59,135 nucleotides of DNA from Octopus bimaculoides (Eukaryota): the NCBI RefSeq assembly GCF_001194135.2, contig NC_068994.1:29550519-29609653 (forward strand). The letters are read 5' to 3'. A program made the position numbers and the translations under genes. Positions 1 to 59,135 of the stretch are shown here, one piece after another (positions within the stretch are counted from its first letter, which is position 1; each line of letters starts with the position of its first letter). A model generated the notes under the pieces. That model saw nothing but the letters and a program-made list of their open reading frames with translations. It did not search any database and was not told where the DNA came from.

Positions 1-2186
1 GAAGAAAAAATACCATCTTGACTGGGCTGCTGTTCAACAGTCTAGTGAATCAAACAAGAATTTAATTTCTATATAATCTAATTGGAGGGGTAGTAGTAAT
101 TTTAATTTAGAGGAAGGTAGATTAAGTAGTGATGGACAGCAGGTTAGGGATAAATCAAGCATGAGGAAAAGAAAAAAATGAAAATGGAAGGACGATTCCC
201 TAAGGAGTGGTTAGAGAAAATTTAAGGTAAGGGAATTAAGGTCAAGGTATTAAAGAATTACATCTATTCTTCAGTATATTTAGAATAATACAACGAAACA
301 CTAAAGTACTAAATTTAAAACCATAGGGAACATTAATAATTAAATTAGAACAAGATAAACATTTATAGTTAAAATAAGATATACATTAATGTGGGGTAGG
401 AAAAGAGAGATATTAATTTATAAGTAAAACCATAATATTAATGGTCAAAACCAGAACAAAGAGAGGGGGGGAAAGAAGGAGGAGGAAAAAAGGGGGAGGA
501 ATAAAGTTAGAAAAACAGGACTAAATTAAGAGAATTAAAGCTAAGGTTTTCGAAAAACTAATATAGTAGAAGAGACTCAGAATTACCTAGAGAAATGTAG
601 GAATATTATCAGTGTGTTGGGAAAGATTAAAATGTATTCTAAATTTATATTTAAAAGTTATAACTCAAATAAAGTAGTGAATAGTCAGGGAAATGAGAGG
701 AATTAAAATAATAAATTATTAGCAAGATTTACTTTTTAAGATATTTACTTTTTAAAATATTTAAAGGTGCGAGAGTAACAATGTACACATAGAACCCTAA
801 GGTCAGATCTATTGTTAATTAGATTAGGATTATCCTTAAGTTTAAAAATTTCGTNNNNNNNNNNGCGAGAGTAACAATGTACACATAGAACCCTAAGGTC
901 AGATCTATTGTTAATTAGATTAGGATTATCCTTAAGTTTAAAAATTTCGTAAATTTCCATAGAGCACAGTCCACAGCCATATCTACTATTTCTATAAGGT
1001 TGTGCTCTCCTGACGATTTCCCATTTAAGATTAAAATCGATACCATTTTCCTTCAATTCTCAAATTTTATTAGATAATGATGTGCTATTGGCGTTATGTT
1101 TAAGTCTAAATGAGGAATCGTTGTTTAAGGTTGATTATGCAACCAACATAAATGTAATTATTAGTTGGAGTAACTACTATACATTTATAGACCACATTAC
1201 GGGTTAAACAACGGCCAGATACCCGGCAGTGGGCTTTAATTCTACAATTGCAATTAAGAGGCTTATTAGCTATACATATATATTGCTATGTTGATTATTG
1301 AAAAAAGTATCTAAATTAGTTATATCAATATTGCTGGTTGTATTACTGGATATGCTATTGATATTGCTTGAGCTAGGAAGATTTATCTCATCAACTATGT
1401 TAACAGTTGAAGTATTATTATGTTCATTAACATGTGCATGATTATTGGTTGCGTTGCTGTTATTTATTGTTTAGTAGTTATTTGTATTGTTATCAATAAT
1501 AAGACAATTTTTATTTTCAAGGGTCCTAGTTAGTTCAATGTTCTTTCTATTTAACTTATTGATAATAGATCCTATATTTCCCAACCCACTGATAATATTC
1601 CTACATTTCTCTAGGTAATTCTGAGTCTCTTCTACTATATTACTTTTTCGAAAACCTTAGCTTTAATTCTCTTAATTTAGTCCTGTTTTTCTAACTTTAT
1701 TCCTCCCCCTTTTTTCCTCCTCCTTCCCCTTTGTTCTGGTTTTGGCCATTAATATTATGGTTTTACTTATAAATTAATATCTCTCTTCTACTACCCCACA
1801 TTAATGTATATCTTATTTTAACTATAAATGTTTATCTTGTTCTAATTTAATTATTAATGTTCCCTATGGTTTTAAATTTAGTACTTTAGTGTTTCGTTGT
1901 ATTATTCTAAATATACTGAAGAATAGATATAATTCTTTAATACCTTGACCTTAATTCCCTTACCTTAAATTTTCTTTAACCACTCCTTAGGGTATCGTCC
2001 TTCCATTTTCATTTTTTTCCCCTCATGCTTGATTTATCCCTAACCTGCTGTCCACCACTACTTAATTTACCTTCCTGTAAATTGAAATTACTACTACCCC
2101 TCCAATTAGATTGTATAGAAATTAAATTCTTGTTTGATTCACTGGACTGTTGAACAGCAGCCCAGTCAAGATGGTATTTTTTCTTC
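1..2186. repeat. Long inverted repeat (arms 1-624 and 1577-2186): inverted pseudo-LTR of PLE A
   Basis: gaagaaaaaataccatcttgactgggc at 1 is the reverse complement of the sequence ending at 2186; gttgggaaa 616-624 pairs with tttcccaac 1577-1585. The left arm runs off the window. Confidence 0.93.
745..1577 (-). pseudogene. Penelope-like element A, degraded C-terminal ORF (Asn-rich linker, Cys knuckle, GIY-YIG endonuclease)
   Basis: Minus-strand translation gives CNCRIKAHCRVSGRCLTRNVVYKC..YIYVG..LKQRF, then STSLSNKI*ELKENG..WEIVRRAQPY..CGLC..NRSDLRVLCVH, the PLE GIY-YIG/CCHH pattern, with stops and a frameshift. Confidence 0.88.
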
Positions 2187-2246
2187 TCTTACTCTTGTTT
2201 TTTGCACACATCTACAAAATGACTTTCTAAAATGAAATTCCATTAT

Positions 2247-2334
2247 GCAGCTGAGGAGTACATTTTCATTGCACATTTTATGTAGTGTTCTCACTACATG
2301 AATAAATGAAGTTTGTACGAAACGTACGTACTGC
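2247..2334 (+). ncRNA. Type I minimal hammerhead ribozyme with extended stem II
   Basis: Stem I GCAG(2247-50)/CTGC(2331-34); core CTGAGGA 2251-57; stem II GTACA/TGTAC; GAAA 2319-22; stem III AC-GTAC-GT; GTA cleavage triplet 2328-30. It lies in the PLE pLTR, sense to the element. Confidence 0.85.
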
Positions 2335-3049
2335 TATAACCTATTGAATTTTTGTTGCTTTTCTTCAAATTTTATTCACCAAATCTCTTGATTTTGTTTT
2401 GGGTTTTTACTCTACCAAATTCTGGTGCCTCAAACATTTTAAGTACCACATTTAATCTTTTGATTAAATCTATATTATACACACACACACACACACACAC
2501 ACACAATAATACGATATACGAGTTACTTTGTTCCCGGAGACCGTTCGTGAAGCGAAAAGTAGTAAAGCCTAGCAATAACTACCCGTAGTAGCAATGTTAT
2601 AAATCGTAATTCGTTCTCAGAAAAATATTTTACCTATAAAATCTATAATACACGTAAATATATGGCAATAAAACAGCAGTAGAATGTAAATAATATTTTA
2701 CGTAATGTAGAAAGAATGCCAAGATCATTTATAATAAAAAATATTATCATTATAATCGTTTTTTTGATCCCTTTCACTCGCACTAGACTCGCGCACACCA
2801 TCACTTGTAGACGCGGTCACCGATTCACAAGCACTCGTAGAGGGACTTGTGGATTTCTTTTTAAAAAACAAGTCTAGAGTTGTTCGCTTAGAAGCTTTTT
2901 TTCTGTGGGTGCGTCATGTCGTTGCACCTGTTGCTGTTGTAGGTGCTGCTGTTGTTAAAGGGTGGGCTATGTGACTGACTCGGGTGCGTACGGAGCCGTA
3001 TAGGCATTGATGTCGTGTTCAATTCCCAGTGGTTCGGCCCGTCTTTTTT

Positions 3050-3462
3050 TAAAACAACAACAGCACCTACAACAGCAACAGGCGCAACATCACGCGCATG
3101 CAGAAGTACGTGGGTGCACTGGGAACTCACTCAAACAACGTATTTCCAATCATTTGTCCTCCTTCAGAGTTCCGGAAAGGAGATACGTGACATCACTGGC
3201 CAGCCATGTCTGGCAATTACGAGACGAAGAGATTCCATACTCGATCGCATGGAAAATACTCGAGAACTTAGGCCCCTACATCAACGGGACGAAACGGTGC
3301 AAGTTATGCATTGCCGAACGCATGAGGATCCTTAAAGACTTGCTCGTGCCAGGGAAAATCATGAACTCCAGGACGGAGATTTTCGGACCATGCCTGCTGT
3401 TTAGAAAATTTCTGCTGGCTTTTTGGAATCCGCATGGCGGCACTACAGCCAGAAACCAATAG
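3050..3462 (+). pseudogene. Penelope-like GIY-YIG endonuclease fragment
   Basis: QKYVG (1-nt frameshift) CTGNSLKQRISNHLSSF..TSLASHVWQLR..WKIL..PYINGTKRCKLCIAE..NSRTEIFGPC. Confidence 0.85.
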
Positions 3463-4777
3463 CCAAGGCCGAAGGAAGACAATCGTATGCCNNNNNNNNN
3501 NNNNNNNNNNNNNNNNNNNNNNNNNNNNNNNNNNNNNNNNNNNNNNNNNNNNNNNNNNNNNNNNNNNNNNNNNNNNNNNNNNNNNNNNNNNNNNNNNNNN
3601 NNNNNNNNNNNNNNNNNNNNNNNNNNNNNNNNNNNNNNNNNNNNNNNNNNNNNNNNNNNNNNNNNNNNNNNNNNNNNNNNNNNNNNNNNNNNNNNNNNNN
3701 NNNNNNNNNNNNNNNNNNNNNNNNNNNNNNNNNNNNNNNNNNNNNNNNNNNNNNNNNNNNNNNNNNNNNNNNNNNNNNNNNNNNNNNNNNNNNNNNNNNN
3801 NNNNNNNNNNNNNNNNNNNNNNNNNNNNNNNNNNNNNNNNNNNNNNNNNNNNNNNNNNNNNNNNNNNNNNNNNNNNNNNNNNNNNNNNNNNNNNNNNNNN
3901 NNNNNNNNNNNNNNNNNNNNNNNNNNNNNNNNNNNNNNNNNNNNNNNNNNNNNNNNNNNNNNNNNNNNNNNNNNNNNNNNNNNNNNNNNNNNNNNNNNNN
4001 NNNNNNNNNNNNNNNNNNNNNNNNNNNNNNNNNNNNNNNNNNNNNNNNNNNNNNNNNNNNNNNNNNNNNNNNNNNNNNNNNNNNNNNNNNNNNNNNNNNN
4101 NNNNNNNNNNNNNNNNNNNNNNNNNNNNNNTTCAGTAACACATATAAGAATTTGCCAGTTCTTAGAGTACACAATAGTAAGAGTCTGTATGTAAGAAGTT
4201 GAGGCGTGTGGGACAGGGCGATCACTCGTCGTGATGTTAGGGCTTCCATGCCGGGCCGGGTTCTTGAGTACAGATGTTCTTCGCAGGCTGAGTTCTTGTC
4301 TATTATTTATCGTGGTGAAGATGAATCACACAAACAGAATCGAAGAGAGAAGTGCCGCGGTTAGCTGTTGGTAGCTGGTGTACGTAGAAGTCATGTTGAC
4401 GCTGTCGGCGATGCCGGTAGTCGTAGTGTCGTGTTGCTGCTGGCAGTCGTAGTTGTACGAAGCTGTTGATGTCGCTGGAACTGCTGCTGCTGCTCTGTGT
4501 GGTATACGGAACAAGTCTCTAAGAGATCTGAACCGCGACGATTTGACGGGTATAATTTAGTCTATTTATAGCAAAATAGAGGCTCCAGAGAGCATCTGAA
4601 AAACACTCTATCACGTGACCTTATTAGGGGCTGTGGTTGGTCGATTTACGTTCTGGCGGGAACGGTACGAAGCAGTTGCCGCTTCAAATAATAGTCAGTC
4701 ATGTGATGGATACAGTAGGCTGCTCTCTGCTACGCCCGAACTTGAATATTTATATTAGTGGGAAAGAGTGGTGTTCA

Positions 4778-4852
<75 letters not shown>

Positions 4853-6455
4853 GTACATAGGCATAATTATAGAATTAAAAAGGTGTTGCTTCCCCAGTAC
4901 GTGCTCTGAGGTTTAGTCTCAATGCATGGTACCTTCGGCAAGTGGCATTCTTCTGTCGTAACTTCGAGAGGATGGAAACTTCAAGGACTCTAACCATTCT
5001 TGTTTTAGGATGGTAGACGAAATTTGTTGCCCAAGTTAACCACCTGGTTATGTGGAATCTTTAGCGGAGATCACTCTGTTATAAGCATTTAAACCAGGTC
5101 TCCTGTTTTTGGCTGCCTTCATCCCTTGCTACCTCTAGTTTTGGAGGCATTGAAAAAGACTATGGTAGTTTTTAATAGGATAAACAAATAATTAACTAAA
5201 ATGAAGGATATACATGTAAAGCCTATAGTGAAAGGAACTCTAGGTATGGTTTTTGATAATAGACGTTAAAAATGGTTAAATAAGATCCTAAAGGCTGTCA
5301 ACTTCAACTGAACTGGAAAAAAAGGGGGTGGGGACAATACCTTCAATGGTGGCAGTTAAGATAAGGGAGAAGGCAATGGGCGATGGAAGTGCTGCGCACG
5401 AGGAAGGTAAAATGGAAAGGAACTGAGCGTTTTTTTCCCACCCCTTTCTTTAAAATTTTATTTTTAAAATTCCTCAGTTTTATACAATGAGAATTACGAT
5501 CCCGAAAGAAATTTCTTTTTCCAAAAATTTCAATTAAAAAAAAAAAAATTGTCCCCTGTTTCGTGACCTCTTTTCCTTCCCCATGTGGTAGTGAAAGCTA
5601 TTCCGAAACTCTGCATGATTTGTTCTATTTGTAACAAATTATTTCCGAAAAGCTATTTATTTGATTGTGGACAGCTAGAATGCGAAGAATGTTGAAAAAA
5701 AAAATAAATAAATCGAGCGTGGAGATATAATATTATAAACAATTTTAACTTTTAAACTGACTTAAAGCTATCTTGTTATTCTCATATTTTAAAAAGATAT
5801 TCGTATTTTTGAGAAACAGGCATTAAGTATACTTATCTTCATTATTTGAGAAAAATAATTAAGAAACGAAATACAGTATAAAATATAAAAGTTGTTACAG
5901 AAACTGACATTTTTTCTTTTTTTTGCTCTACATCGAATTAAGGAAGTTGTCACGTTTATAATTTGCATAACAATAGCTGTATTTGTTGGTAAATAGATGT
6001 AAATTTTGATATTACTGCAATTTCAGTGTAAGTAATTTTAAATGTTTAGATTTAGCTCAATATTTAGCACATGTACATAACCATTCATTTATTCATCCAC
6101 AGACACACACACACATATAGGCACACAGTCTTACTCATTATATTAACACATCTATTTACGAATAAGACAATACCAAGATTTTTTTTTCTGTATTATGACT
6201 AGTAAAATAATGATTCTGAAAAAAGGTTTAGGTTTATTTTGGTTGTCTATCGCTCACTCAATTCAGATTTTCGAATAACCGTTCATACAATTAAGATTCT
6301 ACTTTTTAAAATATTGAAGTACAATAAATGAAATTATTTACTGAATCATTTGAAAGTGTTGTGTCGTTAAAAAAAATCAATAATTGAAGACATAAATCCT
6401 AACAAACAAATAGTTTATGTATAAATAGCTTAACATTCGATATCTCACCGCGTAA

Positions 6456-6549
6456 GCCCGCATAGCTCAGTCGGTAGAGCATCAGACTTTTATGACTGAA
6501 TCTTCACAGAGTCATCTGAGGGTCGTGGGTTCAAGTCCCCCTGCGGGCG
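6456..6549 (+). tRNA. tRNA-Lys-TTT: tRNA-Lys(UUU) with 21-nt intron (6493-6513) at canonical position 37/38
   Basis: Acceptor stem GCCCGCA/TGCGGGC; D stem GCTC/GAGC; anticodon stem TCAGA/TCTGA; anticodon TTT 6489-91; GGTTCAAGT B box; one T.C mismatch in the T stem; T7 Pol III terminator 6559-65. Confidence 0.92.
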
Positions 6550-6558
6550 AAGCATTTG

Positions 6559-6565
6559 TTTTTTT
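6559..6565 (+). terminator. Pol III T-tract terminator of tRNA-Lys
   Basis: Seven T residues starting 10 nt after the discriminator base. Confidence 0.75.
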
Positions 6566-6905
6566 CTGCACGTCTTTCATACAAACCTACTTCATTTTCA
6601 TTTTGCTTATTGTTATTTTACATAATGTCTTTAGATATTGTTATTTTGTCGTACTTTCCCGACCATTGTGAAGAATAGTTTCGTTGATATAAGCTGCGAT
6701 TTAGATAATGACTATGTAAATGGAACAAAGAAAGCATACACATTCGTGAGAGAAACAAAATTTGTACTCATGAATATATCAAATATATCATTATATTAGT
6801 AATGTAACACACACGCACGTACCACAGCCACCACCACCACACGCACACACAAGCACCCACACTAACACTATCACCACCGTCACCACCGTCGTCGCCACCC
6901 ACCCT

Positions 6906-6943
<38 letters not shown>

Positions 6944-6974
6944 TATTATCATCATGTAACGTGTTTACAACTTC

Positions 6975-7098
6975 CTAACCACTACCCTTGTGTTAAGCAT
7001 CGCCAGTCAGAACGTTCCTTTATCATCACCTCCAGGAGACGTAGCACCTTCAGATCAGCTTTCACCTCCTCGTCACGAGTTTTCCTTGGTCTTTCACT
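6975..7098 (-). mobile_element. RTE LINE 3' end fragment
   Basis: RPRKTRDEEVKADLKVLRLLEVMIKERSDWR resembles RTE ORF C-termini; an (ATC)n tract lies nearby. Confidence 0.6.
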
Positions 7099-7532
7099 TN
7101 NNNNNNNNNNNNNNNNNNNNNNNNNNNNNNNNNNNNNNNNNNNNNNNNNNNNNNNNNNNNNNNNNNNNNNNNNNNNNNNNNNNNNNNNNNNNNNNNNNNN
7201 NNNNNNNNNNNNNNNNNNNNNNNNNNNNNNNNNNNNNNNNNNNNNNNNNNNNNNNNNATCCATCCATCTATCCATCCATCCATCCATCCACGGGAAGTGG
7301 GGATGAGTGTGCGTTTGTGTAGGTGTATGTATATACTGTAAGGGAACAATGGTGTATGTGGTGCGGGTATTGAGTATAACGGTGTAGAGAAGCTGTATGG
7401 GCAGTAGAGAAGGAGAGGTAGAGGAAGGTGAGAGATGTGTGATTTGTGTAAATGTGTGAGCGGAGGTGGGTTTTGATGAAGATAGGTGACAGATTATGAC
7501 CATGAGAGGCTGAGGAATGGAAAAGAGAAAAA

Positions 7533-7759
7533 GGCGGCGAGATGGCAGAAACGTTAGCACGCTGGGCGAAATGCTTAGCGGTATTTCGTCTGCTGCAACG
7601 TTCTGAGTTCAAATTCCGCTGCGGTCGACTTAGCCTTTCATCCATTCGGGGTCGATTAAATAAGTACCAGTTACGCACTGGGTCGATGTAATCAACTTAA
7701 TCCGTTTGTCTGTTCTTGTTTGTCCCCTCTATGTTTAGCTCCTTGTGGGCAATAAAGAA
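7533..7759 (+). mobile_element. tRNA-derived SINE, family A, near full length
   Basis: ggcggcgagatggcagaaacgttagcac..ctgagttcaaattccgc..gcctttcatcc..; closely matches the copy at 57991-58223. Confidence 0.85.
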
Positions 7760-7949
7760 TATGAATGGAGAACATAGACAGATGTAGCGAATGACCGGTC
7801 GAATGGATGTGACGCACGACCGGAGTGTCATTGTCGAGCTTGATGCTCAAGAGATGTCCCGGAGGTGTTCAACAAACAGGTTAGCTACGTGCCGGCAAGT
7901 TTGGCTGATGTACAAGGGAATGTAAGAGAGAGAGAGAGAGAGAGTGTGT

Positions 7950-9120
7950 GTGTGTGTGGGCGATAATAAGGGAAGGAGCCAGGTAGAATATAAAGGGAAG
8001 AGAGGAAGCTACGGACCAGAAGGTTACGCAGGTTATGGGTACGTTTGAAGGAGGGGAGGATCGGTTGAAGATGTGGGAAGTGGAGGAGAAGATTGGAGTC
8101 AGCGGAAGGCCCGAAGAATGATGCAGTGGAGGGGTGGCAGGTGAGGGGGANNNNNNNNNNNNNNNNNNNNNNNNNNNNNNNNNNNNNNNNNNNNNNNNNN
8201 NNNNNNNNNNNNNNNNNNNNNNNNNNNNNNNNNNNNNNNNNNNNNNNNNNNNNNNNNNNNNNNNNNNNNNNNNNNNNNNNNNNNNNNNNNNNNNNNNNNN
8301 NNNNNNNNNNNNNNNNNNNNNNNNNNNNNNNNNNNNNNNNNNNNNNNNNGGTGGGTAAGGATGGGGTGGGAGCGGGGAGAGCGAGCGGATGCACCGTCAA
8401 AAGATCGGACACGGGTGAGGGCGGCTTGGATAACGGTATGGAGTATCTCCGTTAGGTGAAGTGGCGAGCCATAAGTTGAGACTGTATCAAAATAATGATC
8501 GTCACTACAGAGCCGGCGGAGACGGAATGACCTGAGTACGGAATGCACAATGTGGAGTGAGTAAGGTGGGAGGAGGTTGAGTGAAGAGTGTGCGTCTGTA
8601 GGTTTACAGGGAATGGGCTGGTAAGAGAGGAGTGGTGGAAGGTAACAGAAATATTAAGAAAGTGGACAGAGGGCTGGAGACAGAACAGGAATTCAAGGGC
8701 AAGAATGAAGAACCGGATGAAAGAGAGGAAGGAGTCGAGATGTTTACAGGAGAGTGAGGTCGCGCCGATACAGACGTCAGTGTAACGACTGTGTAACTCA
8801 AGTGTTGGACCGATTAACTGAGAGAATATTTAGGCCTCAACGTAGCCAGCAAACAGGTTCGCATAGTTGGGCCCATTCTCGTTCTATGGTCAGTCCTGAT
8901 GATAAACTTCACTAGTGAACGAGAAGTAATTTAGAGAAAGGACAAGTTCAGCCAAACTGAGGAAGCTAGAGGTGTCACGCTGAGGATCAGGACGAAGTTC
9001 GAGGAAATATCTTAAAGCAAGGAGGTTTTCATTGTGAAGGATAACAGTGTATAAGGGTTTTATGTCAAGGGTGAACAGGAGCCTGGAAAGGGCGGTAGGA
9101 ACGGAGACTAAAGTTTCGAA
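7950..9120 (-). pseudogene. Penelope-like reverse transcriptase fragment (gap inside)
   Basis: LFTLDIKPLYTVILH..LAELVLSLNYFSF..GPNYANLFAGYVE..RYTDVC (degenerate YxDD), then PSFKRTHNLRNLLVRS..PGSFP. Confidence 0.8.
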
Positions 9121-9167
9121 ATGTCGATATTTATGTGTGTGTGTGTGTGTATACATGTATATGTGAG

Positions 9168-9209
<42 letters not shown>

Positions 9210-9214
9210 ACACA

Positions 9215-9411
9215 CACACATTCTTTTATTTGGTTCAGTCATTTAACTGCGGCCATGCTGGAGCATGGCCTTTAGTCGAGCAGATCGACCCCAAGACTGA
9301 TTCTTTGTAAGCCTAGTACTTATTCTATCGGTCTCTTGCCGAGCCGCTAAGTTACGGGGACATAAACACACCAGCATCGGTTGTCAAGCGATCTTGTGGG
9401 GACAAACACAG

Positions 9412-9442
<31 letters not shown>

Positions 9443-9560
9443 CACGACGGACCTCTTTCAATTTCCGGTTACCAAATCCACTCACAAGGCTTTGGTCAGC
9501 TCGAGGCTATAGTAAAAGACACTTGACCAAGGTGCCACGCAGTGGGACTGAACCCGGAAC
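9215..9560 (-). mobile_element. tRNA-derived SINE, family B (internal (TG)n)
   Basis: Minus strand gggttcagtcccactgcgtggcaccttggtcaagtgtc..gtccccgtaacttagcgg..ccagcatggccgcag; related copies near 28735, 35130 and 56380. Confidence 0.8.
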
Positions 9561-9626
9561 CACACAGCCACTCCTGCGCGGATTTGGTTTACAAGATTCT
9601 TTATGTGAATTCGTGTGTTGAAGCAT

Positions 9627-9839
9627 ATTTTATTGTATCTGGTGAGAGTCATTTTCTTTTAGTGCCTTATTATTTAATACACCGGTTCAGCTTCCACCCA
9701 TTTACTTGTTTATTTTTTCTAAAATTTTCGTTGAGTCTTGCAACCTTTTCAATATTCGTTGTGTCCGTCCGTTATCCGAGCTGCGTTCTTTTTGTTTGTT
9801 TGTGCGCATGTGTGTGGGTCAGTGTGCGTGCGCATATAC

Positions 9840-9845
<6 letters not shown>
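9627..9845 (+). repeat. Unclassified interspersed repeat X (other copies 12565-12790 + and 14095-14315 -)
   Basis: Three recognisably similar copies (attttattgt..tttagtgccttattatt..cttgcaaccttttcaata..gtgggtcagtgtgcgtgcgc) running into (ATGT)n. Confidence 0.8.
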
Positions 9846-9885
<40 letters not shown>

Positions 9886-10532
9886 GCAAGTATGTGTATG
9901 CATATATATCCCTCTATCTATCTACCCATCTATCTTTCTTCTTACCCATCTCCCCATCTCGCTCTGCTTCCTTCTGTTGTCCTGGCTTCTACTTCACTGC
10001 TATACACATTTCTCTCTTCCTCCCTCTACCATCCTCTCTGCTCACGTGTAACCTGTGGTCAACTCTCTTTTCACTCCAGCCACTATGAAGGCGAGACGAA
10101 CTGTTAGCGTTTAACATCAGATTCGCGTTTGGCCGTTAGGCTTTTTAATGTTGTTTTCACTGTCCGTTTTTTCCTGTCTTGGTTTGTGTTTGCCACNNNN
10201 NNNNNNGTGTGTGTGTGTGTGTGTGTGCGTATTTGTGTGTGTGCATGTCTGAGTGTATCTGTGTATGGTCCTTTTGGTGACTATATACGTGCGTCTGTTA
10301 TGTATGGATGTGTGTCTTCATGTGTCCTTGTGTGAAGTGTGCGTGTGTGTGCTTGTCTGTCTATATTACCTATGTACCTATCTATCTGTATTTCTATCTG
10401 TTTATATTCATATCCATTTACCTACATAAATATGCACACACACACACACACACACGCACACATACGAATATATATATATATATATATATATACGTGTGTG
10501 TGTGTGTGTGTATATATATATACATATATGTA

Positions 10533-10643
<111 letters not shown>

Positions 10644-10845
10644 ATGTATGTATGTATGTATGTATGTATGCATATATCTTTATATATCGAGGGTATGAGA
10701 GGTATTGGTGTCAAGAAGACCCAAAGGCGTCAGATAATGCTGAGTAAGTGCTTTGGACAGACTATAGTTGTTAAGCTCTAGGTTCGATGGTGATACGAAT
10801 GAGGAGTCCATCGTAGGTCATGTATTAGCATGCATATATATAAGA

Positions 10846-11128
10846 ATTAACAGAATGAGATAAAAAATCCAAGGCTGTAAAAATTTTCAGAACATTTATA
10901 AAGAGAAGGTTTTACACAAGGTACAGAAAACTTATAGATACACCATTCTGCTTAAATAATAGAACTGCATTTCACTCATCTTCTCTATAATAACTAGTAC
11001 TTAAACATTTTCTCGCACTGTCACTGATGAAGGTATATATTAAATATCCCGGAAATAGGTGTAAGACCTCTTTATAAATGTTCTGAAAACTTTCACACCC
11101 TTGTTTTTTTTTATCTCATTCTGTTAAT
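10846..11128. mobile_element. MITE with ~70-bp imperfect terminal inverted repeats
   Basis: attaacagaatgagataaaaaa at the left end and ttttttatctcattctgttaat at the right; the arms continue through ttttcagaacatttataaa. Confidence 0.8.
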
Positions 11129-12189
11129 ATGTATATATNNNNNNNNNNNNNNNNNNNNNNNNNNNNNNNNNNNNNNNNNNNNNNNNNNNNNNNNNNNNNN
11201 NNNNNNNNNNNNNNNNNNNNNNNNNNNNNNNNNNNNNNNNNNNNNNNNNNNNNNNNNNNNNNNNNNNNNNNNNNNNNNNNNNNNNNNNNNNNNNNNNNNN
11301 NNNNNNNNNNNNNNNNNNNNNNNNNNNNNNNNNNNNNNNNNNNNNNNNNNNNNNNNNNNNNNNNNNNNNNNNNNNNNNNNNNNNNNNNNNNNNNNNNNNN
11401 NNNNNNNNNNNNNNNNNNNNNNNNNNNNNNNNNNNNNNNNNNNNNNNNNNNNNNNNNNNNNNNNNNNNNNNNNNNNNNNNNNNNNNNNNNNNNNNNNNNN
11501 NNNNNNNNNNNNNNNNNNNNNNNNNNNNNNNNNNNNNNNNNNNNNNNNNNNNNNNNNNNNNNNNNNNNNNNNNNNNNNNNNNNNNNNNNNNNNNNNNNNN
11601 NNNNNNNNNNNNNNNNNNNNNNNNNNNNNNNNNNNNNNNNNNNNNNNNNNNNNNNNNNNNNNNNNNNNNNNNNNNNNNNNNNNNNNNNNNNNNNNNNNNN
11701 NNNNNNNNNNNNNNNNNNNNNNNNNNNNNNNNNNNNNNNNNNNNNNNNNNNNNNNNNNNNNNNNNNNNNNNNNNNNNNNNNNNNNNNNNNNNNNNNNNNN
11801 NNNNNNNNNNNNNNNNNNNNNNNNNNNNNNNNNNNNNNNNNNNNNNNNNNNNNNNNNNNNNNNNNNNNNNNNNNNNNNNNNNNNNNNNNNNNNNNNNNNN
11901 NNNNNNNNNNNNNNNNNNNNNNNNNNNNNNNNNNNNNNNNNNNNNNNNNNNNNNNNNNNNNNNNNNNNNNNNNNNNNNNNNNNNNNNNNNNNNNNNNNNN
12001 NNNNNNNNNNNNNNNNNNNNNNNNNNNNNNNNNNNNNNNNNNNNNNNNNNNNNNNNNNNNNNNNNNNNNTATATATATATACGCATATATACACGCGCGC
12101 GTGCACACACACATACATACGTCTGCATAACAGCCTACTAACTACTCTACCTGTATATATATATATACCACGGGTATTGGGGTATGACT

Positions 12190-12480
12190 ACCTAATACGT
12201 ATATTTCCTATTTAGTACTGGAGATGTTTCATTTATGAGAACGTACTCCTGTATTTGCTTAAGTCCTTCGGGTCCTTCGGGTCCTTCGGGTGCTTGGATA
12301 AAATGCAGATGTCAAGATGACCCAGTGTGCCTCCATACTGGTCGCAGGCATATTGGTAGAGTATGGGTGACTGTTTTTTGTCGTCATATTGTCTTAAATT
12401 TTCATTTAGGCTCTCCGTAATGCTCCAAGATATCACACCTATGTATATCATGTTCTTGTCTTTATAAGCGCCTTCTATGC
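12190..12480 (-). pseudogene. Penelope-like GIY-YIG fragment with 9-bp tandem triplication
   Basis: MIYIGVISWSITESLNE..SPILYQYAC..ILSKHPKDPKDPKD; (gtccttcgg)x3 at 12263-12289. Confidence 0.65.
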
Positions 12481-12520
12481 ACCTATGACAAGAACATGAT
12501 ATGCACAGATGAGATATCTA

Positions 12521-12559
<39 letters not shown>

Positions 12560-12840
12560 TATATTATTTTATTGTGTCTGGGGAGAGACATTCTCTTTTA
12601 GTGCCTTATTATTCAACACATTCACCAGTTCAACTTCCACTCATTTACTTATTTATTTTTCCTAAAATTTTCGTTGCGCCTTGCAACCTTTTCAATAGTC
12701 GTTGACTCTGTCCGTTATCCGAACTGCGTTCTTTTTTTTGTTTTTGCGCATGTGTGTGGGTCAGTGTGCGTGCGCTTACACATATGTATGTATGTATGTA
12801 CGTATGTATGTATGTATGTTTGTATGTACGTATGTGTGTA

Positions 12841-12891
<51 letters not shown>

Positions 12892-15789
12892 NNNNNNNNN
12901 NNNNNNNNNNNNNNNNNNNNNNNNNNNNNNNNNNNNNNNNNNNNNNNNNNNNNNNNNNNNNNNNNNNNNNNNNNNNNNNNNNNNNNNNNNNNNNNNNNNN
13001 NNNNNNNNNNNNNNNNNNNNNNNNNNNNNNNNNNNNNNNNNNNNNNNNNNNNNNNNNNNNNNNNNNNNNNNNNNNNNNNNNNNNNNNNNNNNNNNNNNNN
13101 NNNNNNNNNNNNNNNNNNNNNNNNNNNNNNNNNNNNNNNNNNNNNNNNNNNNNNNNNNNNNNNNNNNNNNNNNNNNNNNNNNNNNNNNNNNNNNNNNNNN
13201 NNNNNNNNNNNNNNNNNNNNNNNNNNNNNNNNNNNNNNNNNNNNNNNNNNNNNNNNNNNNNNNNNNNNNNNNNNNNNNNNNNNNNNNNNNNNNNNNNNNN
13301 NNNNNNNNNNNNNNNNNNNNNNNNNNNNNNNNNNNNNNNNNNNNNNNNNNNNNNNNNNNNNNNNNNNNNNNNNNNNNNNNNNNNNNNNNNNNNNNNNNNN
13401 NNNNNNNNNNNNNNNNNNNNNNNNNNNNNNNNNNNNNNNNNNNNNNNNNNNNNNNNNNNNNNNNNNNNNNNNNNNNNNNNNNNNNNNNNNNNNNNNNNNN
13501 NNNNNNNNNNNNNNNNNNNNNNNNNNNNNNNNNNNNNNNNNNNNNNNNNNNNNNNNNNNNNNNNNNNNNNNNNNNNNNNNNNNNNNNNNNNNNNNNNNNN
13601 NNNNNNNNNNNNNNNNNNNNNNNNNNNNNNNNNNNNNNNNNNNNNNNNNNNNNNNNNNNNNNNNNNNNNNNNNNNNNNNNNNNNNNNNNNNNNNNNNNNN
13701 NNNNNNNNNNNNNNNNNNNNNNNNNNNNNNNNNNNNNNNNNNNNNNNNNNNNNNNNNNNNNNNNNNNNNNNNNNNNNNNNNNNNNNNNNNNNNNNNNNNN
13801 NNNNTATATAATACAAAGAATATGTATGCATGTATACCCACATATATGTACATACTTACATCTACATGTGTATATAGGTGCATATCAGGGTATAGGACGT
13901 TAGAAAAATGAACTACAGACAACGGAACGAACACATAGGAAAACAGATAGCCACTTGGAATTAATCCTTCGTCAGCTGCCTCTATTCTAACTAGACGTTT
14001 ATATATGCATACATACATACATACGTACATACATACATGCATGCATACATACATACATACATACATACATACATGCATAAGTACATAGATACTTACATAC
14101 ATATGTGTAAGCGCACGCACATCGACCCACACACAAACAAATAAAAATAACGCAGTTCGGATAACGGACAGAGTCAACGACTATTGAAAAGGTTGCAAGG
14201 CGCAACGAAAATTTTAGAAAAAATAAATAAGTAAATGAGTGGAAGTTGAACTGGTGAGTGTGTTGAATAATAAGGCACTAAAAGAGAATGTCTCTCTCCA
14301 GACACAATAAAATAATGTGTGTGTGTGTGTGTGTGTGTACGCGGGCGCGCATAACGAATAGCTTCCTAGATTCTCCACCAGAACTAGAAACCGAATCTAC
14401 ATTTTTCTACAAGGTTCTCTTCCTATTGTTCTCGGCTTTTGCACTAGAAAATTTATGTGTTAGTTGTTAACCCGTAACTTTTCGAATGAAACTTAGGCCA
14501 AAGCAGAAAGGAGACAAATCCGTTCCATCTCTCATCCGTTCTTCTAGCTGTCAACTAAAGATGCACTTAATTACCTACAGAATAGAAAACAGAATGGCAA
14601 ATAATCTGTGTATATCAACAACTCGAAGAAGCTGTATCTTACATTGTATCGATGAAACTAAAAAGGTCCATTTCAGTTACTAATATTTTTTCTCTCTCAT
14701 TTATTCGGTGCATGTATTCGTTACATATGTTTAAGAGATGAGTAATAAGATGTCGACTTACATAAGATAATAGGTACCTATAAGTGGTGAGATCGAATTT
14801 GTTTCTAAACTCCAGCTTTCAGCGCAGGTGTGTAATAGCTGCCAAAATGAAGATTGTAGGTGATGTTCAGATCGACCTGGTATGTGTACAGTTGAACAAA
14901 GGCATAAACAGGCAAGGTATCAAGTCATTTATACTATAAAAATATATTGAAGAGGAATGCAAATCCTTCCCGAAACACAACAAAATATATACAGGAGGAC
15001 GTTAGGAACTGCCCTCGGGAGTTTTCCCGATTTTTGCTAAATATGTTCTTTTATCTATTTTCGCCTTTCTCTTAATATATTCAATAGGTTTTATAAGACG
15101 AAATATACTACAAACTGACTTGAGACATGTGTATGCTGTATGTATGTATGTATGTATGTATGTATGTATGTATGTATGTATGTATGTATGTATGTATGCA
15201 CGTATGTACGTGCGTGCATGCATGCAAACATACATGCATACACACACACATACATACATACATACATACATACATACATACATACATGGACCAAGAGATT
15301 TAATGTGGATGTGTGCAATATACACAGTGAATTTATATAGTCTTTGTCATATAATTCAGTGAAAAAGAAAATATTTACCAAAGTAGGGACGATAAAGAAG
15401 TCAAAAGTTCCGTGTCTATGGTCCATCACGCACCAACGTCAAATCTGGGAAGTGGTTGAATTTCGACTGTGGAAAGGGCTGAGGTTAATTCCAGAGCGGG
15501 GTAAATTGTTTCGGTCTTTCTCTCTCTTCTATCTTCTCTTCTCTGTCTCTCCCCCTCTCTCTATCTCTTATTAATTTTCACCTTATTCAGAAGTGAATTT
15601 CTCACAACAAAGATGATACCATGCTCTTTGATCTCGTCTAAGCTCTTTCCCGGCCAGAAAAATATATAGTTTCTCCCATAGTTCCTAATTCTGCAAGACG
15701 TGTATCTTGTAGTATTTCAATGTCCAGCTGAAATTATAGCAGTTAATTGTTAATCATCACTGTCTTTCGTGTTTTACAGATCTTCAGAA

Positions 15790-17200
15790 GGTTATCTGAC
15801 AATCCAGTGGTCATGGTCTGTACATTCTAGTATCCTAACCTGAGTAGTGACTCCGTTTGATCTCTTGATGGCTTTAGTGTAGTTTTTACCATCCACAATG
15901 CAGGCTGTTTTGTACTCTAATCCCTTTACACCCACTGAGGCAGGCGGACTGTGGCAGGACAGTATTTTGTTGGTTGTGGTCTGCCCAGTTTGAAGAGGAG
16001 AGCAGCTGTCCATTGAGAAACAATGGCTCTCACTCAGTCTAAATCTGTCCCTGCCATCTGGCGCCGCACCAATTTGAATACATGCTTATAATCGTAATAC
16101 AACGACTTTCCGTGGTGATTTTGGAGTGCACTTTCCAGGGCGCAAGCCAGGACAGAGTTAATATGAGAGACCAGCTGTTGTTCATGTAACAAGTTTTCCA
16201 TCTCAAGCTACTGATGTTTTCCAAAAGAAGCAAGGGCCAGTACAATTTGACACCAATGTTATCGTAGAAGTTACCAGAGCAATATTGGAAACAACGTAAG
16301 ATTCTCTCAGGGACTTCATCTCTGAATTTTTCTTCAGAATTTACTCCTGAAGCTTTTGCCAATGGCTGGGTATGGCAGCAATGCAGCAAGGATTTTTCTT
16401 GTTTTAGATGAACTACCTTTCCAGGCTAATAATTTCCCTTTACTCGAAGTATTGGTTTTAAGGCACTAGCTCTTGCCTTTACACTTCTTTTCCTCTCAGT
16501 AGAAGCAGTTCCACTGAATTTCGAGACTAAGTCACCCTAATAGGTAATGGGTTGGACTTGATGTTATTCCCACTACCATTTTTCGGCCTGATTATCTTGG
16601 ATCCATGAATATGTTATTAGCATATTCTGGTGCTGTGTGTTTATGTTTGATAACGACTTTGTTTTCCACGTTAGTCACATTGATACTGTGAATGTTGACC
16701 TGAGTTGGCAGTTCATAGGCACCCCGAACTAAGAAACTTCAGCTACGCAAGTCAACAAACTTTTCCATGATGTTTCTTGGTATCGCAAATGATGTTTATA
16801 ACCTGATGTTTGTAGAGTTTAACCAACTCTATAGACTGGAACGTTGACGAAAAAGTTTTTGACGAATAAGGAAATTTTGCCTAATTTGCATCGTTTGCAT
16901 TTCTGTTTTTGAACATGTTCAATACAAAACATTGGATATATTTGGATTAAGTTCAAAGTCGCATTTTGTTGGAGAAATATGGAGTCGATAGCTTTGTATC
17001 ACTAATACTAACTTCAATAACGTGAACGAGAAGCCAACTTGTTGATTGTTATAAACCCAATTGTTAGCTATTGATGGGTGGTTCGATCTGAGAGCAAGGC
17101 AATGGGTAGTGTGAATAGAGACAACTAACTCGATGACATCAGCCGAAAGAGAAAAGGACCAATGTTCATACGAATCACCAAAGTACATAGTCTATTAAAG
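15790..17200 (-). mobile_element. Degenerate DNA transposon remnant, probably AcademX (XPG-like domain plus Cys-rich finger)
   Basis: Across frames: LHCCHT (cf. SGCDT), ESALQNHHGKSLYY (cf. PPTxSALxxHxxRxYYQ), NGQL and CLSGCKG..HCG. Many stops and frameshifts. Confidence 0.45.
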
Positions 17201-17341
17201 TCCAGAGGGATTTTGATTTCAGACTACGGTAAGACAAAACTGAGTACTGCAATATAATACATAAGTTAATTTTAACATATTAAATGTAGGGGGCATCATA
17301 AGCGCTAATTAGAAATAATTATGTGGAGAGGAAAACGGCGA

Positions 17342-17447
17342 AGGTAAAGAATACGCACACCCGGCGATTAAGGTTAGGGTTAGGGTTTAGGGTTTAGAGT
17401 TAGGTTAGTGCTAGACCGAAAACGGGTGGTATGCGTATTCTTTACCT
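17342..17447. repeat. Small inverted-repeat element enclosing TTAGGG-type repeats
   Basis: aggtaaagaatacgca / tgcgtattctttacct (16-bp perfect arms) flank ggttagggttagggtttagggtttagagttaggttag. Confidence 0.8.
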
Positions 17448-20400
17448 CCCCCGAGGGAGAAAATAATATTGATCTTTGATTAATTTTTTTTTTATCGAAT
17501 TACAAGACAATTGATCCCGAATTTCTTGCTGTCAAGTTTTATCCCTGATATACTTGTAGCGTACACTTGAGTGAAATTCCTCTCCTCTCTATTATATATA
17601 TATACATACATACGAACGTAGTAGATAAAAGCTAGCCTTTAGCCGTATTTTAGACTCTGTTGTGTTTACTACTCTGATTGATTGGTATTGGCGCAATTTG
17701 CCTTTTGCTTTATCGCGCGCCAATATGCAACCCAACCAATCGCAGCCTTCAAATAAGGTCACGCGTGACAGCCTGTTTTCTACCTCAGCTGAGCCTACAA
17801 CTCCTTATAAAAAAACCCTTTCCTCGTCTCGATGTCATTCNNNNNNNNNNCGTCCAACAGCATTCGGGGACCTCCATCTCCGTCGCCACCATTCGTCCTA
17901 ACGTCTACATCTCTCTACGTACTCGCCCCGGTTACAGCACTGCACTGTTCGTGAACTACTTCACCATGGATCAACAACGAATATACAACCTGCGAGAACT
18001 CCTGTACCAAGTGACCCAGGTGGTAGCATCACAGTTACAACTTCACGTACGACATGTACCGCAACCGGCTCTGCATCATCGCTGCAACTTCTTGATACAG
18101 TATTTTAACTATCGTCTACAATTGACTACGAACTGGTGTTTATCATTCTTGTGTCTATGAACTTACTCCTCACTTCGATGGCTACAAACTCTTTCACTGT
18201 CTCTTCTTCATCGCCATCCTTGTATGTTCTTAACGGGCATACATCTATGCCTACATACACACGCATACATCTTATTCTTATGATGGCCTGTCTATTATTC
18301 TGTATATATGCCGCACACACATGTTAACATATCAATAAATCTTCTTTTAAACATTCTACCCGGATGAGTCTCTTATTTCCCTCTAGAACATATATGCATT
18401 GTTCTATTTATATTTATTGTATCGACCGTGTGATGTACTAAGGAGCCATTCTCATCACCTCAGTTCGCACGGACGTCACAAGTCGGCGACCCGTTCCAGC
18501 TCCTTGAAACAACAAAACAATTATAATGGGAGAAGGGGATACTCCACAGGTATCTAAACTTTCATGCCTATTATATACTAAACATTATCGATTCAATCTA
18601 CACTCTGTCTTCAAAACTGAAAGGAAACAGTATTTATATGGAATTCTTAATAAGTTCTTGATAGTGATGAAATCAACATACAATATTGTTGAGTTAATGA
18701 TAAATATTGCTTTTCCCTGACGGCATAATTATTACTTGTTTCAAAATTAGATTATCTTTGCATTAAATACATTAATCCTAATACAACAATTTTCTGAATA
18801 GCTTAGTCACGTAGATGGGGTTGCGCATATGACTCTTTGTAGACCTTCCAAAACTAGTGAGGGTGATGCGCTTGATAATCACCTCGATCATTTACAAGAA
18901 ATAAGAACTAGATTTGCTTCAGATCACATCCTACTAATTTAGAAAAGGACACATACATAGATTAATATGATTCTAAAAACATTTTTGTGCGGTTGGGGAA
19001 GGGAAACAAGTTGATGGCTGTTGGAACACATTTATAGACCTGCAGTAGTCGGGCGGACCTGGTGCTAAACAACATAAATTTGTTTTCTCAACAAATTTAT
19101 TCTGTAAAGTATTTTATTGATCAAGTCGCCTTAAACGAGGATATAGCAGCTCATTGTTTATCTCAAATCAAAACCGTAATAACTGCAGCCTCGACTCTTC
19201 TGAAATTATTAACCGAACATTTCTTTCGATTAAATCGTTTAAATGTAATCATTTCTACAAGTGTCTGAGTTCCATACTCAACATTAAACACTTTATCACA
19301 CTGTCCGCTCTTCGATGTAACTGGAAACACAGGGAGGTTAGATAATAATTCTTGCGTAATTTGCAAAAACATTTGTAAAATGTCTATCCGATATTACGAT
19401 CACTTTAACTACTTAAGTTCAAGACGGCGATAGAATTTGTTAGATGACGACTTCCCAGCTAACTCTAGCTGCTGTCGATCCTCACTATCTGTCGCAGGCG
19501 GTGGACATTTTGTACAGACGGTTTATTCTTTAACCATACACCGTTTTCACCTCACTGTGTATGTTTGTGAGTACTTGACTCTTGTTATCATCATCATCAT
19601 TACTGTCGTTATAATGGTCTTAGGCAAGGAATGAACTCCACTATGTTTCATTCTCGTTCTTCTAAAAATTTAATGCTTTTAACCTATGTAAGCAACAATT
19701 ATTCTAATTTTTATTGTGGTTATTGTTGTCGAAGTTAAATGTAAAATTGTTTTCCCTTTCATTTGACATTCCTCAAACTGAGCATTTAAGATCCCCCATT
19801 CACACACATAAATACATACACGTATTCATATATATATATGTGTGTGTGTATCTTTCTCTATCTTTTGTATATATACAAAATTTAGATTCTGTATTTTCCA
19901 GTGCTCACATTGACATGTATTTTCTAATACGATGCCATCATAACTATGTACACGCAAGATATTGTCATGTAAATGTCTCGACAATTATTTGATCTTGGCA
20001 AAATAATAAATAAACAAAAAGAAGCCGCTCTCCAGACGTAGGCGTGTTCATGCTAATAGCATCGTAATTACTATAGACTCTTCAACTTAAACTGTTAATG
20101 TTGTTATATATAATCAAGTTGTTCAAAATACACACAATACATAAACACTGTATACGTATTTCATTTAAGTAGTTTTTTTTATAACTCTACGACTATTTGT
20201 TTTGTAAATATTTGACTTCAAATCATGTTGATAGTTTACATTTGAGTCATATAAATGCAATTAACGTTGGTATGGAGCTAAACAATTATTAATATGTTTG
20301 TATATGTATAAACTACATCATTTCACGTCTTACATCGCATGTCTTATCCATTCGTTCGCTGACAAATCTTTTATCCTCTGTTAAATTGCCAGGTAATTCA

Positions 20401-20802
20401 CTCGCAAACACTTAATCATGCATACAGCATTGTTTCCGACTTAGACACAAGGCCTTAAATTTGCTGTTAAGTGTATACTCGATTAAATTAACTCCTGTAC
20501 TTTATTTTATTGACTCCGAAAAAGCAAATTGTCCTCGGCAAGATTTGAACATTCTCCCCGATGCTACCAATCTTATCAGAAGTAGAGATATCCTTTGTCT
20601 TGTCCGGTCCACCCATGATAATATATATATATATATATATTATATATGTATATATAAACAATTGCAGCGTGGAAGGTGTTTATAAGCAATTTAAAAACAC
20701 GAAAACCGTTAGATTCACTTCAATATTTTAATTTAATTTACCAAAATGTTTTCATCGCTTTGAGATCGTGACCTGTTCACTGACAAAATTCCGTGCTGCA
20801 TC

Positions 20803-20842
<40 letters not shown>

Positions 20843-20930
20843 GACCACTAGTCCTCGGACGTTTTTTTTTTTACGTATGCTGACCACTGGTTCAAACTGG
20901 TATTATTTAATATTAATTTCTACCCTTATT

Positions 20931-20965
<35 letters not shown>

Positions 20966-22740
20966 CACACAAAATTCAGTAAATATTAAATGTATGTATG
21001 TGTGAATCTCCCGTAGCTTCATACCAACATTGATTGTGAACTTAACCCAGCCTTTTGTTTATTTTTGTTTTGTTCTTCGCCATATGTGTATGTGTTTGCA
21101 AGCTCTAAGTCTTAAAAGACACTTCGTATTTTTGTCGGGTTGACGCTTATTTACGCCTGTTCTTTAAATCAGTCTAACGATGTAGTTATAATCCATTATC
21201 GCACCATATTGGAGAGTTTCGTCTTTCGTCTGGTAACTAACAATTTCGCGTTTTTACTCTCACTCTTTTACTTTCACTTGACGCCCACCTATAATAACCA
21301 AAGGGAGAGCCTTCTGTGTAGTTACTCGACCTGTCAGAAATAGTAACCAAATCTCCAGTCACTCTTCTTTCCTGAAGTGGACGAGCATTGGCTACAAATT
21401 CTCATTGCTATACGTAAACAATGTTTCCTTCATTTTTTTTGTAAAATTATAATTACTATGAAATATTATCTTCATTTGTTTCAAGGCTTACTACTTGAGC
21501 ATTATGTTTGATATAATTTATTTTCGAAATTAGAAATAAAGCATTTCTCCTTCGTTATTAAACTAATTTATTAGTTTCGTCTTATTTGAAATACTTTTGA
21601 AAAGAAATAGCGACTAAGGATGCGGGATTACTTGAGTTTGTCCAAGAAGATTTTACTACTATTTCTAGTCGTCAAAGCGCCTGTCCCTTTTCGTATTTTT
21701 CGAACCAATATCAATAGGAAATATCTTCAATTATTTTATTACTTTCGATCTTTATTATAATGTTTATTAGTTATTTCAGTGCTTGTTTCTGCGTTTCGTA
21801 TAACTATTTAAAAGTTCTTTCAATAATTTTTTTGTTTCCATCGTTCTTCAAAATGTTTATACATTGTGAAATGATTATTGTACGTGAATTGACAAGCTAA
21901 AGTGTGATAAGCAGAACTGCTTTGGTGAAAAGTGAAACTGTTATTACATGTTATGTAAAACTGATTTTGAACTTCAGTTGTTTGCGTTTTTACTGTTCCT
22001 TAAATATTCCAACTGTTAATAAGAATAAAAGATGTATGATTGAGGGGAATGAGTGTTAACACATCTAATGCATTAACAAGCGTACTAGAAATAAATATTC
22101 TTTCCGTTTTGGGGAAAAGCAGTTTTAAGTTTCCTGGCAAATGTTGAAGATATTTTCCGACATTTGGTTTTATTCTTCCCTCATCAGCAGACCATATGTG
22201 CATCAGAGTAGGTGGAGTGGGGGAGGTTCGCCAAAGACAACTCTTTTATTGGATCGGTACTTGTATAAACTTAGGGAGGATGGGGGAAGACACAAGGGCT
22301 GCACCTGGCAGCACCCACTGTAGTTACACCACTTCATATTTGCTGAAGTAACGGTAAAAAATGACGCATGCTACCTATATTTCCTTCGCTGCACCTCACT
22401 TTTCTATTATTAGTTAGGCCGTTCTGCAGATTAGCAGAATTGTCTGTGTCGGACAAAATGCCTTGTGGTATTTGTTCTAGCGCTACTACACTCTGAGTTC
22501 GAATCTCACAGAAATCACGTTTGCCTTTCATACTTCTGGGGTCGGATAGAAATAAAGTACCAATCAAATACTGTATTCAATATTACCGATTGTTCTCCCT
22601 CCTCCTATTTTTAGCCAGGCTGAAGCGTGAGTTGACAAAATTGGTACTGCAACAAGCAACATACTTTCTCAGTAGCATAGCCGAGGAAATGCAACATTCT
22701 GACCAGGGCAGTACTTTTGGGTCTGCTGTATAAGCATGTT

Positions 22741-22943
22741 TACAAGTGGGTGCTGAAAAGTTCTTGACTTTGGATTAAAGAAAATACAAGACAATCAGTT
22801 AATTATGATTTTATTCAACATATTCCTCTCTCAGATTCACACATTTATTGAAGTGGCCCTGTAAAAAAACTTGGAAGGTTGAGCCTCCAACCAGGTCTTT
22901 CACGACACCCTTAAAGCCAAGAACTTTTCAGCATGCCCTCATA
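22741..22943. mobile_element. mariner-type MITE (~200 bp)
   Basis: TIRs tacaagtgggtgctgaaaagttcttgacttt / aaagccaagaacttttcagcatgccctcata with TA ends. Confidence 0.8.
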
Positions 22944-24544
22944 GATAGGTGGTGGGGATGGAAATGCCAGGACTACCCTGGGTAGCACACACTCTAGCTA
23001 TGACACTATTTAGTTGCAGCTCTTTATGTTCAAATATTGCCAAAGTCAACTTCCCCTTTTATCCTTTGGGGTGGGGTTTGATAAAATAAAGGTGCTGTCA
23101 GCTACAAGTATCAGTGTGATTCACAATGTCCTTTCTCCTACCATTAATAAAAGAAAAAAAAAAAATTCATGGCCTTGTGCCTATATGAGAAATTAATAAT
23201 ATTTAAGACAGGCCTTGTAGTATCAGAGGTTTGAGACTCGATTTCAGTTCCTGGTCAAAACTTACTTCCCTTTTACAACCTTTATTTTCCCTCTTCCCTA
23301 AATATATGTAGCCTTACAATTATTTGTTATTTGTAAAGCACATGCATGGCTATGTGGTTAAGAAGCCTGCTTCCCACTCATTGCGGTCTTGGAATTAAAT
23401 GCCTCGTCTAGTACATTCAGAATCTGAGGATGCTGGTGATAGTGTGTGTCGGTAACAATTACTTTAAATAAGAGTTTGTAAAATAAGTTGAATTTACTGC
23501 ATGGAGTGAAGATTTTATGTGTAGGTGGAGGCAGTTTTTGAGAAAAACGACGCACATTGGGATTTTAGTTTTCAAAATTGTTAGAATTCAATCCAGTTTC
23601 CATAAGGGCAAGATTACAGGCGACATCCTGAAGTGCAAAATTCCATAATCAGAATTTTCATAACACAGGACTATATGTGTGTTTGTGTGTGTGTGTGTAT
23701 GTATGTTTGTATATATGTATGTGTATGTATGTATATGAATGTTTGTATATATATATATANNNNNNNNNNNNNNNNNNNNNNNNNNNNNNNNNNNNNNNNN
23801 NNNNNNNNNNNNNNNNNNNNNNNNNNNNNNNNNNNNNNNNNNNNNNNNNNNNNNNNNNNTTATATAATTTTCAGATTTATGGCTGGTCTTGTTTAAGTAA
23901 AGTAATAACTACATGGTTGAGGTAGCATTTACCAACTGTTCATATTCAACTGCAGAAAAATCCTTGCTCTCACCCGAAACCATCAAAAACGAGATGTAAA
24001 CCTAACACAGAAAATAAAAATAAACGAAAAACCAAAAGTAAACAGAAAAGGATTATTTGAAACAATATCTAAGTTGCAATGGATATTTTTCCTATACAGA
24101 GAAAGCTTTGTTTATAACTCCTTCATTTCAGGCTGCAACTGAACCTTTTTTAGCAAAACCTTCTGCTCCACACAATTTCTTTTGTAAAAAATGTTAATGG
24201 CTGTTTAGTTCTTGGATTCCATAATATGTCATGAAGTTGAATTGAGAGAATATGAAAACAAAGTAGTGAAAAAGTTAAAGAGACAAAAAAAATACACTTT
24301 CCTTTTAAATGTCAACTACTGGAAGCTTCTAATAATGTTTTCCTTTTATATGTTTTATTCAACTGTGTTTATTTTATACAATTGAGTGAATAGTTATAGA
24401 TCATGTGGCACATCTATATACGAGTGTTTAATATCTTTGAATAGAGGAATATTTGTTTGAAGGAGGTTTATAATATGATATTCATTAAAAAGTAACATCA
24501 CAAAGTGATTTGAGAAATTAAGCTTTCATTTATCATTATAAATA

Positions 24545-26152
24545 ATGTCACACTTGGGTGGGAAAACCATGCATATGTCTTCAAAACCTTTCGTTCCTCA
24601 GGGGTCAGAGTTTCAGACCCAATCAAATATGGCAGAAGTTCGAGAATATATCTTCCAAGACAGTAGTTATCCTGGTACTCAGTTTGTTCAACCTTGTTAT
24701 CAACCAGCTGAACTGAGGCCCAATATAGTGCAGGCTGCAGTTAATGAACAACCTACACCTGAGAACAAGAGCTCAACCATTAATTTTGACAATTCTTCCC
24801 ATGAAGGCTGTGCTTGTTGCCAAAAGACATGTCAATGCCCTAGTTGTACTGATGGTGGAAATGGTAGTGGAAGTGGTGTTGGCACTAGCAATAGCAGCAA
24901 TATAGGAGAACATAACATTTGCAATGTTAATGAACAACCTGTCACTAATTTGCCAATTCAGACGACTGGAAATGGAAAAAAGCAGCTATTTTGTGAATTT
25001 TGTGGTAAGAAATTTGTCCAAGAATATGTCCTGAAGGTCCACAGGCGTAAACATACTGGGGAAAAGCCATATGAATGTGAAATCTGCTCCAAGAAATTTG
25101 CCAGAAATGATACACTACGCAAACACAAGAGAATTCATACTGGACAGCCAAATGGCAGTGTTTCTAATGTTGGTATCTCTCCTAGTTTGAGTTTAATGAT
25201 TGCGCAAGGTGTTGTTGCCCAGGAAAATGGTGTAACCAATACTGGGAACCCAGGCACTATGATGTCTTCTGTTTCTAATTCTCAGACGTCTCAGAGAAAC
25301 AGTCAGAAATCATATACCTGTGACATTTGCCTGAAACCGTTTGCTCAGCGCCATTATTTACAGATCCATAAAAGAACACATACAGGTGAGCGCCCTTTTC
25401 ACTGTCAGGTTTGTGAACGAAGTTTCACTCGTAGAGACACACTGATTATTCATCAGAGAACACACACTGGTGTGAAACCATTTCATTGTGAAATCTGCAT
25501 GCAACAATTTGCACACAAACACAACCTCCAGATACACAAACGGAAACATACCGGGGAGAAACTGTTTCAATGTGACATCTGCGCTGAACTGTTCACACGC
25601 CGTGATTATTTACAAATTCATCGGCGGACTCATACAGGAGAGAAACCCTTCCAGTGTGATCTCTGTATCCAGAAGTTTGCCCGTCGCACCACATTGGAAA
25701 TTCACAGAAGAACACACACAGGAGAGAAGCCATTCCACTGTGAGTTCTGTGGAAAACAATTTGCTAATCGAGACAAGCTTCGCATACACCAGAGAACACA
25801 TGTACGCAAGAAGCCACACCAGTGCACTATATGTCTAAAGAAGTTTGCACGGAGAGATACACTTGAAATTCACAGCCGGAGACACTCTGGCCTCAAGCCA
25901 TTCCATTGTGACATTTGTCTGAAGAAATTTGCACAGAAAGATTACCTTCAGATTCATAAGAACACTGTGCACTCTGGACAGAAACCTTTCCAATGTGACC
26001 TCTGCACACAGAAGTTCTCCCGCCGTGATTCTCTGCAGCGGCACAAGAAAACACACTATAAACAGGTTGATGAAGTGCAGAAGGCCACATCTAGCATCAC
26101 AAATAACAATGTGGAAGAGGTGCAGCCACTGAATAAATACTTATGGTTGTAA
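24545..26152 (+). CDS. C2H2 zinc-finger protein, 535 aa, 11 fingers (2+9), single coding exon
   Basis: Uninterrupted ORF with CxxC-x12-HxxxH fingers and TGEKP-type linkers. The start codon is uncertain (several nearby Met). Confidence 0.95.
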   Translation: MSHLGGKTMHMSSKPFVPQGSEFQTQSNMAEVREYIFQDSSYPGTQFVQPCYQPAELRPNIVQAAVNEQPTPENKSSTINFDNSSHEGCACCQKTCQCPSCTDGGNGSGSGVGTSNSSNIGEHNICNVNEQPVTNLPIQTTGNGKKQLFCEFCGKKFVQEYVLKVHRRKHTGEKPYECEICSKKFARNDTLRKHKRIHTGQPNGSVSNVGISPSLSLMIAQGVVAQENGVTNTGNPGTMMSSVSNSQTSQRNSQKSYTCDICLKPFAQRHYLQIHKRTHTGERPFHCQVCERSFTRRDTLIIHQRTHTGVKPFHCEICMQQFAHKHNLQIHKRKHTGEKLFQCDICAELFTRRDYLQIHRRTHTGEKPFQCDLCIQKFARRTTLEIHRRTHTGEKPFHCEFCGKQFANRDKLRIHQRTHVRKKPHQCTICLKKFARRDTLEIHSRRHSGLKPFHCDICLKKFAQKDYLQIHKNTVHSGQKPFQCDLCTQKFSRRDSLQRHKKTHYKQVDEVQKATSSITNNNVEEVQPLNKYLWL

Positions 26153-26239
26153 ATTCAAAAATCAACTTAAGATGCAGCCAGTAATGCATTTATCAGGTAA
26201 TTATCATCATCATTATCATCATTAACCTCAAAGGCTCAA

Positions 26240-26760
26240 CTTTACTTTTCATCCTTCTAGGGTTAATAAAGTATCAGTTAAGTAGGGAGCTCAACGGTAT
26301 TGACTAACCCCTTCCTCAAATTATATGGATTGGCAAAATCGTTAGTGGCAAAAAATACTTTGTTGTATTTGTTCCAGGTCTTTCATTCTGAGTTCAAATC
26401 CATCTAGCATCAACTTTGCCTTTTATCCTTTCAGTGTCAATAAAATGAACCAATTGAGTACTAGGGTTGATGGTATTGAATAACCTCTTCCCTCCCAATT
26501 TGCTTTCTTTGTGCCTAAATTAGAAATCATTATTACTTTATGCAATTAAGGCAGCAAGCTATCAGAAGCATTAGCACGTTTGCAGCATTCTTCTGGATCT
26601 TTCCATTTGGAGCTTAAATTCTGTTGCTTTTGACTTTTCACTCCATCCTTTCAGATTGATAAAATCAATACCAGTTGAGCATTGGGGTTGATGTAATTGA
26701 TTAACCCCACCCACTAAAATTACTGGCACCTGCCAAAATTTTAAACTCATTACTATTTTA
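26240..26760 (+). mobile_element. Three degenerate family A SINE copies downstream of the ZNF gene
   Basis: Repeated ctgagttcaaat / actttgccttttatcc / aagtaccag motifs. Confidence 0.65.
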
Positions 26761-28267
26761 TGCAATTAAATCTACATTGTACATATGTGTGTGAATAAGT
26801 TTGTGTGTGTGGTGGGGAGTGTATGTCCTACTTCAACCATGTACAACAGTTGACAGTGTAACATCAGAAAATGTTATTTATTTAAATACACATATTTAAT
26901 AAGAACATGCATAATACGTATGTGTGTAATTATGAATGAAAATGTTGATGTGAACAAATCATTAATATGGTTCTTGTTATTTTGAAATGTAGGTTTTCTT
27001 TGATCATGAGGATGTTGGCTGCCATGACAACAGATGAGACTTCTTCACTGTTTGCAATAACCTACTTAATTCTACCAGATAATCCGTTATTGTATTCCTG
27101 TCAAAAGACCTTGTTATGCACTGTTAACAACTATACCAAGAATAAGTCTCTTTTATAGACATGCTATGTATTAATCTGTCATAACAACTCTACCAATGGA
27201 CTTTACCTTAGCAACTCCACCAGAAATACTCTGATATAGCAGCAGCTTTGGCTCTAAAATACCAAGATCCTAGTAATTCTACCAAAGATACATTACTAGT
27301 TAATTAAAAAATTAGGGGTTTGATTCCCCTGACCTGTCCACAACCATTAAGATTGTCTCATTCATCACTATTGGTGTAATTAATTACAATTTCTTGGATC
27401 ATTGCATCAAATTTGTTAACACTCATGTTACTACCAAAAAATATGGTCATTGGGAACTCAAATGAAAAGATATTAATGAAGTTTATGTCAAAGTGACATT
27501 TTGGGGGTTGACTAACAAAAACCAAAAAAGGAAAAAGTAAAAAAAAAAATGAAAAAAAATTTATCATAGCAGTTTTGTGAATAAAGATGTTGTTTGGTAC
27601 AATCTACAGAAACCACTCACTGTAATGAAAGTTCTATCCAGAAACAGTTCTGCCATATGGACCATAAAGAATCAACCACAATAATTGAACCAAAATTAAC
27701 AAACTCCAAATACTCTAACCTTAGCAATTATGTCCAAAACTAATTTGTTATTATAGCAGCAGTATTCAAAACACTTTTCTGTAACAAAAAAAAAAAAGCA
27801 GTGAATAATTACAATTTTACCAAAGTTTTCCTGCACAGGCCTCCTGACGACCCCTACAGTACCAAAGCTATCCTGCTGCTGTGTGATTTACAACAAGCTT
27901 TACTATAATACTCTCTCAAGGGCTCCCATACTTTTCTTACAGAGGTGAGTGTTAAGCTATTTAATGCAAGCAAATGAACAGTTAATTGTGTATATTTGTT
28001 TCTGAGATAAGGAATTGAAAGATAATGGTGATATGTTGTATATGTACCTTTTAGTATTTCAGGGACCATTAGCATTTGCTTTCCCTACATCATCACTATG
28101 GCAACCAGAAGCATATGTGGAGAAGGTGGTTATATTATTTGTTAATCTGTTTTTGTTAGTGTTTTTTTTTCAAAGATCTGACTGGAATAAAACAAACAAC
28201 TCCCAAATTCATTATTGAGGTATTTAATTAGTCAATATTCAAGGCAGCTTCAAAGTATATATATATA

Positions 28268-28332
<65 letters not shown>

Positions 28333-28591
28333 NNNNNNNNNNNNNNNNNNNNNNNNNNNNNNNNNNNNNNNNNNNNNNNNNNNNNNNNNNNNNNNNNNNN
28401 NNNNNNNNNNNNNNNNNNNNNNNNNNNNNNNNNNNNNNNNNNNNNNNNNNNNNNNNNNNNNNNNNNNNNNNNNNNNNNNNNNNNNNNNNNNNNNNNNNNN
28501 NNNNNNNNNNNNNNNNNNNNNNNNNNNNNNNNNNNNNNNNNNNNNNNNNNNNNNNNNNNNNNNNNNNNNNNNNNNNNNNNNNNNNNNNNNN

Positions 28592-28627
<36 letters not shown>

Positions 28628-28734
28628 TATACATGTATGTGTATATACATATATATATATATACACACATACATGTATAGTATATATATTTATGTTTGTA
28701 TATATGCACACACACACAAGCTGCAGGCATGGCC

Positions 28735-29100
28735 ATGTAGTTTAGAAGCTTGCTCCCCGAATATGTGATTTCAGGTTCAGCCCCATTGCTCACACCTTGG
28801 GCAAATGTCTTCTACTGTAACCCCAGGCCATCTAAAGCCTTGTGAGTAAATTTGGTAGACAAACTGAAAGAAGCCTATGTGTGTGTGTCCCATAGTCTTG
28901 ACATTGTGTGATAGTTGTAAGTAAATGTAGTTTATTTCCAATCTTCCATAAAAAACATGTCTAGACATGGGGAAGTATTACTTTTCTTGGAAACAGGTGA
29001 GGGTTGGTGACAGGAAGGGCATCCAACCATAGAAAATGTGCTCAGTGAATTCCATCTGACCCATCCATGCATAGAAAGGTTCACATTAAAATAATGATGA
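28735..29100 (+). mobile_element. Family B SINE head joined to an RTE-type 3' tail
   Basis: ggttcagccccattgctcacaccttgggcaaatgtc..; tail gacaggaagggcatccaacc..ccatgcatagaaag..taatgatga. A similar tail occurs at ~43200-43420. Confidence 0.65.
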
Positions 29101-29409
29101 GGGTACCAAAACAACCTTTTCTTTCATATATTACCCTAACATTAAATTACAAAATAGTTATTATAACGAAACCCAATAATTCTATGGTTAAAAAAAAAAA
29201 AATACTCTTCTGATGAACCTGAATAAGTTCAAAATATCTATTTCAAAGACATCTAGAGGTCACAAGTAGAAGAATCCCTATGTATTCATGCTAATTTCAT
29301 AGATTTCTTCTTGGATTCAAATTAGGAGAGAAAAGAAAAACTATCTGGAAACAATATATATTTTTTAAGTTCTAGTTTAACATATGTTTTGTTAAGAATA
29401 AATAAATAA

Positions 29410-29448
<39 letters not shown>

Positions 29449-30279
29449 ATGTACTGCAAGTAGTTATACAGTCTTTGGATGTGCAGAGTGCTTAATTATT
29501 TATTTATTAATTAATGTTGAGCTCTCTGATAATCAAATATTCATAATAAGTATGTGTGCTATTGAGGTGATAGCCTGGATTGGACAGATCCTTACTATTT
29601 TACCATGCTGGTATGGGTTGGACATCACAGTCCAAGTCAGTTCTAGTTCAGTGTTATTGCTTTCTTAGATGGGTTGATAACCACAACTTGTCATATATCT
29701 AAATTTCTTTCTTACTGAAGCATATATATATTGTTTATATAAAATGAACTATATATATATATATATGTATATATAGTCCCATGAAACTGCATAGATATGT
29801 GTGTGTGTGTGTGTATTTAGACTCTTGTGAACCCTACGAGGACATTTAGAGGTAGAACTATATATTTTGGTAAGAAGTGTATATTTCCTACTAGAAGTTG
29901 GTTCTACTTGAAAGACCCATGTCATTTAGACATATCTACAGAGGACTCTTCATGTACAGATTCATGTAGAATAGTACTTACAGTATCTTAATGAACAAAC
30001 CTATGTCATTTAGAGGTAGCCCTAGTGAATCCTGCTAGAACAGACATATGTTATTTGGGGGTAGTCCTTGTTAATTCTTCTTGAACAGACCCATTGGAAG
30101 TCAGCAATTATATTCTGATGACATGATGAAGTTCAGCTATGATCAACACGCACACATACACACTTATGTATGTACCTCTTAAAAGACATGCACATACGCA
30201 CACACTCATACACTCACAAAACACAATGTAACTATTCCTCAACCAAACCCAAGAAATAAAATAGTCTCTCTAGTATATT

Positions 30280-30660
30280 TAATCATCATCATCATCATCA
30301 TCATCATCACCATCATTTAATGTTCCCGTTCCATGCTGGCATAGGTTTGACACTTTGACAAGATCTGATGTGTCCAAGGATTGCATCATGCTCCAATGTC
30401 TGTTTTGGCTTAGTTTCTGTAGCCAGATGCCCTTCCTAATGCCCTTCCTAATGCCAACCACTTTACAAGACTGGGCTCCTTTTTCATGCCACCTGTACTA
30501 TTGAGGTTACTACGCAATTTTCAGAATTACAAAGCCAGAGGAGCGGGACCAGCTTTATGCTAGGTAACAAGATAATTGAACTATGAGAAGTAGGGGTGGT
30601 GGCAGTGCAGGTTCTTGTAGAGGATCTGCATGACTAGTCACTTTTAGTAGGGGAAGTGGA
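30280..30660 (-). repeat. Interspersed repeat family C with (GAT)n tail (second copy ~33920-34290)
   Basis: Both copies share catttaatgt..gcatgggtt..cctaatgccaaccactttaca..tttatgctagg. Confidence 0.65.
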
Positions 30661-31049
30661 GAGAAAGAGGAAAGGAACAGTAGAAGCTGCAAGATAGAGA
30701 GTGAGATAATAGCGATGAGGTGCCTAGATGGCCCAAAAGGCTAAAGGTGTATTGAAGAATTGGTTTGCAAGATTGTATGAGGAGGAAAGACTGCTAAACT
30801 GGGTAGGGTTGAAGGGTGGATGAGCAAGAAGCCATGGGTTGGAGCAGATGGATGGATGCAGAAGAGGAGTGTGAGCTGCAAGAGTAGATGTTATAGTTGT
30901 CAGGGTGAGGAGGACAAGCGAGAGAGGGATGACATGGTTGGGTAGTCTGTAGGTGCCTGGGGATGAAGAACAGGTGAGCCTAATGCATGGGATTTGGGGG
31001 AATGAGTCACAGTAATGTGGTTGGAGAGCACAATACTTTCAGAACTCAG

Positions 31050-33880
31050 TTTTGCTGACTAGGGCAGGTCTTTTCAAGAACCTCATACTGCCTGAGATCC
31101 TGGTCCTTTGTCATCTCCATCAGGCTCAGATTCCTGAGGTCAACCTTAACCACTTCATCCCATGTCTTTTTGGGTCTCTCTCATCTGCAAGTTTTGGCCA
31201 CATTTAGTGATTGGCATTTCTTTATGTATCTGTCATTATCCACATCCATCATTTACCCATATCAGCACCATCTTTGTTGTATACATCTGATTCCTCTTAT
31301 ACTAGTTTTTCACTCAGCACCTTAGTACTTATTCTTTCTTGCACATTCACATTGCACATCCAACTAAGCATGCTCACTTCATTTCTTTCCAGTCTTCTTA
31401 AGTCCTCTGCATTAAAGGCCCATATGTCACTACCATGCAACACTGCAGTTTTAATATAAGCATAATATAGTCTGTCCTTCATCAGTTTCTCTTAAGGAAA
31501 AGGCTATTGTTGTCAGCAGTGGTATGAGGTTGGGCTGATAAGTTCATAGACTGGCTATCAAGGAGTGATGTTAGAGCTGTGAAATCCTGCATTTCAACCC
31601 TTCTTATTTATAACTGCATCATTTCTTTCCAGGTAAACTGACATATGACTATTCAAAGAAGACTTCAAAAGTAGCTAGTAGTAACTTCTCTTGCAGAAAA
31701 AGGGTTTAGCCCCTCAAGGACACACATGCTGACATGGTTGCTACATTAGGGGGACAACTCTGCAGCTTTATAAAAGGGGGCTGCTGAATTTAGGAGGGGA
31801 AGGGTGAATCTTGAAGATGACCCAAGGTCTGGATATCCTGCAGCTGCTACTGCCAAGGAAAACATTCATTGTGTTCACCACATGGTGATGGGCATTCGAC
31901 TGTAAATCAAATAGCCAATGCTGTTAGCATGTCCTATGAGAGAGTTGAGAATATTTGCACAGTGAACTTGGCATGATGAGGGTTTCTGCTCAGTGGATGC
32001 CATGTCTTCTGATACCTGATCAGAAGTGCACCAGGCTGATCACGTCATGAGAAAATCTGTTATTGTTTGAAGAAGACCTAGTTGGTTTTCTTGAATGTTT
32101 CATAAGCCAGGATGAATTTTGGGTTCATCACTTTGAGCCAGAGACAAAGAGACAATACATGCAGTGGAAACACCTCTCCTCACCTCCTCTGAAGAAGACC
32201 AAGGTTGATTCATCTACAGAGAAAGTAATGGTCTCAGTTTTTGGGATGCAAAAGGCATTGTGTTTATTGATTATCTTCAAAAGGGCTACATGATCAATGA
32301 AGAGTACTATGCCAACTTGCTGAAGCAGTTATATGCACGGCCATCAAGATCAAATGCCCAGGAAAACTGACACATAAGTCTTTGGTTTCAATGGCTGCTG
32401 TGCTTGACTGTGGCTTTGGACTGGTTGATTATTCTCCCTATTCTCCTGATTTGAACCCATCTGACTATCATCTGTTCCCCAGTATGAAACAACACTTGAC
32501 TGGGAGCCAGTTTGCAGTGATGATGATGTCATATCTGCTGTTGATGACTTTTTGACCAACAGGATGAAAACTTCTTCATCAATGGGATCCATTGCAGCAC
32601 TCTGGCTACTATACTTTCAGAGCAACCACCTCCTTTGCTTATTACCTTTCCTAAGTAACGAAAGCTATCAACTATTTCTAGTGAACCGTTTGGGCATTTC
32701 AGAGACTTGGTTTTTCGTATGCTTGTATGAACTGCTCCAGTGCATCTACCACACCTGAAGCTTATATTTTCATATAGTCTGTCAGCAATTTGACTAGATC
32801 TCTTGTGTGTTCATAGCTTATATCAAGTACAGTGTATGAACTTTATTCCTACTTACTGAAACCTTAGTCTATACTAAGTTTATTTTAAGGCCTCTTAATT
32901 TCAGGTTTAGCTTCCATGTGTGGAGTTTCTTCTCTAATTCCTCTATGAATTCACTTATAAGAACTAGATCTTCAGTATATAGGAGTTCCCAAGAATAACA
33001 AGTGTTCAACTCCACTGTGATGGCTTGTAGGACTATGATGAATAAGAAAGGACTAAGGACTGAACCTTGATAGACTCCGACTTCATCACTGAATCCATTA
33101 TCAACTCTCACTTTACTTGCTGCATCCTCAAGTCGCTCATCTACTTCTAGTTTCCTCAGTGCCCACCAGATTATTGAACATAGTGCCTTGTCAAATACTT
33201 TCCCCAAATCAAGGAAAGCCAGCTATAGTAGTTTATTCTTAGCCAAGTATTTCTCTTGTAGTTGCCTCGCTAAGAAGATTGCATCTGTGGTGTCTCTTCT
33301 GCAGTCAAATCCAAACTGCATCTCTTCTAGGTCTACTCTATCATGAATCAATTGACCTATAACTTCCTCTTTGACCTTCATAATTTTATCTAGAAGTTTG
33401 ATTCCCCCTACAATTGATTACCTTTGCCCTTGTAGCAGTTTACAATGATACTGCTATACCAGTCAGTGGGTTTGACACCCTCCTGAATGACTTGATAACT
33501 TTACCATACTGCTGTCATCTTGAAGCGCTGGTTCTTCTATTGTGTCAGCATGGGGTAGTCCCTGTTTATCCCATGCATTCTCCACATTCAACATCTTTTT
33601 ATGATAGCATTTCTACACCAGTCTCTTTTATTCTATATCAATGGCAAGTTTGCTTCCATCATTCTGAATACACATCTCACAAATGATATGACAGTTCTCT
33701 TTCACAGATTGTCTTGCAATCCTGAAAATTTCTCACCTCTGATCCTCACATTGCAGGACATGTGCAAATCTCTTCTTTTCTGCCTCACCTTTAGTCTAGT
33801 GCACAAGATGCCTCGATGTCCTCAATTTGTTGACACTTTTTATACTTCACCATAATTCATCTATTAACATAACAAATGAC
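31050..33880 (-). mobile_element. Degenerate RTE LINE (RT and C-terminal region), interrupted by mariner
   Basis: QFGF..TTDAIFLARQLQEK, FLDLGKVFD, GVYQGSVLSPFLF, LLYTEDL, VDSFRYLG, KTWDEVVKVDL. Confidence 0.88.
31523..32600 (+). mobile_element. mariner transposon remnant inserted in the RTE
   Basis: Left TIR tatgaggttgggctgataagttc; EDDPRSG, WMPCLL, QDEFWVHHFEPETKRQ, YSPDLNPSDYHLF. No right TIR seen. Confidence 0.88.
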
Positions 33881-35129
33881 TGAGGTTGACTTTGTCTATC
33901 AATCTTCTGATGTCATCATCGTCATTGCCATCATCGTCATTGTCATCATCGCCATCATCATTATCTAATGTCCATGTTCTGTGCTAGCATGGGTTGGAAG
34001 GTTTGAAGGAATCTGATGGGTCCTAAGACTGCATCATAGTCCATTGTGTAATTTGGCATTAGGAAGGGCTAGATGCCTTTCCTAATGCCAACCACTTTAC
34101 AGTGAGTACTGGGTGTTTTTCTTGTGCCACCACATTAGTGAGGTTGTCATGCAGCTCACAAGACTGAAACCTGAGAAGAGGTGGTGGTGACAAGGGGCAA
34201 ATTTATGCTAGGAGAATAAGGAGTAGAGAGGGATAATGTATGAGAGAAAAGGGTCTGAGCAGAACAGGTTCCTTGCTGTAGAGGAGAAAAATAAAATACT
34301 GGGGTCAGTTTAATCCACAAACTCCTCTCTTTTAAATTTCTGATCTTGTATTTGTGTTAGAAAATTATTTGAGCAGTAGATTTGCAGAACCATTGGCACA
34401 TTAGATAAAATGCCTTGTGGTGTTTACTTATTGGACTTGATATTCTGAGTTCAAATCTTACCAAAGTTAACTTTTCCTTTTATCTTTTTGGTGTTAGCAA
34501 AACAACTGGAGTCAGTTTAATCAACACCTATCCCATAAATTTCAAGCTTTATACCTATGTTAGAAATAATTATTATTAATAAGTCATTAGTGTGATAGAA
34601 ATAGTGGAGCAATGGATAAAATGGCTTACATTATTTAGTTTTGACTCTCTGTATCCTTTGTTCAATCTTCAGTTTGCTTTCACTCCTGCAGAGTGACTCA
34701 AATGTGCACCAATGGTTAATCTAGGCCTCTTACAATTGACTGTATTTCCTTCCACTTTCTACATGTACAAGTTTGCCAAATATAAAAAAATCACTTCACC
34801 TTATCATTTCATTATCATACCAACCCTGAGTAAGCAAACATGAAAATGTATTAAAAGACATTCTATCTCTGATCATCCAATTTTTTAGTCTGTATGTCTT
34901 GTGATCTTTCCTGTTTTAAGATAGTAGATTGTGATTTGAGAGAGATTTTGCTTCTATTTTTAGCTGGTTGACCAAGTAGGGCTCTTGTTTGGTGATGGAG
35001 GAATAAACTGTTCAATTATTGTTGGGATACATAACCCAGAGTATTTAACTCATTGATTTACATCTGGGGCTCAAATCATGCTCAATTTTTTTTTTAGTGT
35101 GACTACGTGTAAGAAGCTTGTTTCTCCAC

Positions 35130-35470
35130 CACATGCTTCTGGGTTCAGTCCTGGACAAGTGTCTTCTACTATGGTCTCAGGCCAACCAAAACCTTTGTGA
35201 ATGGATTTGGTAGATGGAAACTGAAATAAACCTGTCAGATGTATATGTTTGTATGTATTTGTCTCCCCACCACCACCGCTTGACAACCAGTGCTGGTTTA
35301 TTTATATCCCTGTAACTTAGCGGTCCGACAAAAAAAGAGATTGATAGAACAAGTACCAGGCTTAAAAAAACAGAAAATAAGTACTGGAGTCGATTCATTC
35401 AACTATAAAAGCTCTTCAAGGCAGTGCTCCAGCATAGCCACAGTCTAATGACTGAAACAGATGAAAGATA
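35130..35470 (+). mobile_element. Family B SINE
   Basis: gggttcagtcctggacaagtgtc..ccctgtaacttagcgg..ccagcatagccacagtctaatgactgaaac. Confidence 0.78.
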
Positions 35471-35904
35471 CATGGTGAAAGATGATGATGATCACAAGGT
35501 CGTGGTTTTCATTCCTGGACCAGATGATGCATTGAATTCTTGAGCAAATCACTGTAGAAATCTTGCCAAAATGGACAATTGGAGTCTGGCCTACATCCCA
35601 GCTCACCAGCTCCAGTCAAACCATCCAGCTCATGCCAGCATGGAAAGTGGACATTAAACAATGATGATGATGATTGTTATTTTGATTGTTTGTCCTTGTT
35701 TGCAAGTTGGTGGTTGTTTATGATTGAGATATAATTTTTTTAGAACACTTGTTTTTGATTTTTGGTGGGTGTATTTTTTATTTTGACCAATGTAACATCC
35801 TTGTCTATGATTTCTGTTATTTCTATTCAAGGTTTTTTTCAATTATATCAACAGCTTTGATGGGTGGAAATAGGATATTTTCTTGTAGTAATGCAGTTAT
35901 ATTG

Positions 35905-36410
35905 TATTGGGTGGTATCAATAAGTTCCTGGACTATTTGTGTTTAATAAAAAAATAACTTATTAATCCAAATTATAACATCATCTCCTTCAAAATAGTCA
36001 CCTTGCACAGCAGTACACCGATCGCAGTGTTCTTGCCACTTTTGGAATTTGGCCTGGAAGTCATTTTCCATAAGCGAGTTGAGGACCTTTTGGGATTTGC
36101 TCTGGAGCTTGACACTGGTGTTAAAATGGCAATCTTTGAGCTGCAGTCTCATCTTGGAGAAGAGATGGAAGTTTGCTGGTGCTAAATCTGGCAAATAGGG
36201 TGGGTGCAGAAGTGATACCATGTTGTTTTTGATGAGGACAGCTCAATGACAGGGTGCATTGTCATCATGAAGAATCCAGTTCTTCATTCTCCACAGATCT
36301 AGACACTTTCATTGAATGTCCTCCCTCAAATGCTTCAAAATGTAGTAGAACTCTTGATTAACGGTCTGGCCCTGGCGGATGAATTCTTGATGCATATTAC
36401 TGTTGATGTC
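35905..36410 (-). mobile_element. mariner 3' fragment with one TIR
   Basis: HPPYLPDLAPANFHLF..QKWQEHCDRC..QGDYFEG; TIR tattgggtggtatcaataagttcctggact at 35905. Confidence 0.85.
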
Positions 36411-37664
36411 AAAAAATAATATATATATATATATACACACATATATATATATATTTATATATATATATTTATATATATATAAATTTAATATATGAATTCA
36501 AGTAATCTGGTAGTACTCATAAAAATAACTCCTTAATGTATCATTCTACAAAACAAGGAATATATATAGAAAATGATAAGGAATGTATAAAGTCACAAAT
36601 GACAATAATAGTTTGATGAAATTTCATTTAACAATAAGAAAATTTGAATGTTACAACAAATTGTTTTGTAACTTAAAAACATATAAATGATTTATATTAT
36701 TATATTCAATAATAAATAAATTACTTACATGTTTGCATTAATACAAAATGCAAAAAATCCTTCTAAATAATGCAGAATTTAAGTTACGTCTTCATGAAAG
36801 AAGGTCTTTGTTAAATTTAATAAGACTTTCATCAAAGTATTTGTCTGTCACTTATGACTTTATATCATCATCATCATCATTAACATTTAACGTCCAACCC
36901 ATGCTGGCATGGGTTGGATGATTTGACCAGAGCTGGTAAGCTTGGGGGTTGTGTGCATAACTATTTGTGTGTGTGCTGTTCATGTTTTTGGTTGAGTCTT
37001 ATTCTTGATTCTTTAACCCATCTCTTGAGTTAGAAAAGTGTGGCTAGATTTTCTAGTATAAGTAGTAGTAGTAGTAGTATTAATAGTTTTGTGAGATAGT
37101 CTCAAGTAAACATCAGTCAGTAACAACACAAGTAGACTTTTCAATACTCACCTGAGTGATATTTAAAAAAGTTCATTCAGCTGGCCAGAACTGGAAGTTG
37201 TGTATTTCTTGGAATTTTCTTGTTTAAAAACTGATATTAGATGTAGGAATGGCTCCTACAATTGTTCTCTCATTACCCTTCTCATATGACCCATACGAGA
37301 TTTAAAAATTTTTCATCAATTATTGAATTGGAATTCAATAATCCCCACTTCATATAAACCAAGTGGCAATTGGTTTTGTTTGTTGATGCTGCTGATCCCG
37401 TTGTTGGGTATACTCTGACACTACTGTGTGAGTCTTTGAAGAAAATCATCATTGTTGCCATCATCATCATCACAATTATCATCATTGTTGCCATTATTTT
37501 CATAATCATCATCACCATCATTTATCCCTTTTTTTAGACTGATACCAGCTTTATACTGTGTCAATGTTTTATAATCCCTCACTCCCTACACAACCTATAA
37601 ATATGCAGCCTTGTGCGATATGTGAGAAATCATAATAATCATCATCATCATCATCATCATTATT

Positions 37665-37825
37665 GTGGTAATTTGTTTGTCTTTATGTTCTGAGTTCAAA
37701 TTCCGCCGAGGTCGACTTTCCCTTTCATCTTTTCAGTTGAGTACTGGGATCGATGTAATCAACTATCCTCCTCCCCCAAATTTCAGGCCTTGTGCCTATA
37801 GTAGAAAGAATTATTATTGTCATCA

Positions 37826-37857
<32 letters not shown>

Positions 37858-38151
37858 GCGGTATTTTGTTTGTCTTTACATTCTGAGTTCAAATTCCCCC
37901 AAGGTCGACTTTGCCTTTCATCCTTTCGGTGTCGATAAATTAAATATCAATGAAACTCTGGAATCAATGTAATCAACTTATCCCCTCCCGCAAAATGGCT
38001 GCTCTTGTGGCAAAATTTGAAACCATTTCTGCTGACCTAGCCTTTCATCCTTTTAGGGTCAATAAATTAAGTACCAGTCAAGTACTGCGGTCAGTGTGAT
38101 TGACCATCCCCCTCCCCTCACATTCCATGCCTTGTGCCTATAGTAGAAAGG

Positions 38152-38183
<32 letters not shown>

Positions 38184-38791
38184 GGCAGTGAGCTGATAGA
38201 ATTGTTAGCTTGCCAGACAATATGCTCGGTGGCATTCCTTCTGGTTCTACATTCTGAGTTCGATTTTGCCTTTGGTCTTTCAGGAGTTGATGAAATAAAT
38301 ATTAGTTGAGCACTGACGTTGAAGTAATTGATTGCCCCCTCCCTCAAAATTTTAGGCCCTGTGGCTATCAATAAAAGGATTATTATAGGGCAGCAAGCTG
38401 GTAGCATTGGAAAGAATGCTTTTCAGTATTTATTCCAGCTCTTTACATTATGAGTTCAAGTCCTGCTAAGGTCATCTTTGCCTTTTATCCTTTCAGGGTC
38501 AATAAAATAAAGTACCAGTCAAGTACTGGGGTTGCTGGCCTTGTGCCTAAAGTAGGAACTATTGTTATTATTATTGTTAAAGGCAGCAAGCTGGCAGAAT
38601 CAAATGTGTTGGGAAAAATGTTTAGCAGCATTTCTTCTGAATTTATGTTCTGAGTTCAAATTCTGTTGGAGTTGACTTTGCCTTTCATCCTTTTGGGGTC
38701 TATAAATTAAGTACCAGTGAAACACTGGGGTTGATTTAATTGACTAGTCCCCTTCCCCAACATTTCAGGCCTTGTGCCTATAGCAGAAAGG

Positions 38792-38844
<53 letters not shown>

Positions 38845-39030
38845 TGTTGTTGTTTTTGTTATTGAAATGAACAAGTACAAATGGTTGAGTAGCAGATTAA
38901 ATGGATTTATAGTATTTGTGTCTCTATGTTCTGAGTTCAAATCCTACTGAATTGACTTTTCATTCTTATGGGGTTGTTGTTGCTAAAAATATGTACCAGT
39001 TATGTACTGGGGTTCATTTATGTTAGAAAT
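37665..39030 (+). repeat. Head-to-tail array of about seven family A SINE copies
   Basis: Units start near 37665, 37858, 38025, 38181, 38388, 38579 and 38880; most end in ggccttgtgcc..(ATT)n. Confidence 0.85.
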
Positions 39031-42000
39031 TACTATTACAGTGGTTGCATGTCTTTTGGCAGTTTGTCTCTTTTTATTGAGTTTCAGTCTTGGATTAGGT
39101 TCAATGCATGCTTGTGCATTTGGCACTTCGGGGCTGTTGCCAGATGCTCACTGCATTCTAGCATCTGGATGACATCGCCAGTGGAAAATCAGCCCTAGCA
39201 TTTAATAGAGTATTAATGTTGGATATGAGCATTGTAGCCTGGGATTGATTCTGACCATCAGCATTTACAGTTTAAGTTGTCTCTTGGAGGAATTTTAAGT
39301 TAAATAATGTGGATAAAAGTTCTTGATTTGGCAGTACTACAAGGTGGAATTAGAGAAGACTTTGCTGGTTTGGTATAAACCCTGACAGGCAGAGCCATAG
39401 TGAAGCTGCTGGCAACTAAATCAATCTGAGATGTGAGGAGAGTGATAAAACCTGGCACTCACTTGTTTAGCATACACAAATTGTTAATTTGTGAGCTTAT
39501 ATTGAACAACTATTATTACATCTGAGACAGATCCAGCTATCAACCTAAGTTAACATGAAGACTGATGCACCACTTCCCTTTCAAAAGGATGAGTGGTTTG
39601 TCTTTCTCTGTTATGAAAGGTGGATGAGAATAGTGAAATTATCTTGGCTTAATGGGGCCTATACTAACTAGATGGCTGTATTAATAGCAAGAACTGGGAG
39701 TTAAAAGTTTACTTATTTTTGTCATACCAGAGTAAATGGGATGCCCTAATATCCCTACAAGATTGTCACCCCCATTTTTAGGATTTTTTCTTGTTATTTT
39801 CTTGTTGTATACTGTTAATCCTATCTAGTGTTATCTATTTAGGTATCTCAGGAGGGTCATCAATTGGTTAACTGATTAGATAGTTAACCATTTGATAAGT
39901 AAATAATAAAAGATGAAATAGACCAGTGTGTGTGTTTATTATTGGCAAAATGACCCTCCCAAGATACAGGAAAATATGTTTCAACACATGAGTTCCCATC
40001 AAGAATCTTGCAAACCAAATACAAAAACTAAATATTAATGTATCATTATTGTTTTTTTTTTTATCCAACCCCTTTACTCGATGTACCCCCCACTGTTTCT
40101 TGTTTGTTTTTTTTTGTCTTTTTTTCTTTTGTATTTCACTTTTGTACTGACCCCAGCATTTTGGGCTGTTGTAGCCAATAATCATTATCACACCAGAGAA
40201 ATACTTAGCAGCATTGCTTCCAGCTCTTTACAATCTGAGTTCTTTACATTCATCTCTAAACAATGAAAGACTTTGCCTTTTGTCCTTTAAGGGTTTGAAG
40301 GGGTTTGACAAAATAAGTGGCAGCTGTGCACTGGGAATCAACTTGTCCCTTTTCTCAAAATTGCTGGCCTTGTGCCAAAATTAGAAAGATTTTTATTATC
40401 ATTATTATTATTATTACAATGAATGCCAAATGCTAGTAGTAGCAGCCAAATTTCCCTCATATTACACTTCTCCTAAGCATGGAAAGGGCTACTTTAGATA
40501 GTGTAGTCATAGAGATAACTCTAAAATGCCAATGGGATAGTCATGGGTAGAATGCCTTTTGATCATAGGTTTGCTTGATCAAGGTTGGCCTGGCGCTAAA
40601 CAACAACTTCTGATATTATTCATGCTTGTTTTGTTGAGCATGAATATCATCAAAACTTGTTTTGTCTTCTTGAAAAGGAAAATATTCTCCTCCCTCCCAA
40701 AATTTCAGGCTCCATGTTTGCAAAATAAAAAATTAAAATTAAAAAAAAAACCATTCTTCTTTTAGTAATTCCTTCCCTGTAAACCAAAATTTCCTGTGTC
40801 TCCTTCTTTCAGTCTCTACTGTTGGAGCTGCTTCATTATGTCACTAATGCCATAAGAAAAGACACATAAAACATCCATCCCCCCCTCCCTCTATACATCT
40901 GATGTATGTTACGTATGTAAAGAGTTCATATAATTGGTTCTGGTTTAGGTGCAAGTTTTTTTTTTATGTGTATATTTTAATTTTATCTTTTCTTTTTCTG
41001 TAGATCATGTTACTGCTGCTGTTGCTGCTGCTGGTTTCATGTAGTGCCAATATAAAAATGATGTTGTTGTTGTTGTTGCTATTGTTTTTGTTGTTGTTCA
41101 GCCTCAGGCTATCTCTGATGTAGTTGCAGACCAGGGAGCAAACAAATAAATATATGAAATAAACAAACATGACTCTACACAGTGTATTTAGGACACTTTT
41201 TTTTTTCGGCTACAATCATCCCATACTTATACAAGAATATTTCGACTACATTATCTAGTGTCACTTTCCTTTCTCAAGATATTAGGGTTTCATTTAACAA
41301 AAAAAAACAACTTTTAGTGGCTGTTTCCAGCTGGTTGAGCAAGCAGTACATAAAGACTCCCTCATAAAGGTGTTGGTAGTGATAGTAGTAATAATAGTAG
41401 TTGTAGCAGTATAAGTGGTGATGGTGGTAACTGTAGTGGAAGTGGTAGTGGTGGCAGTAGTAGTAATAGCAGTGGTGCCAGCAGTATGGTGGTAGTGGTG
41501 ATAGGATAGGAGTTTATTGTCATTCATGGCTCTGTTAGCTAAGCTGAACATCCACAAACTTTTTAGTACCAAAGGCAAATTGCAGATGGATAAGTAAGAA
41601 CTTAGATGGGTGTATCCTCCTGTTGTTCCTCCTCCTCCTCATCATTTTATGCCCACTTCTCATGCTATCAAGTTTAGACAGGTCATCACAGTGTGAGATA
41701 GTTTATATTTGGAATCACATCTCACTTGTAATATTTAATTTTTGACTTGGTTTCTACAGCTGGATACCCTTCTTTACAAAGTGTACCGGGTTTTTTTTAC
41801 TGTTGCCCCGGCACTAGAAAAGTTGTGATATCCTTGACAACATCATAGGTTCACTCAACTTGATATGTGCTGAAATAATCAACTTAAGCAATTTCATAAT
41901 CATGTAACTCATTGAATTATTTCTGAGTTCAAATTTTGTTGCAGTTTACTTTACCTTTCATGCTTTTGGGATCAATAAAATAAGTACTTTACCATTATTG

Positions 42001-44139
42001 CTCTTATAGGATAAAGTACCAGTTGAGCATCGGGGTCAGTGAAATCAAATAGTCCTCTCCTCCACAATTTCAGGCCTTGTGTCTATATTAGAAAGAATTA
42101 AATTACGGTTTTAGTATTAAGGGTTAAATCATTTTTTGTTTTTTTTTATATCTAGCTTTTTAGAAACTTCTTTCCATGGATGTTTTAAGATTTCAATGCA
42201 GGCAAAGTTTCATTTGCAGTTAAGGAGGTTTCCATTCTGCTGTATATCGTTGCTTGGTCTGTTGGAAATAGCAGCTAAATCTCTTTCAAATTACACTCTG
42301 TGATCTTTAAAAAAACGAGAAGGGCACATTGAATAACTTAGTCCTAGATAAACTGCTGGAAATATAAATGGAACAGTTGTGGTTGGAGTATTTTTGATAT
42401 TAAGCCTATTGTTTCAGGGTTGACTTGGGGGCTAAAGGGCACATCTGATTTTGTGACTGTGTGTGTTTATATAGAGAAGAGATCAGATAGGCCACTGAAA
42501 ATGACCAGTAATGCCAAAAAGAGTATTTTTATATGAGGCACACTGTTCCTCACATGCCTAGCACTCCACCATACTGTGGTAATAGTAGTGATGATTACAC
42601 CTCCAACCAACCCAATATGAAACAAACTGCGTCAAAAGGGTAGCTACTCTATGGTCGCTCCATGTGCTAGAAACAGCAACTAAATCTCCCCTAACACATT
42701 AAAAAAAAATGGAAAGGACACACTGGATAATGTCTGTTTGAAAAAAAAAGTAACAAGAACAATGCAGGATGGTTAAGGATGGAACATCACAGTTCACCTG
42801 AGGTCTAAACAACAACAGCATGAAAAATAAATATTGCAGTAGTAGCAGCAGTAGTAGTGTTAGTGGTGATATTATTAGTGACTCTGTCATTCCTAAATGC
42901 TTGATAATCATGGTAGTAGTGGTGGTAGTGGTGGTGGTGGTTGTAGTAGGTAGAGGAGGTGACACTCCTAACACCAACATATTTTATGAAATACTATTTA
43001 TTTCATTGTTTGTTTGCTTAATCTATCTGTACTGTTGCCATTTTGTATATTTAATAAAGAAGTATTCCATTAGCAGAATATTAAGTGTTGTGTTGAGTCT
43101 CTTTTCTTATCCTTTTTCTTATTTTGTTTCTGTTTGTTTTGTTTTGAGTTGGAAGGTGGACATCACCTTTAGCTACCAACTCAATGGTAACTGTTTCAGC
43201 ATCAGATGGTTGTAAGTAAGCATCATTGTCATACAAGTGATTTTGTTTGTTTCCAGTCTTCTGTGGAAAACTTATCTGGCCTTGGGAAAATATATGACCA
43301 TGCTTGGAAACAGGTGAGGATTGGTGATAGAAAGAGCATCCAACTGTAGAAAATCTGCCTCAACAGATTCCACCTGAACTATGTAAGCATGGAAAAGTGA
43401 ACATCAAATGTTGATGGTGATAGGGATTAGAGTATCAGATAAATTGCCTCACAGTCTTTGTTTCAACTTTTTTTTTCACTCTGAGTTCAAATCCCGCCGA
43501 GAACAACTTTGCTTTTTTTCCTTATTGGGTTAACAAAATATCAATCAAAGGCAGGGACTTGACAGAATTATAATAATATTGCACCATNNNNNNNNNNNNN
43601 NNNNNNNNNNNNNNNNNNNNNNNNNNNNNNNNNNNNNNNNNNNNNNNNNNNNNNNNNNNNNNNNNNNNNNNNNNNNNNNNNNNNNNNNNNNNNNNNNNNN
43701 NNNNNNNNNNNNNNNNNNNNNNNNNNNNNNNNNNNNNNNNNNNNNNNNNNNNNNNNNNNNNNNNNNNNNNNNNNNNNNNNNNNNNNNNNNNNNNNNNNNN
43801 NNNNNNNNNNNNNNNNNNNNNNNNNNNNNNNNNNNNNNNNNNNNNNNNNNNNNNNNNNNNNNNNNNNNNNNNNNNNNNNNNNNNNNNNNNNNNNNNNNNN
43901 NNNNNNNNNNNNNNNNNNNNNNNNNNNNNNNNNNNNNNNNNNNNNNNNNNNNNNNNNNNNNNNNNNNNNNNNNNNNNNNNNNNNNNNNNNNNNNNNNNNN
44001 NNNNNNNNNNNNNNNNNNNNNNNNNNNNNGTTTATTGTAGAGCCAGTGCCACTTGATGTTTGAAAGCTTCAATGTTATGTATTTTTGGTTTTGTCAGATC
44101 AAATTAAAGGTTTAGGTGCACATTTTTAGTTTGTTGTTC

Positions 44140-44763
44140 AGACCGACTTGACTGCCACCCATTTCTTTGACATCATACTCGACCTCGCAAACGGCCTCCA
44201 CCATCCCTACTCTAAGCCGAATAAGACTATAAAATACATTCACAAACATTCCAACGACCCGCAGTCTATAACCAGCCACCTTGTCGATGATATATCACAG
44301 TGCACATCAGAACTATCTACCAATAAGAGAATTTTCTAGGAATTTGCACCAAAATACAATTATGCTTTATGAAATGTGGCTTTAATGAGACAAAAAAAAA
44401 AGCCAACATTAGATAATATGGTATAATTTCCTTATAACACTGATATCAAGACTTCCATTGCTAGAATTTTCTACAGTAACAACACTTTTCTTCATATCAT
44501 CGTCATTTCAAAGTTTTCAATAAAATCAATAATTTTTTCATATTTGGCTACATCCAAACTAGCACAGACTGTTACCTTTTCCAATATGGTAAGGCTCAGC
44601 AGACATACATCACTCCTGGATAGCCCTATCTGCCACACTAATAGAGCTTTTGGAACTGTTCAGAAACCAAAGCTTGTCCTTTTAACTCATATTACTTTCA
44701 GAAGAATACTGTCTATAAATGTAATGTCTATAAACTTCCCCAATAGATATTGATTAAACTCAC

Positions 44764-44802
<39 letters not shown>

Positions 44803-45000
44803 TGAGGAAAGATCTTCCCTGCACCAATATGCATCCCGGAATCCTGACAAAAGAAAAGTCTTTTCACCATCCCAACACATTTGGCATATCCGTGAGTACC
44901 ACTACCATACTACAGTGACTGCCGGCCCTGTAACATATGTACAGCTGAAAGTTTCCCATGAAATTACTCAACAGAAAAATCTTAACTTGTTACCACGTAT
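44140..45000 (+). pseudogene. Degraded Penelope-like RT thumb to GIY-YIG fragment
   Basis: FFDIILDL..PYSKPNKTIKYIHKHSN, IWYN-PYN, CRPCNICTAE. Confidence 0.72.
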
Positions 45001-45599
45001 AAACATAAGATTTTCAAAATCTTCTACTACTAACGTGCCCACAACCCAATAGGGTAAGATGTATTAACGTCATCCATACATTCGTACACATAGCATACAC
45101 AGTGGCCGCGCTCTTCATACCTTCGTAACAAATTAATCATAATCAAATACTAAAAATGAGCACTAACNNNNNNNNNNAAAAAAAAAAAAATCGCATAACA
45201 GACATTAAACCCCTAAACACAAACTCTAATAGTACAATGAACTAGTACGCAAAATTCCCATGAATTGTGTTCCCTTCCCCCAAAAGAATATTACTAACAT
45301 TCACACGCACTCGCAAGAATATACACAAACACACGAGCACAAAGATGCACGAGCACCAAACACTAAAAATGTGCACAACAGTTACTAAAGACTAACGCCT
45401 AGCATTCTACTTGCACTTTCAATTTGATCTGACTATACCAAAAGCACATGAACACAGGTACGTTAGTTAAGGCCTACAAACTCCAACAGGCTCTAGCCTT
45501 ACAATACTAAGAAACAACACAACTCACAAAATATAGATTTTACGTATGATAAAAATTAAAAATGAAACATTAATGTAATAAACACGTACATGGTTGGTC

Positions 45600-46730
45600 G
45601 GTGACTTGGCTTCGCGAGCGCAGATTTATAAAGAATGTCCATGTCTGTCGTAGGCTTGTTGGTGCTCGACAAATCTGATTGGGGACAAACAGGCACGACC
45701 GCAGAGGCTGCACGGAGAAGGAAGCTAACCATGATTGGTCGTAATGACCTTGTTTTTTCTCTTTGTCTGCAAAGATGGTCCTTGCAAGTGTTTTCAAAGG
45801 AGGACAGTGACACGCTAGGCTTCACGGTCATCGGCAAGAATAGACCACTGGCGCTGATCAGTGTGGCAGGCGTTGAGTGATTTCTTTAGGAAATCTTTGT
45901 ACCTCTTTTTATGGTTCTCCTCTATCACGGTGACCAGAGGAGAGTTCGCTATACAGCGTGACCTTGGGATAATCCTCCACCTTGATGTATCCTGACCAAC
46001 GTAGCAGGGTTGCTTCGATGTTGGTGACCTTCGCCTGCTCTAGGAGCTCAACATTAGTGGCATCGTCACTCCAGTGGATGTTGAAGATGATGCAAAAGCA
46101 GCGCTGATGGAATTGCTGAAGGAATCATAAGTAATGCCGATAAATGACCCAACAACCCTGAGCCGTATAAGAGGGTGGTCAGTGCGACAGATCTGCATAC
46201 ACTGATATTGGTGCCTTCAGATAGTTATTGTTCTAGACTCTTTTGTACTGTCTGCCATATGCATTGTTTGCCTTAGCCAGTATGTTGATAACTTCTTTGT
46301 CGATTTTGACATCTGATGAGATGGTGCGCCCTAGGTAAGTGAACTGGTTGACTGTTTTTAAATCAGTCACACCGAAGTGAGGTGGTATTCTTGTTGTGGT
46401 GCGGGTTGATGGAGCACCTCTGTGTTCGTTAAATTGACTTCTCGACCAAAGTGCCAGGTAGCTTCTGTAAAGAAAGTGGTGATGCATTGCAAGGTTGTCT
46501 ATGTGCAACAGGGACGGCGTCATCTGTGAAAAGCAACTTATGAATGGGTTCAGGCTCCTCAGGTTGAAGAAGCTGCCATTAGTATGGTACCGGATGAAGA
46601 ACTTCATCGTCAGGGTCTTCAGTGGCCTGCTGGAGCATCATACTGAAGAAGATGGTGAAAAGGGTCGACGCGAGGACACAACCTTGCTTCACACCATTGC
46701 CAGTGGAGAAGGGCTGGGAAGGATCTGACT
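45600..46730 (-). mobile_element. RTE (BovB-like) LINE 3' part
   Basis: NGVKQGCVLASTLF, LLFTDDA, FTYLGRTISSD, LTTLLYGS, KRYKDFLKKSL and terminal REAK. Confidence 0.88.
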
Positions 46731-47599
46731 AGTCCACACACATGCACTTGAAAGAATGCGTAGACACACGAAAACATGCAACCGCGCACACACACACACA
46801 CACACACACAATAATAATATACGGTGCATAAAAATATACAACTACCCACGTATCCTGACCTTCCAATCACAGCCGACCTCTTGAATATGAATCGGGTTAT
46901 TATTAACTAAACTCTTGAAATAGATGAACTCTCCAGAGAACCTCTAGCTGTGTGTGTGTGTCTGTCTGTCTGTCTTTCTCTCTGTTTCTCCCCGCGCCCG
47001 TGTGTGTGCACGTGTGTATGTGTGAGAAAATACATGTATGGATTAAGTGTGTGCTTATATGGAGAGATGGACGGACGGACGAATGGTTGGATTTAATTCT
47101 ACTCATAGATGTTAGAGTGACAATTAGAAGTTTTAATTCCAAGCAGCAATTTTTTTTTCTTTTTAGTGGAAAAACCTTTACAACACATCTATACGTGGGG
47201 AAGCTTTGGTATTTCCCACATTTGCAACAATTGGAAATATCAGCTGACTTGTTTAAGGGACCACGAACTGCACACAGTTATTTAAAACTTTTAGTTTTAA
47301 GTGTTAAAATATCAAGTCCTTCAATGAGAGTAGCATCTTATGAATCGTACCATGTTCTTGAAGCATCTCTTGTGATTATTGTAGTAGTAGTTGTAGTAGT
47401 AGTAGTAGTAATAGTATGGGGGAATGCGTTGTAACAGTGAGTCGCTGTATCCACAATTCGCTATTACTTTTAGCGGATGACACCTTGGCACCACTCAGGT
47501 AATAACCCTCCAACTCATGAGTCTATTTTGAGTGGTCGTTGCTGGTGAGAGTTTTGTGAGATCGAAGTGCAAATCTTATCTCAACCTCATTTTGTCGCC

Positions 47600-47770
47600 T
47601 TTAGTGAGGAAGTGTTGCGTTTGTTTTGTAGCATGCCGGTCCTCATACAGCACTGGAGTAACGTTAAATGAGATGTTTTGCTCAAGAACACAACACGCCA
47701 ACCAGTCCGGGAATCAAGCCCATGATCTGGCGATCGTGAGTGCAGCGCCCTTACCACTTGGCTACGCGTC
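47600..47770 (-). mobile_element. tRNA-derived SINE head
   Basis: Minus strand gacgcgtagccaagtggtaagggcg (A box)..gggcttgattcccgg (B box-like)..tgtgttcttgagcaaaac. Confidence 0.65.
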
Positions 47771-48354
47771 GTCACTTGTAAGTGATGGGGTTTCTGTTTT
47801 GTTAAGTAGCATACTGTGTATTATTACTGAAGGAGATTCTGCGGAATGGTACCCTTTTCATGGAAAGGTATTATTACTTGGAGATGATTTACACCAGAGA
47901 GCTAATGCTAGTCCATGAGGTACCTCTACCAACATAATAGAATCAAGCATCAAGAGTTCTCCATTACGGAAATATGTGGAAGATTTTCAAATCACAGTAG
48001 AGATAAGAACTACTGGACAAGAAGAATTTAACACTTGGATCTTGAACATGGTGATGGGAGTTGACCGAATAATGCTAGGTTTAACAGAATGATTGCCATT
48101 AGAAATGATTGCCAATAAAAATGTTGAAAGCAACTTTTATAGAAACCCAAAAGAGCATCAGCGATGATGAGTGAATTACCGAAAGATAAAGTAAGGATAT
48201 ATTAAAACTTGAGAAGGAATCCTGCTTCTCATATTTGATGCACCAAAAGTAATGATTCTCTTATTGTCGATGATATTCTGACGATTCTAATTTTTCTGCA
48301 GAATTCTTAAAAGAACAAAATACACTCAGATGGCCATTTCATATTTTGAAAATG

Positions 48355-48500
48355 AAAATTGAGTTCAAATGCCGCTGAGGTCGACTTTATCTTTCATTCT
48401 TTCGGGGTCAATCAAATAAGTAAAAGTTAAGCACTGGGATCGAAGTAATCGACTAGCCTCATCCATCAAAATATCAGGCCTTGTGCCTATAGTAGAAAGG
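48355..48500 (+). mobile_element. 5'-truncated family A SINE inside the Helitron remnant
   Basis: gagttcaaatgccgctgaggtcgacttt..ggccttgtgcctatagtagaaagg. Confidence 0.78.
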
Positions 48501-48949
48501 GTGATGATGTTAATACATCACCTCAGTCCCCGAAAAAACTTACTAAATAATGCACAGGTAATCATTAAAGACTTGCTAAATGGCATACGAGTAACCATCA
48601 AAGGAACTCAAACTCTTTTTCTTCATGTAGAAATATTTAATACTAAAAATTAAAAGGGAAAGTTTTCATTCCGCGCATCGATTTGGATTCCAGCATAATG
48701 GATCTTCCTTTTCAGCTTAATCACAAGCACTTACTTTTAATAGCAGCCTTTGTAATTACACTAAGACTTATGTTAGTTTTTAACAGTGGGAATATATCTG
48801 CCATAGCTTGTATTTTGTCATATGCAGCTGTATGTAGCACTGAGTAGAACCAAAATGAATAACACTTGAAATTTCAGCTTTCACTTTTAATAAAACATGG
48901 ACACCTCTTACAAGGTGATCGTGTCTTCATAAAATAACTAGTTATAACA

Positions 48950-48989
<40 letters not shown>

Positions 48990-48992
<3 letters not shown>

Positions 48993-51420
48993 GTGTATAT
49001 AGGAATGCTTGGTCGGAGTGTATATCCTTTCGTTAATACAGTCTTCGTTTCCGAAAATCGGTGGAGGTCTATAGAGAGATGACGGTCAATCCTTCCTAGA
49101 CCGAAGTAGTAAAGTACAACTAGAAAGTCATAGGAAACAATTCTTTAGACTATTTAAGCACTTCGGACTCAACATCACTATTGAAAAAGATTACCGTAGA
49201 GCAAACTTCCTTGACGTTACCTTCAGGTTTGATACTGAATTATATAAACCTTTTCATAAACCTAATGATAACATTAAGTATATTAATGTAGCATCCAACC
49301 ATCCACCCTCTATAATACGAAGATTAGTTAGGAATATATCAATTAGAATATCTAAGTTATCTGCTACTAAAAAAATTTTGAATCACATGCACCCAATTAC
49401 AACACTGCCTTAGCTAGGGTTGGTTACTGAGAGGATATGGAATACATACGCGACACCGGTATACCCAACTCTGCCTATTCCACCACTAATAATACATACG
49501 ACATACGAACACAACGTCACTGTGAACGAACTGATTCGGATCAAAAACGAACTGACTCGGATCATGTAAATCAAAAAGATTTTTTCAATACATCAAAGGA
49601 CGCACCAAAACTCCTAGACAAACATAACACAACGCAATAAATTGTCCCAACACACAAGAACCAATGTAATAAACAATAAATATAAGAAACATGATGTCCT
49701 CTGGTATAACCCAATCCACGGTTCACATGTTTCAACGAAGATCGCTAGGGGATTTTATGCCGCTTTAGATGTTTTCCAACATCAAATAGATACAATGTTA
49801 TTTTTAATAGGCACACTGTGAAGGTATCATACACTGCATTAGTAACAGAAAAATTCTCCAAGCGTTGAATAACCCACCCACTGGACCCCTAGTCTATGAT
49901 GGAGAAACTACTTCAGGTTCGACAAATTAGGAGGATAGCATGTATAACAAAATGTCAAGAAAAGTAATATGAACCAAAATGAAAAGCACCCGCCGCAGCC
50001 ACATCCGATTAATAGCAAAAATAGAGATTTAGCTTACACGGTAACGGTGTCGGAAATTGAAATCAGTAGAGCCCCAAATGCAACTAAATCTAGTAAATGC
50101 TCATGCAGAAAAAGAAAAAAAAAACAAAACGCCCATTGATGAACCTCTGTATGAGTACCGATGTTGTATATAAGTGCACCGTACACACAAGGGCAGGATC
50201 CTACGTTTACATTAGTGCAACGGCTGATTCGTTCAAGAACTGATACTAAAACCATGTCACCAGCTTCAATAAAATCAACAAGCGGCACTCGACATCTTTG
50301 GCTGATTTTGTGTGGCAACTTAAGGAGGATAAGATGAAATATTTCACTTTATCCATAATAAGACATGCACAAGCATACAGGAGATGCAGATTGTGCTCCG
50401 AGGAATTACTCTCTATTTTGTGGACCACTGAGAAGCTCATTTATAGGATTTCTGAAAGACTATCAAGTTGCTTGCATGCTACTAAATGCACTTTCGCACT
50501 ATACAGTGGGCACGAATTAGAGTAATCGTTAACTAAATAAATAACTACGCTTTACTTAAATGTATAGATGAATAACCGTAACATCCACATTCGTATGAAC
50601 ACAATGTCACATTAGTTACCAGCATCACTTGGATATGCCTTGGCCATTGTATACCGCTTAAAGTGAGAAAAATACCAAGTTTCGCTCACCAGTAAGTATC
50701 GTTCACCGTAGGATGAAAACACAAAAACTTACGCTTGCCGGCACGGGTGATTCTAACTCTGGCATTGATGCTTTCTACACGCTGTCGGTTGTTTCATTAG
50801 TCATTCAAAAAATTCACATCTACTATCTCAGTATTTATGCCCGTATTTATGACTGTACAACTGCTATAAGTATACCAGCCAGACCCAGTGAACAGTACAA
50901 GAGAACCTATGACTCCTCACGAAGCGGAGTCGTACCACTAGCAAGTAATAGGCAATGTCTTTATTAATATCGACTCAATTCTGTGTGCGAGCGTATGTGC
51001 GCAAAACCACGTATGTGTGTGCTTGTATGTGCGTGTGCATTTGTACGCGCAAGTATACGTGCGCCAGACCACATTTGTATGGGCATCTGTACACCTATAT
51101 CTAGCAATGGTCATATCTGATACTTTTTTCGCTGTATTGTGCATTTGTTTCTTTTTGTATCTGATATTTGTTATGGATCTTCAATAAGAATGAAGCTGTA
51201 TACCTTAATTTGCCATTTCTATATAAGAAAACCAAGAAGAAATCTTGCGGAAGAGAGTTTATTTTAACGAGATACCTCTTGAAAACACACGAGAAGACAA
51301 ATCTACACTGAGGGATACACCTAAACCAGATGTTTTCTATTTCATCTGCGAGGAATCAATGCTAGATGGGTCGAAACAATTGTAGTGATCAATAAAGATT
51401 CTCAAGCCTGCCATCTTCCG
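48990..51420 (+). mobile_element. 5'-truncated Penelope-like element (YRDD-type RT, GIY-YIG, long 3' region)
   Basis: GLYRDDG..NFLDVTF..KPFHKPNDNIKYINVASNHPP; WYNP; CSCRK..VVYKC..YVY..STSLADFVWQLK..CRLC; stops and frameshifts. Confidence 0.9.
51342..51388 (+). ncRNA. Degenerate hammerhead-like motif at the PLE 3' end
   Basis: TCAT-CTGCGA (one core A missing)..GAAAC-AATT-GTA-GTGA, palindromic ACAATTGT; stem II pairs poorly. Confidence 0.4.
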
Positions 51421-51509
51421 TCTCTCTCATAAATCAAATACTAACGAACAGTGAGCCTGTGGATATGCTTTACAGGCAAACTACCAAGTGTATACCATGA
51501 GATTTATTA

Positions 51510-51582
<73 letters not shown>

Positions 51583-52511
51583 ATAATAATAATAATAATG
51601 ATAATAATAATAATAACAATNNNNNNNNNNNNNNNNNNNNNNNNNNNNNNNNNNNNNNNNNNNNNNNNNNNNNNNNNNNNNNNNNNNNNNNNNNNNNNNN
51701 NNNNNNNNNNNNNNNNNNNNNNNNNNNNNNNNNNNNNNNNNNNNNNNNNNNNNNNNNNNNNNNNNNNNNNNNNNNNNNNNNNNNNNNNNNNNNNNNNNNN
51801 NNNNNNNNNNNNNNNNNNNNNNNNNNNNNNNNNNNNNNNNNNNNNNNNNNNNNNNNNNNNNNNNNNNNNNNNNNNNNNNNNNNNNNNNNNNNNNNNNNNN
51901 NNNNNNNNNNNNNNNNNNNNNNNNNNNNNNNNNNNNNNNNNNNNNNNNNNNNNNNNNNNNNNNNNNNNNNNNNNNNNNNNNNNNNNNNNNNNNNNNNNNN
52001 NNNNNNNNNNNNNNNNNNNNNNNNNNNNNNNNNNNNNNNNNNNNNNNNNNNNNNNNNNNNNNNNNNNNNNNNNNNNNNNNNNNNNNNNNNNNNNNNNNNN
52101 NNNNNNNNNNNNNNNNNNNNNNNNNNNNNNNNNNNNNNNNNNNNNNNNNNNNNNNNNNNNNNNNNNNNNNNNNNNNNNNNNNNNNNNNNNNNNNNNNNNN
52201 NNNNNNNNNNNNNNNNNNNNNNNNNNNNNNNNNNNNNNNNNNNNNNNNNNNNNNNNNNNNNNNNNNNNNNNNNNNNNNNNNNNNNNNNNNNNNNNNNNNN
52301 NNNNNNNNNACTTCCCTTGGCAAACAGGACACAGTAGTGTGTCGATAAGCCAGCTGGAGGAGATGTCCTCCTGGGGCTAAAAGCAACAGTAACATCCACC
52401 CCTAGGGGTCAGCCACACTTAAGTGGCAATATACTACACTCTCTCTCTCTATATATATATACATACACACATACATACTTTTATTAAAAAGCATAAAAAA
52501 TATCACAAAAA

Positions 52512-52549
52512 CTGTTACTCAGAGTTTCACGTTCCCGTTCGTCGGACAG
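52512..52549 (-). ncRNA. Minimal type I hammerhead ribozyme candidate with U4C core
   Basis: Minus strand CTGT-CCGACGA-ACG(GGAA)CGT-GAAA-C(TCTGA)G-TA-ACAG; stem I extends to 8 bp (AAAACTGT/ACAGTTTT). Confidence 0.65.
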
Positions 52550-54591
52550 TTTTGTTTAGAATATATATCTATCTAATTTTGCATTGAACCTGCAATTTGT
52601 AGACTGTTTTAGTCAACTGTAATCATACGAAAAAGTTAGGAATGAAGAATAAGTAACTGGATGCAAATAATAGGTGAAAAAATAAGCAATATTTCGAACC
52701 TGAATCGAAATGTAGAGTGTGATGTCATTTAAATGATCAATTAACTTATCGGATCTGATGGTATGTATGACGCATATTTTTTCCAGAGAAATGTCTCAAA
52801 GAAAAAAATCCCTCCTTTCGGGTTCTATATGCGAAGTTGGGCTCGTATTACATGCTTTAATGCACTAAAAACTCTTTTTCTGAATATGCGCTTCTGAAGT
52901 TCGGGTGCGTCTAATATTGATTTCAAATTTTGGTATAAGGCAGCAATTTCGCGAGAGGGGTAAGTCGATTACATCGACCCCTGTATTCAACTGGTATTTA
53001 TTTTATCAATCCCTCGGCGNNNNNNNNNNNNNNNNNNNNNNNNNNNNNNNNNNNNNNNNNNNNNNNNNNNNNNNNNNNNNNNNNNNNNNNNNNNNNNNNN
53101 NNNNNNNNNNNNNNNNNNNNNNNNNNNNNNNNNNNNNCTATTTTTTCTTTTTGTAAAATTTGTCTTAGCAAGACTATTGCAGTATTATTGTAACAGATTG
53201 TTAAACCACATCATTTTTATTAATTTCATACTCATTACAAATATACGAATAAGAATTTGTTTTAATTAATGCTATTTTAAGTAAATGAATATTTTTATTT
53301 TCAAAATTAGCATTCAAATTAGTATTTCGTAAAAATACCAAACATTGAAAAAAGGAAAAGAAAAACAGCGTACTTATATAACATTATTTAACATAGCACA
53401 CAATAGTAATGAATATTATTAAAATTAAAACATTGTCATGTAATGAGTAATATTTTCCTAATAATAGTCACTGTCGGTTTTTTGGTCATAAAAGTCACGC
53501 AGTCTCATATGGAATTAAATATGTTACATCGGTAATGGATTAATTGTTAACCTATAGTATTGTTATTGATAATATATAATATTTGTTGGAAATATACAAA
53601 TAAGAAACTTTTAAATTAACTTTTATTTTGAAATATTTATTTTTAAAATTAGTATTCATTTCATTATTTTGTATAAAACGCAATGAAATATGATAAAAGC
53701 GAAATAATAAATATTGTATCTATGTGACATTACCTGCTATTACTCATAGTAGCAAAAGTATATGCAAACGTTACCCGTTACACGATGGGTAACACTCTGG
53801 GACATACATACATACATACGTATGTATTCTTTTATTTCAAGGGTTCAGTCGATAATATCAACCACAGTACTTTTATTAAAGTTTGATATATATACACACA
53901 CGCGAGCGCGCACGCACACACGCGAGCTCGCACGCACACACGCGAGCGCGCACGCACACACATACATATCTTTGTTGAACTGCCAAGTTACGGTACATAA
54001 AGAGATAGCTTAGTTTTCTAATTGGTGTAATGTAGTGACGGGCATAAAGGCAGGTAGACAAGATTTCACTGGTACCAATACATTTTCTGGAACCCAAGCG
54101 GGAGAAATGCTACATCATTACCCAGCTACTTCTGGCAACTCAACGAACATTACAGTCCATACGAGCTTTGATGAAACATTATTACTAAAAACATTATTAC
54201 CAGTATGATACCTGCGAATCCTAGTAGTCCTGTAATTTACGTACAGCAGAAAGCTTTCACGCCCTATGCACTCATGAACCACTGTTTAATGAAAATTCAA
54301 ACCTAAGACCTATCTGAACTATCTACCTGTACTCAATCTAGATAGGAAATCTGTAATTTAACCTCATCCACACACCTATACATATACCACAACGTCTACT
54401 GAAGAGCATTATCATATAATACAACATGGATATCTATTGAGTCTGAATGATGGGAATACATGGCTCACTATACAAGATTGTTCGACCATTATACTTTCAG
54501 AGGCATGGAATTAATAATAACTTGAATTTAATTAGAAATAATTATTATTGAAATTATTATTCTTTGGTTGACAAGACAAACAAAAAACTCA

Positions 54592-54920
54592 CTAAATTTT
54601 GAGAAACATAGTAGTATAAACCCATTTAATTAATGGTATGAAATCCATTAGCACAATAGAGATAAATGGGATTATAACTACGACCAAAACCGTCGATCCA
54701 ATGAAGAAAGAGGATTCTCGCAGGTCTTTCATGCTATTTTTCGATCGAATGTATTTGGAGGTACTCTTGCGCGGCATAATGAGTTCGATTTCTAATTGTT
54801 TCAATCTCTCGTTCAGTTCTTCCGCTGTCAAGTTCCTTGGTTTAGTTTCACAACATAAACACGAATAACTAACTGGTGCAGTCCGCGTAAAATCGATATT
54901 AGTGTTCTGCTCAAGTGTAG
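54592..54920 (-). CDS. Terminal coding exon of a single-pass membrane protein (CxCC motif, coiled coil, TM helix); upstream exons not resolved
   Basis: Pyrimidine tract plus AG acceptor (54922-21), phase 1, 108 full codons to TAG: ..SCLCCETKPRNLTAEELNERLKQLEIELIMPRKSTSKYIRSKNSMKDLRESSFFIGSTVLVVVIIPFISIVLMDF.. Confidence 0.72.
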
Positions 54921-55395
54921 CTGTAATGACAGAAGAAAAGCAAATAAAGAAAATGGAAATTGTACCTGTTTGAAGGTTTGTTATTATAATCACGGTGTAA
55001 GCCCTTCTGTTCTCGTATGTATATCGATTAGTATGCGCACACACGTGTAAATGCACATGCATTCACATATTCCTGAATGTTCGATTCAATTGTCACTTTT
55101 AACTCAACGCTCCAGTATCACCACTGAATCTATGCATAAACCATTGTATTATATTTACCTGAGAAAGCTATTTGTTTATCTTTCAATATCATGTAATATC
55201 TGTTAAATTGCTGATAACAAATATATAACGCACCGAATGTGAAACATTAGAATAACCATAGATAGTGTCCCATCTGTCTGGAAGATATTCACTGTATGTA
55301 ATATGCACAACTACCGGTATATTTCTACGATACACATGTATTACACATGTATAAACGATACACATGTATTACACATGTATAAACGATACACAATG

Positions 55396-55655
55396 TATTG
55401 GGTTGTCACATAAATTCGATGGTTTTTTTCCCTAATTTCTTTTAATCCTTTCGAATATTATTTGAATTAACGTATAAAATATTTTTATGATAGTGTTTTA
55501 TGCGTTTTCTTTCGTTGCTTTACTCTTCCTCTACAACTTTTGTTTATCGTCTTTGAAATTTGAATAAATTTTTAAATTGTCGATGAAAAATAAAGATTAA
55601 GATAGAAAAAAAGGTGGTGCTAATGGGACGAACGAATTTTTCTCACAACCCAATA
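55396..55655. mobile_element. Tc1/mariner-type MITE (~260 bp)
   Basis: TIRs tattgggttgtcacataaattcg / cgaatttttctcacaacccaata. Confidence 0.8.
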
Positions 55656-56220
55656 CAGTATCATTTGCCAGAAGAGCTGTCACGGAATGGTCACGTAGTA
55701 ATCGAAGTACAATAAAAAGAAAATAGCTACTTAAAAGTATCTTCCTAAACGTTGGGGAAACAAAAGTCATGCGCTACTGTAAAATTGTGGGGAATGAGAC
55801 TATAGCGGTTGTCGTTGACTGTTCAAGTGCGTGTTATTAAATGGAAAAAAACAATTAGTATGAATCACCATAAGGCATTTTTGTGTATAAATATATTGTT
55901 TATTGTGTGTTCACCTTTTGTGATGAAAGCATATAGTATGATACAAAAATGTATGTTTACATACAAAGAAAGTTCTTGATTTTTGCTTTTGCACTGAAAG
56001 AAGTAACATATAATATTTGTATTACAGTATGTATGCATGTGTGTAATGAGAAGTCATTTTGAGAATGTGTGTGATAAAATATTTTCGTTTACGAATCATA
56101 TATCTTGTGTCGAGGTGAATAGACATGTGAGTCGCACGTGGGAGATTGCGCGTAGAGCTGCAGAGAAACATGTGTCTTTGACTGAAGCCTGGCAGGAACT
56201 GAGAGTTTCTACAGTGTAGC

Positions 56221-56296
56221 TCAAAACGAGGCTAGTTTCTCAGAACAAGGCTACTGTATCAAAGCAAGGCTAGTGTGTCAAAGCGAGGCTATACGC
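56221..56296 (+). repeat. 19-bp minisatellite, 4 copies
   Basis: tcaaaacgaggctagtttc / tcagaacaaggctactgta / tcaaagcaaggctagtgtg / tcaaagcgaggctatacgc. Confidence 0.8.
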
Positions 56297-56379
56297 CGCA
56301 TCGATATATTCGTCTGCTGTGCAGGTCGACTCACATATTACTATGTAATATGTAGCACTGCTACAAGACTACTCATTTA

Positions 56380-56910
56380 CGTATTTCGGTCAGAATGTAG
56401 CCATGCAGGGAAACCGCCTTGAAGGGCTTAATCAATTAATTCGATCTCAGAATTTATTTTCTTTTTAAATCTAGTACTTATTCTATCGGTCTCTTTTTGC
56501 TGATAAGTTACGGGGACGCAAGCAAACCAGCACCTGTTGTCAACAACCGTGAGACACAAACACATGCACAAATGTGAAAGGAAACGGAAAAATAAAAACG
56601 TGACATTGCCATGTCTGCTGTAAACCGTAGAGCTACGCTAAGCACTGCTCTAAAGTGACACCACCACCATTGACCACGCAAATTAGTAGATTTAAACCAA
56701 GTAGCTACAATGTCATACCAGGGACCTGTTAATGGGAATCTCAGTTCACACAGAATCAAGATACAATGTGAAGGCCTTCTGTACAGTTTCTGTCTCTAAA
56801 TCCACGCACAAGGCAGTGATTGGCCTAGTACAGGGTGCTTGCTTAAGGTGCCGAGCAGTGGAATTGAATCCAAAGCTAGGTAGTTACGGTGCGAACTTTT
56901 AACTACCAGC
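56380..56910 (-). mobile_element. Degenerate, split family B SINE
   Basis: ctagtacttattctatcggtctc..aagttacggggac (as at 9310-9365) and a reversed head aaggtgccgagcagtggaattgaatcc. Confidence 0.65.
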
Positions 56911-57572
56911 CATACCTGCTCCTAATCTACAAGACCTGTTACTTTTGCGCGCGGATTATCAGTTTTCGTTCATTTCGAAAGCTATCGGTGCACGAGGCTG
57001 TTTTTTGTGACAGAAAGCTTCTGTGGGAAAATTTTCTCTGCCAATATTTTAGATGACCAAATCAATGAATGTTTTTTACTACAATCCGTTATATTCTCTA
57101 AATCATTCTAAGATCGTGTGAGTGCTAATCATAAAATGCCTCGTTAAGGGGATCTAACAAGAGCGAAGAAGTCAGAGTTGTCTCTTGTATGAACAGAAAA
57201 CCAGATTCACCCTCCATTGCATATCGACATTCAATTTTTAATAAATTTGTGCTCTGGAGGTGTTTTCTTTGCCTTTTTTGGCAAGAAATATCATTAACAC
57301 TCGAATAGTTTTTCGTTTCGTTATGGGTGTTATTTAATCAATTAAACATTCATTTTGGTTCACTGTATTAAGTATGTTAATCCCGATTAACTATAAAACA
57401 TTTTATACAGAATGCATCCTTGGCAAATTTGTACATTAAATTGACTTGGCATCAGATTAAAAAAAGAAAAAGAAAGGAAAGAAAGGAATTTTCCTATATA
57501 TTAAAATATTCTGTCTGCTGAATGGATGGCAAAGTTCTCTGAAACAACCAAACATTCACCATTCTTTACTCG

Positions 57573-57652
<80 letters not shown>

Positions 57653-57990
57653 TTATATATTACATGTCCCACACATCTGAACAATATACGTATACAGCTC
57701 TAATTTGTCTATCAACTCAGTAACAAGCTATTCTTATGTCTGTGAATGTGGCGCAAAACGAAAAAACAACAAAAAACAAAACAAAGCAAAATAAAACAGA
57801 ACAAACAATTATCAACATGGGATATGAGAAAACAAGACGGGAATCAGTGATTTTCTTTTACTTGCTGTGTCTCGAGGGCGATGCTTCCGGCCTTCATAGG
57901 TCCTTCAAAGCTGGCGAGATCGATGCCTTTAATGTTTAAACCGTTTTAAATCATCTACGGGTGTTTTGCGTAGGCAGAAATAATCGTAGC

Positions 57991-58223
57991 GAGGCGGCGA
58001 GCTGGGAGAAACGTTAGCACGCCTGGCGAAATGCTTAGTGGTATTTCGTCTGCCGCTACGTTCTGAGTTCAAATTCCGCCGAGGTCGACTTTGCCTTTCA
58101 TCCTTTCGAGATCGATAAATTAAGTACCAGTTACGCACTGGGGTCGATATAATCGACTTAATCCGTTTGTTCGTCCTTGTCTGTCCCCTCTGTGTGAGGT
58201 CCCTTGTGGGCAGTAAAGAAATA
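57991..58223 (+). mobile_element. Full-length family A SINE with 15-bp target-site duplication
   Basis: agaaataatcgtagc at 57976-57990 and again at 58224-58238. Confidence 0.92.
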
Positions 58224-58946
58224 AGAAATAATCGTAGCAATTAGTGTGAACCACGGGGCGGGGGGTCGTATACAACGAGAGTGATGAGAACAGGTGAGAC
58301 AAATTGGTGTGGAAGACCATCCGTGAAGGAAGTATAGGACTAACCAACTCCGAGGGACAGAGTAAGTATAGAAACAGCAGAAAAATAGAGGCGACACTCT
58401 AAATGTGAGCCTGGGACTGGAGTGTATCGGGTATATTTAGTAAAGATGAAAGACATGAAGGATTCTGAAGTATAACTGTGTTCATAAAAACCAGAATGTC
58501 ATTGGAAAGTAGTGTATTCAGAATGACATGGATTTTATTTTAGTAATTGTGAAAAGGAAACAGATTGACATGTTACTAGAAGGTTGTACTCATGTAGCAT
58601 AAATAGAGGATTCTGTAATTTGGTGTTCATGTACACTAAAAGTGGCATAATGAAATCTTGTTACAAGTACAATTGAAATTTTAGCTTATTTATGCAATGA
58701 AAAGCAAAAAGAAGGCTGACAAGGAAGCGATGTGCTGAAAGTATGGCACCATGCAGAAGTTATGGTAACTCTTCAACGTATTTCATTCACATAATGTAAG
58801 AATGTATTCTTCCCAGGAACTACTTTAGATCAATTGTTGTAAGGTTTTAAGTTTTTACCCGTCGCTTGGTTTAACACCACCGCCTTCGGTTTGGGTGCAT
58901 TTAGCAAGTACATTGAAGTCATCTCGCCGGCCTGAGAACACCTTTC

Positions 58947-58947
<1 letters not shown>

Positions 58948-58992
<45 letters not shown>

Positions 58993-59135
58993 AGTCTGTC
59001 AGTCAGTCTGTCTGTCTGTCTGTCTGTCAGTCTGTCAGTCAGTCAGTCTGTCTGTCTGTCTGTCTGTCTGTCTGCGTCTGTCTGTCTGCCTGTCTGTCTG
59101 TCTACGTCTGTTTGTCTGTCTGTCTGTCTGTCTGT
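58948..59135 (+). repeat. (TCTG)n/(TCAG)n compound microsatellite
   Basis: Read directly; one of many (CA)n, (TA)n, (ATGT)n, (ATC)n, (ATT)n and (TAC)n tracts in the window. Confidence 0.95.

What the first reader, a model, noticed from the sequence alone, without database searches (positions are those of the whole stretch)
2247..2334. Complete hammerhead ribozyme with a branched 61-nt stem II in a Penelope pLTR
Seen: all catalytic-core bases are present (CUGAGGA, GAAA, GUA triplet; cut predicted after A2330), with a 4-bp stem I and a 2-bp stem III capped by the palindrome ACGTACGT. Stem II (2258-2318) is large: GTACA/TGTAC, then TTCATT/AATGAA, then a perfect 8-bp hairpin ATGTAGTG-ttct-CACTACAT. 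Established: PLEs carry minimal type I hammerheads in their pLTRs, and palindromic stem III loops allow cleavage as dimers. Inference: the structured stem II insert may be a family-specific module (tertiary contact, dimerisation aid or RT-binding site), and the second pLTR copy just left of the window could supply the dimer partner.
Basis: partly seen in the sequence, partly recalled or inferred. Interest (0 to 1): 0.82.

Follow-up and report, generated by a model that had tools for sequence, protein, structure and literature searches.

The report
Octopus retroelement hammerhead, oversized stem II
A complete hammerhead self-cleaving RNA motif sits near the end of a dead Penelope-like retrotransposon copy in the octopus genome; it is ordinary except that one of its three helices is four to five times longer than in 45 related elements, and whether that extension has a function could not be tested.

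Summary
The motif is real. Window 2247-2334 (+) carries a complete type I hammerhead: 4-bp stem I, CUGAGGA, G10.1-C11.1, GAAA, a 2-bp helix III inside the palindrome ACGUACGU, and A17. A full descriptor finds it once in the window, against 0-0.003 hits per simulated window.

The context is a Penelope-like element of the Hydra clade, not Penelope proper. A decayed C-terminal GIY-YIG remnant on the minus strand shows the clade's signatures: CxCx5C, no CCHH, CxxC and CxH. The hammerhead lies in an inverted, 5'-truncated copy of the element's 3' region, about 145 nt from its end at a (CA)13 repeat.

Stem II is 61 nt and folds as one unbranched hairpin (z = -5.4). "Branched" is therefore wrong. In 45 hammerheads found downstream of related endonuclease genes, helix II is 12-15 nt, so this one is a clear outlier.

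The presumed second copy left of the window is inverted and cannot be a dimer partner on the same transcript. No other copies of this octopus family could be reached, so conservation of the insert is untested.

Best reading: a genuine retroelement hammerhead relic with a tolerated helix II expansion. It is a new variant of a known kind, of moderate interest.

The parts
2247..2334 (+). Type I hammerhead motif: stem I 2247-2250/2331-2334 (possibly extended by A2245-U2337 and U2246-A2336 with U2335 bulged); core C3-A9 = 2251-2257; helix II 2258-2318; G12-A14 = 2319-2321; helix III A2322-U2329 and C2323-G2328 with loop GUAC; A17 = 2330, predicted cleavage between 2330 and 2331
2258..2318 (+). Expanded helix II: unbranched 61-nt hairpin, 5 bp (2258-2262/2314-2318), 7 bp (2264-2270/2305-2311), 11 bp (2277-2287/2292-2302), loop UUCU
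   Evidence: z = -5.4; only the inner 11-bp hairpin is highly probable in the 294-nt context
1574..2186 (+). Right arm of the large inverted repeat, read as part of the 3' untranslated region of the inverted, 5'-truncated PLE copy that carries the hammerhead
   Evidence: 95.1% identity to the reverse complement of 1-627 over 627 columns; 17 mismatches, 14 gap positions
2187..2477 (+). Continuation of the same 3' terminal region up to the element end; contains the hammerhead, then 143 nt of tail
   Evidence: inferred to be the same element. Its counterpart in the left arm lies outside the window, because the alignment stops exactly at window base 1
2478..2505 (.). (CA)13 microsatellite with TA-rich flanks at the presumed 3' boundary and insertion site
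   Evidence: PLE insertions favour microsatellites (PMC8557442)
745..1573 (-). Decayed 5'-truncated PLE coding remnant (linker plus C-terminal GIY-YIG endonuclease): CxCx5C 1252-1226, YIYVG 1156-1139, LKQRF 1129-1115, frameshift, CGLC..E 975-940, N.R 915-895, CVH 885-865, stop at 745; an assembly gap with duplicated flanks at 855-864
1..627 (-). Left arm of the inverted repeat, read as the 3' untranslated region of the main (minus-strand) truncated copy; runs off the window start

Best explanation
Window 2247-2334 holds a genuine hammerhead ribozyme motif inherited from a Penelope-like retrotransposon (PLE) of the Hydra clade, in Octopus bimaculoides.

In active elements of this clade, a type I hammerhead lies in the 3' region, which becomes the pLTR when copies insert in partial tandem. 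It is thought to cut the element's transcripts after H17. Because helix III is only 2 bp inside an 8-nt palindrome, cutting probably needs two copies that pair through ACGUACGU.

In this octopus lineage the loop of helix II has been expanded into a stable 61-nt hairpin. Helix II points away from the catalytic core, so the extension is most likely a tolerated and largely neutral elongation. It may add some stability to helix II. A dedicated functional module is less likely.

This particular copy is a dead relic. It sits in an inverted, 5'-truncated fragment without a reverse transcriptase, next to a frameshifted endonuclease remnant.

Shown: the motif, its statistical significance, the PLE context, the hairpin fold of the insert, and its outlier length. 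Inferred: self-cleavage, dimer dependence, neutrality of the insert, and that the insert is shared by the family.
For: - Motif and chance: the full descriptor is unique in the window, with 0-0.003 hits expected. Rfam Hammerhead_1 aligns end to end.
- Core details typical of PLE hammerheads (PMC4209133): G10.1-C11.1, short helix I (4 bp), palindromic helix III.
- PLE context: the endonuclease remnant aligns with a family of C-terminal GIY-YIG proteins. In L003 these follow reverse-transcriptase motifs (YRDDG, FLDV). It shows CxCx5C, no cysteines inside GIY..YIG, CxxC and CxH, as described for the Hydra clade.
- Head-to-head inverted truncated copies are a typical PLE arrangement (Fig. 2 legend of PMC8557442).
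- Relatives: 45 sense hammerheads against 6 antisense, downstream of related endonucleases; 15 of 62 loci against 0 in the antisense control with the strict core.
- Stems I and II of the relatives covary.
- At least 13 relatives have an 8-nt palindromic helix III (ACUCGAGU or ACUUAAGU) of the same architecture.
- The insert is a stable hairpin.
- The energy gap between the hammerhead fold and the minimum-free-energy fold (+5.1 kcal/mol) equals the median for relatives (+5.2).
- Precedent for a hugely enlarged helix: the discontinuous Clec2 hammerhead has a helix I of 150-1500 nt (PMC6155905).
Against: - There is one copy only. No second copy of this family was reachable, so neither conservation nor covariation of the insert is known.
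- A covariance model built from the relatives' hammerheads does not detect the site, even with filters off. Rfam's score is below gathering.
- Nearest-neighbour folding gives the hammerhead stems a probability of about 0.001 in the native 294-nt context. Competing hairpins sequester CUGAGGA and GAAA, helped by four GUAC palindromes.
- The hammerhead lies about 800 nt after the endonuclease stop codon, against about 120-250 nt in relatives. Assigning it to that coding remnant rests on the inverted-repeat model.
- PLE minimal hammerheads cleave poorly in vitro in any case (PMC4209133).
Confidence: 0.62

Rival explanations
1. Inactivated relic. The ancestral element had a compact helix II like its relatives. 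The roughly 50-nt hairpin arose in this copy, or shortly before its insertion, by slippage or palindromic duplication. It has no function and may impair folding.
For: - All 45 relatives have a helix II of 12-15 nt.
- A compact Hydra-type hammerhead relic exists in the same octopus window at 52511-52550.
- Both strands of the insert contain short direct repeats, ACATTTT twice and ATGAA twice, which suggests duplication (reading of the sequence).
- The copy is dead: frameshift, stop codons and no reverse transcriptase.
- The hammerhead stems are improbable at equilibrium.
Against: - The core and all three closing helices are intact, although the two arms differ by about 5%.
- The insert is an almost perfect nested hairpin that preserves closure of helix II. 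A random insertion would rarely do that.
- The relatives' hammerheads are equally disfavoured by the energy model.
Confidence: 0.25
2. Functional module. The extended helix II is conserved in a cephalopod PLE family. It serves a specific role, such as protein or reverse-transcriptase binding, stabilising the dimer, or regulating cleavage.
For: - The hairpin is very stable and well formed (z = -5.4).
- Craig et al. report Naiad elements whose two hammerhead core halves lie 35-50 nt apart and escape standard descriptors. Long-spacer hammerheads may therefore recur in PLEs.
Against: No comparative or experimental data. There is a single copy in a dead element, and relatives manage with 12-15 nt.
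Confidence: 0.12
3. Chance resemblance in AT-rich repeat DNA.
For: Rfam score below gathering. The family-specific covariance model does not find it.
Against: - Expected 0-0.003 hits per window.
- It lies in the right place and orientation in a PLE 3' region.
- G10.1-C11.1 and the palindromic helix III match the class (PMC4209133).
- The relatives also fail Rfam's threshold.
Confidence: 0.03

Closest known systems
Hammerheads of Hydra-clade Penelope-like elements (Craig, Yushenova, Rodriguez, Arkhipova 2021, PMC8557442)
   Same: [quoted passage not shown] Short helix I and weak helix III, often an 8-nt palindrome. The element ends at a microsatellite. Inverted truncated copies occur.
   Different: Helix II is 61 nt here against 12-15 nt in 45 relatives. 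The hammerhead is about 800 nt from the stop codon instead of about 120-250 nt. It has G10.1-C11.1, whereas most relatives sampled have U10.1-U11.1. It is not detected by a covariance model of the relatives.
Minimal PLE hammerheads (Cervera and de la Pena 2014, PMC4209133)
   Same: Short helix I (4-5 bp), conserved G10.1-C11.1, palindromic positions 15.2-16.2 and loop 3, a proposed dimeric active form, and location in PLE terminal repeats.
   Different: Those have a helix II of 6-8 bp and usually an unpaired base before 10.1. Here there are 23 bp in three segments and no such bulge.
Dimeric type I hammerheads of newt satellite 2 and ASBVd (Forster et al. 1988, cited in PMC4209133 and PMC6155905)
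   Same: An unstable helix III with a palindromic loop that can form an extended intermolecular helix III (here 8 bp, ACGUACGU, -9.8 kcal/mol).
   Different: Those occur as direct tandem repeats on one transcript. Here the only other copy is inverted.
Discontinuous hammerhead in mammalian Clec2 3' UTRs (Martick et al. 2008, via PMC6155905)
   Same: A natural hammerhead in which one helix is greatly enlarged without loss of the core.
   Different: There it is helix I (150-1500 nt) of a type III ribozyme in a host gene. Here it is helix II (61 nt) of a type I ribozyme in a retroelement.
'HHR_half_core' cases in Naiad PLEs (PMC8557442, Methods)
   Same: CUGANGA and GAAA separated by tens of nucleotides (35-50 nt) in a PLE 3' untranslated region, missed by standard descriptors with a 7-17 nt spacer.
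   Different: Those were not shown to have hammerhead stems and belong to the clade with an N-terminal endonuclease. Here all three stems are present and the element has a C-terminal endonuclease.

Membership tests
Hammerhead ribozyme, type I | Conserved core C3 U4 G5 A6 N7 G8 A9 ... G12 A13 A14, with A15.1-U16.1 and H17 (not G) | tested here: met
   CUGAGGA 2251-2257, GAA 2319-2321, A2322-U2329, A2330
Hammerhead ribozyme, type I | Three helices around the core, with helices II and III closed by loops and helix I open | tested here: met
   Helix I 4 bp, helix II 23 bp in 61 nt, helix III 2 bp plus loop GUAC. The constrained fold is -22.7 against a minimum free energy of -27.8 kcal/mol.
Hammerhead ribozyme, type I | Score at or above Rfam RF00163 gathering threshold (34 bits) | tested here: not met
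   18.8 bits. The 53-nt insertion is penalised. Compact hammerheads of related PLEs also fail, at gathering and even at E <= 1, so this is a weak test for this subclass.
Hammerhead ribozyme, type I | Site-specific self-cleavage after position 17 | not testable with these tools
   Needs in vitro transcription and cleavage assays, or mapping of RNA 5' ends
Hammerhead ribozyme, type I | Helices supported by covariation among homologous copies | not testable with these tools
   No second copy of this family was retrievable. Covariation was shown only for distant relatives, with ascertainment by the descriptor.
Penelope-like element, Hydra clade | C-terminal GIY-YIG endonuclease lacking the CCHH motif; linker CxCx5C; CxxC and CxH around the conserved E and N | tested here: met
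   CNCRIKAHC, VVYKC..YIYVG, CGLC..E, N.R, CVH on the minus strand at 1252-865. The criteria come from PMC8557442 section 11.
Penelope-like element, Hydra clade | PLE reverse transcriptase upstream of the endonuclease in one reading frame | tested here: not met
   This copy is 5'-truncated at 1573 and has no reverse-transcriptase residues. Homologues do have one (L003 ORF 6960-8225), as does another copy in the window at 49009-50486.
Penelope-like element, Hydra clade | Hammerhead in the 3' region or pLTR, in the same orientation as the reading frame | tested here: inconclusive
   The visible hammerhead is in the inverted truncated copy and so is antisense to the endonuclease remnant. The sense copy would lie left of window base 1.
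Penelope-like element, Hydra clade | Match to a covariance model of Hydra-clade hammerheads (R1, built here from 29 relatives) | tested here: not met
   No hit at 2247-2334 with E <= 10 and filters off. The model does find a compact relic at 52511-52550 (33.6 bits).
Penelope-like element, Hydra clade | Insertion into a (TA)n microsatellite | tested here: inconclusive
   The 3' end abuts tatattata(CA)13ataata, which is a (CA)n repeat with TA-rich flanks
pLTR (pseudo-LTR, direct terminal repeat from partial tandem insertion) | Two direct repeats flanking the reading frame | tested here: not met
   The only repeat is inverted (1-627 against 1574-2186). No direct copy of 1574-2480 exists in the window.

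The most novel reading that the evidence does not exclude
A cephalopod lineage of Hydra-clade Penelope-like elements carries an active hammerhead whose helix II has been expanded into a conserved structured hairpin of about 60 nt. More generally, hammerheads with a long helix II are systematically missed by the descriptors used to survey PLEs (7-17 nt spacer). If so, some clades reported to lack hammerheads, such as the Naiad 'half-core' cases, may have them after all.
Probability: 0.15. Interest if true: 0.55.

Novelty: new variant of a known kind. Interest (0 to 1): 0.4.

Why it matters
Hammerheads in Penelope-like elements are known, so the presence of one is not news.

The length of helix II is the new part. 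Every one of 45 hammerheads from related elements keeps helix II at 12-15 nt. Published surveys search with short fixed spacers, so a complete motif with a 61-nt helix II would be invisible to them.

If the extension is shared by a family and still permits cleavage, three things follow:
- It widens the known structural range of natural type I hammerheads.
- It gives a reason to re-examine PLE clades scored as lacking hammerheads.
- It offers a natural scaffold showing that large hairpins can be carried in helix II.

If it is private to this dead copy, it is only a decay product.

Tried and rejected
1. Rfam at gathering threshold over the whole window found only a tRNA. The hammerhead appears only with a permissive E-value.
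2. The weak antisense sR9 snoRNA hit (21 bits) and the mir-101 hit (12 bits) at the same place were treated as chance.
3. Looking for other copies in the window: blastn with 1574-2480 and with the insert alone found only the sequence itself and the inverted arm.
4. An exact-pattern scan of metagenome contigs for the same hammerhead gave 0 hits.
5. Attempts to reach DNA left of the window, or other octopus copies, through exact-protein look-ups of window ORFs were all not on record (3007-3462, 3010-3462, 2166-2294, 2352-2588). Only the zinc-finger gene was found, and it identifies the genome.
6. Protein searches found no relative closer than about 43% identity to either endonuclease remnant, so there is no same-family DNA.
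7. Naiad (N-terminal endonuclease) membership was considered, because the endonuclease ORFs look stand-alone. It was rejected: homologues show reverse transcriptase upstream and the Cys motifs are of the Hydra type.
8. Pfam does not recognise these endonuclease remnants.
9. The covariance model of the relatives' hammerheads fails on the candidate.
10. A retrozyme (tandem hammerhead repeats) was rejected, since there is no tandem direct repeat.
11. A pre-miRNA reading of the 61-nt hairpin was rejected. The only support is a 12-bit hit at E = 8, and the terminal loop is 4 nt.
12. Supplementary files of PMC8557442 with the Hydra hammerhead sequences are not held.

Full report
**1. The observation**

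The sequence at 2247-2334 reads GCAG-CUGAGGA-[GUACA...UGUAC]-GAAA-CGUACGUA-CUGC. In standard hammerhead numbering:
- C3-A9 = 2251-2257
- G10.1-C11.1 = G2258-C2318
- G12-A14 = 2319-2321
- A15.1-U16.1 = A2322-U2329
- C15.2-G16.2 = C2323-G2328, with loop GUAC
- H17 = A2330
- Stem I = 2247-2250 paired with 2331-2334

The inner hairpin is 11 bp rather than 8 bp.

The title word "branched" is wrong. The 61 nt fold into one interrupted hairpin of 5 + 7 + 11 bp with loop UUCU. Its energy is -20.6 kcal/mol, it makes up 63% of the ensemble, and z = -5.4 against dinucleotide shuffles.

**2. Chance**

I wrote a descriptor that requires stem I of at least 4 bp, CTGANGA, a closing helix II of at least 4 bp, GAAA, a 2-bp helix III and H17. 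On both strands it finds this site and nothing else in the window. It found 0 and 0.003 sites per window in 300 order-1 and 300 order-3 Markov simulations. A more relaxed scanner also finds only this site.

Rfam's Hammerhead_1 model aligns end to end at 2245-2337 with 18.8 bits (E = 0.056 for the 301-nt search against all families). That is below the gathering score of 34, so the site is absent from the whole-window scan. The shortfall carries little weight. Compact, covarying hammerheads from related elements also fail to reach gathering, and even E <= 1.

**3. Host and element**

An exact match of the C2H2 zinc-finger ORF at 24545-26152 places the window on Octopus bimaculoides chromosome CM046614.1 in assembly GCA_001194135.2.

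The hammerhead lies 60 nt beyond the right arm of a large inverted repeat: 1-627 against 1574-2186, 95.1% identity, 17 mismatches and 14 gap positions. The alignment stops exactly at window base 1, so the left arm almost certainly continues outside the window.

Between the arms, on the minus strand, lies a decayed coding remnant with one frameshift and several stop codons. It reads CNCRIKAHC ... VVYKC...YIYVG...LKQRF ... STSLSNKIWELK ... LKWEIV ... CGLCSMEIYEIF ... INNRSDL ... CVH (coordinates).

The remnant is 40% identical to P0001 and aligns with a large family of proteins from marine metagenomes and invertebrate genomes. In longer members the same endonuclease follows reverse-transcriptase motifs. 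In L003 ORF 6960-8225 these are YRDDG, FLDV and TKPN..YVH..SNHP, followed by WFNPPFS..KHF, CxCx5C and GIY-YIG.

Craig et al. 2021 define the Hydra clade of Penelope-like elements by exactly these features (PMC8557442 section 11):
- a linker Zn-finger modified to CxCx5C
- insertion into microsatellites
- readily detected hammerheads
- presence in Mollusca

The simplest reading of the locus is therefore as follows:
- A 5'-truncated main copy lies on the minus strand. Its coding remnant is 1573->745 and its 3' untranslated region is 744->1 and beyond.
- It is joined head to head at 1573/1574 to an inverted, more severely truncated copy (1574->about 2477 on the plus strand). That copy consists only of the 3' region.
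- The hammerhead is in this inverted copy, 143 nt from its end at tatattata(CA)13.

**4. Comparison with relatives**

A scan of metagenome contigs with an endonuclease alignment returned 80 loci.
- With the strict core, 15 of 62 loci that have enough downstream sequence carry a hammerhead within 700 nt after the endonuclease on the sense strand. The antisense control gave 0.
- Allowing the known, tolerated U10.1-U11.1 mismatch (PMC3088659) gives 45 distinct sense hammerheads against 6 antisense.
- Their stems I and II show many double changes: 9 of 11 pairs, covariation score 0.587 against 0.175 in shuffles, and a sharp peak against slid registers. The caveat is that these sequences were selected by a descriptor that demands pairing.
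- At least 13 have an 8-nt perfectly palindromic helix III (ACUCGAGU or ACUUAAGU). This is the same architecture as ACGUACGU here.

In all 45, helix II is 12-15 nt in total. The octopus motif, at 61 nt, is a four- to five-fold outlier.

It is also about 800 nt from the endonuclease stop codon, against about 120-250 nt in relatives.

A covariance model built from 29 relatives (R1) does not detect it, even with filters off. The same model does find a compact Hydra-type hammerhead relic elsewhere in the window, at 52511-52550 on the minus strand (33.6 bits, E = 9e-8). That relic has a U4-to-C core mutation and lies next to a microsatellite. Octopus Hydra-type elements therefore also carry the ordinary compact form.

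**5. Folding**

Nearest-neighbour thermodynamics does not favour the hammerhead fold. It comes to -22.7 kcal/mol against a minimum of -27.8. In the 294-nt native context the hammerhead stems have a probability of about 0.001, while the inner 11-bp hairpin is near 1.0.

The competitors are two hairpins:
- one pairs GCAG-CUGAGGA with UUUUCAUUGC
- the other, UGUACG-AAA-CGUACG, is helped by four GUAC palindromes

This is not specific to the candidate. For the 29 relatives the same gap has a median of +5.2 kcal/mol. The energy model ignores the core's tertiary contacts, and PLE hammerheads are known to cleave poorly as monomers (PMC4209133).

An intermolecular ACGUACGU duplex is worth -9.8 kcal/mol. 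An additive estimate for the dimeric ribozyme (-55.8) is close to twice the monomer minimum (-55.6) but above the best cofold (-62.8).

**6. The dimer-partner idea**

The other arm is inverted, so its hammerhead would be on the minus strand. A transcript crossing both arms would contain one sense and one antisense copy. It would fold into a duplex of at least 627 bp that buries the ribozyme. The neighbouring copy cannot be a partner on the same transcript. Dimerisation would need a second transcript.

**7. What could not be done**

No other copy of this family was reachable:
- none in the window
- none in metagenome contigs
- no protein relative above about 43% identity
- the window's small ORFs are not on record, so flanking DNA could not be fetched

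**8. Verdict**

This is a genuine, statistically secure hammerhead motif in the 3' terminal region of a dead Hydra-clade Penelope-like element. Its helix II has been expanded into a well-formed, unbranched 61-nt hairpin.

The most likely mechanism in active ancestors is self-cleavage after A17, probably as an intermolecular or tandem dimer through the palindromic helix III, to process element transcripts. The extension would be a tolerated elongation of a helix that points away from the core. The Clec2 discontinuous hammerhead, with its 150-1500 nt helix I, is a precedent (PMC6155905).

Two readings remain open: the insert is a private, possibly inactivating mutation of this copy, or it is a conserved functional module.

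The finding bears on one published observation. Craig et al. searched with a 7-17 nt spacer and recorded Naiad cases with core halves 35-50 nt apart. Hammerheads with a long helix II may be under-counted in these elements.

Noticed in passing
window 52511-52550 (-): Compact Hydra-type hammerhead relic, ACUGU-CCGACGA-ACG-GGAA-CGU-GAAAC-UCUG-AGU-A-ACAGU. It scores 33.6 bits, E = 9e-8 with model R1. The core carries U4-to-C, which is probably inactivating. It lies about 45 nt from a (GT/TA)n microsatellite, and no endonuclease was detected upstream before the N gap.
   Followed up: partly
window 3007-3462 (+), with 2921-2956 / 3053-3088: A second, different Hydra-type GIY-YIG remnant, 27% identical to the first, truncated within the YIG motif. 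A 36-nt inverted repeat (94% complementary) lies just upstream. Its 3' region falls in the N gap 3492-4130, so any hammerhead there is unseen.
   Followed up: partly
window 49009-50486 (+) and 44124-44890 (+): Further decayed Hydra-type PLE copies. One has reverse-transcriptase, linker and endonuclease segments in order (49009-49395, 49573-49853, 50133-50486). The other is a reverse-transcriptase fragment. No hammerhead was detected downstream by the descriptor, Rfam or R1.
   Followed up: partly
loci L001-L084 (metagenome and invertebrate contigs): Most Hydra-clade hammerheads sampled (20 of 29 unique sequences) have a U10.1-U11.1 mismatch in place of the near-universal G10.1-C11.1 pair. They all score below Rfam's Hammerhead_1 threshold, so they are invisible to standard annotation.
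   Followed up: partly
window 1-627 / 1574-2186: A near-perfect inverted repeat of at least 627 bp. If transcribed through, it would form a long double-stranded RNA hairpin, a plausible source of small RNAs.
   Followed up: no
window 781-938: The 10-N gap at 855-864 is flanked by a duplicated stretch of about 75 nt (781-854 repeated at 865-938). This looks like an assembly artefact and artificially lengthens the endonuclease ORF.
   Followed up: no
window 6456-6549 (+): tRNA gene (Rfam 60.1 bits) with a 22-nt insertion in the anticodon region, presumably an intron. ARAGORN could not assign the anticodon.
   Followed up: partly
window 24545-26152 (+): Intact 535-aa ORF with about 10 C2H2 zinc fingers. 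It matches an annotated gene on Octopus bimaculoides chromosome CM046614.1 exactly, which identifies the source genome.
   Followed up: yes
window 7601-7667, 26386-26452, 37688-38714, 41921-41987, 48357-48423, 58061-58127 and others: At least 13 copies of a SINE-like repeat (TTCTGAGTTCAAATTCCGC...GGTCGATAAATTAAGTAC), plus abundant microsatellites and N gaps.
   Followed up: no

What the first reader, a model, noticed from the sequence alone, without database searches (positions are those of the whole stretch)
6456..6565. Intron-containing tRNA-Lys(UUU) with an intact anticodon-intron helix
Seen: a 21-nt insert (tgactgaatcttcacagagtc) exactly after base 37. C32 can pair with the third-from-last intron base G6511, and U33-U35 with A6510, G6509 and A6508; a Pol III terminator follows. 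Established: this A-I pair is a TSEN substrate feature; human and Drosophila tRNA introns are mostly in Tyr-GUA, Ile-UAU and Leu-CAA (plus Arg-UCU in vertebrates), while S. cerevisiae Lys-UUU has an intron. Inference: a spliced Lys-UUU gene is atypical relative to model animals and may be a lineage-specific intron gain and a source of circular intron RNA. I do not know how common it is in molluscs. One T-stem mismatch (T.C) is a caveat.
Basis: partly seen in the sequence, partly recalled or inferred. Interest (0 to 1): 0.72.

Follow-up and report, generated by a model that had tools for sequence, protein, structure and literature searches.

The report
Intron-containing lysine tRNA gene, cephalopod
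This is a normal-looking lysine tRNA gene interrupted by a 21-base intron at the standard position; such interrupted lysine tRNA genes are rarely mentioned for animals but are common in marine invertebrate DNA, so it is an ordinary member of an under-described class.

Summary
Window 6456-6549 (+) is a complete nuclear-type tRNA-Lys(UUU) gene (Rfam tRNA model, 60.1 bits against a threshold of 29). It has a 21-nt insert (6493-6513) exactly between positions 37 and 38, a possible C32:G6511 anticodon-intron pair, an upstream TATA-like element and a T7 run downstream.

The evolutionary reading is not supported.
- The third-from-last intron base is G in all 104.
- All 76 with animal-type acceptor stems have a T-run terminator.
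- The "caveat" T-stem mismatch (U50.C64) recurs in seven other genes with two other acceptor stems, so it is a subfamily trait, not decay.
- The closest mature sequence (5 of 73 differences) lies on a contig whose only named protein relatives are from a leech and an abalone.

Shared repeats with Octopus bimaculoides place the window in an octopus-like cephalopod. I could not count Lys-UUU genes in cephalopod genomes or test splicing.

Verdict: a probably functional, TSEN-spliced tRNA gene, and a new member of a known kind. Interest is modest and lies mainly in the gap between the literature's summary of animal tRNA introns and what marine invertebrate DNA shows.

The parts
6421..6429 (+). TATA-like element (TATAAATAG), about 35 nt upstream of tRNA position 1
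   Evidence: Read from the sequence. In 75 related genes, TATAWA occurs in only 7, but 6 of the 11 matches fall at -36 to -32, the same place as here. This is weak supporting evidence for an upstream Pol III element.
6456..6492 (+). 5' exon, tRNA positions 1-37. Contains the acceptor 5' strand, the D arm (A-box-like TAGCTCAGTCGG, 6463-6474), the anticodon stem 5' strand, and C32, U33, anticodon UUU (6489-6491) and A37.
   Evidence: Rfam alignment and manual parse.
6493..6513 (+). 21-nt intron at the canonical 37/38 position (tgactgaatcttcacagagtc)
   Evidence: Shown as an insertion in the anticodon loop in the Rfam alignment. The position is identical in 104 related genes.
6508..6511 (+). Intron bases -6 to -3 (A G A G) that can pair with U35, U34, U33 and C32. 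G6511 is the anticodon-intron (A-I) pair partner of C32.
   Evidence: G at -3 in 104/104 relatives. A or G at -4 in 69/76. Positions -5 and -6 are not conserved.
6514..6549 (+). 3' exon, tRNA positions 38-73. Contains the anticodon stem 3' strand, the variable loop, the T arm (B-box-like GGTTCAAGTCC, 6528-6538, with U50.C64), the acceptor 3' strand and discriminator G.
6555..6565 (+). Pol III terminator-like T runs (TTT g TTTTTTT)
   Evidence: Read. All 76 animal-type relatives have at least T4 within 20 nt of the 3' end. The offsets range from 1 to 9 nt, and the window's is 9.

Best explanation
This is a functional, RNA-polymerase-III-transcribed nuclear gene for tRNA-Lys(UUU) in an octopus-like cephalopod genome.

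Proposed mechanism:
- The primary transcript carries a 21-nt intron between positions 37 and 38.
- The tRNA splicing endonuclease (TSEN) removes the intron. It measures from the mature domain and uses the C32:G(-3) anticodon-intron pair to place the 3' cut.
- The exons are joined by the animal RTCB-type ligase, giving a 73-nt tRNA that reads AAA (and AAG) codons.

The intron is not a recent local acquisition. The gene belongs to a widespread class of intron-bearing Lys-UUU genes in marine eukaryotes, including spiralian animals. Within that class it falls in a subfamily marked by a U50.C64 T-stem mismatch.

Shown here: the gene anatomy, the conservation of the splice determinants, and the distribution. 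Inferred: transcription, splicing and the enzymes involved.
For: Gene integrity:
- Full-length match to the tRNA model at 60.1 bits. This is at the upper end of the 52-62 bits scored by intron-bearing relatives.
- All stems pair except 50:64.
- Pair 6:67 is C-G where the 22 other mature variants have G.U. Both sides changed and pairing is kept.
- A-box and B-box-like sequences, a TATA-like element at about -35 and a T7 run are present.
- The gene is single-copy in the window, with no SINE body attached.

Splice determinants:
- The intron is exactly at 37/38.
- G at -3 is invariant in 104/104 unique relatives, and -4 pairs with U33 in 69/76. In alignment A1 the figures are 14/14 and 12/14.

Distribution:
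- There are 76 unique animal-type genes in 23 mature variants, and all have terminators.
- Contigs carry a CDI-domain gene, a U3 snoRNA and tRNA clusters.
- One contig carries a GT92 ORF whose only named relatives are from Helobdella and Haliotis.
- The nearest mature sequence (5/73 differences) is that spiralian-affiliated group, and it shares U50.C64.
- GACTG at intron positions 2-6 occurs in the window and in 3 of 7 other U50.C64 genes, against 1 of 68 others (Fisher p = 0.002).

Host:
- Interspersed repeats are shared with an Octopus bimaculoides chromosome locus at 80-84% identity.
Against: - There are no expression or splicing data.
- The energy model gives the C32:G(-3) pair a probability of only 0.02. 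It prefers a hairpin of the intron ends that buries the 3' splice site. The same is true of most relatives (median 0.004), so this is weak evidence against.
- The intron scores poorly against the family's end consensus (0.4 bits against a median of 6.9). Its first base is T where 81% of relatives have A.
- No relative has this acceptor stem.
- No cephalopod or named mollusc copy could be retrieved.
- U50.C64 would lower a tRNAscan-SE score.
Confidence: 0.8

Rival explanations
1. It is a decaying tRNA pseudogene. A former Lys-UUU gene took a 21-bp insertion in the anticodon loop and a T-stem mutation, and is no longer processed into a working tRNA.
For: - U50.C64 mismatch.
- The predicted fold does not present the splice sites in the classical way.
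- The intron departs from the family consensus at its ends.
- Cephalopod genomes are repeat-rich.
Against: - The insertion is at exactly 37/38 and has the invariant G at -3 and A at -4.
- The mismatch is shared by seven other genes from at least three sources with two other acceptor stems.
- The double change at 6:67 keeps pairing.
- The terminator and box sequences are intact.
- The bit score is at the upper end of the range for relatives.
Confidence: 0.1
2. It is a functional gene, but the intron is a recent cephalopod-specific gain. Its resemblance to the other intron-bearing Lys-UUU genes would then be convergent, forced by TSEN's requirements.
For: - The intron sequence is only weakly similar to others. 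The best alignment beats 95% of shuffles but not more, and the consensus score is low.
- The literature lists no Lys-UUU intron for animals.
- tRNA introns are known to be gained and lost.
Against: - The closest mature sequences all carry an intron at the same site.
- They share the U50.C64 trait and, in three cases, the GACTG motif at intron positions 2-6.
- One of them sits on a spiralian-affiliated contig.
- The class is very broad.
Confidence: 0.08
3. It is the head of a tRNA-derived SINE or another mobile-element fragment, not a tRNA gene.
For: Lys-type tRNA-derived SINEs are common in animals (general knowledge). The window holds many interspersed repeats.
Against: - It has a complete acceptor 3' strand and discriminator, followed within 10 nt by a T run.
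- There is no tRNA-unrelated body.
- There is no second copy in 59 kb.
- The Octopus locus has no match to this region.
Confidence: 0.02

Closest known systems
Intron-bearing Lys-UUU genes on marine metagenome contigs, especially L024/L043/L054 (JAAUYG01) and L072, L005, L006, L052
   Same: - Intron at 37/38, of 19-23 nt.
- G at -3.
- The same anticodon arm and D arm.
- T arm GTGGG...CCCCC with U50.C64.
- T-run terminator.
- GACTG at intron positions 2-6 in L024, L043 and L072.
   Different: - The acceptor stem differs: GCCCGCA/TGCGGGC here against GCCCGGT or GCCCGGC there.
- Pair 6:67 is C-G here instead of G.U.
- The first intron base is T, not A.
- The anticodon-intron pairing can extend to 4 bp here but is only 2 bp in most.
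- The source organisms of those contigs are unnamed.
Saccharomyces cerevisiae tK(UUU), the textbook intron-containing Lys-UUU gene
   Same: The same isoacceptor, an intron at 37/38 of similar length (about 23 nt in yeast), and removal by the Sen/TSEN endonuclease.
   Different: - Fungal exon sequences differ.
- Fungi ligate with Trl1 plus Tpt1, whereas animals use RTCB (text).
- In yeast all copies of this tRNA carry the intron. The copy census here is unknown.
Metazoan intron-containing tRNAs Tyr-GUA, Ile-UAU, Leu-CAA and Arg-UCU
   Same: The canonical intron position, dependence on the anticodon-intron pair, Pol III gene structure, and possible release of the intron as a circle (PMC4536317).
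   Different: - A different isoacceptor.
- Those introns are tied to intron-dependent modifications. None is known for Lys-UUU.
Giant-virus-type contigs with intron-bearing Lys-UUU (L001-L004, L018, L022, L047)
   Same: The same anticodon arm, an intron at 37/38, G at -3, and a mismatch at 50:64 (A.C).
   Different: - The acceptor stem is GCCTTxx.
- The introns are AT-rich (10-24 nt).
- There is no clear T-run directly downstream in some.
- The gene neighbourhood is viral.

Membership tests
Nuclear cytoplasmic-type tRNA gene (Rfam RF00005) | Cloverleaf with four stems and conserved D-loop and T-loop residues | tested here: met
   60.1 bits against a gathering score of 29, covering model positions 1-71 of 71, with one non-standard pair at 50:64. 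Stems show compensatory changes across relatives.
Nuclear cytoplasmic-type tRNA gene (Rfam RF00005) | Pol III gene signals: internal A and B boxes and a downstream T run | tested here: met
   TAGCTCAGTCGG at 6463-6474, GGTTCAAGTCC at 6528-6538, and a T7 run at 6559-6565. This was judged by eye against the textbook consensus, not with a scoring tool.
tRNA-Lys(UUU) isoacceptor | U33, anticodon UUU at positions 34-36, a purine at 37, and Lys-type body sequence | tested here: met
   CTTTTA at 6487-6492. The body differs at 5-7 of 73 positions from other Lys-UUU genes recovered. No isotype-specific model was run.
Canonical eukaryotic (TSEN-type) tRNA intron | Intron located between positions 37 and 38 | tested here: met
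Canonical eukaryotic (TSEN-type) tRNA intron | Anticodon-intron pair: position 32 pairs with the intron base three from the 3' splice site | tested here: met
   C32 with G6511. G at this position in 104/104 relatives and CG in 14/14 rows of alignment A1.
Canonical eukaryotic (TSEN-type) tRNA intron | 3' splice site exposed in a bulge or loop | tested here: inconclusive
   It can be drawn as a 3-nt bulge. However, the constrained minimum-energy fold pairs these bases, with unpaired probability 0.07-0.08.
Canonical eukaryotic (TSEN-type) tRNA intron | Actually excised, with the exons ligated | not testable with these tools
   No RNA data are available.
Strict archaeal bulge-helix-bulge (hBHBh') intron | Two 3-nt bulges separated by a 4-bp helix and flanked by an outer intron helix | tested here: not met
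   The 4-bp helix and both 3-nt bulges can be drawn, but the outer helix is a single G-C pair and costs energy (-22.9 against -25.2).
tRNA intronic circular RNA (tricRNA) | Intron ends joined into a stable circle | not testable with these tools
   This follows only by analogy with Drosophila and human (PMC4536317).
tRNA-derived SINE | tRNA-like head joined to an unrelated body and tail, present in many copies | tested here: not met
   A terminator lies directly after the acceptor end, and there is no other copy in the window or in the Octopus locus.

The most novel reading that the evidence does not exclude
The Lys-UUU intron is an old, selectively kept feature of spiralian (and perhaps wider marine-invertebrate) genomes. 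It has been overlooked because tRNA-intron surveys lean on vertebrates, insects and nematodes.

Several features are fixed or near-fixed:
- G at intron position -3 is invariant.
- A at -4 and A-G at the first two intron positions are near-fixed.
- A recurrent unpaired 50:64 position marks a subfamily.

Together these would point to an intron-dependent step, for example a modification in the anticodon loop or T arm as for Tyr, Ile and Leu, or to a conserved small circular RNA.
Probability: 0.25. Interest if true: 0.55.

Novelty: new member of a known kind. Interest (0 to 1): 0.3.

Why it matters
For this window it settles the annotation: a probably working, spliced tRNA-Lys(UUU) gene, not a pseudogene.

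More broadly, current summaries say animal tRNA introns are confined to Tyr, Ile, Leu and Arg genes. Here, one pattern scan recovered over a hundred distinct intron-bearing Lys-UUU genes, and some lie on clearly metazoan contigs. If a proper survey of mollusc and annelid genomes confirms this, the list of "conserved animal tRNA introns" needs a lineage-aware revision. Lys-UUU would also become a fourth case in which to ask what an intron does for a tRNA.

This is a modest correction, not a new mechanism.

Tried and rejected
- **Unconstrained folding as a test of the helix.** The minimum-energy fold is a misregistered long hairpin, not a cloverleaf. Constrained folding of 76 relatives showed the energy model almost never predicts the C32:G(-3) pair, although that G is invariant. 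I therefore dropped thermodynamics as a test.
- **ARAGORN in its default mode.** It finds the gene but cannot type it.
- **Fetching cephalopod, abalone and leech DNA and scanning it for tRNAs.** About 105 kb held no tRNA, so no direct mollusc comparison was possible.
- **Looking for cephalopod contigs among the metagenome hits through shared repeats.** Only the tRNA itself matched.
- **Naming the metagenome hosts.** The CDI-gene search returned only unnamed proteins. Accession look-ups in the literature found nothing.
- **Literature searches for a mollusc or spiralian Lys-UUU intron.** No report was found in the held library.
- **Intron end-consensus scoring.** The window's intron is a poor match, so I do not claim clear intron homology beyond the GACTG motif and the -3/-4 bases.
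- **A SINE or local duplication origin.** Rejected after self-BLAST of the window.

Full report
**1. What is in the sequence**

Window 6456-6549 on the + strand reads as a complete class I tRNA.
- Acceptor stem: GCCCGCA with TGCGGGC.
- D arm: GCTC-AGTCGGTA-GAGC.
- Anticodon stem: TCAGA with TCTGA.
- Anticodon loop: C32 U33 U34 U35 U36 A37, followed by 21 extra bases (6493-6513, tgactgaatcttcacagagtc), then A38.
- Variable loop: GGGTC.
- T arm: GTGGG-TTCAAGT-CCCCC.
- Discriminator: G.

The Rfam tRNA model matches this interval end to end at 60.1 bits (gathering score 29, E = 1.5e-10 over the whole 59 kb). It is the only Rfam hit in the window. The alignment shows a 22-nt insertion in the anticodon loop and one non-standard pair in the T stem, U50.C64. 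ARAGORN reports the same 94-nt interval but cannot name the anticodon.

Downstream lies aagcaTTTgTTTTTTT, with the T7 run at 6559-6565. Upstream, at about -35, lies TATAAATAG (6421-6429).

**2. The anticodon-intron helix**

C32-G6511, U33-A6510, U34.G6509 and U35-A6508 can pair. This leaves U6512, C6513 and A38 as a 3-nt bulge holding the 3' splice site, and U36, A37 and U6493 as a 3-nt bulge holding the 5' site.

Energetically this is not the preferred fold.
- Without constraints, the sequence folds into a misregistered hairpin.
- With the four cloverleaf stems enforced, the best structure (-30.1 kcal/mol) pairs the intron's ends (UGACU with AGUCA) on top of the anticodon stem.
- The anticodon-intron drawing scores -25.2.

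I then folded 76 related genes the same way. The C32:G(-3) pair has a median predicted probability of 0.004, against 0.02 for the window. So the energy model is simply uninformative for this class, and I did not use it as evidence either way.

**3. Related sequences**

A pattern for a Lys-UUU anticodon arm with 5-35 extra bases after A37 found 4 IMG/VR contigs.

Parsing these gave 104 distinct pre-tRNAs. Of these, 76 have animal-type acceptor stems (GCCCG...GGGC), in 23 mature-sequence variants, with introns of 11-32 nt and a mode of 20 nt.

Three results matter.
- **The A-I partner is fixed.** The intron base three from the 3' splice site is G in 104 of 104. The next base in is A or G, pairing with U33, in 69 of 76. 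Positions -5 and -6 are not conserved. In a MAFFT alignment of 14 representatives, G(-3) is the only invariant intron column. Pair 32:-3 is C-G in 14/14 and pair 33:-4 is U-A in 12/14. The cloverleaf stems show compensatory changes well above the shuffle and slide controls.
- **They look like real genes.** All 76 animal-type genes have a T4 or longer run within 20 nt, and 75 of the 76 start it 2-9 nt after the 3' end.
- **The mismatch is shared.** The T arm GTGGG...CCCCC, with the same U50.C64 mismatch, occurs in seven other unique genes from at least three sources, with two other acceptor stems. The mismatch is therefore a subfamily trait rather than damage.

The window's 60.1 bits is at the upper end of the 52-62 bits of the intron-bearing relatives.

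**4. Who carries these genes**

The window itself shares interspersed repeats (150-234 nt, 80-84% identity) with a 22-kb locus of an Octopus bimaculoides chromosome. Its intact C2H2 zinc-finger ORF finds cephalopod proteins among its named hits. This supports an octopus-like cephalopod that is not itself in the protein collection.

Evidence on the metagenome contigs:
- L014, L101 and L103 carry a cyclin-dependent-kinase-inhibitor domain gene next to the tRNA.
- L027 carries a U3 snoRNA and further tRNAs.
- L024 carries a glycosyltransferase-92 ORF whose only named relatives are from Helobdella robusta (a leech) and Haliotis asinina (an abalone).

The L024/L043/L054 group has the mature sequence closest to the window's (5 of 73 differences) and shares U50.C64. 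GACTG at intron positions 2-6 is found in the window and in 3 of the 7 other U50.C64 genes, but in only 1 of 68 others (Fisher p = 0.002).

Overall intron similarity is weak.
- The best alignment, to L072, beats about 95% of shuffles.
- The window's intron scores 0.4 bits against the family's end consensus, where the median is 6.9.

I therefore regard common ancestry of the intron within the U50.C64 subfamily as likely but not proven.

**5. What it is and how it works**

The best explanation (confidence about 0.8) is a working Pol III gene. Its transcript is cut by the tRNA splicing endonuclease at 37/38 and after C6513, and the exons are ligated to give a 73-nt tRNA-Lys(UUU).

Features supporting function, beyond the score and signals:
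- Pair 6:67 is C-G where all 22 other mature variants have G.U. Both sides changed and pairing is preserved.
- The gene is single-copy in the window, with no SINE body.

Transcription, splicing, the ligase used and any circular intron product are inferred from what is established for animal tRNA splicing (PMC4536317; PMC12168002). They are not shown here.

**6. Rivals**
- **Pseudogene (0.1).** It fits the mismatch and the odd predicted fold. It is opposed by the exact intron position, the invariant -3 G, the shared mismatch and the compensatory pair.
- **Functional gene with a recent cephalopod-specific intron gain (0.08).** It fits the weak intron similarity. It is opposed by the fact that the nearest exon relatives all carry an intron at the same site, together with shared subfamily traits.
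- **SINE head (0.02).** It is opposed by the immediate terminator and the lack of copies.

**7. Comparison with what is known**

The literature I could read states that animal tRNA introns are prevalent in Tyr-GUA, Ile-UAU, Leu-CAA and Arg-UCU and "essentially absent" from other metazoan tRNAs according to GtRNAdb (10.1101/2025.06.17.660180; see also PMC12168002). I found no paper in the held library that links mollusc names with intron-containing tRNAs.

Lys-UUU introns are textbook in budding yeast (my own knowledge). So the window's gene is a new member of a known kind. The mechanism is standard, the isoacceptor is unusual for model animals, and the class is evidently common in marine invertebrate DNA.

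**8. Limits**
- I could not count Lys-UUU genes, with or without an intron, in this or any named mollusc genome. The 105 kb of Octopus, Haliotis, Helobdella and related loci that I could fetch contained no tRNA.
- The hosts of most metagenome contigs are unnamed.
- The metagenome scan was truncated, so the counts are lower bounds and are not a balanced sample.

**9. Verdict**

Interest is 0.3. This is a useful annotation, and a pointer to an under-described but probably routine class, rather than a surprise.

Noticed in passing
window 24545-26152 (+): An intact 535-aa single-exon C2H2 zinc-finger ORF with nine or more fingers (Pfam). The best database hit is only 64% identical, on a 2.4-kb Logan contig. 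Named hits include Octopus, Argonauta and Acanthosepion proteins.
   Followed up: partly
window 9220-9444, 7544-7697, 35246-35468, 37663-38841, 58004-58158: Interspersed repeats shared at 70-84% identity with an Octopus bimaculoides chromosome locus (L133). These are SINE-like elements, and I used them only to place the window in an octopus-like genome.
   Followed up: partly
window 32869-33207 (-): A reverse-transcriptase fragment (Pfam RVT_1, E = 2.5e-7), presumably a decayed non-LTR retrotransposon.
   Followed up: no
window, 14 N runs (e.g. 3492-4130, 11139-12069, 12892-13804, 51621-52309): The window is a gapped draft assembly. About 5 kb is N, and there are many AC/AT/CATA-type microsatellites. 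Most long "ORFs" are artefacts of these.
   Followed up: no
L001-L004, L018, L022, L047 (IMG/VR and metagenome contigs, two labelled GVMAG): Contigs with giant-virus-like gene content carry a Lys-UUU tRNA with a 10-24 nt AT-rich intron at 37/38. They have G at -3 and an A50.C64 mismatch. Intron-bearing tRNAs in giant-virus bins may deserve their own look.
   Followed up: no
L012 (OFDO01002803.1), tRNA 1286-1380 (-), ORF about 121-1095 (-): A 1.6-kb, 32% GC contig joins bacterial-type HisI and RsmH/MraW coding sequence (Pfam E = 1e-94) to an animal-type, intron-bearing tRNA-Lys(UUU) with a T-run terminator. It could be a chimeric assembly or a transfer between host and symbiont. This is unresolved.
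   Followed up: partly
L014, L101, L103: In three contigs from different samples, a CDI-domain (p21/p27-like) gene lies within a few kb of the intron-bearing Lys-UUU gene. This suggests conserved linkage in one unnamed animal group. A fourth relative's locus (L125) has the CDI gene but no tRNA within 6 kb.
   Followed up: partly
Position 50:64 across all recovered Lys-UUU genes: The second T-stem pair is unusually often unpaired in this isoacceptor. It is U.C in 3 mature variants, C.U in 1, and A.C in the virus-type genes, alongside A-U, U-A and G-C. No explanation is offered.
   Followed up: no
L027 1318-1538 (+): A full-length U3 snoRNA (152 bits) lies next to two tRNA genes on a metagenome contig, which confirms a eukaryotic nuclear origin for that contig group.
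   Followed up: no
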